A stretch of DNA of 64,000 bases from Rhizodiscina lignyota (Eukaryota), in assembly GCA_010015805.1 (NCBI GenBank), contig ML978121.1, positions 620,001 through 684,000 on the forward strand. The letters are read 5' to 3'. Shown here one piece after another: positions 1 through 64,000 of this stretch (position 1 is the first letter of the stretch; each line of letters opens with the position of its first letter). The translations under genes were made by a program, and so were the position numbers. Below the pieces are notes generated by a model. It worked only from the letters and a program-made list of their open reading frames with translations, did no database searches and was not told the origin of the DNA.

Positions 1-185
1 GAAGATAATACAAAGGCGAAACTAGCCTGGAATGTGAAATCGGCACAAATACAAAGTTCCGTGACATCGGAAGGGGAGTTGGCTGGAATAGCGTGAAGGC
101 CATCAGCCAGAGTTGGATAGCATCGATTTGACTCTATTTCTCAAACTCTTGCGCGAACTTGAAGGGTATCGAAAAGAAAATCCCG

Positions 186-785
186 CTATGTTTCAAGGTT
201 GATAGAACGCCCGAACCGTGCATAGAGAGCGACCTTGAGATCTTGCATCTCGTCGCGGACGCTGCTTAGCTTGTCCTCGAGTGCCGTGACATCCTTATCG
301 ATCTTGTCGGACGAGTGAGAGAGCAGTTCTTGGACTTCGGGTAGCGGCAAGGCGACAAATGAGTCCCCGATCCTGTATCTACATATTCGAGGCGGCTGGT
401 TATTGGGGGCGCTTTTGACAGTTGTAATGTGCAGATACGAGTACTCACTGGACTTTGGTATCCTCGTCGGCATCGAGCTCAAGCTCTTCGATGTCATTTG
501 ACACTTCTTGGAGGTCCTCCTTGTCCTTCTGCGTGTTATGCGTGAGACATGCGGTGTAATGAGGTCGGTGGACTTGCCACGTACTTGTTTCGTCTTCAGC
601 TCATCCTCCAGTGTCTGCTCACGCTGATGCAATCTACTGAATTTGTTGATCTTGTCTTGATCCTCGCGCCTGACCTCGATGTCTTCTCCGCCTGTAGAGG
701 CTTCGTCTTCCTTCGTAAGCTACGTGGATTAGTCGTATGCACACACGTGAGGATTTTGACTTCGGCCTACCATCCGCCTCTGCAT
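186..785 (-). CDS. GIM3: Prefoldin subunit 4 (multi-exon)
   Basis: Spliced model reads MQRRM|LTKEDEASTGGEDIEVRREDQDKINKFSRLHQRE...YRIGDSFVALP...LKVALYARFGRSINLET. The DQDKINKFSRL and LYARFGRSINLE motifs are typical of prefoldin 4. Confidence 0.93.
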
Positions 786-1101
786 ATTGACTGCCTTTTT
801 CAATGGCCAGCCTAACGAGTGAAACCTTGTTTGCCGTATGCGTATATCACTTATCGAACTGATCAGCGGTAATGAAGTGTTGCATGTACTGGAATACGTG
901 TGGTGGATTGGGGGAGCCTTGGAAGCTGGAGGAGGGAAATTTTTAAATGGATGCTGTCACACGAAATTACAAAGCGGAAATCACAACACCATCAATCAAA
1001 TGCATCATGTATTTAATTATACCTCTAATGCTTAGTTGTTCCTCGAGGAAGTAGAAAGAAACAAAAAAAGCCGGCGCAGCCATTTCATGATCGAATGAGT
1101 G

Positions 1102-1730
1102 TAGCACGGCCGAGTTTTGCTCTTCTGCATATGCGAGAGCATCTATGACAGTTTAGTATACTATATGTCAACCGGAGACCTGCTAGCTTGCACGGTCTTA
1201 AGGAGTCTAAGTTATCTTCGTAGAAGATATAGAAAAAGTAAACTTTGATAAGGGATCTAAGGGCTATAGCACGATCGAGTTGTGCTCTTCTGCATATACG
1301 AGAGCATCTATGACCGTTTAGTATACTATATATCAACCGGAGACCTGCTAGCTTGCACGGTTTCGAGGAGTCTAAGTCATCTTCGTAGAAGATAGAAAAA
1401 AAGTAAACTTTTGATGATAGATCTAAAAGCTATAGTACGATCGAGTTGTGCTCTTCTACATATGCGAGAGCATCTGTAACAGTTTAGTATACTATATATC
1501 AGCCGGAGAATTACTAGCTTATACGGTCTCGAGGAGTTTGAGTTATCTTCGTAGAAGATATAGAAACAGTAAACTTTGATAAAAGATCTAAAGGCTACAG
1601 CACGATCGAGTTGTGTTGTTCTACACTTCCGAGAGCATCTACAAAGATCTTGTATACTATACTTTAGCCGTAGTATTACCGGCTTGCACCGCTTCAAAGA
1701 GCTTAACTCATATTCGTAGAAGAGATAGAA
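1102..1730. repeat. AT-rich tandem array of ~165-bp units (~3.8 copies) with RIP-like transitions
   Basis: The unit start (t/c)agYacgRYcgagtt recurs at 1102, 1267, 1433 and 1598 (periods 165, 166, 165). Many differences are TG>TA or CA>TA, e.g. gcttgcacgg vs gcttatacgg and ctgcat vs ctacat. Confidence 0.92.
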
Positions 1731-2124
1731 TAGCTAAGCCAATCACAGAATCAGAAAACTCACGGATTTACTCGCAGGCACGGAGCTGTAGGCACGCATT
1801 GTGGGGACTTCAATTTCACGATGTTCTGAACATAGAGGCACTTTCTATTCATTCACCGGTTTTTTATTTGTCTGACTGACTAATATACTGTACTGTGCAC
1901 CGGGAATTCGCAAGTGAGCAAGCATCATCGTCGAAGGCAAGAAACTGCAGGCGCCCTAGTACGAGAACCCCGAAGGGACCGATCCAATAGGGTCAGGAAT
2001 GCAGAATCCACCCCGGCGATGTGCCGATACATGAGAAGCTTTGTCGTCTCAAACGATTCCAAAGCCAAAGGGGAAATCAAAAAGCTCGACCACCTCCCAC
2101 CTCCACCTCCACCTCCATAGCCCG

Positions 2125-4614
2125 TTACTCGGCCTGCGGCTCCTCGGGTCGCTTGTAGGGTGTTATTCCACCCCTCGACAACTCTCGGATTGCCATCGTC
2201 GCATACGCTCCGGAGCCCAGCTTCAGCTTGAGGATGACCGCAATCTTCTGCTCCTCGGATATTCCAGACTCTCCTGCTGGAGCCTCTTTTTCTGGAGCCG
2301 CTTTTTCTGGAGCCGCTTTTTCTGCAGCTTCCTTTGCTGTCATCCAGGCCCTGAAGTTTTGAGGGACCTTACCCTGCGCGATCAGACGATCGATGTCAGT
2401 CGGGGCAAGTTGTTCGTCGTCGTTACTGTAAAGTTTGATCTCGAACTCCGCCTTGTCCAGGGGTTTTGCCAGGATCTTGCGGTAGTCTCCGCTGAGAGTG
2501 AAATCACGCTTACTTCTGCGCATGTCGCGCGGATCAAGTCCGCCACCTTGCTCGCTGCCCATGAAGGTCTCGTAGAAATTCCCCAGGTTTGTCGGATACT
2601 CCATTTCCGTACCGGGCAACGGAAGCACCACGTCATGAATGCTGAACTTGCCGCTTTCGATGTCCTTGTTCGTTAACATGTGCGCCTGCTCGAACTGATT
2701 TTTGGTACTGAAAGATCTGTCATACGTTGCAGGTTGAACGATGATCTCTCCTAGCTCGTCAACCTCATCCTGGACGTCTTGCTTGACTCCAGCACGAGCG
2801 TCATAAGTGCTGCAAAAGATGAGGTCGCCTTCGACAACCTTGAGCCCGTGCATTTCCAAGCGCTTGCCAGCTGCAGCGTTCCACACAAAGGATTGGTACG
2901 CATGAAGGTACATTGTCTTTATGGGTCTTTGGATTTGCAGCAATGCGCCTTGGAAATTGTTACGTTGAGGCATTTTGCCATTCTTTTCCTGGCCCAAAAA
3001 TTTGATAAGGGTCGTCTCGGCGACAAATCTTTTCGGTAGCATAGGCATAACTTCACCCCATTTGCTGCCGGTCGCCCACTTGTGCAGTGCTGCAGCTCGA
3101 TAACGCTCGTCGCGAAAGAAGGTTGATTCATCGCCTTGGTGGTATGCCGCGAGAGCTTCAGGCTTGTAGTGGAGTATCAGGTCAACGGCGCCTTTCCAGT
3201 CGTTCTTCAGTATCTTCTTGCCGATCTCGTGGGTTCCCACGTCCATTGTGCCGAATCTTTGCAAGCCGTAGTAATTGATGAATCCATTCTCGTTCAGCTT
3301 GGAGATAGCAGATTCAACTGTCGAATGGGCGAGTGCCAATTTCGCATCCTGATCGAGACCATGCTCACGGGGGAAATGGCAGTCGCGCAACGTGATGACG
3401 AACATGTTGCCATTGGAATCGCCCATGCTCAGAGGCTGCTTTTGGCGGCTGAAGTTACCAATCCTAGCACCGCGCATCTGCGTGTTTAGCCTCGCGAGAG
3501 CTTCAGGCTCGATACGATTTCCGCTAAATCTCTGCACTGTAGCCGCGCGCCTATCCTTCGTGCCGGCGGTTTGGAAGTTGTGAGTATGGATGCTGAGGTT
3601 AGCGGCCATCCAGTTCAACAGCTCCTGTGTGTCCCTGTTCTCCTTGTAGACGGTGAAGTGCAGATGCTCGCCGTACATCGTATTGAATAACTCGTCACTT
3701 TTCGGCACGCGGGCAGGACGATTTTCAGGCCTAGCATTCGTTGGCTGCTTAGCATTCGTTGGTTGCTTCGGAGGATTAGCCGTGAACCGGATGGTGTTGT
3801 CCTGCATGGTCTCTGATACGATCCGCATATTGAAAACGCGCCGCACCAACATATGGGCCTCCTCTCGCTCTTGCTTGTCCTTGATGGGTTTGGAATAGCG
3901 GAAGCGAAAACCCTTGCGACCACTTCGAGAATTGTCGTCCATCTCGATTATCGAAGCTGTGAGCTGTTCACCAAAGATCTTATGCAGGAGTGCAAGATCG
4001 AACATCGTTATCTTGTGGCAATGTTAGCTTAGTTCCTCCTGGCGTTGCACAGCACCAGTGTGGCGTACCTGATGCTTCTTAACCTCCGCAGGCTTCTTGC
4101 CAGTAGACGCGCCAACGTTAGTTGGCAAAGCCGCAGTTCTCGTGTTTAGAGTCTCACGAAACTCTTCCTCGTCGTCTGCTGGCTTCTCACTCCGGCCTTT
4201 GGACCGAAGCTCTGGTGGCACCTCAAGGTCTGTGAGATGTAGTACGTTTCCCTGCAAGTCGATCTCGTAGACCTGGAAGTCGGTATATCTGGCGGGGCCA
4301 CTGATCAGTAGGACTAGGTGTTAATAAATAGCGGGAATAGCGAACCTTGTCTTGTAGATTGCGTCCCAGAATAATTCCACATCGCTCGGGCTCGCGTAAT
4401 CAGTTATTCCCACGTTTGCCTCCTTTGCATGCTCGGCAAGTCGAACAACAACCGCCCAAGAGTGGGTGTTGTTGGTGAACACTCCCACGATTCTATCGCC
4501 GTCTCGCTTAAACTTTGGTGCCACTTCAAACGCTGGCTGCGATGCGTCATGAAGACGAGGCCGCTTTCGCGGTTGCTCGCCCTCGTGCTTGTCTGAGTCC
4601 CTTGGGTGGCTCAT
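2125..4614 (-). CDS. PUS7: TruD-family pseudouridine synthase (3 exons: 4614-4346, 4288-4069, 4011-2125)
   Basis: Motifs KTRYTDFQVYEID, LHFTVYKENRDT, AGTKDRRAATVQ, GFINYYGLQRFG, YLHAYQSFVWN, LSGDYRK and GAYATMAIRE. GT-AG junctions restore the frame. Confidence 0.95.
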
Positions 4615-4909
4615 TTTGCGAGTTTGAAGAGTTGTTGTGGGAAAGGTTGGAAATGCTCGGTGGGCATAATATTTAGTTCGCACGCGCGACTAGTTGGTGC
4701 CACTTGGGGGCCCGTGCCGAAGCTACCCTGGTCTAGCGCCCAGCTTCTGCCTTGTACGAGCACCAGTGGCGCTGCTGGGGATATGTACGATCGCCTCGGA
4801 AATCTTCAAATCCATATGTTTCCAAACGCGTATGAGCGTATACAAAAACTATAGGTACGCAACTTGTATCGAAGACGCCCCCGAAATCTAGGTTTTCCTA
4901 TGTAGGTAA

Positions 4910-5438
4910 TTAGGCAAGCAGTTCCTTGCCCACCCTCCTCTCCAGCTCCTCAAGACAAGCCACTATTGCATCCCGCCGTCCCTTTGCCGGGTTCTTCTTA
5001 TCACCGGCTATTCCGGGACCTTTATAGAGTACCTTGAATCGGCTGGTCTGCGACTCTGGGTTCTTCGGTGCCACGACGACAGCGTGGACCATTACTCCCG
5101 AAGCTGCCACGGCCGTGGTGCATTTCACCTTCTCGCCAGGATACAGGACGGACGCATTGTCTTCAATCAGTTGGTCAGTTGAACGCTCGATGCCGTGATA
5201 GTGCACAGGTGCAGGACTTACCCAAAATCCTCTCTACCAGATCGGAGAGAGATGTGGTCTCCAGTACCGCAGGGACCTCTACTCTTGTCTCCACCTTAGG
5301 CGCTGGTAAGATTGTTGGTTCTGGCGGCGGTGTGTACTTCGGTGAGTAGCCATTCGCGCTGGTGCTGACGTTCTTATGATGCCCAGCGCCCGGCACAGGG
5401 CTTTTAGGTGGTGCTGGGGGGATTTTGTTCTTGTTCAT
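4910..5438 (-). CDS. Hypothetical protein, Pro-rich N-terminus (2 exons, ~155 aa)
   Basis: ORFs 5175-5465 and 4910-5206 are joined by an intron GTAAGT(5221)...CTGAC...GAAG(~5161). No family recognised. Confidence 0.55.
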
Positions 5439-5913
5439 CGTGTCTCGTGCCCTTTGACTGCTCACACGGCTCGCGACAACAGAGATGTGCAGATTTGGTG
5501 TGCGAATGTGAAGACGGAATGGAATCGCCCCAGGCCATTTTGAAGAACCCTATGGCTTTCTAGATCGTTCCGTCTCTGCTGCGATGCGATTGGAGCGCGA
5601 AAAGTTGGTAAAGAGTTGGGGATGCATGACGTGTTCTAGGGTCTCCTGCATATTTTGGTGGGTCCTGTACCTCGACAAGACTGGCTGGTCGGAACTTCAA
5701 CTTTCGGTTTGAGCTTCTTGACAATGCGTGCAACAATCTATGCTGGAAGTGATTCTCTATTCTACTGAGCATGAACGACTGAATGTGACGGAACGGCTTA
5801 AAGAGAGAGCAATTACTTCCGCCTCAATTCCGCTCAATTAGCGTGCTCTCCGTCTCCCACCCATTTTGACATCATCCATTGTTCTATCGATCCGAAGCGC
5901 GCTGTAAAATTTT

Positions 5914-6816
5914 CTAATCAGTGTCACTGCTATCATTTCTCTTCGTAGTGCTCGCTGTTCGGAAGTGCTGTTCACCTTCGCTTCTCACCCGCTGGGTGCC
6001 TGTAGTAGAAGATTGCTCTGGACGAGCTACCCCTGCTCGCCTTGCGCAGTAGAAGTGGGTTCCGACAACAACTCCAAGCCAAGATAGAGAGAAGAAACCA
6101 GCAAGAACGGAATATGTGATCACTCTGCCCGTCTTGATACCCGCAAGGTGCATGCCGAGCCCACCGTTGACGATACCAAGGATCACAATTATCCTACCCC
6201 ACCATCGATGCACTTCACCCGAAATGCTTGCAGACCTGAGAGCCGGATGATTCCTCTCCCACTGCCAGTAGTGAATCAACCCAGTAAGAGGCTGGAGCAG
6301 AAGCGCCCCGACAACAAAGACGCCAATGGATGGATGACCATTCTGAACCTCCCACTGTGACATTCGGTGAGCTTTGATTCGGACTTCATGCCATTACTTT
6401 CTCACATAATCTTTGACCTCGGTCAACCACACTCCCAGGCCCATACCAGCGAGAAGAATTGCATAGGTGAAGAGCTGCCATCCCGCATGGAGCCAGACTC
6501 TGCCCTTGAACTTCGGCAGGTATACGAGCATTGCACCGCAAGGGAGGAGAACAATGAAAGCGATAGCCATCATCAAGCCATGTGCCCATACAACGGATTG
6601 TCGCTTGTTCATCTCTGCTGGTAATACTTCCCGAGCTTGGCCAGGTTGAACAGCTGAGGTTGTTTGTGATTCGGCGCCATTGCGGTAGCCGTCTTTGCGG
6701 TTTGCTTCGGTCAACAACGCTGATGGAGTCAGTAACCTGCTTGATATTTGGTGGGACACCAGCTTACCAAATGCAAGTAGTGATGCTGATGTTGTTAAAA
6801 TATGAAGGCTGGACAT
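5914..6816 (-). CDS. Cytochrome b561-domain membrane protein with signal peptide
   Basis: Four spaced His in hydrophobic segments (WAHGLMM, WLHAGWQ, GHPSIG, VHRWWGR) and IVNGGLG. Hydrophobic N-terminus MSSLHILTTSASLLAF. Two introns inferred. Confidence 0.8.
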
Positions 6817-7289
6817 TTTGAAGAACGAAGCCAATGCACGGAGATTTGTTATCTCCGGCCTTATGTCAAGAAAAAATGCCACAGGAGTATGCAATACGAA
6901 GCAGTGTTGAGGCATGAGCTGAAGACAGCTTAAAAACAGTTCAGACGGAAATCTAGGTAATGAGATATAATGTATACTGCAGGAGCAGTAGAGCACTTAC
7001 CACCTCCGGATTCAGTAGGATCACCAATGAGCCATGCTAACTTGGAAGGCGCCTTCCACGATCTGCAAATCGGCGGCGTATCTCCATGAGGGATATTCTA
7101 TTGGCAAGATGTGATAAAAGACTTCAAGCTGTTGCGACAAAAGATGTTGCGGGAGACATGACAATGGGGACACGATCACTGGCCTACATAATGACTATAT
7201 CCCCAAACAAGTGCCATCAAGAACATCATCTTCGCAAGGTTGGAGTCTTTCCCCGGGGCAGCTACCGAGTGTATTTCCTTTTCTCAGGC

Positions 7290-10139
7290 TCAAGCAGTCG
7301 CTCGAAATGCATCATCAACTCCTGAATCTGTAGTGAGATGGGGCGTCGAAGTTCGGGGGCCAGAAATGGGTTTCCCTTCTTCCCTGAGTCTTGAGATCAA
7401 ACCATAAAATCTCCTCTGCTCTCGGAAGGCCTGCGAATTACTGCCAGTTGAGCTTCTCATACCGTGCCTGGCAATGCCTTCCTGATTCTCAATATCCATG
7501 ATGACCTCACTCATCAACTCATACTCCCCAGCATATTCCAGTGCGGACACCATCTCATACAGACTCCGCCAACTTAGTGGGCGATTCTCCTCAGACATCT
7601 GGCGGACCAGTCGAATCATCTTGTCGAGCTCGCCGAACTTGGCATAACCTTCAATGAATCTGTCGTACATATAGTTGTTCCATCGGTGGCCACGATTTCT
7701 CATGCGAGTGAGAATTGCATCCACGCCGGCAATATGAGGAGGCGACCGTGAAAAGAAGTGGGAAATCATCTTTGAATAGATGAATTCGGAAGGCTCCATG
7801 TTTCGCTTGTACATGTACTCAAGCACTGCCTGCGCAGCGGTGTAGTTGTCGTGCTGTCCAAGGAGACCCTGGATCAGTATCGTCAGGACATGGTCGTTTG
7901 CTGGTAAGCCACACTTCTCCAGCTCGTCGATTATGCCAAAGACTTTACTTTCAAGCTCAGGTTGGGACAAATCTGTCAAAAAAGCCTGCTTAAACGTGTG
8001 TTCGAGGATGATCTTAAAAGTGGTCAGATCGGGTTCGACATTCGATTCTGGCATCTGTTGCAAAATCTGCATAGCCTCAGAACTGTCGCCTCGAGCAAAA
8101 GCGGCATTTATCAAGGTATTGAACGTATAGACACTTGGCTTCAGCTGGAAACTTCTGGCCCAGTCCAAGATCTTGGAGATGAGATCGGAAGGTGTCTTCT
8201 TGAGCCGAGCTAGTGCACCTGCCAAGACAGTATTCACCAGGGCGATTGATGGCTTAGGCGCATGAAGGAAATCGCCCACATCTGAGATGTCTACATTTCT
8301 GTGCGCCATCTCTTGACGTGTCGCTTGTCGTTTACGAGGTGCAGTTTGTGTAGGTTGAGGCTGTGGGGTTTTGCTTGCAATTGCGGCTTCTCTCCATCGT
8401 CGACCTATCGCTTCGAGCTCCGCCAGTGCTTCTTTAATCCTTTGAGCCTCCATAAGGCAGGACAGTCGGACAGCGTAAGCGTGTACATCGGGCTGCATTC
8501 CAGATGCAAGCATTCGAGTCCAGAGATCCTCAGCCCCTTTATAGTCATGTGCACGTTTGCAGCCTTCCATCATTGCGGTCCATGTCTTCGTTGTTGCAGG
8601 CGTGCCATTTTCAATCATGAAATTCCAAATCTCGATAGCTTGAATCGGTTTTTTAAAGGCCATATATTCCATCAGCACTATGTCGTAAAGATCTCCGGGA
8701 ATTTTGATTCCGATTTGCTGGTCGAGTTTTCGGGACTGCTCGGTATAGTGAGTTCGGATATTGTTCCAGACGGTTTCGAGCCTATTGAAGTCTTGCGACC
8801 TCTTTGCGCGTGACAAACGATTGACGAAAAATTTAGAAGCCTCGTCTTTGAGGTCCTTGGGGGTGAAGGTCCCAAATACATCCTCGTTTGGCTCATCATT
8901 AGTCTCGTCCTCTGGGATCTCCGGAGTACCCTGTTCTTTTGTTGCTGCAACGATGGCGAGAGCATTATCGGGTAGAGCAGCCAGCTTGGACAGGTAGTCA
9001 TTGAGCGCGGATTGAGAAAGGCTGCTCTCTAAGCCCTGCAACCGACGATGAAGGGCCTCCAGAGAACCTTTCAGCTGCCGCCGGTGCACAGTATTGGCAA
9101 TGAACTCCACGAATCGAGCACAGTCCTTTCGCTTGCTCTCTTTGACAGGCTCGAGAAATGCTGGCCTGGAGAAGAGGTCACAGGTCACCAATGCGAGGGC
9201 CGCTAAGCTGGCGCGATTTCCCTGAAAATTGTGGAGCATGTTGGAGAAAGCAACCTCAAAGGAACGCTCAGATACACGAGATTGTCCTTGGGTGCCGTAT
9301 AGTAATCTGATCCAATCCGGCTGACCTGTCCTCTTCGCATAGTCGCTTCCATGCCGGACCAAGAACGTAGTCCACCAGGACAGAAGTTCGTCAACAAGCA
9401 GATCTGCTCCCGAGCCTTTTTTCTCTGCTCCTATGACTGCATCCATTGACAGCAACCTCTGCGCGAGAGCCCATGCCACATCCTCTGTAAAGTTTGATCG
9501 CATCACACCGGACTCTTCCATCCTCGCAACCACCAACGATGGCCTCAAGTGTGAGGATGTTGGTCGCATTGTCCACTGCGAAACGACCGTCCGTAGCAGC
9601 TTCCCAAACACATTTCCATATTGTAGGTGCTTGAAATCTTGGTAGGCTGGGTTGAGAAAGTGAGGGCTATCTTTTCGCCCGAAGTATTGCAGGAAGTGGG
9701 ACCATGCCTCGTCGACCTTCGCAGGATCGTTCAGGAGCTCGTGGAGCCTCGAGGCAGCGCCAACCGGCTCTCGTTGTGACCTTTGAGGCGGCCGGATCCC
9801 ATTCACTAAGCTTCGCGGTTTCCCTTCATCATAGTTACGATTCGGAATGGGAAGGTCTTGAGGTTCTTGCTCTTGCGCTCTGTGTCTCGAGTATCGGCCG
9901 CTTCGCCCAAGGAAACGCACGTGGTCCAGATTCGGATCACGGGGTGCTTGCGACTGTTTTCGAGGATGGCCACCATTGGCAGCATCATTCTCTTCATTCT
10001 GATTGAGGGTCTCGGCAGAGGGCGCGTCCGACAGCGAAATGAAGGAAGCTTTCCCATGCCATTGAGGGTCTCTCAGGGCTTCAACGCGACGGATAGCAAG
10101 TCGCCGGCATCGTCCGCAGACGAATGCTCGACTTTGCAT
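7290..10139 (-). CDS. Mitochondrial pentatricopeptide-repeat (PPR) protein
   Basis: Single long ORF. Presequence-like MQSRAFVCGRCRR. PPR motifs such as TWTAMMEGCKRAHDYKGAEDLWTRMLASGMQPD and TFNTLINAAFARGDSSEAMQILQQMPESNVEPD. Exact orthology not assigned. Confidence 0.88.
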   Translation of the reverse strand: MQSRAFVCGRCRRLAIRRVEALRDPQWHGKASFISLSDAPSAETLNQNEENDAANGGHPRKQSQAPRDPNLDHVRFLGRSGRYSRHRAQEQEPQDLPIPNRNYDEGKPRSLVNGIRPPQRSQREPVGAASRLHELLNDPAKVDEAWSHFLQYFGRKDSPHFLNPAYQDFKHLQYGNVFGKLLRTVVSQWTMRPTSSHLRPSLVVARMEESGVMRSNFTEDVAWALAQRLLSMDAVIGAEKKGSGADLLVDELLSWWTTFLVRHGSDYAKRTGQPDWIRLLYGTQGQSRVSERSFEVAFSNMLHNFQGNRASLAALALVTCDLFSRPAFLEPVKESKRKDCARFVEFIANTVHRRQLKGSLEALHRRLQGLESSLSQSALNDYLSKLAALPDNALAIVAATKEQGTPEIPEDETNDEPNEDVFGTFTPKDLKDEASKFFVNRLSRAKRSQDFNRLETVWNNIRTHYTEQSRKLDQQIGIKIPGDLYDIVLMEYMAFKKPIQAIEIWNFMIENGTPATTKTWTAMMEGCKRAHDYKGAEDLWTRMLASGMQPDVHAYAVRLSCLMEAQRIKEALAELEAIGRRWREAAIASKTPQPQPTQTAPRKRQATRQEMAHRNVDISDVGDFLHAPKPSIALVNTVLAGALARLKKTPSDLISKILDWARSFQLKPSVYTFNTLINAAFARGDSSEAMQILQQMPESNVEPDLTTFKIILEHTFKQAFLTDLSQPELESKVFGIIDELEKCGLPANDHVLTILIQGLLGQHDNYTAAQAVLEYMYKRNMEPSEFIYSKMISHFFSRSPPHIAGVDAILTRMRNRGHRWNNYMYDRFIEGYAKFGELDKMIRLVRQMSEENRPLSWRSLYEMVSALEYAGEYELMSEVIMDIENQEGIARHGMRSSTGSNSQAFREQRRFYGLISRLREEGKPISGPRTSTPHLTTDSGVDDAFRATA

Positions 10140-10428
10140 GGCCTTGAGAGCCTCAGTAGCGTTTAGAGGTCGAAATGCGTGAAGTGAGACGTATCCCCGA
10201 GCTGTCGACCTCGAGTTGATTTGTCGGCGATTTGTCGGCCGAATTTTGCAGCTTCGCCGAGGCGACTCCCGACCTTTACTCCGTAGTTGCGCCTGCACGT
10301 GGTGGCTTTCCAAGGATTTATTCACCAAAACAAGGTGTCCAAGTTTAGCACTCTTTGAAAGTCAGAAAGCAGTTTCTCCTTTCCTTCCTGCACAAATTGC
10401 TCACAATGCTTGATTTCTGCTAGCAGTC

Positions 10429-12332
10429 ATGTCTAGTCTTACACCTCGTTCTCCTTACTCCAAGGAGGAGTTAGAGAAGCTCTATCCTAAAGACCTCCAA
10501 CTACAACTTGTCCAAATAGTATGTCTCTTTCCTTACATAAGACATGTGATTTGGTTACACCACTAACGCTCAAATTAGCTCCTCAGACATGGTCAGTTCC
10601 ATACACGATCCATGATGTAGTGGAGAGTCTCACATTTGTCAGGGGAGAGAAGTCCGGTGTCTCCAAGGTTCAGAAATGTGAGTTCGAAGAGTTACATGAA
10701 TTCGGCCACGGGCTTACAAGTCTTAGGCCGGCCTCCACCCTTGTAGGCTATGATATCCGCTTCTGCCAAAACCTTTGCTCACCAGCACCTAGACTGGCCG
10801 TACTGCAATGCTGCTCGTCGGATGAGGGGTGTCATTCTTGGCAGTGAGGATCATTCCAAGTGGGACGTGATGGAGTACCGAAGGCGACTCGAGACTTTTG
10901 GTCAGGACGATGGCCCAATTGTTGCGTCAGGTCCAGGGAGCGAGTTTGATTCCATTTGGTTTGTTTCCTTTTTGGGCGGCGAGAGGGGCATATGTGCTAA
11001 TGCTCGAAACAGTCAGCCTGGAGAGCTCACAGACAAGGGCCGGGAAACCACGTTGGCATTGGGCGAACGCCTCAGGCACCTTTACGTTGAACAGTTGAAG
11101 TTCATGCCGCGATTGATTTCAGACAGTGATATGATATATCTACGTGCTACACCGCTCCCTCGAGCTCTGGAATCCGTGGAACAGACGTTCTGGGGTTTTT
11201 ACCCACCAAGCGCACGTACTGCGGACTTCCCACCACCGACCATTCTTACCAGATCCCCAGCGGATGAGACACTGTACCCCAACGATGGAAATTGTCGAAG
11301 GTTCGCACAAGTCACCAGAGCATTCGCTCAAAGAACAGCTGATAGATGGAATGATACTTCCGACATGGCATATCTCACCAGACTCATCGGCAAGTGGATG
11401 CCAGATGATTCCAATCGCGTTGCAGTTGATTCACATCCGCGACTTTCTGGCATCATGGACACCATTAATTCAACCCTTGCCCACGGTCCAGAAACTAGAC
11501 TTCCGAAGGAGTTTTACGACAAGAAAGCCGCCGAGATAATCGATAGGATCGGGGTTGAAGAATGGTTCTCCGGCTACGCTGAGTCTCGAGAATATCGAAT
11601 GCTCGGTATTGGCGGACTCATGGGTGATGTTGTAGGTCGTATGGCAGGCAGCGTTGAGCGCCGCGGCAATGATGGACTCGTGCAAATTGGGGGTGAGAAT
11701 GGCGAGCTTGGAAAAGGTCGAGGAGGAGAGACGAATATCAAATTCGCACTTTCTGGCTGCCACGACACGACTCTTGCAGGCGTTCTTTCCAGTCTTGGGG
11801 CTTTCGATGGTGAAAAGTGGCCTCCGTACACCAGTCACATCGCATTTGAGCTCTTCCAGAAAGAACCATTGCCAGCGCCAAGTATAGCTCCCGGTCAAAC
11901 ATCAGCAAATGACAACGCATTGCCGGCGGCAAAACAGACACAGAGCTGGTGGTCATCTCTGTTCGGAAGCACAAAAAGTATCAGAAATGCGAGCGTCCTT
12001 AAGCCAGAAGGAATGTCTCGAAAGACCGTGGACGAGCTGACCGAGAACGAGCGGCAGAAGTTGAACGGGTATTTCGTTCGTGTTCGTTATAACGACCGTG
12101 TGATGACCATTCCGGGCTGCAAGAACGCTGGCAATCACCTGGAGGGGGACGAGTCTTTTTGTACCCTGGTATGCGCAACTCGAACTACTTATACCAGCTT
12201 GACTAATTCGTTGCATAGGAGGCATTCAAGGCCATTGTGGACAAATACACACCGAAGCATTGGAAGAAGGCATGCATTACCAATCTCGACGAACCGGCAT
12301 TTCCAGAGAAGCCGGAACCGGGAGGCTATTGA
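10429..12332 (+). CDS. Histidine acid phosphatase family protein (multi-exon)
   Basis: Spliced N-terminus LQLVQI|LLRHG|ERSPVSPRFRN|AGLHPY|WPYC gives the RHGxRxP motif. Also GELTDKG, RALES and GCHDTT (HD motif). Last exon EAFKAIVDKYTP...GGY*. Confidence 0.9.
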
Positions 12333-12805
12333 TGGCCAGTTTCATGTCCTCAGCACCTCCTCGACTATTACTATGCTCGAAGACTTACATAGATTGGCGT
12401 TACACTTTACCTTGTGGGATACAACTTTCGCCTGTCCCGAAATGTTCCGATTTTCAATGCTCAATATCCCCATCTCGATATCACTCCGATCACTAATTGT
12501 TCCGGGCTCACATCTGCCAAGGTCCTTTATATTGTTGCCAACTGGGGATTAGGAGAAACCTTGGCGACGGAAATAGAATAAGCTCAAGTCTGTGGGGTGC
12601 AGAGCTTGAAATACTGTTTTATATTAGTATACAGCCGCACATCTACGATGTCTAAGAAAGTAGTCGTGTCACCTTTTCAAGTGTACATGAAGATACGCCT
12701 TCTTTATCTTCAAACCCCCAAAACCAAAGATAGTTCGATCCTTTCGCTAGAAGTGTATTTCTCGCGAGCTTGACTACTCACAGACCGCATGGGTGGGGGC
12801 CCGGA

Positions 12806-14379
12806 CTATCTGTCGAAGGACTCAATGGCCATCGTTCCCGGAGCTGACTCTCTCTTTTCCTTTGGAAAACCATCCTCCTTCGTAGCTTCGAGATTGCGGA
12901 ACTCCATTGTCTGTCTTGCCATTTTTCTACTCAAGTCTGACAGCATTCGCCGCTGACGGCTGGTAGTAAAGTTTCTGAACCCATTCCACACCTCCATTCG
13001 CGGTTCAAGGTCAGGTTTGCGATCCGGATTACTGGCCATGTCCCGCAGCTCTCTAAGCACATTTCTCTGCTCGTAGCCTTTCAATTTGGAAAATCTGCGG
13101 GTGAGATCTTCTGCCAAAACACGCTCGTGCATCTGGTCGCCCTCACTCCCATCCTCGTGACGGTTCCGCAAACTCTCCAGCGGTTCCCAACCCGTCTTCG
13201 CCCAGTCGCCGCTCTTGCCACCAGCCTTCTGTACGACGTGGCAGCCGCTAATTTTCATCAGTTTGTCAACAGCCTTTCCCATATCGAAAACGGTGAGCGC
13301 TGTAACCATTGCGGCGTGCAGAGCTTCCATTTCTACGCCAGTCTGCCCCACGCTCTCGCACTGGGCTTCAATCAAGACTCCACCCTTATAAGCTTCCAAC
13401 TTTCCAGCTCCACTAAGTCGTACTGCCAGATCTCGTCGCCATGATGGAACGCCTGTGAACAGCTCTAGATCGACTGTGACGCCAGTTAATGGAATGGGAT
13501 GGCATAGAGGAACGATGTCTGGTGTCCGCTTTGCAGCTTGGATTCCAGCCAAGCGTGCTACTGACAGTACATCTCCTTTTGCAATTTCGTTCTTCTGGAT
13601 TAGCGCTGAGGTGTCGGAGTTCGAGAAAAATACGCAGGAAACGGCAGTAGCAGTTCTGATGGTGACCGGCTTCTGGGAGACTGTAACCATGTGGGCTGCA
13701 CCCTGCTTATTGACGTGTGTGAGGCTCGTTGCAGGGGACGCTTCAACTTCTTCCGTGTTGCTCTGGTCAAGTTGCTCCTTCACTGCCCTTTCGAGCGGGT
13801 GATTCTCAGAGTCTGACTCATGAACCCTAGTTCCATGGAAGCGAATCATACTATCCCCGCTCTTGGGTTCCCGGTTCGCTTTGGTTAATCGTTGTAGCCG
13901 TGCTAAAGCTTCCGCTTTCCTCTCGTTGGCTAGCCCTCGCGCTTGTCCAAGAAGCGTGCCAATGTCCCTTTCGATCTCCTCAAGGCTTCTTGGTCCTGTT
14001 CCATTGTCGGTGGCCTGAAGCTCACCAGTCTCTTTGCTAGGTTCTCTAGTTGATGCCTGGGCTGTCCCGTCTTGCCCACTTCCACTCTTTGGTTCTGTGC
14101 TGCTCAAAGGGATATCGACATCGTCATCATCATGGAAGTCCTGAGTCTGCTGTCGCTCTTGCCGGTTTTCATGCTTAAGAGGACGCCGCGCTAATTTCGA
14201 GCCCCATGTTGTGAATAGTCTGGCTTGGGATGGCAGGAACCGCGTTTCTGAACATAAGCCCGGAAGCACGTGGGGCGGGACAGAGAGAGGCCATCTTGCT
14301 GAAGTTAGAGGGATTCCAGAGGATCGTAAGCTTGCCACTGAGCTACTTTGGATTGGAGCGTTGCTACTGGCAAAGCCAT
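12806..14379 (-). CDS. MOCS1B: Linker plus MoaC (cPMP synthase, MOCS1B) exon of the MOCS1/cnxABC locus
   Basis: LTHVNKQGAAHMVTVSQK, KGDVLSVARLAGIQAAKRT, PLCHPI, GQTGVEMEAL and KAGGKSGDW are canonical MoaC motifs. An acceptor TGCTGATGTTGTTGCAG ends at 14380. Confidence 0.92.
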
Positions 14380-14592
14380 CTGCAACAACATCAGCACTTG
14401 AAGTACGCACGCAACATTCACCATAGAATTGAGAACGGATAACGTGATTATACGATCTATTTTCTAGATCAAGTGAAGGGACATTGGTATCGAACGCCGT
14501 CCCATGCTCCGAGACATGCATCCAAACAGTTCATGAAATGATCGTAAAGACATGTAATCATCGCTCGTAATGAATGCCTTCGTAGAAGAACG

Positions 14593-16115
14593 TTACCCAC
14601 CAATCAATATCATCGGCCGATTCTCCATGTTCTCCAACTCTCCCATGCCAGCATGTTTCTCCTTCTTCCGTTTTACTGCCGCGCCAATCACACCCAGCAG
14701 CTCTCGTTCGCGCGCTCCCCAGCCGAGTGGTGTACCTGGAGGTAGAAGGCCTTGGTGGCGATCCATTTCGACCCGTTTTAAAGCCTCGAATGCTTCATCG
14801 TCTATTGGCTTACCCCCATTGCCTTTTCGTAATAGGTCACGCAGTGATACTTCTGCGTTCCCATGGAGACAAACTTTCAGGTTGCCATCAGTTGTGATGC
14901 GGAGGCGGTTGCATGTTCCGCAGAAGTCGTCTGTCATACTTGTGATGAAGCCGATTTTGCCGACGAAACCTGGAATTTCATAAGTCTTGCTGGTGTCGTT
15001 CTTGTGTCCTGTAACCCTTTGCACATCAGGATACTTGGCTCTTATCATATCAAGCATCTCGCCATATGGGAACATCTTCTCTTGCTCCCACTTATTACCG
15101 CCAAATGGCATGTACTCGATAAATCGCACCTCGAGGTCCTTGTCGCGGGCGAACTCTACGAATGGGATGATTTGATCGCGGTTGACTTTGCGCATGACGA
15201 CACAGTTGACCTTCAGCTTGATATTTGCGCCCAGGCTCTTCATTTCCAGTATTCGATTAATACTCTTCATCACCGCGCTATAACCATCCGTCCTTGTTAT
15301 GATCTTGAACATGGCCGGATCGAGCGTATCAAGGCTCAAATTGACCCCAGTTAGACCAGCATCTACCATACTATCCAGTTTACGGTGTAACGCGAAGCCG
15401 TTGCTCGTCAATGCTAGCTCCTTTAGACCTTTAGAGCGTAGCGAACCGATCGAGTGCATGAGAGGTAGGATGTCCCGTCGAACAGTCGGTTCGCCACCCG
15501 TTAACCGGATTTTGGTGACACCCTCTGAGACGAAGAGGGAAGAGAGGTAGTATATCTCAGGGGAAGTGAGTAGGTGTTCCTTTGGCGACAATTGTACGCC
15601 CTCTAATTAAAGTTAGCTCGGTGTCGCCTACAACGTGCCTGTCTACGCTCACCCGCTGGCATACAATATGTACAACGGAAGTTACATCGCTCGGTGATGC
15701 TGATGCGCAAATAGTCATGGTGGCGATTGAACGTATCCGTGAGGAACTCGGAGAACGGCTTTGCCTGCTTTATAGCTTCGCGTCTGCTCGACAGCGGTGA
15801 AGGTCTTCTAGGGTCTACGGCGAGGTCTGACGATTGGGGAGGAATCTCGACACGAGGCTGATGTATAGAAGCCGCCGTAGCAGCAGTCCTGAACCGCGTT
15901 GGAGCTTTATTCCAGCCATTGCCACTGGCTCGAGATGCAATGGTGAACGCATTGCGACAACTTCGAACCTTCGTTCGGCATATAAAACCTTCCGCCATGA
16001 TCTGTGTAGTTACAGCTCCACAGAGCGAGAGAGAAACTTCATGTAACCATGTCGCGCGAGTGTGGAAGCAGTGCTGAGCCCAACGTACTTTTTGCCATCG
16101 CATATCGGCTGCCAT
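14593..16115 (-). CDS. MOCS1A: MoaA radical-SAM GTP 3',8-cyclase (MOCS1A), 2 exons
   Basis: [19 protein letters not shown] (CX3CX2C), [28 protein letters not shown] and C-terminal RPMILIGG*. The start ATG is uncertain (16115, 16100 or ~15998). Confidence 0.95.
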
Positions 16116-16407
16116 TTGCGATGACTAACGGATGATCACTGCCCGATTTAGCGTACATAGGCGTTGAACCCCGTGTCGAACTCGCTTGGGCCGCATAACG
16201 AGGCATTCAATATGGACGAATAAGGAGGCACCATCGTGACCGATCGGTCTATTTTGTATTTGCTGTTGTGTTCACCTGAACCCAGAACAGCGCCTTTCAA
16301 TCGATGAAAGAAAGTTATCCACACTGCTCAGTCTAACTCTACCTTCAAACCACTTCACATCAAGGTCGAACTGTGTATCAGAGCATGAGGATTGACTCTT
16401 ACGGAGC

Positions 16408-17855
16408 ATGGCGCCGCCAACAACATCTTTCACAACCTCCCGGATAAATGGGTCAACTTTCCTGATTGTAGAGACTGACGATTACGGTGAATGGCCATTC
16501 ATCTATGCAAAGCAACATCCGACTGAGCCGATTCTCATCCTATCTGATACGGGCTGTAATGCCCCCCGGGACAAGTCAGTCAAGCTTTCCAATCTTCGCG
16601 AGTATCTGGAAACATATCCTATCTTCGAAAATGGAGGAAGGCCCCTTAATCCAATCGTGAAGAGTAATGATGGGAAAGGGTCTTGTGAGAGAGAATACGT
16701 CGTGATTTGTTCTGTAAGTCGATGCTGCCTGCGTTGAGCGTCAGTTCTTATCTTGTGTCTTTGGTTTCTATATTTGCACTTAATTTCATTTCTAATTGTC
16801 AATCCTAGCACTGCCATTACGATCATATCGGCTGTATTGAAGCGTTCTCGACCACCACAGCCCAGAACACAACGAAATCATTCATCGTAGCATCATCACA
16901 CGACCCAGATTTCATCCTCAAGGATCTTCCCACGCATTCTCTTTGCCGCTTCAAAGACCCACCAATCGAGACACCGAAATACAGTATCACGCACTGGGCC
17001 CATGATTACGGCAAACTCTACGCAGATCCGGAGCAGGGCATCTACGTGAGAGGCAAATTGCCGAAGATTCAAGATGTCAGCCACTTAAAGTCACTTGGCA
17101 TCACTTTCTTGCACACGCCCGGGCACACCCCTGATTCTCTAGCATGGTGGGATGAAGACGAGCGATGGCTGTACGGTTCGTGAATCAGATCCTTTACCTT
17201 ATCACAAAGGAATTGAAGACTAATCCCCATTCAAGTTGGAGACTCCTTCTACGAGCGCCAGAAAGAAGACATGCCCATCATCTTCCCCGCAGAAGGCAAT
17301 CTGCTGCACTTCTTTCACTCAATGCAGCATTTGCTCATCTTCGTTCGATCCGAAAACGCTGCCGAAGAGCGGAGGACAGCAGAGAGGGAGCGCGAGAGCA
17401 AGCACGATTTTGAAGTGCTCTCACGACGCATCAAGGTCGGCTGTGCACACCAAACCGCAGGCGAAGATGCCGAGGAAATGATCATGGCTACTCTGCGACT
17501 GATTATGGCTATCGTGGCTGGCAAGGTACCGGTCATCAGTTCGAAAATGCAGCGCGGCGAGCCAGTGGATTTGTGGCGGGAGTCGAAGAAGGCACGGTTC
17601 TCAGTCCTTGGCCCGAGACGCTTGATTGAGGACGTCAGAGACGAGATCGAACGGTGCAAGCGCGAAAAGAGGCCAATACCGCTCGATTTCAACAAATCAG
17701 TAGAAGACATAGCGGTGCCGCAGAAACTTTGTGGTCCAACGTGTCAAGGCAGGGTACGGCAAGAGAGGCGACTCAATGCTCCAAGGTTTGTAATGTACAG
17801 CTCGAGCACTACTGCTATCTCTCTGCCTGGGCCATTTGCGGCCGATCCAAGATAG
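16408..17855 (+). CDS. Metallo-beta-lactamase-fold hydrolase (3 exons)
   Basis: LILSDTG, spliced S|HCHYDHIG (HxHxDH), HTPGHTPDSL, GDSFY and later GCAH. Confidence 0.85.
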
Positions 17856-17900
17856 AAACGGGTATCGAAAATGAAGTACATATATGCCAATCGACCCTCC

Positions 17901-20900
17901 CTATGCATCTATCATCTCTTCATCAGCTTCGCCATCAGCATCAGCATCAGCATCAGCGTCCGCATCCTCATCAGCATCGCCATTATTGACCTCTGCACCA
18001 TTTGCTCCTCCAATTCCAGCTACCAAATCCACATCACCTTCTGCATCGCCCTCCGCGTCGACATCATCCGCTTCCGCGCCAGCTTCAGTATCGTCATTCG
18101 CTTCATTCTCTTCCCCAGCGTTCCGTACCATATCTTGTTGCTCAGTCTCGCTGTCCTCGATTCCATTCACGACCTCACCAAGCTTGCTTCTAGTTCTCCT
18201 CGCTGCTGCTGCCGCACTCGCACCCATTCCCGTAGGAGTGTCAAGACCTCCAGCTGCGCCGTTAGTATATGACAGTGACAGATTTCGAGGGGTGTTGGGT
18301 CTGCGTCTGGATCCAAACGGTCTGGACGATCGCCTCTTAGATGAGGAAGTTGAGTACTTGGTATTGCTCTTGGCGCCTTTCAAATGAGGGAAGACCTGGA
18401 ACCTTGAAGGCGGAATTTGAGCCATCAAAGTCTCATCCGAAGGTACAGATGTAGTATCGCCAAACCCGCCATTCAACTTGGGCGTGGACGGGTTGGTCTG
18501 TCCCGGTGATTGTAGCTCAAGCTCACCAGCCGGTGTCACTAACATGTCGGTGTCTTCATCTTCTCCGTTCGTGACATGCGACGCTTGACTCTTTGCCTGT
18601 TCCATTTGCACTCCTTCTTCGGCTTCTTCTTCTTCATCTTCTCCATCTTCATCCTCCCTTTGCGCCACGGTATGTATGGCCGGTCCGTCTTCGTAATGCG
18701 AAAGATTGTTTCTTCCCATGACGTATGGTACCCACATCAGCGCGTCTGGATTGATCTTGGGATGTGGCTTCTTCTCGTTTTTGGTGATGTACTCTCGGAA
18801 GTAGTCATAGTCTAGCCGAAGCGCGTACGTCTTTGTGATCGGATCGCGAACTAGAGCGCGCAGGCCTTCGAGCGCAGAGACGATATCATCGGGAGTCATA
18901 CCGGTCCGTTCCGAGAGCGCGGTTATGCTGATTGGGCCTTTCTGATCGAGAAGCTGTTTACACAGCACGAGTCGCCAGTAACCGCGGTAGGAAACGAGAC
19001 CCATGTCACTGAGAGGTTTCTCAGGGCTGCCCGTTTTCTGCTCCACTCGGGTAAGCAGATAGGAGAATTCGATGAGGAAGTGACCGAAGCCTTTGCGCTG
19101 GTGGATCGGCAGGACCAGGATACAAGATACGTTATTCAAGCTACTCGGTCGCTTTTCTTTAGAGAAGTAGCCCACGAAGTGGTGTCCGAACTCGTCACTC
19201 TCGGTCATAACGTAGAAGAGGAAAGGTTCCACGTCGTAGTAGAGAGTCTTTGAGCCAAGAAACAGCTTTGCAAGAAGGCAAAGATTCTGGCAATAAACAG
19301 GGTTTTTACGACCATCGACTTCGAAGAATGAATATTTGCCATCACGATAAATTTCGTCACCAGGCGGGTTCTTTGCAGGACATTTAAGCTAGAACACCAT
19401 CAGTCACCGTTCTTATCACTGTGCATTAGGGTACCGTACCTTGTGTCGCCACGCTACATAGTCGGAGTTCATGTACTTCAGACAGAACTCGCAAATGTAG
19501 AGCACGCGATTCCTGCTGTATTCTTCTGGATATGGTGCAGCATGCCACGTATCTATTTCGTAGCCGCCGAAGTTGATGCACTTAATCTTGCTTGGGGGTC
19601 CGGAGGCTTTCGGGGTCGGCTTGGCAGCGTCCATTGCGATCAGAGCTGCTGTCTTCTCCCTCCACGCCTTTTCTGCTAGCTGTCGCGCATGCTCGAAGCG
19701 TTCGCGGTCGGTCTTTTCGGGAAATGTCTTAGAGGTATCCGCTTCGGCTTCTGAAAGGATGCCGCCGTAAGGCTTCTTCAGCTCGTCCGACTCCCGGTCA
19801 TTCAGGAACAGGCTTTGCACGTATGTGCTCTGGATCGCAGGATAATGTGATGGTTCCACATTAGGAACGATTTGTGGTGTTGCCATGATTTTGCGCTTAT
19901 CGCGATTGGTGCGTTTCTTCTTCTGCTTTTGCGACAGGATCGCCTGAAGGCGTACAGGGTCAAGGTTAAACGATACAATTCCTATACCACCCTCAACGAG
20001 CGTTACGAGTGGCTTTTGTGACTGGCGAAGGCGTCGTGTTCTGCGCAGTCTTGGTGAAGACTCTTCATCAGTTACTGCGTCCTTAGTGCCGTCAATCGCA
20101 AGCTCTTCGGTAGCTGCCACTCGTGTTGCTTTTGGTGAAGCGGACGATGTTATTGCAGCATCACCGTCACTCGCAGATGCAGAGTCGGAAGGTCTCCTGC
20201 GCTTTCTTTCCGGCCGGCGTGTTGTGCCTGCCTCATCTGACGCCTTTCTTTTTCTAAGCGAGCGCGAGCCATCCATGGGATCATCGTCGAGAATGAGGGT
20301 GTTAAACACTGAATGTGAGTCAGGCTTAATCGCTCCACGATGTGCTGGCAGCAAATCGCGCGTGATTTTGGGCGCAGAGGAGCGTCTGCGTGACGACGAT
20401 GCACCCATTTGCTTTGCGTCTGGCTGTAGATCATTTTCAACGCAATTACTGCATCGCCAATTTTCTGGCTCTTTATCACAATCAGCTTGTGAGACAGCAC
20501 TGTTTGCACGTTGATATCCCTTACCATCTTCAGGCCCAAGAGAGTTAGCGTCGCGGGCGCATTGCCGATGAGCTGCAGGACAAGCACATTAGGTCAGCCA
20601 AGCTACTATCCGTTTCTGCAACCGCAAAGCTTGGACAAATATAAAAACTTACCGTTATCCCCGCACACTGCGCAGGAAAGATATTCCTCAAATTCCTCGC
20701 CAGGGTCGTTGTCTTCGTCTTGTCCACAGAATCTACTATCATGTTAGCAAATTCCAATTAATTCTGTAATATTTGGAATCCAATATAGCGGCAGCGAGAC
20801 TCACATGCACCTGTTTGGGTCGACGGTTTCTGCTTCCGCTTCTTCACCAGCGTCGCTTTCCGCCTCCCATTCATTCTCTTCGTCAGATTCACTGCTCACG

Positions 20901-21247
20901 CCCGAGTTTTTATCACTGTCGCTCTTTGCGTCTTCATCAGATGTTTCGATGACCGCATCTTCGTCTCCATCTTCCGATGCAGATTCCTCTTTCTCTGCTC
21001 TTCTCTTCTTGGCTGGCTTTATGGGGCTCTCGGGCTCTTCTTGTGCCTCAAATTCATCGTCGACATCCTCACCCTCCGCATCGACATCAGAGTCCTGCGC
21101 ATTCTCTCCCTCGGAGTGGATGCCATTCACAACCATTGGTATAGGTGTCTCTACGTCTTCCTCAAACTCTGCGTCCATTTCGCTGTTCTGTTCCTCTTCC
21201 TCCTCCATCCTGTCCCCTTCCACGGCCGCGCCAGGCTCAGAGGCCAT
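17901..21247 (-). CDS. SAS3: MYST-family histone acetyltransferase with PHD finger
   Basis: Acidic N-terminus, spliced PHD (C.FC...CAVCGDN.HRQC...WRCSNC), then MYST core [55 protein letters not shown]. Acidic tail. Confidence 0.92.
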
Positions 21248-21929
21248 AGCGTACGTTATGACCGTCGCCAACTTGGACGCAAGGAAATCCAGAGCTGCGA
21301 TCTTTTCCCAGTGTAGCTACGAAACTTGTTGGTCGCTCGCGCAGTATAAAAGGCTGACTTGAGCCATGCGATGACTCTCTTTAGCGGGTGGTGATGAAGT
21401 TGTTGCGCCACGTCCTGCTTTGCTTCGACGAGCGGGATCTCGGGCTAATTCTGCGCGACTTTCTCGCGTATGATCGTGATATAGTGTCGCATGGATGCAA
21501 AGACGATGTCTATATAGTGATAGAGTGGTAATTAGCATATACATTGATACTGGTTGAGGTGGACGTCGTGCGCGCCTCCACAGGCGTTCAGAACCACTTT
21601 GTTGCGTAGAACGGGGGTGCAAATCATACCTCTAGGAGCGCTGCAATGGCCCACGCGTATGGAACGATCAATAAGAGCCCTTATGGGTATTGCAGTGAAG
21701 CTGGGGTCTCCAACGCTCGCGAGAGGGCGACCTGACAGGAAGTCGCGCTTTAGTTTTAGCCGATGTTTCGCCACAGATAAACCGCCACCCGACTCCCGCA
21801 ATGCCAAGCATCGTGCCTTGTACCTTACTTCCACCTCTTGGAATGCTCCACGGCTCCGAGGTCTCTCAACTCTCAATTGCCAGGCGCAACAACTCTTGAT
21901 CTTGCACCGCTTGCACCATTCCTTCAACC

Positions 21930-22413
21930 ATGGGTGTCCCCTTCGAGGCGCTGCTCCCGTATGGGATTATGATTGGGGTACGTCTGTGGAACAGCTCTGC
22001 TGCTATATCTCTCTTCTCCGATGTGAGCCTGACACAATGATACCTTCAGATGTTCGCAGTGACGGGTGGCTCTCTGTCCGTAATCAGATGGATTCAGAAT
22101 GGCGGCAAACCAGGACGTCACGCACTGGATCAATGGGATAGGGTATGATCACCAAAATCCACGCGCATTCATCTCAAGCTAACTACCCGACAGCAAAGTA
22201 GGCAATATCTTCCTCTTCCACGGCCATAAATACTGATACGTGCAGTGATGGAGCGGGACCGAAGATTAACAGGCTTCCTGCGCGGCCAATCCGACCAACC
22301 GCACGCACCAGACGGATTCGAGTTGAACAACCCTTGGAAGGCATGCAATTCCTTTCCGGATTCAATTGAGCGTTACTGACACAATGCAACAGCTCGAGAG
22401 GAGAATATACTAG
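21930..22413 (+). CDS. NDUFA1: NADH:ubiquinone oxidoreductase MWFE subunit (NDUFA1-like), 5 exons
   Basis: Hand-spliced: MGVPFEALLPYGIMIG|MFAVTGGSLSVIRWIQNGGKPGRHALDQWDR|Q(M)|MERDRRLTGFLRGQSDQPHAPDGFELNNPWK|LERRIY*. PFEALLPY and DQWD..MMERDRRLTG match fungal MWFE. Confidence 0.92.
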
Positions 22414-22427
22414 ATTCCCTTGCTCTA

Positions 22428-23523
22428 TCATGGCTGAAACTTGGTCTGGATCGCACTCACCAGACCATTGATCGCCGACCTCTCACCTTGATTGAAGCTG
22501 ATACCGAAATAATCCTCCAAAGCTTTCAGTCGCTCGTCCTCACTCTTAAACTCGATCAGCACCTCGTTCTCCCCGTGCAATCTCTTCTTCAGTGTCTCGC
22601 CATATAAAATATATACGCCAACAATCTCGTCGGCTTCGTCTTCCAGGCCAACCTCACCACCGAAGATCATTCTCGAGCAGAGCACAATATGAGTGAAAAA
22701 GGTCTGGCGACTGGTGCTCGTGTAGTAGTTCATCACATCTGGAGCGCCCGTTAGCGTGCTCATGGATCTGTTCACGGCTTGGGCATTGTACATACCGTAG
22801 TCCGCAGGGAGAAACTCAAGATCTGTAAAGCAGTACATTTCTTGCCATTTGCTACTGTCATCGTTGCGGTGCTCGTAAACCCACAGTCTTTGGTGTGGGT
22901 TGGTGTTTTGGGCAATGTTCCTCCACACTACCCGTTTTGACGCTGGGGTAATACCGGCATGAACTGTCTCGGATTTGTCAAGAAGCAGCGGCTGCGTTTG
23001 ACCATTGGCACCAAACCCAACATCAACAGCGTATCGGTTATCTCCAATGGTAACTATGTTGATCATGTGGCCCCTATCAAAGCAACCTGTGTTAGAGCCA
23101 TATTTCAAGGTACCGGGAAAGGGAGGGTAAGCAGGGTTTCCTGGGTGCATCTTACCATCCGTTGAAGTTCGGAGGAACATCACACACCCTTGCCCCAGCG
23201 TTGTATAAATTGTAGCCCAGACTCCGCATGATCGTTCCGAAGATAAAGTTATTTTCCATGCAGTATCCGCCACGAACTCCGCTGCCAACTATTTTTCTAT
23301 ACAGGTCCTCCGGGTGTAGAGAGATACCCGTGCGGCCATAATGCAAGTTCAGGTTCTCAAAAGGAATTGCAACCAATGTATACTTCTGCAGAGCTTTCAA
23401 GAAAGACAGTGCCTCATCTGGACTCAAGCCCGAAATCGTGGGTTTCCTCTGTTCCTGGGGGAACTTGATCCGCTCGTAATATGCCTGGATGTGATCGGCG
23501 TTGTAAGTAAGAACCGCGGCCAT
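22428..23523 (-). CDS. Arylamine N-acetyltransferase family protein (3 exons)
   Basis: IPFENLNLHY, RGGYCMENN (catalytic Cys), W|GHMINIV (His) and VDVGFG (Asp). Confidence 0.92.
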
Positions 23524-24399
23524 TGGTTCGAGCTTGGCTGTAGCCTTTGATAGATCGATATCGAACACTGATGTGCTCACAGATTCCGGCGGTTTGAAGG
23601 TTATACTTTGCGCATTCAAGGTGTCATTCCTATTTCGAGATACTCCCCGGACTGACTCAAATTGAGCTGATAGTCACCAAGCCACGTGAGCGAGCGGGTT
23701 TCAATGAATGAATTATTTCCCAAAGCAACAAAAACGATGCACTTCAGTCTTGCCACCTAGTCCGAACTAAATAACTGCAAATGCGGGAGGATAAGGTACA
23801 ATAGGTCGGCAGACTTGAAGAGTACTGTATGTACCCCGCGCGATTATATCCTTAATCTATTTCAAAGCATTTCAGATCATCACAAAAACAGGGTCAATTA
23901 GCTACGAACATCCCAAGCAAGCATCTTTGCGATGTCAAGTGACGAAGTACGACCTCGAAAGTCACGACAGACGCTTAGAAATTGGTGGAGGATGATCTTT
24001 CCGATACGGCAAGCAATTTCGGAAAGGAATCATGACTGAAAACGATGAGTTTTTAGGCAATAGCGAACAAGATTAACAAATATTTCTTGTAACCCGCATT
24101 TACATTCTACAATGGGTTACGTTCCGGAAAATTCGGCCACATACACATCGATCTCTTTTTAAAGCTCACCGAGTTTACTTAATGGATCCACCACGGCGTC
24201 GACAAATAGGCTACTCAACGCTGCTATTGGTAGTCTCGGTGTCTGGCAATTTGACATCGCGAGGGCATAACTAAGTGCATTCAGTTCTCACAATACGTCT
24301 AGTGAATCATTTCTCTTTCTTTTTGCCTTACTGGTGAAGGCAAAAACGTTTCCGCCGCCGGCCGTTTCTCCCACTCCCCCGTTCTTTCATCTCATAACA

Positions 24400-24620
24400 C
24401 GGGAGGATGCTCGGGTCACTATCTCTCTGGCTGAAGCGGCGACGATTCCACCTCCATGGACACACTCGCTTTCGTCTGTCGTGGCCACAATCTTTTCCAC
24501 GCCAGTTTTCAGGTGTAATGGCGACGAGGCCGGATCATTCGTAAGTCACTGGTTCTGGGTCTATTGGGCGATATCTATTCCGCTCACGGTTCTTAATGTT
24601 GCTACTCGTCTTCAGGATTA
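24400..24620 (+). pseudogene. Frameshifted relic of a fungal CorA-like domain C-terminus
   Basis: REDARVTISLAEA, then in another frame DDSTSMDTLAFV, then back in frame VATIFSTPVF...SHWFWVYWAISIPLTVL. This resembles RDSxxMKTLA...ATxFS...FWxYWAxxxPLT. No intact upstream ORF. Confidence 0.55.
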
Positions 24621-26030
24621 CAATAAAAGGACCTCGAAAGCCACCAAAGCTCCACTCAGTAAGGTACAGGAGGATAGAAGAGGAAGAGAGAACAAAGAAA
24701 ACACCAAAGCAGAGTACAGAGAAAGCAGTGATAACGAGGGTAGAGCGAGATGGGGATGTCCCATTCAGCGCCGTTGGAAGAGCTGCTTTTGGAATAAGTC
24801 TTCCGCGGAGTCAAGCTCGGATGACATCGTATAGCCTGTTTTCATCTGTGACAGAGAGCACATATTGGCCGAGAATCCATGCTGGAGGCACGCTCCATGC
24901 TTATCGTGCGGATGAGGTTTCAGTTTCAGGCCATCCAAGTATTTGTGTATCGTCCACTTCCATGTACTGAATATACGTTCCAGTATCCGCAATTAAATCC
25001 GTGAATTTCAGCACCTAACACAATAACAGTCTCTCCACGGCCCGGCTACATATGGAGCCTCTCAAGCTGTAGTCCAATGAAAGATCATGTTACGGAGTAG
25101 TTGTTCGGAACCTTGAAGATCCGTCTAAACTTCGCCAGAGACGTGATCCCATAGCAGCAATTGCAAGACCAAGACCCATCAAAGTAAATTTGTCATTATC
25201 GGTAAATGGGAGGGGAGCGTTGAGGTGGCTTCTGCCGACCTTAAACGCGAAACTCGAGAAGAGTTAACCAGAAAGAAGACGCTCGACATAGAAGTGTACA
25301 CACGAAGCCAGCTAGCTTAACCAATCCCCTCTGTGAGGGCGCATGGCATTGACAGTCGTGCGCATTAATTAATAAGGGCATCTACCCAGATCTTTCTATT
25401 AGGGAGAGAGTGGAGATGATCGGCAAACGCATGTAAGTGCTTATTCTTATTTTGGAAGCGGTGTCTTGGCTTTGGATGGCCGAACCCAGAACTCCACCAA
25501 AATGTCTGAATGCTGAAGACGTAGGAAGAGGCCGGCTCTGCCTCCAAAGACCGATTACGCCGTCAAGACGCGCGTGAGCTGAGCGTATGCCACTTTTCGC
25601 CAATCTTCGACGCGGTTTGCTACCCCTGCGTTTTCCAGAAATCGAAGGCCCCTGCCTCCTGAGCCCTTCCAAGGGCCGAACTACGAAGGGGCCCCCTGCA
25701 CTCACGAAAGCACTGCGCCTTTCAAGACCAACATCATCACCTCCCCGTCCACCTGCCACTCAAAATTCCTCCAAGTCGCCCCAAAGGACACCTATATCCA
25801 CCGATGTCTGTGCCGCAACATCCAGCACTAATACCGCCGCTTTCCGCATTTCTTCCTTTGTGTCGCTGACAGCGATCCCACCCACCACGCTAAACGGGCG
25901 CCATCCCTTCCGCCAGACCACGTTCTTCAAGCCACCAAAATCTCAAATTTAGAGCGTCGCACAGACGCGAACCGTACGCGTACAGCGTGTCTTTATACCA
26001 CCGCGTCCCTCCACCTCTAGTACGACCCAG

Positions 26031-29000
26031 ATGCAGAATGGAGGCTACAACCGCCCCGTCTATCAGAACCCCGCCGCCATGAATGGCTACGGCAACTACG
26101 CAAACTATGCGCCCTCGCCCTCCGCGTCCTCCATGTACTCGCCCGTCGTACCGCACTCGGGACCGCAGCTCCAGGCTCCGCTGCAAGACCCGGATCTCCT
26201 GCCATCGAACGCACGATATGGCTTGAGCGGGACGGCGCGACAGACTCCACCGTCAGATGCGCTGCTGAACGGGTACACTAATCGGATGATCAATGGGGTG
26301 AACTACAGGAGCGAGAATGGCGGAGGCCCGGCGCTGGGTCATCAGCGGAAGATGTCGCAACTGCTGAACATCAACGATCCAGTTGCGATGCATCTGCTTG
26401 TTGAGACGGCTCTGGGCGATAGCATAACTTATGACGTCCTCTCGTTCGACGAGGTTGAGCGCCTGAAAAAGGAGCTTAATGCGCTGGCCCCACGGATCGA
26501 GAGTGTGAGGAAGAGACTCGCGCTGGAGAGCAAGGTGCGCGATGCAGCGTTGAGCTTGAATAGGCTGTACAGGAAGAATAGTGAGAGCCCGAAGGCGAAC
26601 AGACGAAGTAGCACCAGTGCGCCGAGCCGAAAAGAGCGCGAATCCATCAACAAGACCGAAGACGAACTGAATAGCGCGAACAAGAAATGCGCGGATCTAT
26701 CGAGGGAGTTATATTCACTGGAAGCGAGGCAGCAGAAATGCCAGACACAGCTGCTCATGCACACCGCAGGCGTGCTGCAGATGACGCACAACGGACCCGT
26801 CGCGAAGCGCAACCTGCAAGAATTTCAAAACGTCCCGGAAGGTATGGTGAATGGCATCAATGGGGGTAGACCCGACAGCCCTGCGAGCATATATACCTAC
26901 GAAAATAGCAGAATAGATCGCAACCTTACACGCGGCGACCGCGACGATTTCGATGACCGCAGCTTATACAAAACGCCAGACGAGATGTATAGCTTCCCCT
27001 TCGACGGTAGCAGCAAGACGGAGCGTTCCATGCATATCCAGAAGGACCTTGCCACGCTTGGTCACCGACTTGAAGATCTGAACGCGCGCCTCAAAGATGC
27101 TATCACGCAGGCGAATGACGGTAATGCGGCCGTCTCTCCACTCGAGGCACCGCAGGAAGGCGAAACCGCCACGATGGCATCAGTGACGAGACAGATGGAC
27201 AGCATGGCGCAGAACCTGGACACCTTGGCAGCTACCACATCTTCCTTGTCACAGGAGAACAGGGAGCTGGAGTTCTCGTTGCAGCAGAGCCAGCAGCAGG
27301 TGAACGATGCACTGGCACAGAAGGAATATGCACTGCAACAGAGTCAACAGCAAATGAATGACGTGCTGATACAGAAAGACCAGGAATACGAAGAGGTCAT
27401 CGCTCAGCAGAACGCTGATATCGAGCGCTATCGCATCAACGCGGCGAACATGGAGCTGCAGATGGGAGAGGTGCAACAGCGCAGCGCGACAATGCTAGAT
27501 CCCGATATTCTGCTACGGATTGAGTTCTTCAATAAGCAGCTTTACGGCTTGCTGAACGCGAGCCACGCGGCAGGATTCAAACAGCAGGAGACGCCGCCAC
27601 CGCCAAGTTTTGACGAGCGCGATCCGGATGCGGAGGTTGAATATATGGAGAGGGCCATTGGGTCGCTGTCAAGGCTATACCAGGACCTGCTGAACATTGC
27701 AGAGGGCGCGAGGGCCCGAGAGGAGCAGAATGAAATAGACCGAGAACGAGCGGTCTTGGAGAAGGAAAGAGCTGATCAGATGGAGACGACGTTGGTGGGG
27801 TTGTGGAGCATCGTGCTCGCTGGTGAGGAAGATGAAATCGAGCGAATAAGAGCTGCAGGCGAGGAAGATGACATGGTTTTCGATCCGAACGAACAATTCA
27901 GCCTGCCTAGCTTCAGCAAGAAGGTACAATGGCTCGTGGGCCAGAGCACGGAGCTCAGGGAGCAGCTCATTAAGTACGAGGGCCAATATAATGCTGCGAA
28001 GGAAGAGCTACTTGAGCAAATGGCAAATATGGAGAGGGATAAGGGCGAGGAGATTACCAACGCGCATAGTCTAAGGGAGGAGAAGGAACGAGAGCTGACT
28101 AATGCACATAGCATGAGACAAGAGAAAGAACAGGAGCTGATGGCTATCCATGCCCAGCTAGAGACCGCTCGTGGACACGAAAGCAGAGTAGCGGAGCTAG
28201 AGCAGCAGCTACAAGCACAGGAAGAGGAGCTGAAGACCATGCAGGATGCGCTGGAGGCCTCAAGGGCTACGACCGCCGAGAGACAGAACACGTTGCAATC
28301 TCTGCGTCAACAACTCGTCCAGAAGGACGAGGAGATGACCACGATGAGGAATGAGCCCAGGAGCAGCAACGAAGACAAGGAAGAGATCGAACGCCTTGAG
28401 AGTGAACTCGTGGATATCACCTCGGAGCTCACACTAGCAAAGGCAGAGCTCGATACCGCGACTGCTGAGAGACAAAAGGCGCTGCAATCTGTGCAACAAC
28501 AACTTGCGCAGAAGGATGCAGAGGTGACTACGATGAGAGACGCACCCAAGGGCAGCGACGAAGACAAGCAGGAGATCGAGCGTCTGGAGACCGAGCTCAT
28601 CCGACTCACCACAGAACTCACAATCGCGAAGGCAGAGCTGGACGGCGCATACGGCTCTCGCGCGGAACGCAAGAAGGAAGTGGACGGCGAGACGCAACGC
28701 GCGCTGGAGGAGGCGCAGGCACAGATCGCTACCCTGCAAGCACAAATGAACGGGGGCAGGGGGCCGAGCGCACGAGAGAAAGAGTTGGAAGACGAATTGA
28801 AGGACACGCTGAAAGAGTTTGAGGAGTTGACAAAGGCCAGCGTCGAGGCTGAACGTGACAGAGACAAACTGGAGGCCGTGATTGATGGGTTGAGAGAAAA
28901 GATTGAGGGCACAGAGGCAGCTCTTAACGAGGAACGTGTTCGATGGCTGGGCGTGAAGAGTCCTGGTGATGGAGGGGGCGAGAAGCCAGAGTTGACGAGC

Positions 29001-29246
29001 GTGACGACGATGAGGGCGGAGTTTAAGAAGATGATGAGGGAGACGCGCTTGGAGGGCGTCAAGGCTTTGAGGGTGAGTTCTCTTCTGTCGAGTCCGGTGC
29101 ACGGTATACAGGGATAGGCTAACAGTTTGCAGGCGGAGCAAGAAGAGAGAAAGAAGCTCGAGCAACAGCTTAAGCAGGTGCGGAGAGATCAGCAAGGCGC
29201 GAAGCAGTCTGGCTTGAGGCAGATGTTTTCCGCTGTTACCGGCTGA
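26031..29246 (+). CDS. Uds1 (up-regulated during septation 1) domain coiled-coil protein, 2 exons
   Basis: HLLVETALGDSITYDVLSFDEVERLKKE...LALESKVRDAALSLNRLY...LLMHTAGVLQMTH followed by long heptad regions. Terminal intron gtgagt...ctaac..cag, then AEQEERKKLE...TG*. Confidence 0.85.
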
Positions 29247-29715
29247 TTGACGCTTTGGGAGGCTTGAGCGTTCGTTTTTGAATATCTTGTGCATACGACT
29301 AGGGCGGCATCAGCATTGGAGTTTGAAGGTATCATGCTTGTTAGATATGAGATGTTAGATCTTGTGATTGGGGCGGGTCACTTGGTATAATGAAAAGCCC
29401 TTATTGGAGGGCTAGCCCGTACTCTTCTAATGTTGAATATGATGAATTTTTCTGACATGAGTCAAGAAGGGGTATCTATGCTTATGCTGGTGGGGGAATC
29501 CATCCAATCTGCTGGCATGCAAAGAAAAGAAAGTTGATCAATGTATACGATCTACGCCAAATCCACGCTATGCAAAGCCCCTGGATATACTGTTTTCGAG
29601 GCGAAGTTTGATACCCAATACTCCTCGCGCTCAAATGCTGTCGATGCTACTTGTGAGCTATCATGAATGACCAGCCCATCAAACACTAGAACAAAACTGA
29701 TGCCACTGGCCAAGA

Positions 29716-31718
29716 TCAAACATTGAAGAGCACAAGAGCTCCTGCAAAGGCAGCCATGAGACCGGCGGCATGCGGTACGAGACCCGAAGCTCCGCCCTGG
29801 AATTGCTCTGGGGATGTTGTTGTTCCGTTCGTCCCAGACGCCACAGAGGGTATCGCAGGGGGCACAGGAATAGAGGTCGCGAACGTGGTCTGGGCAGCGG
29901 ACGGTGGCGGCAGCGGCGGAGAGCCCGTTGCAGTCAAGAGACCAGTAATCGGAGATTCGGAACTCGTAGAGGTGGTTACAGCGGTGGATGAAGGGACGGC
30001 GGCCTGTGTGGTGGCTACAATGGTGAAACTCGCTGCTTCTGGAGATGGCGATGATTCTGAATAAACGGGCACTTCTGTCGTCGATGAAGACGTCAGGGTT
30101 GCCAGTGCTCTTGAAGTGGTTGATGTCACCAGTTCAGAGCTTACGATAGCGTGGGATGTCGATGACTGCGCTGATGATGCCATGGTGCTTTTCGAGAACG
30201 TTGAGGATGCAGAAGATGTTGGAGAAGAAGTCGGGGAGGCCGAAGACGATGCTGAGGCTGATGAGGCCGTTGAGGCTGACGACGATGCTGCGAGTGTTGA
30301 GGATGGTTCCTCCGCCGCCACCTGTCCTCCATCCTGACCTTTCAAAACAACTCCCTTCTGAGTCGCGGGCGCTCCTCCCTGCGCAACAAGCAGAGCTTGG
30401 ATGGTTTCCATGGCAGTCAACTGCTGACCCACTCCCCATGTCCCGTCCCATCCCTTGACATACCACTTGTTTCCGCAAGTCGCGCCATCTGAACCGCCGG
30501 AGCAACTCTGCGCCGCAGCCTTCGCACTAGCTTGCAAAAGCTTCGTCACAGTATCCGCTATTTCGGGCATGACCATTGCCGTTTTCGCCATCCAACGAGA
30601 GAGGTAACCCTTAAATGAGAGTTGATCCGTATTGCACGTCCCGATCGTCTCGCACGCTGCCTCAAAGAGAACATTCGTCGCGTTCGGAAAGGGGCTGAAG
30701 AAGCGCTGCTCAGCCATCTTCAACAATCCAAGGACGCGGTCTTGCCAGATAGATTCTCCTGTCAACGAGTGCATCGCCGCTGCGCCGTACATGAGCATGC
30801 CGTTGTTGTACGTCCATTCGACCATGCCGTCGACCTTGCTGCAGTTCTTTGTATCGTCCGTGCCATCGTAGGCGTTAAACTCTGCGCTGATCAGTCCGAT
30901 ACCTTCCATCCAGTCCCACGCCTTGTTCGCCCAGCCGACATATTGCTGATCGCCGGTGTAACGGGCCAGTCTCGCCGCAATTTGGAACAAACCGGCATTG
31001 GCGATGGTGTTCTTGTAGCCGAGGCCGTTCACATTGGTGGCATATATCTGCCAAGCCAAACCACCGTTGCATGTAGAGGTGTTCCAGCGCGATGCCATGT
31101 TTTCGAAACCAGCGGTAGCGAGCGACAGCCACGACATGCCAGACGGCGCCGGATGGTTCAGTTCTAGGCCAGATAGAGCAGAGCAGACCCAGAATGCTTG
31201 GTCATCATTGCCCTACGGTAAATGTAAGTCCTCCTGTGAATCATCTACACCATTTAGATATAAGTACCTCCTGGTCTGCATGATTTGGAACGATGAAGTT
31301 CTTCGCCGGGCCAACTTGTGCGGCGATGGCAGCCGTGACAGTCTTGACATAGCTGGTATCTTTTGTGTATGCCCAATAATCGATCAGGCCACCCCAAGCA
31401 GCGCCACCTTCCCACCAGTAGCTAATTGTGGTGTAAGTGTCTTCGATTTCACATGTGAGGAGTCGAGGCCTACTATGGTGATCCAAAGATTCCAACTTCT
31501 CCGGGATGATAATAGTCGAGGAGACCTTTGGCAATGGTCTTTGAGGCGGCCTTCAATGACGCTGTAGCGCGATATCAGTATCAGTGGAGCAAAGATACCA
31601 AAACCGTGGGATGAAAACACGAGTACCCACCCTGATTATCGGTTTGGAGACTAATGGCATCGATAACGTGAAGGGAAGAAAAGAGAGCCACCAGGGCAGT
31701 GGTAATTGAGGGCCTCAT
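29716..31718 (-). CDS. GH76 alpha-1,6-mannanase/transglycosylase (Dfg5/Dcw1-like), Ser/Thr stalk, GPI signal
   Basis: Signal peptide MRPSITTALVALFSSLHVIDA; PYYWWEGG; GNDDQAFW; CNGGLAWQ; YKNTIAN; SFKGYLSRW; S/T-rich region; hydrophobic C-terminus GASGLVPHAAGLMAAFAGALVLFNV. Confidence 0.92.
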
Positions 31719-32647
31719 CTTGTCGAAAGACTGCTAGCCAACAAAAGAAGTAGAATGGAGAAAGGAAGGTAATGTCAACTCAAGCCTTAGATGACGAGTG
31801 TCTAAGAGACAAAACAAGCCCGCGGGTACTGTTGAACGTAGTAACCCCCAAAGCACAACACAAGACGGCAAAAGAGCGACAACGAGTTCCACCCGCGGAA
31901 CAAAGAACGAAGGACAATGAGAGTATCACACCTCTCCCCGCAAAAGGATGCAAGTCGAAAGTTGAGGCTCGAGAGGAAGCTTGTGATTTTTTTTTATGGG
32001 CATTTTGATATTATATGCCGGAAACGGCATCTTCGCCTTTATTGGTGGAGGGCTCGAGCCGCTCGCACGGCCGCCATGTGTTTCACCAAACAACTTGCGG
32101 ACGTGAAACATCGGATACCGTTTGCTCAGTGGCCACGTCATTTGGCGACTGAGAAGCGAGCGAGATGGACAGCGGATCCTCCTGCCGCTCAGGAGGCGCT
32201 CGACAACGCCCCTGGAGATCGATTCGGCCTAACGGTTCGAGGCGGGAAGCCATGTACAGTACAGGAGTACATACTTGCCAGTCTTCGACAGTAGGGAGGT
32301 ATTGATGTGGAAGACTCAATTGCTCTCCAGCATGGATTACGGGGGCATGAAGATGTTACAGTCGATGTTGTTGTAGCTCTTGAATGTCGTCCCTCCGTCA
32401 CGCATTTCGCGACTTTCCCCATGCGGAATAGCTAAGAACCCACGCCTGTGAAAGTCTAGACAGGGAATACGTGGGACTTGAGAGGTTCAAACGCAGCTTT
32501 CTTATAGTTTCCAGAGCACAATATTAGAAATTTCGTGCTTTTATTTAATTTTACAGACAGGTCGGGTTGACCTCTATATATGCAGTGAGCGCTTGCCCTT
32601 CGAGCATTGCGCTGTTGATATGGTTGTGCGCCAGACAATGGCTAGGG

Positions 32648-33973
32648 CTAAAATGACTTCTTCGTCCGTATTCTCTGGTTCATATTCGCTCTCGCAGCCA
32701 CGCCCATCTTATGGATACCATTTCTCTTGTCCCAAACGCCACTCTTCCCCTCAACCACCGCAATCAACTCCTCCGCGACTCGTTGTGCGAACGCACCTTT
32801 TCCACTACCGTGATTTCGTCGCTTACTCGCTGCGTCAAGAATCCACTTGATAGCTGTCCTTCTGCGTTGTCGGTCTTGAAGAGGCACAGGAAGTTGAAGA
32901 GCCTGACCACCGCCTGCTGCGCCTCGAATGGACTTCATACGTAGCAACGGGGCGACGGAATCGATTGCCAGTTGGAGGTAGAGGAGTGGGTTTAGAGGAA
33001 GATGTGATGGCGGAGGAGCGCCAGGTAGAAGTGGACGGAGTGGAGAGACTTTTGGAGGCGGTGATGTACGAAGGTGGGTAAGGATGAGTGTCATGTGCTA
33101 GAGGCCAATTAGAACATAACTCGCCGTCGCAGAATTAATAATGTGACTTACTCGCTCTGCTGTCGCCTTCTTCCCGTCTCTAATCATAAGACCGACGAAT
33201 TGTGCGACCAAGGGATCATATCGTTCCTTGAATTTCCAACCATTCGGTAAGACATCTGTCACCTTGGTAGTATCTGGAGACATGCTCTTTTGTAGCCCAG
33301 TGACGCCAGCCGGTAGTGCCTCCTGAACGCCTTGTTTGAAGTTTTGAGATCGCCATACTGGATCAAACTGATAGCCTCTTTCCTCTAACCAAGTTGAACG
33401 CTCAGCTCCCGTATTTTCCGCAACGGCCGAAGAATCGCCTGCATTCAGATTTGCAAGCACAGCGTCCCATGCCGCAGGGTCAGTGGGGTTTTGTGTCAAA
33501 TCCTGGTGTGTGCGAGCAGAGGCTGTGATCATTCTACCGGCCATTGTGGAAAATGAGCGTTTGCTATTGGGCGTCTTCGATTTCAATGCTTCTTGCATGA
33601 CTTTGGGTAGATTCTTTTCGGCTTCCTTATCCCCTTTTACGACCTACGGAAGCAGTTATCAGAATAATGAACTTTCGTACGGATTATGGAGTTGTGTGCC
33701 TACCTCCTCAACCGGCGTGCCCTGTTGCAAGTCTGGTCCTTCCTCTCCTGTTATCTTGGCCGTAGCCGCTGCTTCCTCGCTAGCATGAGGTAATTGATCC
33801 ATATTCGGACCCTTCCCGTCTTTCGACTTCGGTAGGTCTTTGGAGGAGTCGGCGAAAGCACGGCAGCGAGGGAGCACCGGGAGCTGGGCATCGCCTCGCC
33901 ATCTCTCAATGGCCACTCTCGACCGATGTGGAAGAGATTTGGATACGCTGAAGACGGGTATTCGTGGAGGCAT
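32648..33973 (-). CDS. RSM7: Mitochondrial ribosomal protein uS7m (3 exons)
   Basis: RYDPLVAQFVGLMIRDGKKATAE, AIDSVAPLL, LPVPLQDRQRRRTAIKWIL, AEELIAVVEG and HKMGVAARAN are S7 motifs. N-terminal presequence present. Confidence 0.92.
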
Positions 33974-34672
33974 GGTGAATGTGGATGTCATGGATATGCT
34001 CCGTCACGATGCAGCGAAGTGAGGAGAATTGTGTCTAGAACTCCGCTGCGGCCCGCCGCGCGAGAGGAGCAGGGGCGGGTCCCCTGTCGTAGAGCACTTC
34101 ACGCCTCGGATTGGTCCCTTGCAGCTGCGCTGGCAGGAGCATGCAGACAGCCAGTCATTCCCAGCCACCAGCTTTAACCATAGGTAAGTTTCAGAAGGGG
34201 GCATGGGAGCTCTTATGGTTGGCGTGAGGAGGGGCTGAAGAGGCCTTATTTCTGCCTTTGCGGCCGGGCTCGCTCCCTCCATATCGTTCACTCTTCCCCA
34301 GGCGTGCATCAGCATTCGAATCAGATCAGGCAGCTTTCTCGAAGACGTCCCCCCCGCGGCAGGAGCTGGCATCGCTGATTTGTGCCTGTCTCTGAGCCTT
34401 ATCGATACCGTGTTTCACAGGCGGCAGGTGTTAGTGACTGCGTGGGGAGTTCGGGAACCTCGTGTCTGCGTATAAGGTGACGACCTTCACGTTTGCTCGC
34501 GCGCCACATCAAGGACACCTACATCTATAGCGCGATTGGAAAGACACATCTAGCTCCCGGCTCTCTATTTATTCTCGTCGCGTACAAGATCCTTCCTTCT
34601 AACTCTTTCAATACCCCTCTTCCTTCTGAACACTGAACTTCCGTCACACTTCGACGGTTACGCTGTCTTGCC

Positions 34673-36524
34673 ATGGCAATGCTGCCATCACATCAACACC
34701 GCTTCTCTGCGGACATTGACAACCTGCTCGACTCTCATCCTTCTCTCACCGCCTCCCTAGAAGATTTCGAACACGACGACACGATGCGTTCGTCGCCACT
34801 GTTCGGCATCCCCTCTCAGCACTCGGGCTTCCGCTCTGAGCCCTCAGAATCAGAGCCCGAGTCCGAGCCCCCAGCGCCTTGGAGCCCGCCGGCCTGGCGC
34901 AAACACGCCAGCGGGTGGTATCAGCAGAATCGCTTTACGAGCGATAGCCGGAGCCCTAGCCATGACGATCGCCATTCGAGCTATGAGAGCGCTGCCAGCC
35001 GTGGGTATGGCCACTACGATGACGAGGGCGATCTTACTATTCCAGCAAATATCCCTCTACCTATTAGCCCCGAGAAGAATACCCCTCGGAGCACCGCCGA
35101 GCCTGAAGGCGACGATGAGATGGTCGGCTCGCCATCCCCTGGCCCCCTGGCTCCACTTATAGTTGGAGATAGCAGGGACGCGTCGCTCGCGCCGCAAGAT
35201 ACGGCTAATAATTGTATAGACCCTTTGACAATCAATTATATAATCTTCAATCACTGACCCCTTGTAGACATCCGCTTCGCTGTTCGCGCTGAGGTCCAAC
35301 ACCGCACTGAGCCTTTCGAGGCAGCATTCACGTTCGTCAAGGAGAAGATCGACTTCTTCACACATTCATGGACCTCAACTATTTGTTCGATCATCGTTGG
35401 CCTTATTGTCTGGACCCTCTTGAGCAATTTGTTCTCACCGCCGCATTTGGGCGAGGCTCCAGACCTTGTTAAGGCGGCTGGATTGGTGCGCTCTTTCGAG
35501 CCTCTAATTACTTACTCCGAGCATGGTGTTCAGCAGGTTACTGAGCTCCAGGACACTGGTGTTGCGGTTTGGGACTTGGCCGAGAGCGTCCGCCAGACTA
35601 ACATGACCTCCGCTCCAATCATCGTAGCAGAGCTCGATGACCTTAGCGGTGGTCTCAAGACTCTCGCGATCGAGCTGACTCGTTTCTTTGCGAACGTCAA
35701 TGGCGACGTTGATAGGTAGGATTTGACCAACTTGATCTCAATAGCTAAACTAACAATCAAACAGTATCCTCATCGTAATCGACTGGGCCAAGCGCGAGCT
35801 TACCAAAGCTCAAACACCCACCCAGGGCTCATTTTCTGCCGCGTTCACCAATATTCACTCAACTTTCTGCAGGCTAGGTCTTCTCGAGAAGGCCGGCAAG
35901 CCCACACGCATGGGCAAGATCATGAACGATGTATTCGGTCAAACCCCGCCGCAGAAGACAAAGGCCGCCCTGCAGCGCACTTTCAACGCCTTCCTCAACG
36001 TGCTCGAGGAGAGCATCAACCAGGAGCTTACGTACTCGACGCTGCTGTTTGGTCTGTTCGAGAGCATCGAGCGCCAGTTCGTCAATCTGGCGCGCGCAGT
36101 CAAGCGCGAGGAGGACATGCAGATGGAAGAGGAGGCAGAGTTCCTGAGCAGCTTGTGGGTCCAGCTTGTGGGTCCGAATGCGAATGAGGTGAAGAAGTTT
36201 GCGCGCAACAAGATCCTGCTTGAGACGCTGCGCAACAAGACTCTTGCGAGCAAGTCTGCCGTCGCCGACCATAACGGACGCCTCTTGATGCTGAAGGAGA
36301 ACTTGGAGGTGTTGCGTCGCAAGCTAATTAGCCCCTTGGTGCGTGGAATCGACAGCAGCTTGAGCATCGAAGAGCAGGTTGCCGGATTGGAGGACACGCA
36401 TGTGTATCTGAAGGGCGTGCGGGAGAAGCAGCGCACCCACAGCTTGGATATGCTCTATTCTGCCGGCCGTGGTAGGACCATCCTCGGCACGATGGATACG
36501 CGTGAAATTGATGGCGCTTTCTGA
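34673..36524 (+). CDS. Hypothetical protein: disordered N-terminus, one TM segment, helical C-terminus (3 exons)
   Basis: ORFs 34673-35257, 35420-35719 and 35910-36524 are linked by GT-AG introns near 35213-35268 and 35716-35764. Motifs PWSPPAWR, PDLVKAAGLVRSFEPLI and LTRFFANVNGDVD. Function not recognised. Confidence 0.75.
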
Positions 36525-36797
36525 AAGGCGAACGACTAGATTAAAGGTGTCTCGGTCAAGGGCTTGCGAGGCGCAGAAAAGGATCTTTCTATGCATTGGG
36601 CAAGGTAAATCTCGGAGTTAAAAGGGCATTGATTTAATTGATATCCATAAATCCTTGGGACTCACATGGCATTGCGTATTATTGTACATAGATCATGCGG
36701 AGTTTCGGTATCAATCGTCCACAAGATCTTCGACAGGCTATATCTTAAAAGACGCAAATATTGACATTCAAAAGAATCAATCCAAATGTGTGGTCTC

Positions 36798-38292
36798 CTA
36801 TCCCCTCATCGTCCTCTTCTTCTGCGCTTTCCGCGCATCCTTCTCTCGCTCCTTGTCCAAGAACTTCCGCTGCTGCTCCGCATTCATTCCCTTGAGCTTC
36901 GCCTCGCGCTCTTCCTTCTTTCTCTTATCGCCTGCGGTCTTGAACTGCTCCGCCTTCTCGTCCTCGTCGACCTTTCGAATCTTGCGAATCTCCTCCTCGC
37001 GCGTTTGCTTGATGCGTCGCATGACTTCGGGACGCCAGCGCGCATCCTTGACAAGTTGGTCGGTGAGCCGAATAAAGCATTGGAAGAGAGGGACCGTTGA
37101 TTCGTATGCGCTCGGACTGGAGCCGGAAGGCAGGCGGAGAGCGAGAGAGACACGCTTCTTTGGGACGGTGTCATCGAGCCTGGCGCAAAAGTTAGGGTGC
37201 CATTCTAAGTTATAGCGGCAGGTGTATCAGGAACTCACCTCTTCGGCTGGTCGATAGGTTGGTCACTAATAATCAACCCGTCCAGTACTTCTCCTGCTTG
37301 CGCCACGGCCTTGATTAGCTCAGGCGTAAGAAGCGTTTCCGTGATTTCTGCGTTCTCCGTCATCACTGTCGCCCAATCCGGCAATTTGGGATGATCTTTT
37401 GTGGTCGTCAAACTTAAATCGTATCGGTCATTCCGTAGCCTCTTCATCATGTCCTTGTGGACGATTGCCCAAACGAATCCCTCATATCCTGAGTTAGGAA
37501 CCTTTGTATCACCAAGAGTCCTGGGCGTCACGAGCGATGTCTCCCGGGCATCGAAAGAGTACGCCGTAGCCTCCATACGCTCCTCGGGAGCTGGAAGACT
37601 ATCGAAGAAGAAACTGAGCACAGTCTCTCCCAATAGCATGAGTGGGTTGTACCGCTTCAAGAGCGTCAACTTCAAATCCACAAACGCGATGTTCTGGCGC
37701 CCCGTGGCGTACGTGGTATATTCATCTGCCTTCCTCTCTTTCAGGAACTCCTCTGGCTTTACCAATTCACCATCCTTGGCAATTTGTGACTGCAGTAGGC
37801 CCTGGCTCTGCACATCATCCGCTGTAATCGGAGTCTTGCCACCGCCATATCCCACAGAAGCGAACTCCTGCTGAAGAACTGGCGCGTGCGCTGTGATCCA
37901 GCTGCGCGCCTTGCGCTTGTTCGTCTTCGTCCCCCAGACGTGGATCACAACGAAGATGAGGACCACGGGGAGGATGAACATCTCCTGGTAGAAGTCGGAC
38001 ACCTGCGTGCGCTCCCATACCCGATACCATTTCGTGTAGGGTCGCGCTGCAAGGCCCGTTGGAGAGGCTGCGATCGGACTGCTATCCGCAGCAGAAGGCG
38101 CGGCATGAGACGCTGGTGAAGGCGATGCGGCGGTCGCATAGTCGGCGAAGTCTGCGAAATCTGGTCACGCAAATTAGTCTCCAAGACAGGTGCTTCAATT
38201 GCTGTCGTGTGCCTACCTGTGTCGGCTGCAGGCGCGGCAGAGGACACGGAGGATTTGGCGCCTCCGAAGAGGCCCTGTAGGAAATCCGCCAT
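36798..38292 (-). CDS. CCDC47/DUF1682 ER membrane protein (PAT complex subunit-like)
   Basis: KWYRVWER, TM segment ILPVVLIFVVIHVWG, NKRKARSW, YATGRQN, FVWAIVHK and a charged C-terminal coiled coil (AEQQRKFLDKEREK). Confidence 0.88.
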
Positions 38293-39959
38293 ATCGACAG
38301 ATAACGTTGAAGCTGGCCTAGAGGCCTGAGAGTAGCGGCGAAGTGTCGCACTCAATCAATGGCTCCTCAAAAGAGCTGCGGGGATGCGAGGCTACGAAGC
38401 TCCTGCGAAAAGCTGTAGCTTCCATGCGCCAGGTTCGGGGGGCGGGAGGCCGGCAAATGATTATCCGTTTGTTCGATACTGGGCGACGTCAGGCAGGGCA
38501 GGACGTGCAGCAGAGATCCACCCACTGAGTAGTACAGGCAAAAGTCACAAGGGAAATGTCCGAAGAATGAATTATTGTTTTCCATCTTGAAAGCATCCAT
38601 CCCCGAATCACCGCAGGTATTTGCAATTGCCTGCATGGTCAACAATAACCGAGTCTGCAAGCATCGCTCTATGGCTTAGAATCTCAGGCAGACATGAAAG
38701 ATCGGATACTCCCTGGCATTCCTCCCGTCGTCTCACACCGCCGTTCGGACCACTTTAATAAAAGTCGCAGGCTTCACTTCTTCCTCTGAGGACGAGAGAA
38801 CTGATGCTCATGAAGCGGTCAATTTCTCCTCATGAGCATGGTTCTTATCGAGACACGCATTTACCTGTGCCTCCAAGAAGTTATTCAGAAGTTCCGTGAC
38901 CAGTTCCATTGGGTCAACAGGAAATGGCGTCCATTGACCTATCAGATATCTCTTGTGTAGGTTTGACGCCTCTCGCTGCACTCTCAATCTCCATCGGATC
39001 AATTTTCTCTCACTTTCGTTCGATTCATATTTGTATTCATCTGCCCTGAAGCTCGATCTTTCCCTTCTTCAGGCCTGAAGCAGACTGGCGATTTGTTGTG
39101 TAAATATTTTAGATTATAAATAGTCAGCCGATCAAGCCCTTGTTTCATTTTCGGAATTGGCGGTGCAGGTCTTGCAGCATCTGAAAAACCCGACATCTGG
39201 GTTCTCCGGCTTTATGGAGTGAGTTCACCGCCTTCTGTCCATTTTGCCTTTCTACGCCCCAGGCAGGAGTTGCTCTTTGACTAATACCGTTTCGTTATGT
39301 TTTCAGGTCCATTCTCCGACCCCTACTTTCCCAGATATTCCTCTGTCAAGTATTACCTCGAGCTCGAGAGAGACAGGCGTCAAGAGGTCTATTAGTAGTG
39401 CCATATGAGAGCGGAGATTCCTATTCAGGGGAAATGCGGTCTGAACTGTTTTGCTGGGAATTGTCACAACAATGAATCCTGGACTTTCAGAAGTCTTTCG
39501 GGGGGCTTGCATGGATAATCTTTTCTATCTCCTCCACCATCGCAATATTCCGCAGACGAAACGGCAATCGAGTCAAACAACCTATTCTGAACGAGAACAA
39601 TCATCACAAGGGGCTTTGCAGCTATTGGAGACGGACAACATATTATCTGCGACAAAAAAACGTAGTCGAATGTTTGAGTTTGTCATGCCTTTCCTTGTGC
39701 ACGATACGGTAAACATAGACACACAGAGCACAACAACAACAACACCTCAACACGATACGTGTGCTACTCTTCACAGGCCAGCATTGCAACATAAATCAGC
39801 ATGAATCAAAGGACTTCTCTTATTACAATTGAGAGCAATAGTTTGCTTCTCCACCTTCAAACAGAGTCTGCGAAGTCGCCATCATCAGGCCGGGCAATTC
39901 CAGCAAATACATTCCCCTCGCAGTCGCCAACGTCCTCTTCCTCAACGCCCGCATCCAAA

Positions 39960-40721
39960 ATGTGCAAACTCGACAGGCACAGCTGGTCCTGTGGCCACAA
40001 CACCACGGTAGTCAAAGGGACTTGCCAGTATGTCTCCTTCGCCAATGGCCATCAAAACCTCTTCTGCACCCACATCGCGCATACCTCCGGTACTGCGGAA
40101 TTTCTGATCAAGATCAACTTTCCTTGCCCACATTGCCTACGTCGTCCCGATACCGTTCGTCATGAATTTGGAGCCGGCGCTGAAGGCGCATACCGCGCTC
40201 GGATCGAATGGGACAAACAACTCTATGCCACTCTGCAAAAGCAGTACCGGGTGTGGGGCCAGACCTACCACGAGCTCAGTTGGTCGGCGCGCAACGACTG
40301 CCGTCTCACAGATCGTAATGAGCATCACATTCGGCTCGTAGAGGCAAATGACATCAGGCTCACCGAGGGGTTCAATATAGTGAACAAAGGCATCGCCAAG
40401 TCTCTCGAAAGAGCATCAGATATCATCCGGCCAAGATTCGCACCCTCTCCGGTACCGAACACCGAGGTCATCCGCTGCCTTGAGACCATCGAAGCTGCCG
40501 AGGCCGGACTCGACAAGCTGTCTTCGCTGGTAGTCAAGCTGGAAGAAGCCGTCACCGCACGCCAGCTACTCGCTGCGAGTGCAGACGATGCGCGCTTGCG
40601 ACTCTCAGCGGATGAGGTGGAGACTGCCGGCGACGTGCTGGAAATAGCTAGATCGCCGATTATGGAGCAGCACCAGGAGTTGGTGAATGCGCGCTGGCGA
40701 TGGGAGGCGACGCTTTGGTAG
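39960..40721 (+). CDS. Hypothetical protein with N-terminal Cys/His cluster
   Basis: Intronless ORF. ATG in an AAAATG context. MCKLDRHSWSCGH...C...C...CPHC, then a helical region. Confidence 0.65.
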   Translation: MCKLDRHSWSCGHNTTVVKGTCQYVSFANGHQNLFCTHIAHTSGTAEFLIKINFPCPHCLRRPDTVRHEFGAGAEGAYRARIEWDKQLYATLQKQYRVWGQTYHELSWSARNDCRLTDRNEHHIRLVEANDIRLTEGFNIVNKGIAKSLERASDIIRPRFAPSPVPNTEVIRCLETIEAAEAGLDKLSSLVVKLEEAVTARQLLAASADDARLRLSADEVETAGDVLEIARSPIMEQHQELVNARWRWEATLW

Positions 40722-41494
40722 ATGCTGGTTGCTCCTTATTCATACAACTATACCATGTGCACGGGCAGTACTATTGCAATGCTTGTTACGTATGTACAGA
40801 CACTTCTATAAAACACATGAATATTCGTGTTTGTCGCCAATCGTAGAAATGGTTCCGTCTAATACTTTGACACGTCCTTAGGCGTGACGGCGACCCCTAC
40901 CTTGGGCGCTTAAATCTCCAGCGGACTTGCTTTTTGGCATAGCACGTTGAAAAACGTAGAAGGTCAAAGAAGTCAAGTAATATGTTTCTTCAAGTTGGTG
41001 CGAACCATGTATGGGAAGTGCACATACAATCAACTGAGCGCTCAGTGAATAATGCCTCGCGGAACAAATATCGTCCACAAACGGGCTGTGCAAGAATCCA
41101 CAGGTATTTTCACAGAGGCCTAAGAGGGATCTTGTCGGCTTGAACTGAAACAAACTTATCGATAGAGCTAGATCGGAAGCCTCCTCAGTCGTAGCTCTAC
41201 ATTAGACAACTCTGCCAATGTCACCTCCGTAGAGTTAGCAAGCCACCCATCAACATCCGCACGAACCTTGAGCTCGCCATTTATAATAAAGTACGTGTCT
41301 AATGTCCTGATCATTCTCTCAAGCACTGCCGCGTCCTCCTTTGGGTCATTCTCGCATAGCTTAGACTTTCCCCCAATTAGCAATTGCGCCCCCGTGAAAT
41401 GTGTTGCAGTAATTTCCTCGCGTTTATTTCCAAGCTATCCTGAGTGTACAACCGACAGTTATGTCGCTGCTCTTCGACCTGAATGACAATCCAT

Positions 41495-43289
41495 CTATTG
41501 CTGAGCACTCTGCAACGCTTTGGCATCGCTCTCCTCCCACGGGTATTCTACTTCCACATTTTTGATAAGCTGTTCGTGCACCTCGCTTCTTGGCTTTATC
41601 GTACAGCCAAATGGAACAGGGTGGCTGATAATGCCGGGTGTAAACTCTACTTTCGGTTCAATTTCCTTCCCATTGGCGTCTGTCGCCTTGCTTATGTTAA
41701 AAGCGGCCAGTGCTGATGCGATGGTGAGGAACACAGAGCTATCTGCGAGCACACGTCCGGGACATATCCGACGGCCATATCCGTAGCAATAATTCCTTGC
41801 GTCTGGCTCCGCGTTCTCCCCCAGAAATCGCTCTGGCTTGAACTCCATCGGCTCGTTGTATACTTTCGGGTCGTGGAGAAGCCACCATGAATTTGCAATA
41901 ATCAAAGACCCCTTCGGAAGTAAATAGCCGTCGTAGATATCATCCTCCTCGGTCAGATGTGGGATTGCGAGCGGCGCAACTGGATGCCAACGAAGCGCCT
42001 CTGTCACCACGGCTTCGACATAACGCAAGTTGTCGCGATCCTCGAAAGTGGGAAGTCGAGCGGTGCCAACGATACGATCGATTTCTTCTTGTGCTTTCCG
42101 TTGAACTTCAGGAAACAGCGTCATCGCCAGGAAGAAACAGCTCAGGGTTGATACAGTTGTATCAGCACCCCCTGTATAAAGGGATGCTGCTGACCATTTA
42201 ATAATAAACTCGCTCTCCGGAGTGATACGTTCTTGTCCCGGTTCTTCGAGAAGCTTCGACACAAATGACGGATGGTAATGTTTCTGGGCCATTTGTTGCT
42301 TCACATAAGTAAACGGTCTATCGACAACGTCCATCAGGGTTTTGTGCCAGAGTCGTGCGGTTCGCTTGAAATCTGTTCCAGGCACCCAGTCGGGCATGTA
42401 TTTCACTTTAGATATTTAGCTTCATCTCGGGAGATGTTTTAAGAAAGTCTTACAGAAAGGCATCATATCAACCATCCACGCTCCAGCAGTTACTGCGGAT
42501 GAGAATTGCGCAAGGGCTGCGTCTGCAAGATCTACTAACGGATCTCTGCTATGCGGCTCAATCGTATAGTCGTACGTTGCCTTGAGAATGATTGCCCCTG
42601 CCTCACTAGTGATTTGGTTAGCTCAATTCAATTCCGCTGCGGTTATCTCCACTTACGTGCGGATGTGTTGAATCACGTCTGCCGGATTGTTCATAGTCCG
42701 AAACAGAAAGCGCCGTACCTCAGCCTCCTGTAATGGATAGAACTTGGACACTGCAGCCTTCGTTCCAAGAATGGAATACGCGTATTTGCGAGCTGTTCGA
42801 TGGCGTGGTCCGTATGGTAGGCTTGAGATCGTGTCTTTCCAGCCACACCTAGACAATAGTCAGACACGTGCAACAACCAATCGTACCGAGCGATAGCCAA
42901 CATTTCAAACCCAAATACTAGACGTGGCCGAGAGGAATAGTTGGTCGAGCGCCTCTCCATGAGATCAATAGCTGCTTTCGAATCATGGATGAGGACTAAT
43001 GTCTGACCCAGAACGGTGATAGAGCTAATGGGACCTGAGTGCCAACTGTCAGTTTTGGGCAGTTCTGCAAACAGGAGGGTTGTACAATACCGTAGCCATC
43101 TTTCAGCTTTTTCCAGTGCAGCCATTCTGGTTGACCGGGTGGAGGCAAATCCTTGATATTTCCGAGAATTGGAAGTCCCTTTGGACCAGGTGGAAGTGGT
43201 GCCTTTCTCTGCTTATCAAAGACCAGCCGTTTCACAACATAAAGTGCTGCTACAGCCAAGGCAAGTTGAATGTAAGTGACCGAAGACAT
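41495..43289 (-). CDS. Cytochrome P450 (OrdA/CYP620-like group), multi-exon
   Basis: N-terminal anchor plus LPPGPKGLPILGN; I-helix YTGGADTT; EALR (ExxR); PERF; heme motif YGYGRRICPG. Confidence 0.93.
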
Positions 43290-44759
43290 GCCTGCGGTCT
43301 GAACTTGAACTTGAACCTATGCGAGTGCCACGTGGAAAGGCGGAAAGTTTCACAATATTCAAAGTCCGCAAATTCCAGGAGCATATATAGCAGACGGACT
43401 AGTGTAAATAGATGACAGATGAAAGCGGACATATTTCCATATCAGCCCTAAGGGTTGAAGGGTGCATCCGAACAAGGATGGGTCGACCCGCAGTGCGGCC
43501 GCCTACATGGTCTTCGATATTTCCAGTGGGATTGAAGCACTCATCAGTAGCGGGTTTTGAGCCGCGCCGCTGTACACCAGATTTCGCAATCAGCTTGTCC
43601 AAACATTTGAAACCTTTCTGACAGTAACGCTTAACTCAAATAGTTAGGCGCCATCCGTGAAGCTTCCGTGATTCGCAAATGAGCAATTGCGTCCGGTTTC
43701 AAGCAAATAGATGTTATATCGCAACAATACTCTGACAAGGCCCTTCCTGACCCGCCTGAGGGGCTACGTACAGAGCGCTGATCGTCAGCAATGCCCACTT
43801 GGACATGCGAATGGTACAGGGCGTGGCTTATTCAGCTGCGATCGCGAACGGTCGATTTTAGGTTGTCCCACGATGCTTAGGAAGCTTACTGCGTTGCACA
43901 AAATGCGGAGAATATGCCTAATTCAATGGTGGATATTGTGGAGAGTCGCCCGGCGATGCAGTGGAGATGGAGTTGCGGCTGAAGCCCATGGAAGAAAACT
44001 GAGGGCCCAATCGGGTTAGTCTACATGCTTCCATCGCATGGCAGGGATGGATGCTCTCGTAGACAACGACATCAATTCTCGACCACACAACATTTCTTAC
44101 ATCTGGTAGCTACTGCCCTTATAACCTCTCTTGATAACATACAGCTCTTTAAACGTATACAGGGACAATATCTTGAAGATCATACGTAATAGTTACAAGT
44201 TTAGAACGGTTAAACGCAATAGTCCGAAGAGGCTGTCCCAGGTCGCAATCATGAGTCTTACTTTGCGCCTACGGGATTACTGATATGTTCAATATCAAAG
44301 GATAGACCAAATCGCCGTATGCAGCATCTCATCTTTTGATTAGCGACCCTTCAACTGTCCTGAACTGGTCCATTGCCCGATTGGCCAGATTTACCGAGTC
44401 TGAACAGTAATCGGCCAATCTGAGTTGACGCCCTTGAACGAGAGGCAGGCAGGTGATAAAATAAACTTGAAACTCTACTATTCACTCTCTTCGGTCTCAG
44501 CCCCATGAACAGATATCTATCTCTGGAACTAGTTCCCGCCTCTTTCTATTACCCTTTACATCGCCATTCTCCAAAGAAGAAGCCCAGGGATCACGGCTAT
44601 TGAAAGGGTATATTCTAGTTCTCAAATGCGATCCTTCCTTTCTCGGCCCTGAACGTGCCTCTGGCTTAGAGCAGGTTTCAATAGGGCCACTGAGGTTGTC
44701 CAACATTCCACTGTTTCTTCTAGGAGGGGAGCCACGTCCGGCCAAATATATGTCGCTAC

Positions 44760-45100
44760 GAGTCTTTGAAATAATCTCGTAGCAGGGCTATTTCCTTGCA
44801 GCTAGATCTACAGGAGTCAAAAAACGCCTACATCGTTCCAGCCTTATCTATCATATAGTTTCTTGCCAACTGAAACGATAGTCTCAGTCTTCTAGCACAT
44901 CAGATCTACGCCTCGCAATCCTTCAATCGGCTTGAGCGGATGCTATGCACTGCGCAAGGCTTGGGCAAGTTGAATGATTGAGCGCCACAAGCAGACGGTT
45001 GCACATTCCGCTACACTCCACCATTTCCGCAACTATATCATAGGGACCTAAACACAAGGCTGCAGCATGAATGCTTAATTGATCGTCGTTTGATACCTCA
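44760..45100 (-). pseudogene. Possible decayed ankyrin-repeat fragment
   Basis: Stop-interrupted ankyrin-like pieces IHAAALCLGPYDIVAEM, CIASAQAD*RIAR and TPVDLAARK*PCYEII. Confidence 0.3.
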
Positions 45101-46100
45101 AATAAATACCCTGTTGGGAATTTCTGCAACTCAGCCCAGTGAAGAGGCCGCACGACATGCGACACTAACCGAATACGATCGCGGACAACCAGCTGTGGAA
45201 AGGCTCAGCAACAGCTCTTTCTCTAAAAGCTAAAGGCCTCGAAGCAATCATTTATCCAGCAGTTTCAGCTTTGGGGGCCGAGTGGGAAACAATTTTCCCA
45301 TCGGGCTTTGTGGATGTTTTCGACGTTGTTGTCCACTAGCAGTGTCCGCTCTGCCCGACTCGTTTTGCGCCTGCGCTACCGCACGGAACGGATCGTACCT
45401 GGTGGCCGTTGGCCCTGCTCGGGCTGAGAAATGGGCTGCGCTCGAGAGGACATATTCGGACTTGCCTTTGTGGCTTGATTGCGCCATTTGATGGGGAATC
45501 GAGCTTCTGCTCTCAGGGTGGAGGCTTGCTAAGCAACGGCTGTCTGCTTCCACTTTCGCCTCACTTTCTCCACACTTCGAAATACCTCTCAAACTCAACT
45601 AATATCTCTCATCATACAAGAATGAACGTGCTATAGAGCAACACTCAACGTATCTTCTGCATGGAGGCCTTCTGCCGAGTCATCGGACTGATGCTGGCAG
45701 CAGACTGTTCATCGCTGCGCCACGCCTTTGCCGGTAGCCTTCCTGCCTCAGCCCCCGAACTTCCTTTACAAAATGCACCTACCTAGGGCCAAACTCCCTG
45801 GAGGCAGAGCCCATGGGACAGAAGTCAGGCTGTCGAGATGCAGAGGTAGGTGGTGCTTGCCTGGCTGCCCACAGCGGTTCGCATATTTGCGGCAAGTATT
45901 TTATTAAGGCTTGGTGACGCCACCCTCAAAAGAATTTGAATCCCGAATTCTATCGCATTTTGTGCCCTCTATCTTTCAAATACTGTCCTTCATCCTTAGC
46001 AATTTAGCTTATTTATTCGTCCTTGTCAACATACCAAGATAAACCCGCTCATAGCAGTCGTTTCCGACCATTAGCTGGCGGCGCGGCGAAGACACCTTCT

Positions 46101-47822
46101 ATGGCGACGACTCTCAAGAGAACCAGCTCTATGATGGAGTCACCGCCACCATCGACATCTCTCAGCAGGAGATATTCAGGAACAATTTCCATGAGCTGTT
46201 CTCGATGCCATCACATGAACTTGTTTCGCAGAATCGAATTCTTCTCCAGGTCCGGCGACCTTAACACGGAATTTCGCTGTGAGGAATGCGAATTCAGACC
46301 ATTTGTCCTTGGTCGCAGCGCAACGATAGCATCCATCATTTCGCAAGAGTCCTTACGTGGATTCAGAGGTTTCTATAGCGGCGGCCTCCGAAGGTACGAG
46401 CGCCCACAGCGCCCACGCGAGATCCCATCTTGTGTCAATCGGCAGCCTCACAACTCGGAGCATAATACTTCGCAAGGGGCCACTAGAGATGGCTCGAGGG
46501 ATGGCCCAAGTCGACTCGAATCTGAGATCAGAGTTTCAGGGGAGCGGTCTAACGATCATGCCCCTTCGAATGGAAGTGTCCCAGCCGCCGGGCCAGGAAG
46601 AAGTTCCACATCACAGAAAGGGCCATCTACCTCAGAGGGATCCACCCCAGGACAGCGACAACAAGCTGAACCGAGGCCCGATTCTACGCCTATTAACACC
46701 ACTGGCGATTTCACTTCAGCCCCACATCAAAGTCGACATATACTCCGTATCAAAAACTTCTTTCGTTTCAAGCTGGCCTTATCAAGAGGCACTGGAAATC
46801 GCAAGATGCCAGATTCACACTCGCCGTCTTCTCCCCTGTCGGGCTTAGGACGCAGATTAAGGGTTTGGCGCCCAAATCGTCGCTTGGACAATCAATCCAA
46901 CTCGACCCCGCCGGAAATGTCCTCCGTAGTGTCACTTCCAAATCCACCAAGGCTCCCGGAACTTCCATCCTTTGCTGATCCGCTTGTTGATGGGAACACA
47001 GAGAGATTTCTTCAGAGTGATACAGATGACCGTACACGGCCTCCCGAAAGTTTGGAACCTGTCGATCCCCTTGAGGCTCGTCGGGAATCTGCCAGAAAGG
47101 ACTATGCGGACACACGAAGAGATATCACCAGAAAGATGGAGCGGTGGACTTGTGACTGCGGCAGAGACTGCACTTGTCGACAGGAGTCTTCGGACCGCTG
47201 GAGCTGTCGTCGGCGCTGGTTCGCGACCTCTGAGGTCTCGAAGAGTCATCTCAGTGACGTGGAAGACGCTCCGGATGGCCAGCAAAATGACTTACTGAGC
47301 CATGTAGTCCGCGACACCAATCCATTTGGTAGTCAGTTGTCAATACCTCCTCCGTCATTCACCATCAGCGAAGGGGAGAGCGATAGACCTCGCCTTGCGC
47401 CAAATGCGAGCCAAACCTTCTCAGACACGTCGCCATCTTTGCGAACTAGCGAACACCGCGATCTCTCGGCGAGCGATTCCGCAACTGCGGTGACAGGTCG
47501 CAATTATAGCTTCGACAATCGAAGCCTTACCTTGCTCAGCACAAGTCCTCGCAATAGCGTTGCGAGCGCGGTTGAGTCTTCTTCTAGGGTGGGAATGGTT
47601 CATACGATGAACCCTTCTGCTGTCAATCGTCACAGCATACCGCGGACAGCTCTTCCATCCCACTTTCGATCATTATCAGCTATTGGTGAATCGCATCGCA
47701 CCATATCATCGCCAGGTCTGGTTCCGCACAGAGATGCTCCACAACCACCACGAGCTCCTCCGAACCTTGACGTAGAAGTTGATGGCGTTATTGGTTCGGA
47801 GCATTCTGATGTGTCTATCTAA
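46101..47822 (+). CDS. Hypothetical Ser/Arg/Pro-rich protein with CxxC...CxxC and CxCxxxCxC motifs
   Basis: Intronless ORF of ~573 codons; CSRCHH...CEEC and CDCGRDCTC; otherwise low-complexity. Confidence 0.7.
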   Translation: MATTLKRTSSMMESPPPSTSLSRRYSGTISMSCSRCHHMNLFRRIEFFSRSGDLNTEFRCEECEFRPFVLGRSATIASIISQESLRGFRGFYSGGLRRYERPQRPREIPSCVNRQPHNSEHNTSQGATRDGSRDGPSRLESEIRVSGERSNDHAPSNGSVPAAGPGRSSTSQKGPSTSEGSTPGQRQQAEPRPDSTPINTTGDFTSAPHQSRHILRIKNFFRFKLALSRGTGNRKMPDSHSPSSPLSGLGRRLRVWRPNRRLDNQSNSTPPEMSSVVSLPNPPRLPELPSFADPLVDGNTERFLQSDTDDRTRPPESLEPVDPLEARRESARKDYADTRRDITRKMERWTCDCGRDCTCRQESSDRWSCRRRWFATSEVSKSHLSDVEDAPDGQQNDLLSHVVRDTNPFGSQLSIPPPSFTISEGESDRPRLAPNASQTFSDTSPSLRTSEHRDLSASDSATAVTGRNYSFDNRSLTLLSTSPRNSVASAVESSSRVGMVHTMNPSAVNRHSIPRTALPSHFRSLSAIGESHRTISSPGLVPHRDAPQPPRAPPNLDVEVDGVIGSEHSDVSI

Positions 47823-49765
47823 GAGCAGAGGTAGCACTAGGCATGATGGGAATGCGGAAAACAGTGTTGACCGTTGGGATTTTGCGTACTGTATTCACAT
47901 TGATTGATTTGTCTGCCTATCTAGACCATGACGCGAATTCTGTTATATAGAACTGCATTGTATTCACTCAAACTGCTTGTACATATCCTTCTCCAGCACT
48001 TTCCACATCGTTTAGCAATAGATGAATGCCAGAAGTTGATTATTATATACCACAAATAGCTAGAAGTCCACAGCGCAGATACAAGACGCTCGTGATATGG
48101 GGAAACGACAGTTCATTCTCGAAATATTAGGACTTGGCGAGCGACACACTTGAGTTCTCGTGAGTTCTCGTCATGGTTGTTGTGAAACTCGCAATGCTTG
48201 TTGTGGGGTCATCAACACAATGTAAAATGGAGTTAAGATAAACAGCAATGCATGCTATGGGGATGCACGGTATGGGATATGTGTAGAAGAGGCTGTACGA
48301 GGTGATAGATAGGAGATACCACAAAGCTGGAAGCTCGTCCTTCCGGTGGACAAGGCGCAGGCGCAGTCTGCTTATTGATCGATTGTCTGAAATAGAGCTC
48401 AAGAACCTTGAAGCACGTATGCGAAAACCCTCGGGTTCATATCTAACAGGCCTGATGTGGGATATCAGAACGCAGGTAGAGGTTGTGGTGGAGTGTCTGC
48501 CGTTGCTCAAAGGGCGCAAGCTTCGCGCGAGTTTCGAAAGCTCTTAAGTTAAGACTACGAACGCAAGGCGACCGGTAGCAAAGTATAACGTTCTGAGCGT
48601 TCTACTCATTGAATCTGTGCTCTTTTTCTTCCAAATCGGACATCTTTACCTTATAAAAATAGACAGATTAAGCAGTCAAGTCATTCGAGGTGTCCTGGTG
48701 GAACACTGCCTGATGGGCGCCATACTGGCGACAAACGCAGCAGCCGCTCGCATGAGGGGCCCACTCGGTTCAGAATCACGAGCGAACTGTTTTTCACACA
48801 AAGTAATAATGAACAATCGTAGGGTTATCATGTCGATTCCATTCTTCATTTGCTACACAAGAAAGACCAGCGGGCAACCTGCAAAATTCGCTCCTATGCA
48901 TTTTCCATCCAAGAGAAAAGAAACACTAAGCCCTCACCCACTTGTCCAGCCCGACCATAACCCCCTTACGGTACAGTCCTGCAGAAGACGCGGCACCCAA
49001 AGAAGGAAGAGAGAAGGGGGTTTAACATGCAGAAGGCTCGAAAGGTATTTGTTTGTACACGCGCAGCGGTATCTTCGGAGCAAAAAGCAAAATGGGGAAA
49101 GGTGCTTGCCAGCAGCTTGATCTCTCTCATCAACACAAGACTTCCGCTAGAGTACGACTTGTGGCCTGTCGCGGGATACCCGCGCGCGTGGCCAGTAGCG
49201 TCGCCTCCCTCCGTCTCTGCGATGAATGAGGAGATCATCCGCATTCCGCACCGCTTAGGAAAGAGCCACAGACGTAAGGCAAAAGAGGTGTGGAGAATAT
49301 TAGAAGGGTACTGTGACCCTTTGAGCATGGCAAAAACATAGCAAGCAGATGCCGGGAGCGAACAGAATAAACAGAAGAGGACATTCCCTAGGATGCAGCA
49401 TGCAGTTTAGAGGAAAAGTGGTATATAGTCAGAAGGCAAAGGGGAGGGCAAGGAAGAGCGCAGACGAGAAGGCCACTGTCGGAAAGTTGTTGTCTGCGCT
49501 GGTGGGGTGGGTCTACCAGCCACATGAAGGGTGGTGTTGTTCCAACTATTTGCCTCGAAAGAAAAGTCCCAGTAGAACGCCGATTATCCCATGGAAGAAG
49601 AGAAGATTCGTCCATCGGCGTGATAGAAAGGTATTAAGCTCCAGCAAATTTGACAAAGGGGATTTAATCGAACTTGAACATGCGGAAGTCGGAGAGGCGA
49701 TGAAGAGTCTTAAAAGGCTCGGCTCGGAGAGGGTATCAAAGGAGTGGTTGAGCGTTGCTGCCTTT

Positions 49766-51660
49766 TCACATGTGGCCCTGCGAAAGGCTGGAAGGGTCAA
49801 TGGTGTCGAAGGAGACCATGTTGTTCATGTCCATGTGAGCGTCGTTCTGCTCATGCTCCTGCTCCATCGGAGAACGGAACGGTAGAGTCATGGTCGATTT
49901 GCCGTACATGTCTCCAAGAACCATGTGATCATCTGCGATGGCATGCTCCGGGCCCATCTGGTACATCTCAGTAGAGTCGCGACCCATGGAAGTAAGTGGA
50001 GGGGACTGGTTCGCAATGACAGGATCGCCGTGAGGAATTGGCATGGGCGATACAGACTGCGGTCCGGTAACGTGCATGTCAGGCATGGGAGACATGTAGT
50101 TAACCGGAAACTGCGGTTGGAAGTTTGGATTGGCGTTCGAAGTGATGGCCTCGGGCGGCGGACCGGATGTGAAGAACGCTGGCGTGCCGTAGTCTGATGG
50201 TGACGGCGCGGTAGTTGCAGACATGGGGTACTGACGGAAATCCATACCATAACCAGCAGAAGTGTCAATGCTGAGGTTAGGTCCGATCGGGCCAGTACCA
50301 CTGTGGTGTTGCGGCATTGGCGCGTAGATCTCCTGTTGATGTTGAGGAACAGGCGGACCAAATGGTCCAGGCGGTGGAGGGCGTTGCTGGTGGAGTTGTT
50401 GCTGGTGCATGAGGAACGAAGGCATTGGCTGACGCATCTGCGAAAAGTCCATTGCAACGGGCACAGACCGGGAACGCTGTCTCTTGTGACCCCTGCCAGG
50501 ATGGAGACCCATGGGAAACGGAGGCTCTTGAAACGCACCCATGTGCGGGTGTATCAGGTGATTGGGCTGAGAAGCGGGCCTAGCACCGATAGGCGATACT
50601 GGGGCCGAGACTGCCAACGCAGCGTTTGCGTCGAACGGATTGTGCCTATTCTGGAACGACTCGAGAGATATCAGCTTCGCCAGTTGTCCGCTCAGCACCT
50701 TCGGATGGCCACCAAGATGGTGGACGAGGATCTGCGAGGCTTGCTGATCCTCTGTAAAGTCGCCGCACTGGTAGAAACCGCCACCACCGGAAGAGTCCAT
50801 GAAGAAGTGTGGTGGACGTGTGAGCTCGACAATCAAGCCGCCAGGCTTCTGCGAAGCACCCTCGGCGTTGCTAGCTGGATCCGGGTTCTCGAGGGTGATG
50901 TTCTTGATGAACGCGAAGGGATACTCGATCTTGTATCCAGCAGAGTCATTGTTGATGTAGTACGTGACGCAGCATTTGTCGGGAGAGTAGAAGATGACCA
51001 GATCCATGGCACTCTGGCCGACGCGGCGCCACGAACCAATGCTGAGAGACCGGCAAGCGAAGTGGTGGATTACTGGAGACAGTGTTAGTTTGAAGTCATG
51101 TCAAGTACTCATGAGTCGATGTACGTACCGACTTTGGCAGAACTACTTTCAGTGTTGAGAAGCATACCGTTACCATACGCAGCCATGCCGTTCCGGGCAA
51201 GGAGTTCGCGTCCCAGGGACTTTCCAGACTCCATAGCCTGTAGCGCCAAGTACCTCCTCATCGACTCGGGGATACCATCGCAGTCCTCGCCACTCTCTAT
51301 GCTCTTCTTCGCAATGTTCTTTATTTTTGCGCGCCTGTTCTGCGTGTTTAGTAACACTTTCAGGGGACATGGTTTTGGAGATCACACATACCTATTCTGG
51401 AACCAAATTTGAACCGAACGCTCCGTCATGTTGATTTCCTGCGCAATCCTTTCGCGAACAATGGCCGTAGGTGTGGGGTTCTTGTTGAATTCCATTTCCA
51501 GCGTGATAAGCTGGTCTTGAGTTGCCCTCTGACGCTTCTGGTTCTTCTGCTGTTGCGTCAACGTACTCTTCCGAGGCGGACGACGCGAGGCAGATGAAGC
51601 AGAGGAGGGGTGGGCGCCGGAGGCCGAGGCCGCCGGCGAGGGAGTTGTGTTCATCTCCAT
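49766..51660 (-). CDS. Homeobox transcription factor, Pho2/Grf10-like (3 exons)
   Basis: Homeodomain [23 protein letters not shown]...[20 protein letters not shown], followed by [11 protein letters not shown]...DLVIFYSP...YKIEYPF and a Q/P-rich tail. Confidence 0.9.
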
Positions 51661-54450
51661 GAGAGGTAAAGAGATTGAAGGTGTTGCTCGAAACGACGGC
51701 GGATTTCCACGCGCGATTCGCGTCGGCAGGGTCGAACCAATACAAAGGTAGGTCGAAGTTGGTGAGGTCTAAAAGTGGTCGTGACGATTCGTGATCGGGA
51801 TGGCAAAGAAGGTGTGGTAAAAGTTGGCTGTGGTATCAAAGCTCGAGCTCGTTGGCAGAGCTTCGCGCGGTAAGCTTGAAAGGAGAGTATCCGCACGGCT
51901 CTGAGAAAATTCCGGCGTCGTCCAGACGGGAAGAATTGGGTGGTAAAATGCTTCGCTGTCTGCTAGCAGGAAGGCTGTCGAGGTCGGCCGAAGAAGCGAC
52001 TGTAAAGTTGAAAGGGTCGGCCTGGTCGAATTTGGGGGGTGGTGGTGTGGAAACAAAGGAAGGGACAGCGCGGTGCCAAAATGAACGTCGCGGGACCCGA
52101 AAAGGAGTGACGGGTGCACCGAAGAAGCGTGAAAGAGCGAAGAGAGAAGAGAGAGCGAGCAGAAGATGGGCTCTCGAGGCGATGGATACAAGCAAAGGAG
52201 ATGGAGTTGAGGGGGGAGGGTGCGAGAGGGCGAGGGAGTTCGGGGGAAAAGCGAGTAAGTGCAGCGAGTGGGCCGGCGACTTGCGATGGCTCCTGCGGCA
52301 AAGCGACACGCGCCCGCATCGGCCTAGCGCCCCAGCTGCCGCACGCCTAGCCCCGATGCGGCCTGGTCGCCAAGGATCATGCGTTGGAGGGAGCACAACT
52401 CTATTTCGAGCGGGCGACGATGCGCGGGAGCAGCAGAGCAGTGCTGCGCGCTGTTGAACAGTTGAAGTGCTGGACGGGCGGCACCCCGAGAGCTCTACTG
52501 TCGTCTGCCCCAGCCGTCGAAGGCCCGCTGGCCGCGATGCCTTCGTCCCGCGGCGGCCTCTCGCTCAGGAACGCTCCCCAGATAGGCACAGCTACAGCTC
52601 ACTCATCCGTCACCTTTTACCCGGTCACATCATGGCAGCACTAGCAGCGTGCACCCTCACTTGACAGCTGCCACCGCCTGCCGCCAAATCTGACGACCCG
52701 CTGCGAGTCCAGCAGACGCACCTCCCCCTCTGCTTCCCTCTCCCACCTCTCTCGCGCCCCGAATACGGTGCTGCGAGCAAGTCTGGGCGAGAGCTGTGTA
52801 CCGGCATCACCCACGCAGCGTCAGCCTTCTTCCAGGGCAGGCAGGCGGAACTTTTTTCTTTTCAGGAGAACAACCCCATCAGCAAACCCCCGTTGGCTCT
52901 TGACCCTTAGCTCCACATCGCGTCCCTCGAAGCTTGCACGCATCGCCGCTCCCCATTCGCCCAGCTCACGCGCCGGCCGTTGGGCCGACCCCAACATCGA
53001 TGCTGGCCGTGCTGCGTGCCTCTCTGTCTGACATGCCCGTCATGCAAATCTACAGGCCACATCGATTTTGTGCTAACCCGCGAACAGCGACGCTGCGCCT
53101 CCAGCTCCCTTCCAAAATGCTTCCACTGCTGTTCTGGAGCTCGCCCTGAGTTCACCTTCGACCAGATCGATAGCGTCGAAGCGCACGGCAAGAACGTGAC
53201 CCCCGTGCCAATAACGTCTCAGATATGGCCTCGCGCTCCCTCACTGCTCCGTGGTGACACACGTGTCCGCGCGCGATGCCGATTGCCAAGTGCCTGCGAC
53301 AAACTGACAGCACGCTCTGACGCGAGAGCAGGGGCCTCAAACCCTGGCTTGCTTGTTCTGCTCTGCTGCAGGTACAGCACTCGGGTTCCTGGCTAGCTGC
53401 TTGAGGCAAGCAATGCTCCGAGCGCTTCCCGCTCGCTGCTCTGGTCGGCTAGCTCGCTGGATCGTGGGAAGCTCCCACGCGCGAGAGATGTACGTGGCCT
53501 CGAAACATTTCTCGCTGCTGCGCGCATTTATTGCGCTCTGTGCCCGATGAGACGAAACTTGCTCTGCCTGTTTGAGCCTCACGGTTTGAGAGTGAGAAAC
53601 TACTAAAGCAAAGGGCGGCAGACGACCTGACGCCTTTTCGCGTCCGTTGGTTCCGGCACCCTTGGACGCTCGCGCCCTTGTCGCCTCACCCCCGTTGGCG
53701 AGGATCGCCTTCCAGCATCGCATGGTTAGGCCCTTGGTCAAATTGGCTCGAATCGAGGCGCTCGAAGCAGCCCTCAACCGCAACGCCACGCTTCCAGGGC
53801 GTGGCATATTTTGTGCGTTTGGATAAGGCTGGCGCAATGTCCGCTATCAACGCCATGCGATGCTCGATCTAGAACAACATGCTCGTATGATCGTCTGTAT
53901 AAACAACAGACATCTGACGACAGATTTGAGAACGAAAATTTATCGTACCATTATGCGGATGAGACTGCTGCTACTGAGAGACCTCCTCTATCGCCAAATA
54001 AAAATAACCTCTACAATTGTCAGGCATCTTCATCCATTTCTCACATACATGTGTGCCAATACCTGTCGTCATCGTACCATGGCCTGATGCACTCCTTCTT
54101 GGCCCCGTAATGGCCAGAGAAACAACGTCTAGCCGCTGTCTGAATAATACATATGTAGGCCTTTGTCATTGTAGCTTTATACACAGCATCCCCTGTTGGA
54201 TATGACTCTGACCCTGCAGATGCCTCCGCTCTATCCCGATCCTACCAAATACCCTAAATAGCCGTCCCGTCTGCAACAGCCGCCACAGAAGCGAAGACAG
54301 GCTCTTTACATGCAGATCAAGAGTATAGTTTCTATAGCCGATTACTATAGTTGAGCTCAGCCGCCTTCCTGGGATTCGCTGTAATGCTCCGAAGCCCCTG
54401 CAGAATCAGGAGGGGGAAACGCTCTCCTGCAGTCCTGGTTTTGCCGGGGT

Positions 54451-55759
54451 CTAAGACGAATACTGCAACTCGACACCAACTGCCCTGAAGATCTGTTCCC
54501 TTCTCCTCAGATCGAAGCTGACTCCCAGGGAGAACAGCAGTTCCTTGATACGTCCTTCCCACAGCACTCCGATGCGCCAGTTCTGATCGACGCGTGTCTT
54601 GAGCACGCCTGCAACATCTGGATTCGGATCTCCGATTGTACCAGACGCAGTCTTCCACCCTGGTCGTATCAAGCGTGTGGCCCATTCAACGTCTGACTCT
54701 GCCGGGCTGGGCTGACGTCGCCGCCACAACTCCATGCCGAGTTGCAGATCCGACTCGTAGGAGTAGAAGTTGAAGTCGAAGCGAGAGCAGAGTGCGAGAT
54801 TCTGTCCTGCTTTCACAGCGTATGTGGAGGAGAGATTGCCCATTAGCGGGTTCAAAGTCACAGTCATGGTATACGGAAATCCCGTGTGCCTTGGTAACGT
54901 CGTGAATCGCACTCCTGTACTCACACCTCCAGACTTGTTCAGCAAGCCATAGTAGAGCTCTGCACCGGCGCTGAAGCGTCCGACGACCGGCTCTTGTAAC
55001 GCCTCGAGAGCAGGTGGGAGCTTGGGAGTGTGGCGCGGGTCTGGGCCAAAGTTATACAAGCCCCGTACCCCAAGAAGACCACTATCGGTGCTGTACAGAT
55101 ATTCGGTGCTGTACTTCCCATAGTCATTCTGGAGGACCGCAAGGACTGTGCCGCCATTTGCGAGAGTAGAGTCGCTCACAGCGGAGACTTTGAGCTGTCT
55201 AGTTGGACTTATCCGGCGAAGATAGAGCGCCTCGAGAGTCGATCGAGGGAGGTATAGTCGGCCATAGAGCAATGCGTCTGTACCAGCATGTCAATTTATG
55301 TGTTATACACATGGAGAGAGGCCGTGAATTTACCCCTCCTATCTGTCCGCTTGCCGCGTTGCCATGTCTCCCACCAGTAAGGATTGTCAGGAGCGCGGAG
55401 CTCTCGTGAATGTCGATACCCTCTGATCACATTCCGGAGGTCTATTTCACCACTCTTCGATGGCGCTCTCAGCTGAAGGGATGAATAAAGGTAGGATATC
55501 GAGCCGTCTACGACGCCTACGCTACCTAGAGTATACGAGGTCGCAAAGTTCGGAGCGGAGAGGGACGAAACATGTAGTCGAAGCCCACGAGGGATATCAA
55601 AGTTGAGGAGGGCTTGAATGAAAAGTCAGCATGCAATCATCTGTTCGATCAATCATACACACATTGCGCAGTAGCCGTCAAGTTGGCATAGGAGTTGTCG
55701 TGGTTCCAATGCGTCGCATTGTAGAACGCGTGCTGCACATAGTCCATGAACCCGAACAT
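54451..55759 (-). CDS. MDM10: Mitochondrial outer-membrane beta-barrel Mdm10 (ERMES/SAM)
   Basis: [64 protein letters not shown] and C-terminal GVELQYSS. Confidence 0.94.
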
Positions 55760-56102
55760 GGTCTTTGCGAGCAGCACCTAGACATACTGGGCACGCATGT
55801 CAGGCCTATCACCGTGAGGCCGACATATTGTACGCCTTAAGAGGTATGCTGGGCTGTCATCTGATTCCGTTCATTTCTGTGATGCGGCTCTCGTTCAGAC
55901 ATGGTCCAAGCTCTCGCGAAAATTTGGACCCACTTAAAATTTGGACTTCAAAATTTCCCCGCGATGGTCAAATTCAGGCAAGAGTGCAATACACTCCTAC
56001 ATCAGTCAATCGCCTCACACTCCAAAGAGCCACCAGAATCCTTGGTACATCTTCGCTACCCTCCGATATTGTCCACGCAATACTTCCTTCCCTACCAGAA
56101 CA

Positions 56103-56933
56103 ATGCCGAAGTCGAAGCGCGCAAAGGTCGTCCACCTCTCGAAGGTGGAAAAGAAAGGCAAAGAATTGTCGCAGAAACTTTTCGATGGCGTTCGAGAAGC
56201 GGCAGATCAGTACCAATACATTTTCGTCTTCTCTGTGGAGAACATGCGGAATACATATCTCAAGAATGTTCGAGCAGAGTTCTCAGACAGCAGGTAACTA
56301 CTATGCGATTCCGACCACATCAGTCCAGGAAGTCTGACTTACTCGATCGCAGAATATTTTTCGGCAAGACCAAAGTCATGGCGAAATCCCTGGGCAGTTC
56401 TCCTGAAGACGAATATCTCCCCAATCTATCACAACTCACTCCACACATCACTGGCAACGTCGGCCTCCTCTTCACCTCGCGAGCGCCCTCCGACGTCATA
56501 CAATACTTTGCAGACTTTAGCGAGGTCGACTATGCGCGGGCGGGAGTATCAGCGACCAGAACCTTCACAATCCCAGAAGGAGTCGTCTATTCTCGCGGCG
56601 GAGAAGTACCGGTCGAAGACGACGAGCCACTGTCACATTCCTTGGAAGTGACGTTGAGGAAATGGGACATGCCTGTGCGGCTTGTCAAGGGTAAAGTGGT
56701 ACTAGACGGTGACTATACCGTGTGTAAGGAGGGGCAGGAGCTCAATAGCCATCAGACGGCATTATTGAAAATGTTCGGAGTAGCGATGGCTGAATTCCGA
56801 GTAGACCTAAAGGCGTAGGTGGCCGTTCTTCACGTTTTACCGGCGTACATATATCTAATATTGGAGCAGGTACTGGAGCGCAGCGTCCCAGGAGGTGACA
56901 GAGGTTGCAAGCAATGAGGAGGTGGAAGAGTAG
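56103..56933 (+). CDS. MRT4: Ribosome assembly factor Mrt4 (uL10-like), 3 exons
   Basis: MPKSKRAKVVHLSKVEKK, NMRNTYLK, IFFGKTKVMAKSLG, GNVGLLFT and QTALLKMFG. Last exon YWSAASQEV...EE*. Confidence 0.94.
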
Positions 56934-57555
56934 ACATGAACTGTGAAGCATTTGCATTGCACTGGCGTTCTGGATAAGGGCAGGGGCAAGAGCTTGTTAT
57001 GTGACATGAAAAAGCGGGGAAAAGACTTTGATGGGATGAATATATTGTGTGCTCAGTTGGGATGGCCCGCCATATCATAGCGACACCTGGATATCTATGT
57101 GATTACGCGGGCAGCAAACCATTCCCAGCGCTTCATGTTCACGAATACTATCAATGGTTCTTCAGACCGTATCGAGGACACGTGCTCGAGCTTGAAACAC
57201 GCAAGGCAGAGACTTCATTGACTTCACTAATAACACCCGCCGACATGGTATCTGCGGATCTTTCTTCCAGCGGCTACACACGGGACCAACCTTAATTCAG
57301 AGCCGTCAATACACTGCTTGGCGCTTCGCACTTCTACTATAAAAACTCATCTTCTGCCTGAAACCTTTCTCTTCTTTTCAACAACCTCGATTTATTACAC
57401 CACATCGAACACCAAATCCTCGCAACCCATATGCCACTCTCCCAGACACCTCATTACACCTGCACTTGCACTTGCACTTGCTTTTAATTTGCTACTGTTT
57501 CATTTGTGGAACTTCATTTTAGAGCAGACTGCTGACATTGGCGACTCAGACGTTC

Positions 57556-57845
57556 CAGCCAAACCTACCTCAATACCCAGATGAATCAACTTGGTTCGTC
57601 TACTATCTACAACCAAACCTACCTCAACACCCAGCTGAACCAACTTGGTTCGTCTACTATCTACAGCCAAAGAGCTTGTTCTTTCACTCTCGTCGAAGGC
57701 AGATATCCTCTGCAAACTATTATACCTCTTCACTGGTATGTGCTTAACAGCACCCACACAGATGAACCAATCTGATTCGTCTACTCTCTACAACTAAGGA
57801 GCTTGCTCCGTTTTACTCTCATCGAACGGAGATATTCTCCATTAT
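57556..57845. repeat. Nested direct repeats: two 54-bp tandem units plus a diverged ~85-bp duplicate
   Basis: ccaaacctacctcaaYacccag.tgaaYcaacttggttcgtctactatctaca at 57559 and 57613. Segment ~57629-57710 is repeated with divergence at ~57755-57840. Confidence 0.8.
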
Positions 57846-58734
57846 CCGTCTCCACAAATGGACAGATCGTCCACAAAGCCTACTCTTCTTCTCTGCCGGA
57901 TGGAGAGATTCTCAACAGCTATTTTGTGCCTCTTTACGGAAGGGTCCGCCTCAAATTGACGCCCGAACATTTTTGGTTAAGCGATCCATTCAAATCCGCA
58001 GATCGATATACACACCATGACAAGAATGTCGACATCAAGCTTCGAACCGAAAAAATCGAAAGAGGCTTCGAGACCTTTGGTCCTCTGCGTTGTTGGCATC
58101 TCTCGTCAATGGCCCAATCCTGCCAAAGTCCCAAGCGTTGTCGCACCATCTTCGCTCTCCATCCGAACGCTTTCTCGAGGCGTCATCATCAGTCGACTCC
58201 GGTTACTGCTTCCGAATGGAAAGGTGATGGCACATCTCAACATGAATGAATGGCGCATGAGGTGAGCCACAATGTTGTTGTTGCTTAGTTATATTGCTCG
58301 TTGCATTTCTCCCCCTTCGATTCACCTCAAACTCGTCATTTATATCATGCCCTCATCACTCCCGGATACAACAACAACGGACTGCTTAAAGCCAAATAAG
58401 TAGTCGGACAAAGAGGTTGACAGGTAAGTGTGCTCCCAACCTTGAGATTGCTAACTGCCTATAGACGTAACACAGAGACGCGTTGACTACTTCTACCTTC
58501 TAATGTGAAACGACCTGACCACCACGAGAACGATTCTACGCATCCAAGGAGTGGCTTCGAGGAACCGAGCTGTATGGAAGGAGATCTAATACTGTATTGG
58601 GAACGTTATGGAGCTGTATTTACAAGTCATATTCAGGCAAATGCCGAGTCATTGCATCAATCTCAGATTTTATCGTCATATCTCTGCGTTCATGTCGTTC
58701 ATTCAAGTGAAACGTACGTCTTAAGAAACCCAAC

Positions 58735-60999
58735 TTAGAATTTCGCTTCACCGTCATGAGCCGTCGGTCCCTTGTAAGCCTCATCTGCCACAGCCTCCAT
58801 ATCATACGGCGTATTATCGCTATCATTATCATAAACAAGACTCGGGTTTCGAATCTCGTCGCCAACTTCAAGCCAGCGATCACTGGTCGCCGGGATAGGG
58901 AAGACCTTGCACAGGATCCAGTACATCCCACTCGCGATGATGAAACCGCAGAAGAAATTCAGGTTATAGATATACGTGGCGCCGATGGGAACCTTCGTAC
59001 CGACAGCACCGGCGAAACCGACAACGTTGATCAGGATACCAGCAATGTAGGCTGCGTAGCCTCGCCAATGGACACCGAAAGTGTAGTAGTATGGTGCGGT
59101 GCGGCGAGCGGAGTAGAGGTCCTTGATCTGGAAGTAGCCCCTGCGAACGAAGTAGTAGTCGCTTACGATTACGCCAGCAATGGAGGACAGGAACACTGAG
59201 TAAGCCGAGAGATATGTTGTGAACTGGTTTGATGAGGACAGGAGGTTCCACGGGCACATGGCAAGGCCAATAGCAGCGCAGATGTAACCACCACGACGAA
59301 TGTTGAGGAAGCGGGGTAGCAGGGCGGTCATGTCTGTTCCGGCGGATACGGAGTTGGCTGCGATATTGGTACCGAGCTGGGCGAGGCAGAACGCGGTCGC
59401 AATAATGAAGACACCGAAGCGTTGAGCTGAACCGCCCTCATCGAGGAATTGTGTAAGAACATCAAGGGGGTTCCAGACTGGGCCGCCGAGTTCGGGCCAG
59501 ATAACCACGGAGGCGGACGAGACCATAATGCCAATGAACGACGTAACAGCGAAGCCGATGGGGATGGTGAACAATTGTGACCACAGTGCATCGCGAGGTT
59601 TGCCAGCGAAACGAGCAAAATCTGGATCGTTGACGATGAGTGTCGCGAAGTTGGCGATGGCCGACATAATGCCCTTGATTACTTGCCATGCGAGATCGCT
59701 GCCGGTGACGGTGCTCTTCTGATGGATGACCGGTCCAGCACCTTTCGCGCGCACGAGAGCCCAGATGAAGAATGCGATACCAGCGGTAGGCACAAAGTAG
59801 GCCTTAACAGTGAAGAGGTGACGAATCTTGTGCACTGGGAACCAGATTGCGGGTAGAGAGCCAACCCAGAAGAGGAAGAATGAGACAAACATGACCTAAA
59901 GTTACAGAGTACACGTTAGCCGATTTCCATTGATGTGACTCCTGCACTGCTTGAACGTAAAACCAGGGAGAAGTGCGAGAAAACTTAGCCATTTGTCGGA
60001 CCTGGCGAACCAACAAACGAACTTTTTCGAAGTGCATTGCAAGATCAAGAAAACGATAGCTGGAAGATAAAATCGCAATCAATTGTAACTCCAGATGACT
60101 TACCACATTGGTGCCGGAGCCAGACATGGTGTTTGCGTATTTGGGATTCTTAGGGTCCCATGAATTCCAGATCGCGCGAATCATGAGCTGAACACATTCG
60201 CCTTGGTGAAGTTAGCTCTGGCGTTGAAGCATGAGACTGTAGATTCATACCTCCGATCCAAGCCTGAACGCCGTACCAAATGCAAGCCATGGCAGCACGA
60301 TTAAAGACGGGCCACAGCGCGCCCCAGATGCCAAACGATGCGCGAGAAACAATGGGAAATCCGATGTGATACGTCGAGCCAATACGTCCAGTCAAGCAGA
60401 CGAAGCAGGCGGCGATCGCGTAACCCGACCAGACGCAGAGCCAGGACTGCCACCAGGACAGTCCAGCGACGACCATGGAAGACGAAATCATCCAGGTATT
60501 GATATTGAACGAGTCAGCAACCCAAAAGCCGACGAAGTTCCATGCGCCCCATTGCCGTCTTTCAGGTTCAACAGGTTTCAGATCCTCGTTCGTCAACTGG
60601 AGACATGTCAGTTGATCTTCTTCTTTCAAATGGACGGGCTCAACAAGTCCTGACCATCAATTGGGTAGTAGACAAGCCCGGCTCATGGCTGACGGCGAGC
60701 TTGTTGGCAAAGTGAGCCAACTTGGAATCTTTGACTTTTTCCATGATGAAATCGACGAAGATGTTGGAGTCTTCGTCGTCTGGGCTCCTCTTAGAACGGT
60801 CTTGTCGCGAAATATGGTCTAAGCTTCCCCGCAAATTACGATGACGTTGATTCGATACCGCAGTACTGGACGAAGAAGAAGAGGAATAACGTTGGATCAG
60901 CGGCTGGCGCTCCTGACCCGTGACAATTTCAGCGCTGGTACTGGCGAGTGACGGATATTCGTCGAGCTCGATTGCCTGATGGCCATCTTGCGAATGCAT
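58735..60999 (-). CDS. NCS1-family nucleobase permease (Fur4/Dal4-like)
   Basis: [76 protein letters not shown] and PWNLL. Start is at 60999 or 60744. Confidence 0.93.
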
Positions 61000-62581
61000 G
61001 CAAAGGAGTTGTATATAAATACCTGAGCGTCGAAGGGGACCATCGCGATGGCACACTGATGCAAGAAGCAGAAAAAGTAGCGGCAAAATTTTCGACTAGG
61101 TGTGATAGGCCGAAGAAGGCCTGTCGAGCTGCGCCGATCCTCCAATCATCAAAATTTCTCCCCACACACAGCTCTGCAGGTCGCGTGCAGTGCTTATCGG
61201 CCTGTCTCCGGTCGAGAAGGGATTACCGGCGAGCAGTCCACTGAGATGCAAACGGTCAAGATGCAAGCCCAGAGCTGCGATCAGAGTTCTCGATTTGCAA
61301 AAGTTACTGCAAGATGCCGTTTGCTGGGCGTGTCGATGTTAAGAGGGTGTATATCACTGCATCTCAAGCCGTAGAGATAGGAGATAACCGTTGCGTTATC
61401 AACAAAAGCAGCTTGCATAGCATCCATCAAAGTCATGCGTATCTCTCATCTGTCCAACACCTCGTGAAGCATGTCTCTGGCGACCCATACAAAGAGAAAC
61501 GCTTACAGTGTGTCACCGCACTGGGCTAAGAAGGGCCCTTGACGACCGTTCTAACAACCCGTCCCTGCCGCTGTCCCGCTGCACAATTACGCCGTGTGGC
61601 AGGAATGGTCAGCCTCAAGCTGAGTCCTCGGAGACGCCTATCTTGATATCTCTTCAAGCCATGACCCGATTTCTTCACGTCTAGCAGCCGAATGTAACGC
61701 TATTCGACGCACGATGAAGAGTTTTATGCCGATATAGGCGCCTGAATCCGGATGTATCGACGCAAGCCTTTCAAATGGTCGTTTGAGCAGGCATGTGTGG
61801 CGGACGACGCCTGACATGTGCAGATGATAAGATAGGCGGCGTGGGTCTTCCCCAGGTTTCGAATTGCTCGATGAGATCGAGTAATAGGGGCGTCGCTTAT
61901 GCCCCATATATTAGGTTTAGCGCGGCAAGCCCTAGTCAACTTTAATTCAGCCCAAGGCTTCAAGTAAGATACATTGCAGAATCCATCAATACAAGAGGCC
62001 GGTGGTTAGTGGCCTCCGACGAGCGGTACAGCATCATATCCAAGTGTGCAGGACTGTACGAGTCAGCCTCAAGGTCGCTGAAGAGCCCCCACTTGTGATG
62101 GAAGTGATACAGAGCTTTCTCACAGGTGCGAAGAGGAGGTGTAAGTTACGTGCAACGTGGTGCGGGAGATAACCCCCCTCGCCCCAGTGACAAACATCAA
62201 GCTCTGGTAAGAAGTTCTGTACGGGCAAGGCTCAAACCTGCTACGAAGGTCTAACTTGTGACTGACACGATGCTTAGGGCATGCAGACAGAGGCGCCAAA
62301 TACACTAAAATGTCTCGGCCGGTGATCCTGCACATAAGTCTGGAAGCTGTTGCGGAGCTCCGGCTTGCAATTGAACGGAAACTCGGAAGATGCTCGCACT
62401 GATTGTCGCATCAAGCCCTCGCACGACCTTCCGTCGCATCAAAGATAACGATGAACGAGACTACAACTTAAGCCTTGCTAACTTCTATTATACATGTTCT
62501 AGGTCATGAATCATTACTAGGAACTTCCCATCCACCGACGTCAAAAGGATTGTTTTCCGCGCCACTGAATTCTTCAATCGT

Positions 62582-64000
62582 TTAAACCTGGCCGGCGGTG
62601 TTGAAGTCCTGCAAGGCCTCCTTAATACGCGTAGTCATGGTCTTCTCGCCTTCCCGTACCCACACGCGTGGGTCGTAGAACTTCTTGTTAGGCTTATCCT
62701 CACCTTCAGGATTTCCGACTTGCGTCATAATGTAGTCCTTCTTGTTGAGGACGTAGTCGCGGATGCCGAGGAGGTAAGCCCACTGAAGGTCGGTATCGAG
62801 GTTGACTTTAACCACACCGTACGAAATGGCTTCCTTGTACTGCCCACCATTAGCTTCTCAGTAGTCAAGAGCTGGGAATACGAACCTCCTCCTTCGTGCT
62901 ACCGCTTCCGCCGTGGAACACGAGGAACACTGGCTTTTCATCTTTGGCGCGGGTCTGATCCTTGACGTATTTCTGGTGCTTGGAAAGAAGCTCTGGATGA
63001 AGTTTCACGTTGCCGGGCTTGTAGACGCCGTGGACATTCCCGAAACCTGCAGCGATCGAGAAGTATGGGCTAATCTTGGACAGTCTGGAGTAAATCGCAT
63101 AGATGTCCTCGGGCTGGGTGTAGAGGGAATTGTTGTCGACGTCTTCATTGTTGACACCATCCTCTTCGCCACCGGTTATGCCAATCTCCATCTCGAGCCA
63201 TTGCTTCATGGGAGCGGCGCGTTCGAGGTACTAGCCAACCACATTAATCCCTGAGCAAACCATCAGAGCTCGTCTACCAACCTTCGCCGTTGTGCTGATG
63301 TTGTACTCGACGTCCTCTTCCGAAAGGTCAATCATGCTGTTCCATATCAGCGCCGAAGACATGCAGGGCAGGCTGCATAACGGACTGGGAAGAGAAAAGA
63401 GGCTCGCCATGGAGCTTGAAGTAGGCCTCGTCGGCATCGAGCTAAAATATTGTAAGCTTCCGATCGAAACGGATATAGGATGATATGTCGCTCTCACCAT
63501 GCCATCGAGCCAGGGAAGCAGCTTCTTTGCGCAGTGATCCTATCATAATGAGCATTATTTCCACCTAAGGCACCAACCCTTCACGAACCGTGTGCAAGAC
63601 AACTGGGATATTGTAAATTGGAGCAACCGAACGGATATAGTGTGCAGCAGCGACGGCACCAGCAATCGAGGCTTCTTGGTTGGAGTTGCTCACGCCTGGG
63701 ACTTCTCAGTTCTGCCTACAGAATAGTCAAGCTGATCTAAATTACCTTTGCCAGCGAAGTAGGCCTACAGTAGACCGACGTATCAGTACCATGTTCGTTC
63801 AGTCCGTAATGGGAAGGCTTACCGATCCGCCTTGAGAGGCTTGGAGGATAATCGGAGCGTTCGCGTCTCTAGCAGCCTCGAGAGCCGCAACCACAGTCGA
63901 AGACGAAGTACAGTTGATCGCGGGTATAGCAAAGTTGTTCTCCTGGGCATACTTGAATAGTCTCCGAACATCCTCGCCGCTGTTGCACGTTAGTCTGATG
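62582..64000 (-). CDS. FBA1: Class II fructose-bisphosphate aldolase, 5' end outside window, many short exons
   Basis: FAIPAINCTS, SQGG, LHT|DHCAKKLLPWLDG, MIDLSEE, EIGITGGEEDGV, FGNVHGVYKPGNV, VFHGGSG and KVNLDTD. Confidence 0.96.

What the first reader, a model, noticed from the sequence alone, without database searches (positions are those of the whole stretch)
14380..14601. Splice switch inside the MoaA Gly-Gly-stop makes either MoaA-GG* or a MoaA-MoaC fusion
Seen: the minus strand reads ATT G|GTGGGT AA, so a donor starts at 14600 inside the first Gly of the terminal IGG*. An acceptor with a branch-like site (TGCTGATGTTGTTGCAG, ending 14380) lies 221 nt away. Both junctions are phase 1, so splicing gives ...MILI-D-GFASSN..., running in frame into MoaC. 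Known: MoaA/MOCS1A needs its C-terminal GG for activity, and splice-fused MOCS1A/MOCS1AB products are described in animals and fungi. Inference: intron retention yields active MoaA, while splicing yields an A-inactive fusion that supplies MoaC. Splicing efficiency would then set the ratio of the two Moco step-1 enzymes. The ORF track shows them as two unrelated ORFs.
Basis: partly seen in the sequence, partly recalled or inferred. Interest (0 to 1): 0.7.

Follow-up and report, generated by a model that had tools for sequence, protein, structure and literature searches.

The report
Fungal MoaA-MoaC gene with splice switch

Summary
Observation confirmed: donor G|GTGGGT at 14600, branch GCTGAT, CAG at 14380, 221 nt, phase 1/1, reading MILI-D-GFASSN into MoaC. 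It is the genome's only MoaA and only MoaC. The mechanism is published for N. crassa nit-7 (PMC7232280), with the same donor position and a 237-nt intron; retention rises on nitrate and the fusion is cleaved in mitochondria. No RNA run was available, so splicing here is inferred. Relatives support it: 36 of 37 keep GGT GGG (2.6% expected); a blind rule reaches MoaC from this donor in 10 of 16 loci, from the donor 4 nt on in 0 of 16. Two additions. (1) In 20 of 29 relatives exon 2 begins N-TRR, so the +4 donor would rebuild Gly-Gly-stop by splicing; this genome lacks both signs and fits the retention-only, Neurospora type. (2) The linker carries a processing-peptidase-like motif (RLFTT; 30 of 45 relatives, 2.7 expected), so the fusion is probably a MoaC precursor. 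The scan noted this gene type on other DNA before (three notes; one with the 4-nt donor shift). New member of a known kind; interest low.

The parts
15653..15998 (-). Exon 1, from the likely start ATG 15998. First 40 residues are presequence-like (8 R/K, 1 D/E); holds the radical-[11 protein letters not shown] motif. In-frame ATGs at 16115 and 16103 are alternatives.
   Evidence: N-extension length fits homologs (median 85 aa before YLRIS, 115 proteins); start inferred
15603..15652 (-). Intron 1, 50 nt, GTGAGC...GCTAAC...TAG
   Evidence: gives CMPAEGVQL as in P0001
14593..15602 (-). Exon 2 as read when the switch intron is kept: rest of MoaA to [13 protein letters not shown] (451 aa in all)
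   Evidence: Pfam PF04055 and PF06463 above cut-off; model
14593..14601 (-). Gly-Gly-stop codons GGT GGG TAA, overlapping the donor GTGGGT (14600-14595)
   Evidence: GGT GGG in 36 of 37 relatives
14380..14600 (-). Switch intron, 221 nt, phase 1
   Evidence: not seen in RNA
14591..14596 (-). Second GT 4 nt downstream (GTAACG), lacking G at +5; with acceptor 14380 it would give GG-WLCQ-stop. Read as a decayed form of the second donor of relatives.
   Evidence: decay is inferred
14590..14591 (-). GT at +9 (GTTCTT), same offset as the minor, non-essential N. crassa donor 1469; poor consensus, probably chance
   Evidence: GT at +9 in 3 of 37 relatives
14519..14521 (-). Intronic ATG in the MoaC frame; its first 40 residues are acidic (3 R/K, 5 D/E), not presequence-like
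   Evidence: an in-frame intronic ATG in only 3 of 14 relatives
14390..14395 (-). Branch site GCTGAT (A at 14391)
14380..14382 (-). Acceptor CAG; exon 3 begins A-TGG (no stop in the +4 frame)
13724..14379 (-). Linker of 219 aa: basic, Ser-rich first 75 residues, then acidic
14207..14221 (-). RLFTT, mitochondrial-processing-peptidase-like motif at linker residue 54 (residue 503 of the fusion); predicted release point of MoaC
   Evidence: motif pattern recalled, cleavage not tested
13217..13690 (-). MoaC domain, the only one found in the genome
   Evidence: PF01967, 152-156 bits, cut-off 27
12806..13216 (-). C-terminal tail after MoaC and stop; the fusion is 973 aa if no further intron is removed
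   Evidence: no Pfam match here

Best explanation
The locus is the ortholog of N. crassa nit-7 and human MOCS1. One transcript from about ATG 15998 carries a mitochondrial presequence, MoaA (GTP 3',8-cyclase), a linker and MoaC (cPMP synthase). If the 221-nt intron is kept, translation ends at Gly-Gly-stop and gives active MoaA (451 aa). If it is removed from the donor inside Gly-1 to CAG 14380, Gly-Gly and the stop are lost and a 973-aa MoaA-linker-MoaC protein is made. Its A part is inactive and serves to carry MoaC into mitochondria, where MoaC is cut free, probably near RLFTT at linker residue 54. How often the non-consensus donor GTGGGT is used sets the ratio of the two enzymes. Shown here: sequence anatomy, single copy, conservation of donor, acceptor phase and motif. 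Taken from N. crassa: both transcripts exist, both are needed, regulation by nitrate, release of B. Inferred only: that this organism splices at these sites, and the cleavage site.
For: Anatomy and frame. One MoaC and one MoaA match in the genome. Same donor position and similar intron length in nit-7, with genetic proof (PMC7232280). GGT GGG in 36 of 37 Pezizomycotina-like loci, 61-82 identical residues of 100, against 2.6% from Gly codon usage in the same genes. Blind branch rule: reaches MoaC from this donor in 10 of 16 loci, from the +4 donor in 0 of 16; relaxed rule 14 of 16. All 119 of 120 annotated long homologs that hold NRPMILI continue with a GNN-coded residue, D in 62. Shuffle control 23 of 2000. 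Linker motif in 30 of 45 de-duplicated annotated fusions, 2.7 expected. Human MOCS1AB linker has a predicted MPP site (bioRxiv 10.1101/429183, passages).
Against: No transcript evidence for this organism. NCBI's model of this gene (P0001) uses the same donor but an acceptor about 720 nt away (MILI-ANREPK). Three nearer in-frame phase-1 AGs exist. The annotated homolog junctions are gene predictions and not independent. One relative (L029, GGC GGG) did not reach MoaC and one (L039) got no acceptor call. The motif was found in only 4 of 14 metagenome loci (0.86 expected), and in the window alone its shuffle probability is 0.076. In N. crassa the linker did not act as an import signal.
Confidence: 0.85

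Rival explanations
1. Same donor, different acceptor: the fusion is made through 14464, 14338, 14299 or the annotated 13879 (722-nt intron), not 14380.
For: All are phase 1 and open into MoaC (for the first three; P0001 junction for the last). N. crassa has a minor second splice form, so mixed use occurs.
Against: Only 14380 has a strict branch at the usual distance. It gives D, the commonest junction residue (62 of 119), and puts RLFTT at residue 54, where many Dothideomycete homologs have theirs (49-56). The annotated acceptor would delete the motif, and P0001 also skips open-frame stretches elsewhere.
Confidence: 0.08
2. MoaC is made on its own, from ATG 14521 by reinitiation on the unspliced RNA or from a separate transcript; the splice signals are not used.
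For: The MoaC frame is open for 50 codons inside the intron and has an ATG. A bicistronic reading was discussed for A. nidulans cnxABC (as cited in PMC7232280).
Against: An intronic in-frame ATG is present in only 3 of 14 relatives and the 14521 peptide is acidic. In N. crassa separate NIT-7B stays cytosolic and does not complement. It does not explain the fixed GGT GGG codons.
Confidence: 0.03
3. Active MoaA comes not from a full-length intron-retaining RNA but from a short RNA that ends inside the intron, or from a splice that starts after the stop (GT at 14591).
For: A retained transcript would have a 3' untranslated stretch of at least 1787 nt, a possible decay target (general knowledge). 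N. crassa has a minor donor at the same +9 offset.
Against: In N. crassa the unspliced form was amplified across the intron and the +9 form is not essential. GTTCTT is a poor donor and GT at +9 is not conserved (3 of 37).
Confidence: 0.1
4. The +4 donor (14596, GTAACG) is the one used here, either with 14457 or 14397 to give a fusion that keeps an internal Gly-Gly, or with 14380 to give GG-WLCQ-stop.
For: GTAACG matches the U1 consensus at as many positions as GTGGGT (6 of 11 each). Phase-2 AGs exist in the open MoaC frame. 20 of 119 annotated homologs have MILI-GG junctions.
Against: It lacks G at +5. In relatives the +4 donor never reaches MoaC by the blind rule (0 of 16). The phase-2 AGs have no strict branch in front as first YAG. 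An extension after Gly-Gly should impair MoaA if the tail must enter the active site (PMC9026282, passages).
Confidence: 0.04

Closest known systems
Neurospora crassa nit-7 (NIT-7A / NIT-7AB; Wajmann et al. 2020, PMC7232280; Probst et al. 2014 known only as cited there)
   Same: One locus for MoaA and MoaC. Intron starts at the second base of Gly-1 and encodes Gly-Gly-stop. Similar length (237 versus 221 nt). Retention gives A, splicing gives A-linker-B. N-terminal presequence. GT at +9.
   Different: This gene has an extra 50-nt intron after the CxxxCxxC motif (nit-7 has a single intron). Linker 219 aa and a 137-aa tail after MoaC, against about 135 aa of linker in nit-7 by its table coordinates. 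No expression or genetic data here. The cleavage site was not mapped in the main text of the N. crassa paper.
Human MOCS1 (MOCS1A / MOCS1AB; bioRxiv 10.1101/429183, passages; PMC9026282, passages)
   Same: Same logic: Gly-Gly-stop kept or removed by splicing; AB has an inactive A part and is cleaved to release B; linker has a predicted MPP site.
   Different: Human uses partial or whole skipping of exon 9 (types II, III), not intron retention, and its linker works as an internal import signal, which N. crassa's does not.
Aspergillus nidulans cnxABC (known here only as cited in PMC7232280)
   Same: Single fungal locus with both domains.
   Different: Discussed as bicistronic; its junction was not examined here.

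Membership tests
MoaA / MOCS1A (GTP 3',8-cyclase) | Radical-SAM domain with CxxxCxxC | tested here: met
   PF04055 61 bits, cut-off 29.5; CNFRCTYC
MoaA / MOCS1A (GTP 3',8-cyclase) | Mob_synth_C domain with CxxC-x13-C for the second cluster | tested here: met
   PF06463 124 bits, cut-off 37.4; motif
MoaA / MOCS1A (GTP 3',8-cyclase) | C-terminal Gly-Gly | tested here: met
   [13 protein letters not shown]; its need taken from PMC9026282
MoaC / MOCS1B | Full MoaC domain | tested here: met
   PF01967 positions 1-136 of 136
nit-7 / MOCS1-type split locus | Single locus, MoaA stop followed by MoaC on the same strand, no other copy | tested here: met
   (six-frame search; lower bound)
nit-7 / MOCS1-type split locus | Splice signals that remove Gly-Gly-stop and join the frames, donor inside Gly-1 | tested here: met
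   N. crassa coordinates
nit-7 / MOCS1-type split locus | Both spliced and unspliced RNAs exist | not testable with these tools
   No RNA holder listed; X1 is a DNA-like contig
nit-7 / MOCS1-type split locus | Mitochondrial targeting of A and AB | tested here: inconclusive
   Composition only: 8 R/K and 1 D/E in 40 residues from ATG 15998; no predictor was available
nit-7 / MOCS1-type split locus | Release of B from AB by proteolysis | tested here: inconclusive
   Motif enriched in homolog linkers (30 of 45; 4 of 14); cleavage itself not testable
nit-7 / MOCS1-type split locus | Splice ratio regulated by nitrogen source | not testable with these tools
   Genome has 7 PF00174 matches, so Moco users are present; which is nitrate reductase was not checked
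Two-donor subtype seen in relatives (not a named family) | G at +5 of the +4 donor and a stop codon at exon bases 2-4 | tested here: not met
   Window has GTAACG and A-TGG

The most novel reading that the evidence does not exclude
The Neurospora model is the derived exception. In most filamentous ascomycetes the switch is a choice between two donors four bases apart that share one acceptor: the first gives the MoaA-MoaC fusion, the second (GG|GTRRGT, overlapping the stop) is joined to an exon that begins N-TRR and so rebuilds Gly-Gly-stop on a spliced RNA. This genome, like the Sordariomycete-like loci, has lost the second route (GTAACG; TGG one base from a stop) and relies on retention. The linker is the old MoaC presequence, kept as an internal processing-peptidase site (R-x-F-T-T at residue 54) that frees MoaC in the matrix.
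Probability: 0.55. Interest if true: 0.35.

Novelty: new member of a known kind. Interest (0 to 1): 0.17.

Why it matters
For this genome it corrects a gene model (the public one has another start and skips most of the linker) and explains where the only MoaA and MoaC come from. The switch itself is established, so surprise is small. The side results matter a little more. If the second donor is real, the one studied fungal case (N. crassa) is not typical, and measuring 'unspliced' RNA would miss the active-MoaA message in most filamentous ascomycetes. The linker motif names a testable site for the release of MoaC, which the N. crassa paper saw but did not map in its main text.

Tried and rejected
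RNA evidence: no RNA holder listed. The one run (X1) is a contig identical to the window with no joints; it may be the assembly's source and says nothing about splicing. Looked for +4-spliced transcripts among the 42 de-duplicated metagenome loci with a MoaC hit: none of the 16 Pezizomycotina-like ones has the MoaC frame open through the stop; five distant loci do, with other architecture, not followed. The +9 GT: not conserved, treated as chance. ATG 14521 as a MoaC start: rejected. NCBI acceptor 13879: rejected as a likely prediction error, not disproved. The idea that D at the junction is a conserved functional residue: dropped, because a fixed T at exon base 2 (start of the second stop codon) explains D, G and A there in most loci. 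The careful tree did not finish; only a quick tree with 7 of 48 branches at SH-aLRT 95 or more was used, and the outgroup row was skipped. Gray and Nicholls 2000 (PMC1369970) is not held, and the supplement of PMC7232280 (Fig. S2, Linker-NIT-7B strain, primers) could not be read; both may bear on the novelty of the two-donor route and of the linker motif. PMC4528330 and PMC5817353 (passages) gave no splice detail. A sequence look-up in earlier findings returned two unrelated bacterial notes. No structure or complex prediction was run; not needed.

Full report
Check of the observation. The minus strand reads ATA TTG ATT GGT GGG TAA at 14610-14593. The GT at 14600 follows the first base of Gly-1. 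GCTGAT (branch A at 14391) and CAG ending at 14380 close a 221-nt intron, and the joined frame reads NRPMILI-D-GFASSNAPIQ and runs on into MoaC. The upstream frame matches PF04055 and PF06463, the downstream one PF01967, all above cut-off. Six-frame searches of the 33.4-Mb genome found one match for PF01967 and one for PF06463, both here. In 2000 dinucleotide shuffles of the 300 nt after the stop, 23 gave a strict branch with an in-frame open acceptor. A protein 100% identical over 99% of the MoaA query is labelled Rhizodiscina lignyota by NCBI (P0001); the other named hits are nearly all filamentous ascomycetes.

Gene anatomy. The likely start is ATG 15998; its first 40 residues have 8 R/K and 1 D/E, as a mitochondrial presequence would, and the distance to the conserved core fits homologs. 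A 50-nt intron (15652-15603) follows the CNFRCTYC motif. With the switch intron kept the product is 451 aa ending in Gly-Gly; with it removed, 973 aa: MoaA without Gly-Gly, a 219-aa linker, MoaC and a tail. The start and the tail are inferred.

What is known. I read the whole main text and tables of PMC7232280; its supplement was not readable. N. crassa nit-7 has one intron, 1460-1696 (237 nt). NIT-7A is 1-1467 with its stop, so Gly-Gly is 1459-1464 and the donor is the second base of Gly-1, exactly as here. A 1461T>C change that removes the donor stops growth on nitrate. The unspliced RNA rises on nitrate. A plus AB complement, A plus separate B do not. B is released from AB after import; AB without its presequence stays cytosolic. 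A minor donor at 1469 is not essential. For human MOCS1 I saw passages of bioRxiv 10.1101/429183: exon 9 skipping, and a predicted processing-peptidase site in the linker. For the need of Gly-Gly I saw passages of PMC9026282. Gray and Nicholls 2000 and Probst et al. 2014 are known to me only as cited.

Test of the donor in relatives. I dropped 9 near-duplicates and split the 107 left into 37 Pezizomycotina-like loci (score cut chosen by eye; 61-82 of 100 residues identical) and 70 others. Of the 37, 36 have GGT GGG and one GGC GGG; Gly codon use in the same genes predicts 2.6% (342 control codons, six other conserved Gly columns all mixed). The 70 others show 13 codon pairs, GGT GGG in 21. Among 120 long annotated homologs, 119 hold NRPMILI and all 119 go on with a residue coded GNN (D 62, G 40, A 10, V 5, E 2; 20 GG), as a phase-1 donor requires; these are predictions, not transcripts.

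Test of the acceptor. Sixteen of the 37 loci include MoaC. A blind rule (first strict branch, first YAG after it) reached MoaC from the Gly-1 donor in 10 of 16 and from the +4 GT in 0 of 16; two loci had no strict branch and four failed. A relaxed rule, written after seeing that output, called 29 of 37 loci; 14 of the 16 reached MoaC, L029 did not and L039 had no call. In the window both rules pick 14380. Against this, NCBI's model P0001 joins the same donor to an acceptor about 720 nt away, and three nearer phase-1 AGs are open; none has a strict branch by my scoring.

A second route in relatives, absent here. In 20 of the 29 called loci exon bases 2-4 are a stop codon, against 12 of 556 codons further on in that frame. 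Splicing from the GT four bases later (GG|GTRR, overlapping the genomic stop) to the same acceptor would then give exactly Gly-Gly-stop. All 15 called loci with G at +5 of that donor have the stop, against 5 of 14 without (Fisher p 0.0002; loci are related, so this overstates it; I had seen the pattern before this count). GT directly after the genomic stop, which completes that donor, occurs in 15 of 37 loci, against 0-5 at the next eleven offsets. On a quick, weakly supported tree the stop appears beside Lecanoromycete, Leotiomycete, Vermiconidia and Pleosporales proteins and in an unnamed clade, and is missing in the two loci that group with Sordariomycetes and in several Dothideomycete-like ones. 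The window has GTAACG and A-TGG, so the +4 splice would give GG-WLCQ-stop, and no other AG rebuilds Gly-Gly-stop. No transcript of the +4 kind was found, so this route is inferred.

The linker. Its first 75 residues are basic and Ser-rich, then it turns acidic, and RLFTT sits at residue 54. The pattern R-x-[FYL]-[ST]-[STA], recalled as a processing-peptidase site, occurs in the first 120 linker residues of 30 of 45 de-duplicated annotated fusions with a D junction (59 before de-duplication), with 2.7 expected from shuffles, often at residues 49-56. It occurs in only 4 of 14 metagenome loci (0.86 expected), and for the window alone the shuffle probability is 0.076. I read it as the likely release site of MoaC; this is not shown. 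An independent start at ATG 14521 is unlikely: the peptide is acidic and only 3 of 14 relatives have an in-frame ATG in the intron.

What could not be tested. No RNA run is listed; the one run is a contig identical to the window. The genome has 7 PF00174 matches, so Moco enzymes are present; I did not check which is nitrate reductase.

Verdict. Real, correctly read, and already established in N. crassa at the same base position: a new member of a known kind, confidence 0.85, interest 0.17. The two-donor route in relatives and the linker motif are modest additions (probability 0.55 together, interest 0.35 if true). Three earlier notes of this scan describe the same gene type on other DNA; I did not test them, and they are not counted as support.

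Noticed in passing
L006, L021, L038, L050, L057, L063, L066, L070, L071, L077, L079, L092, L094, L104, L105, L117 and others (after NRPMILIGG): Exon after the switch intron begins N-TRR in 20 of 29 loci, so a donor 4 nt downstream would rebuild Gly-Gly-stop; tied to G at +5 of that donor (15 of 15 versus 5 of 14).
   Followed up: partly
window 14207-14221 (-) and homolog linkers: Processing-peptidase-like motif (RLFTT here; RAFST, RLFST, RLYSS in homologs) at a similar distance from the junction.
   Followed up: partly
window 12806-16206 (-), protein P0001: The public model starts in another frame near 16206, skips about 720 nt of the linker and two open-frame stretches in and after MoaC; probably mis-annotated.
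   Followed up: partly
P0004, P0005, P0008, P0009, P0011, P0013 and L012: Several Dothideomycete fusions, mostly Pleosporales, have linkers of about 550-1100 aa (L012: 737 aa, open frame), against 45-100 aa in most other groups. No explanation sought.
   Followed up: no
L029: The only Pezizomycotina-like locus with GGC GGG; no splice from that position reached MoaC, whose open frame starts 612 nt on. May use another architecture.
   Followed up: no
L010, L034, L043, L044, L052: Distant loci in which the MoaC frame stays open through the MoaA stop codon (overlapping frames).
   Followed up: no
window 12806-13216 (-): About 137 residues follow the MoaC domain, with no Pfam match and an internal RNFTT word like the linker motif.
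   Followed up: no
window 10747-12552 (+), 16809-17855 (+), 17901-19388 (-): Neighbours: a histidine phosphatase (PF00328) converging on the MoaC end, a metallo-beta-lactamase-fold gene (PF00753) diverging upstream, and a MOZ/SAS acetyltransferase (PF01853); no sign of a Moco or nitrate cluster among these.
   Followed up: no
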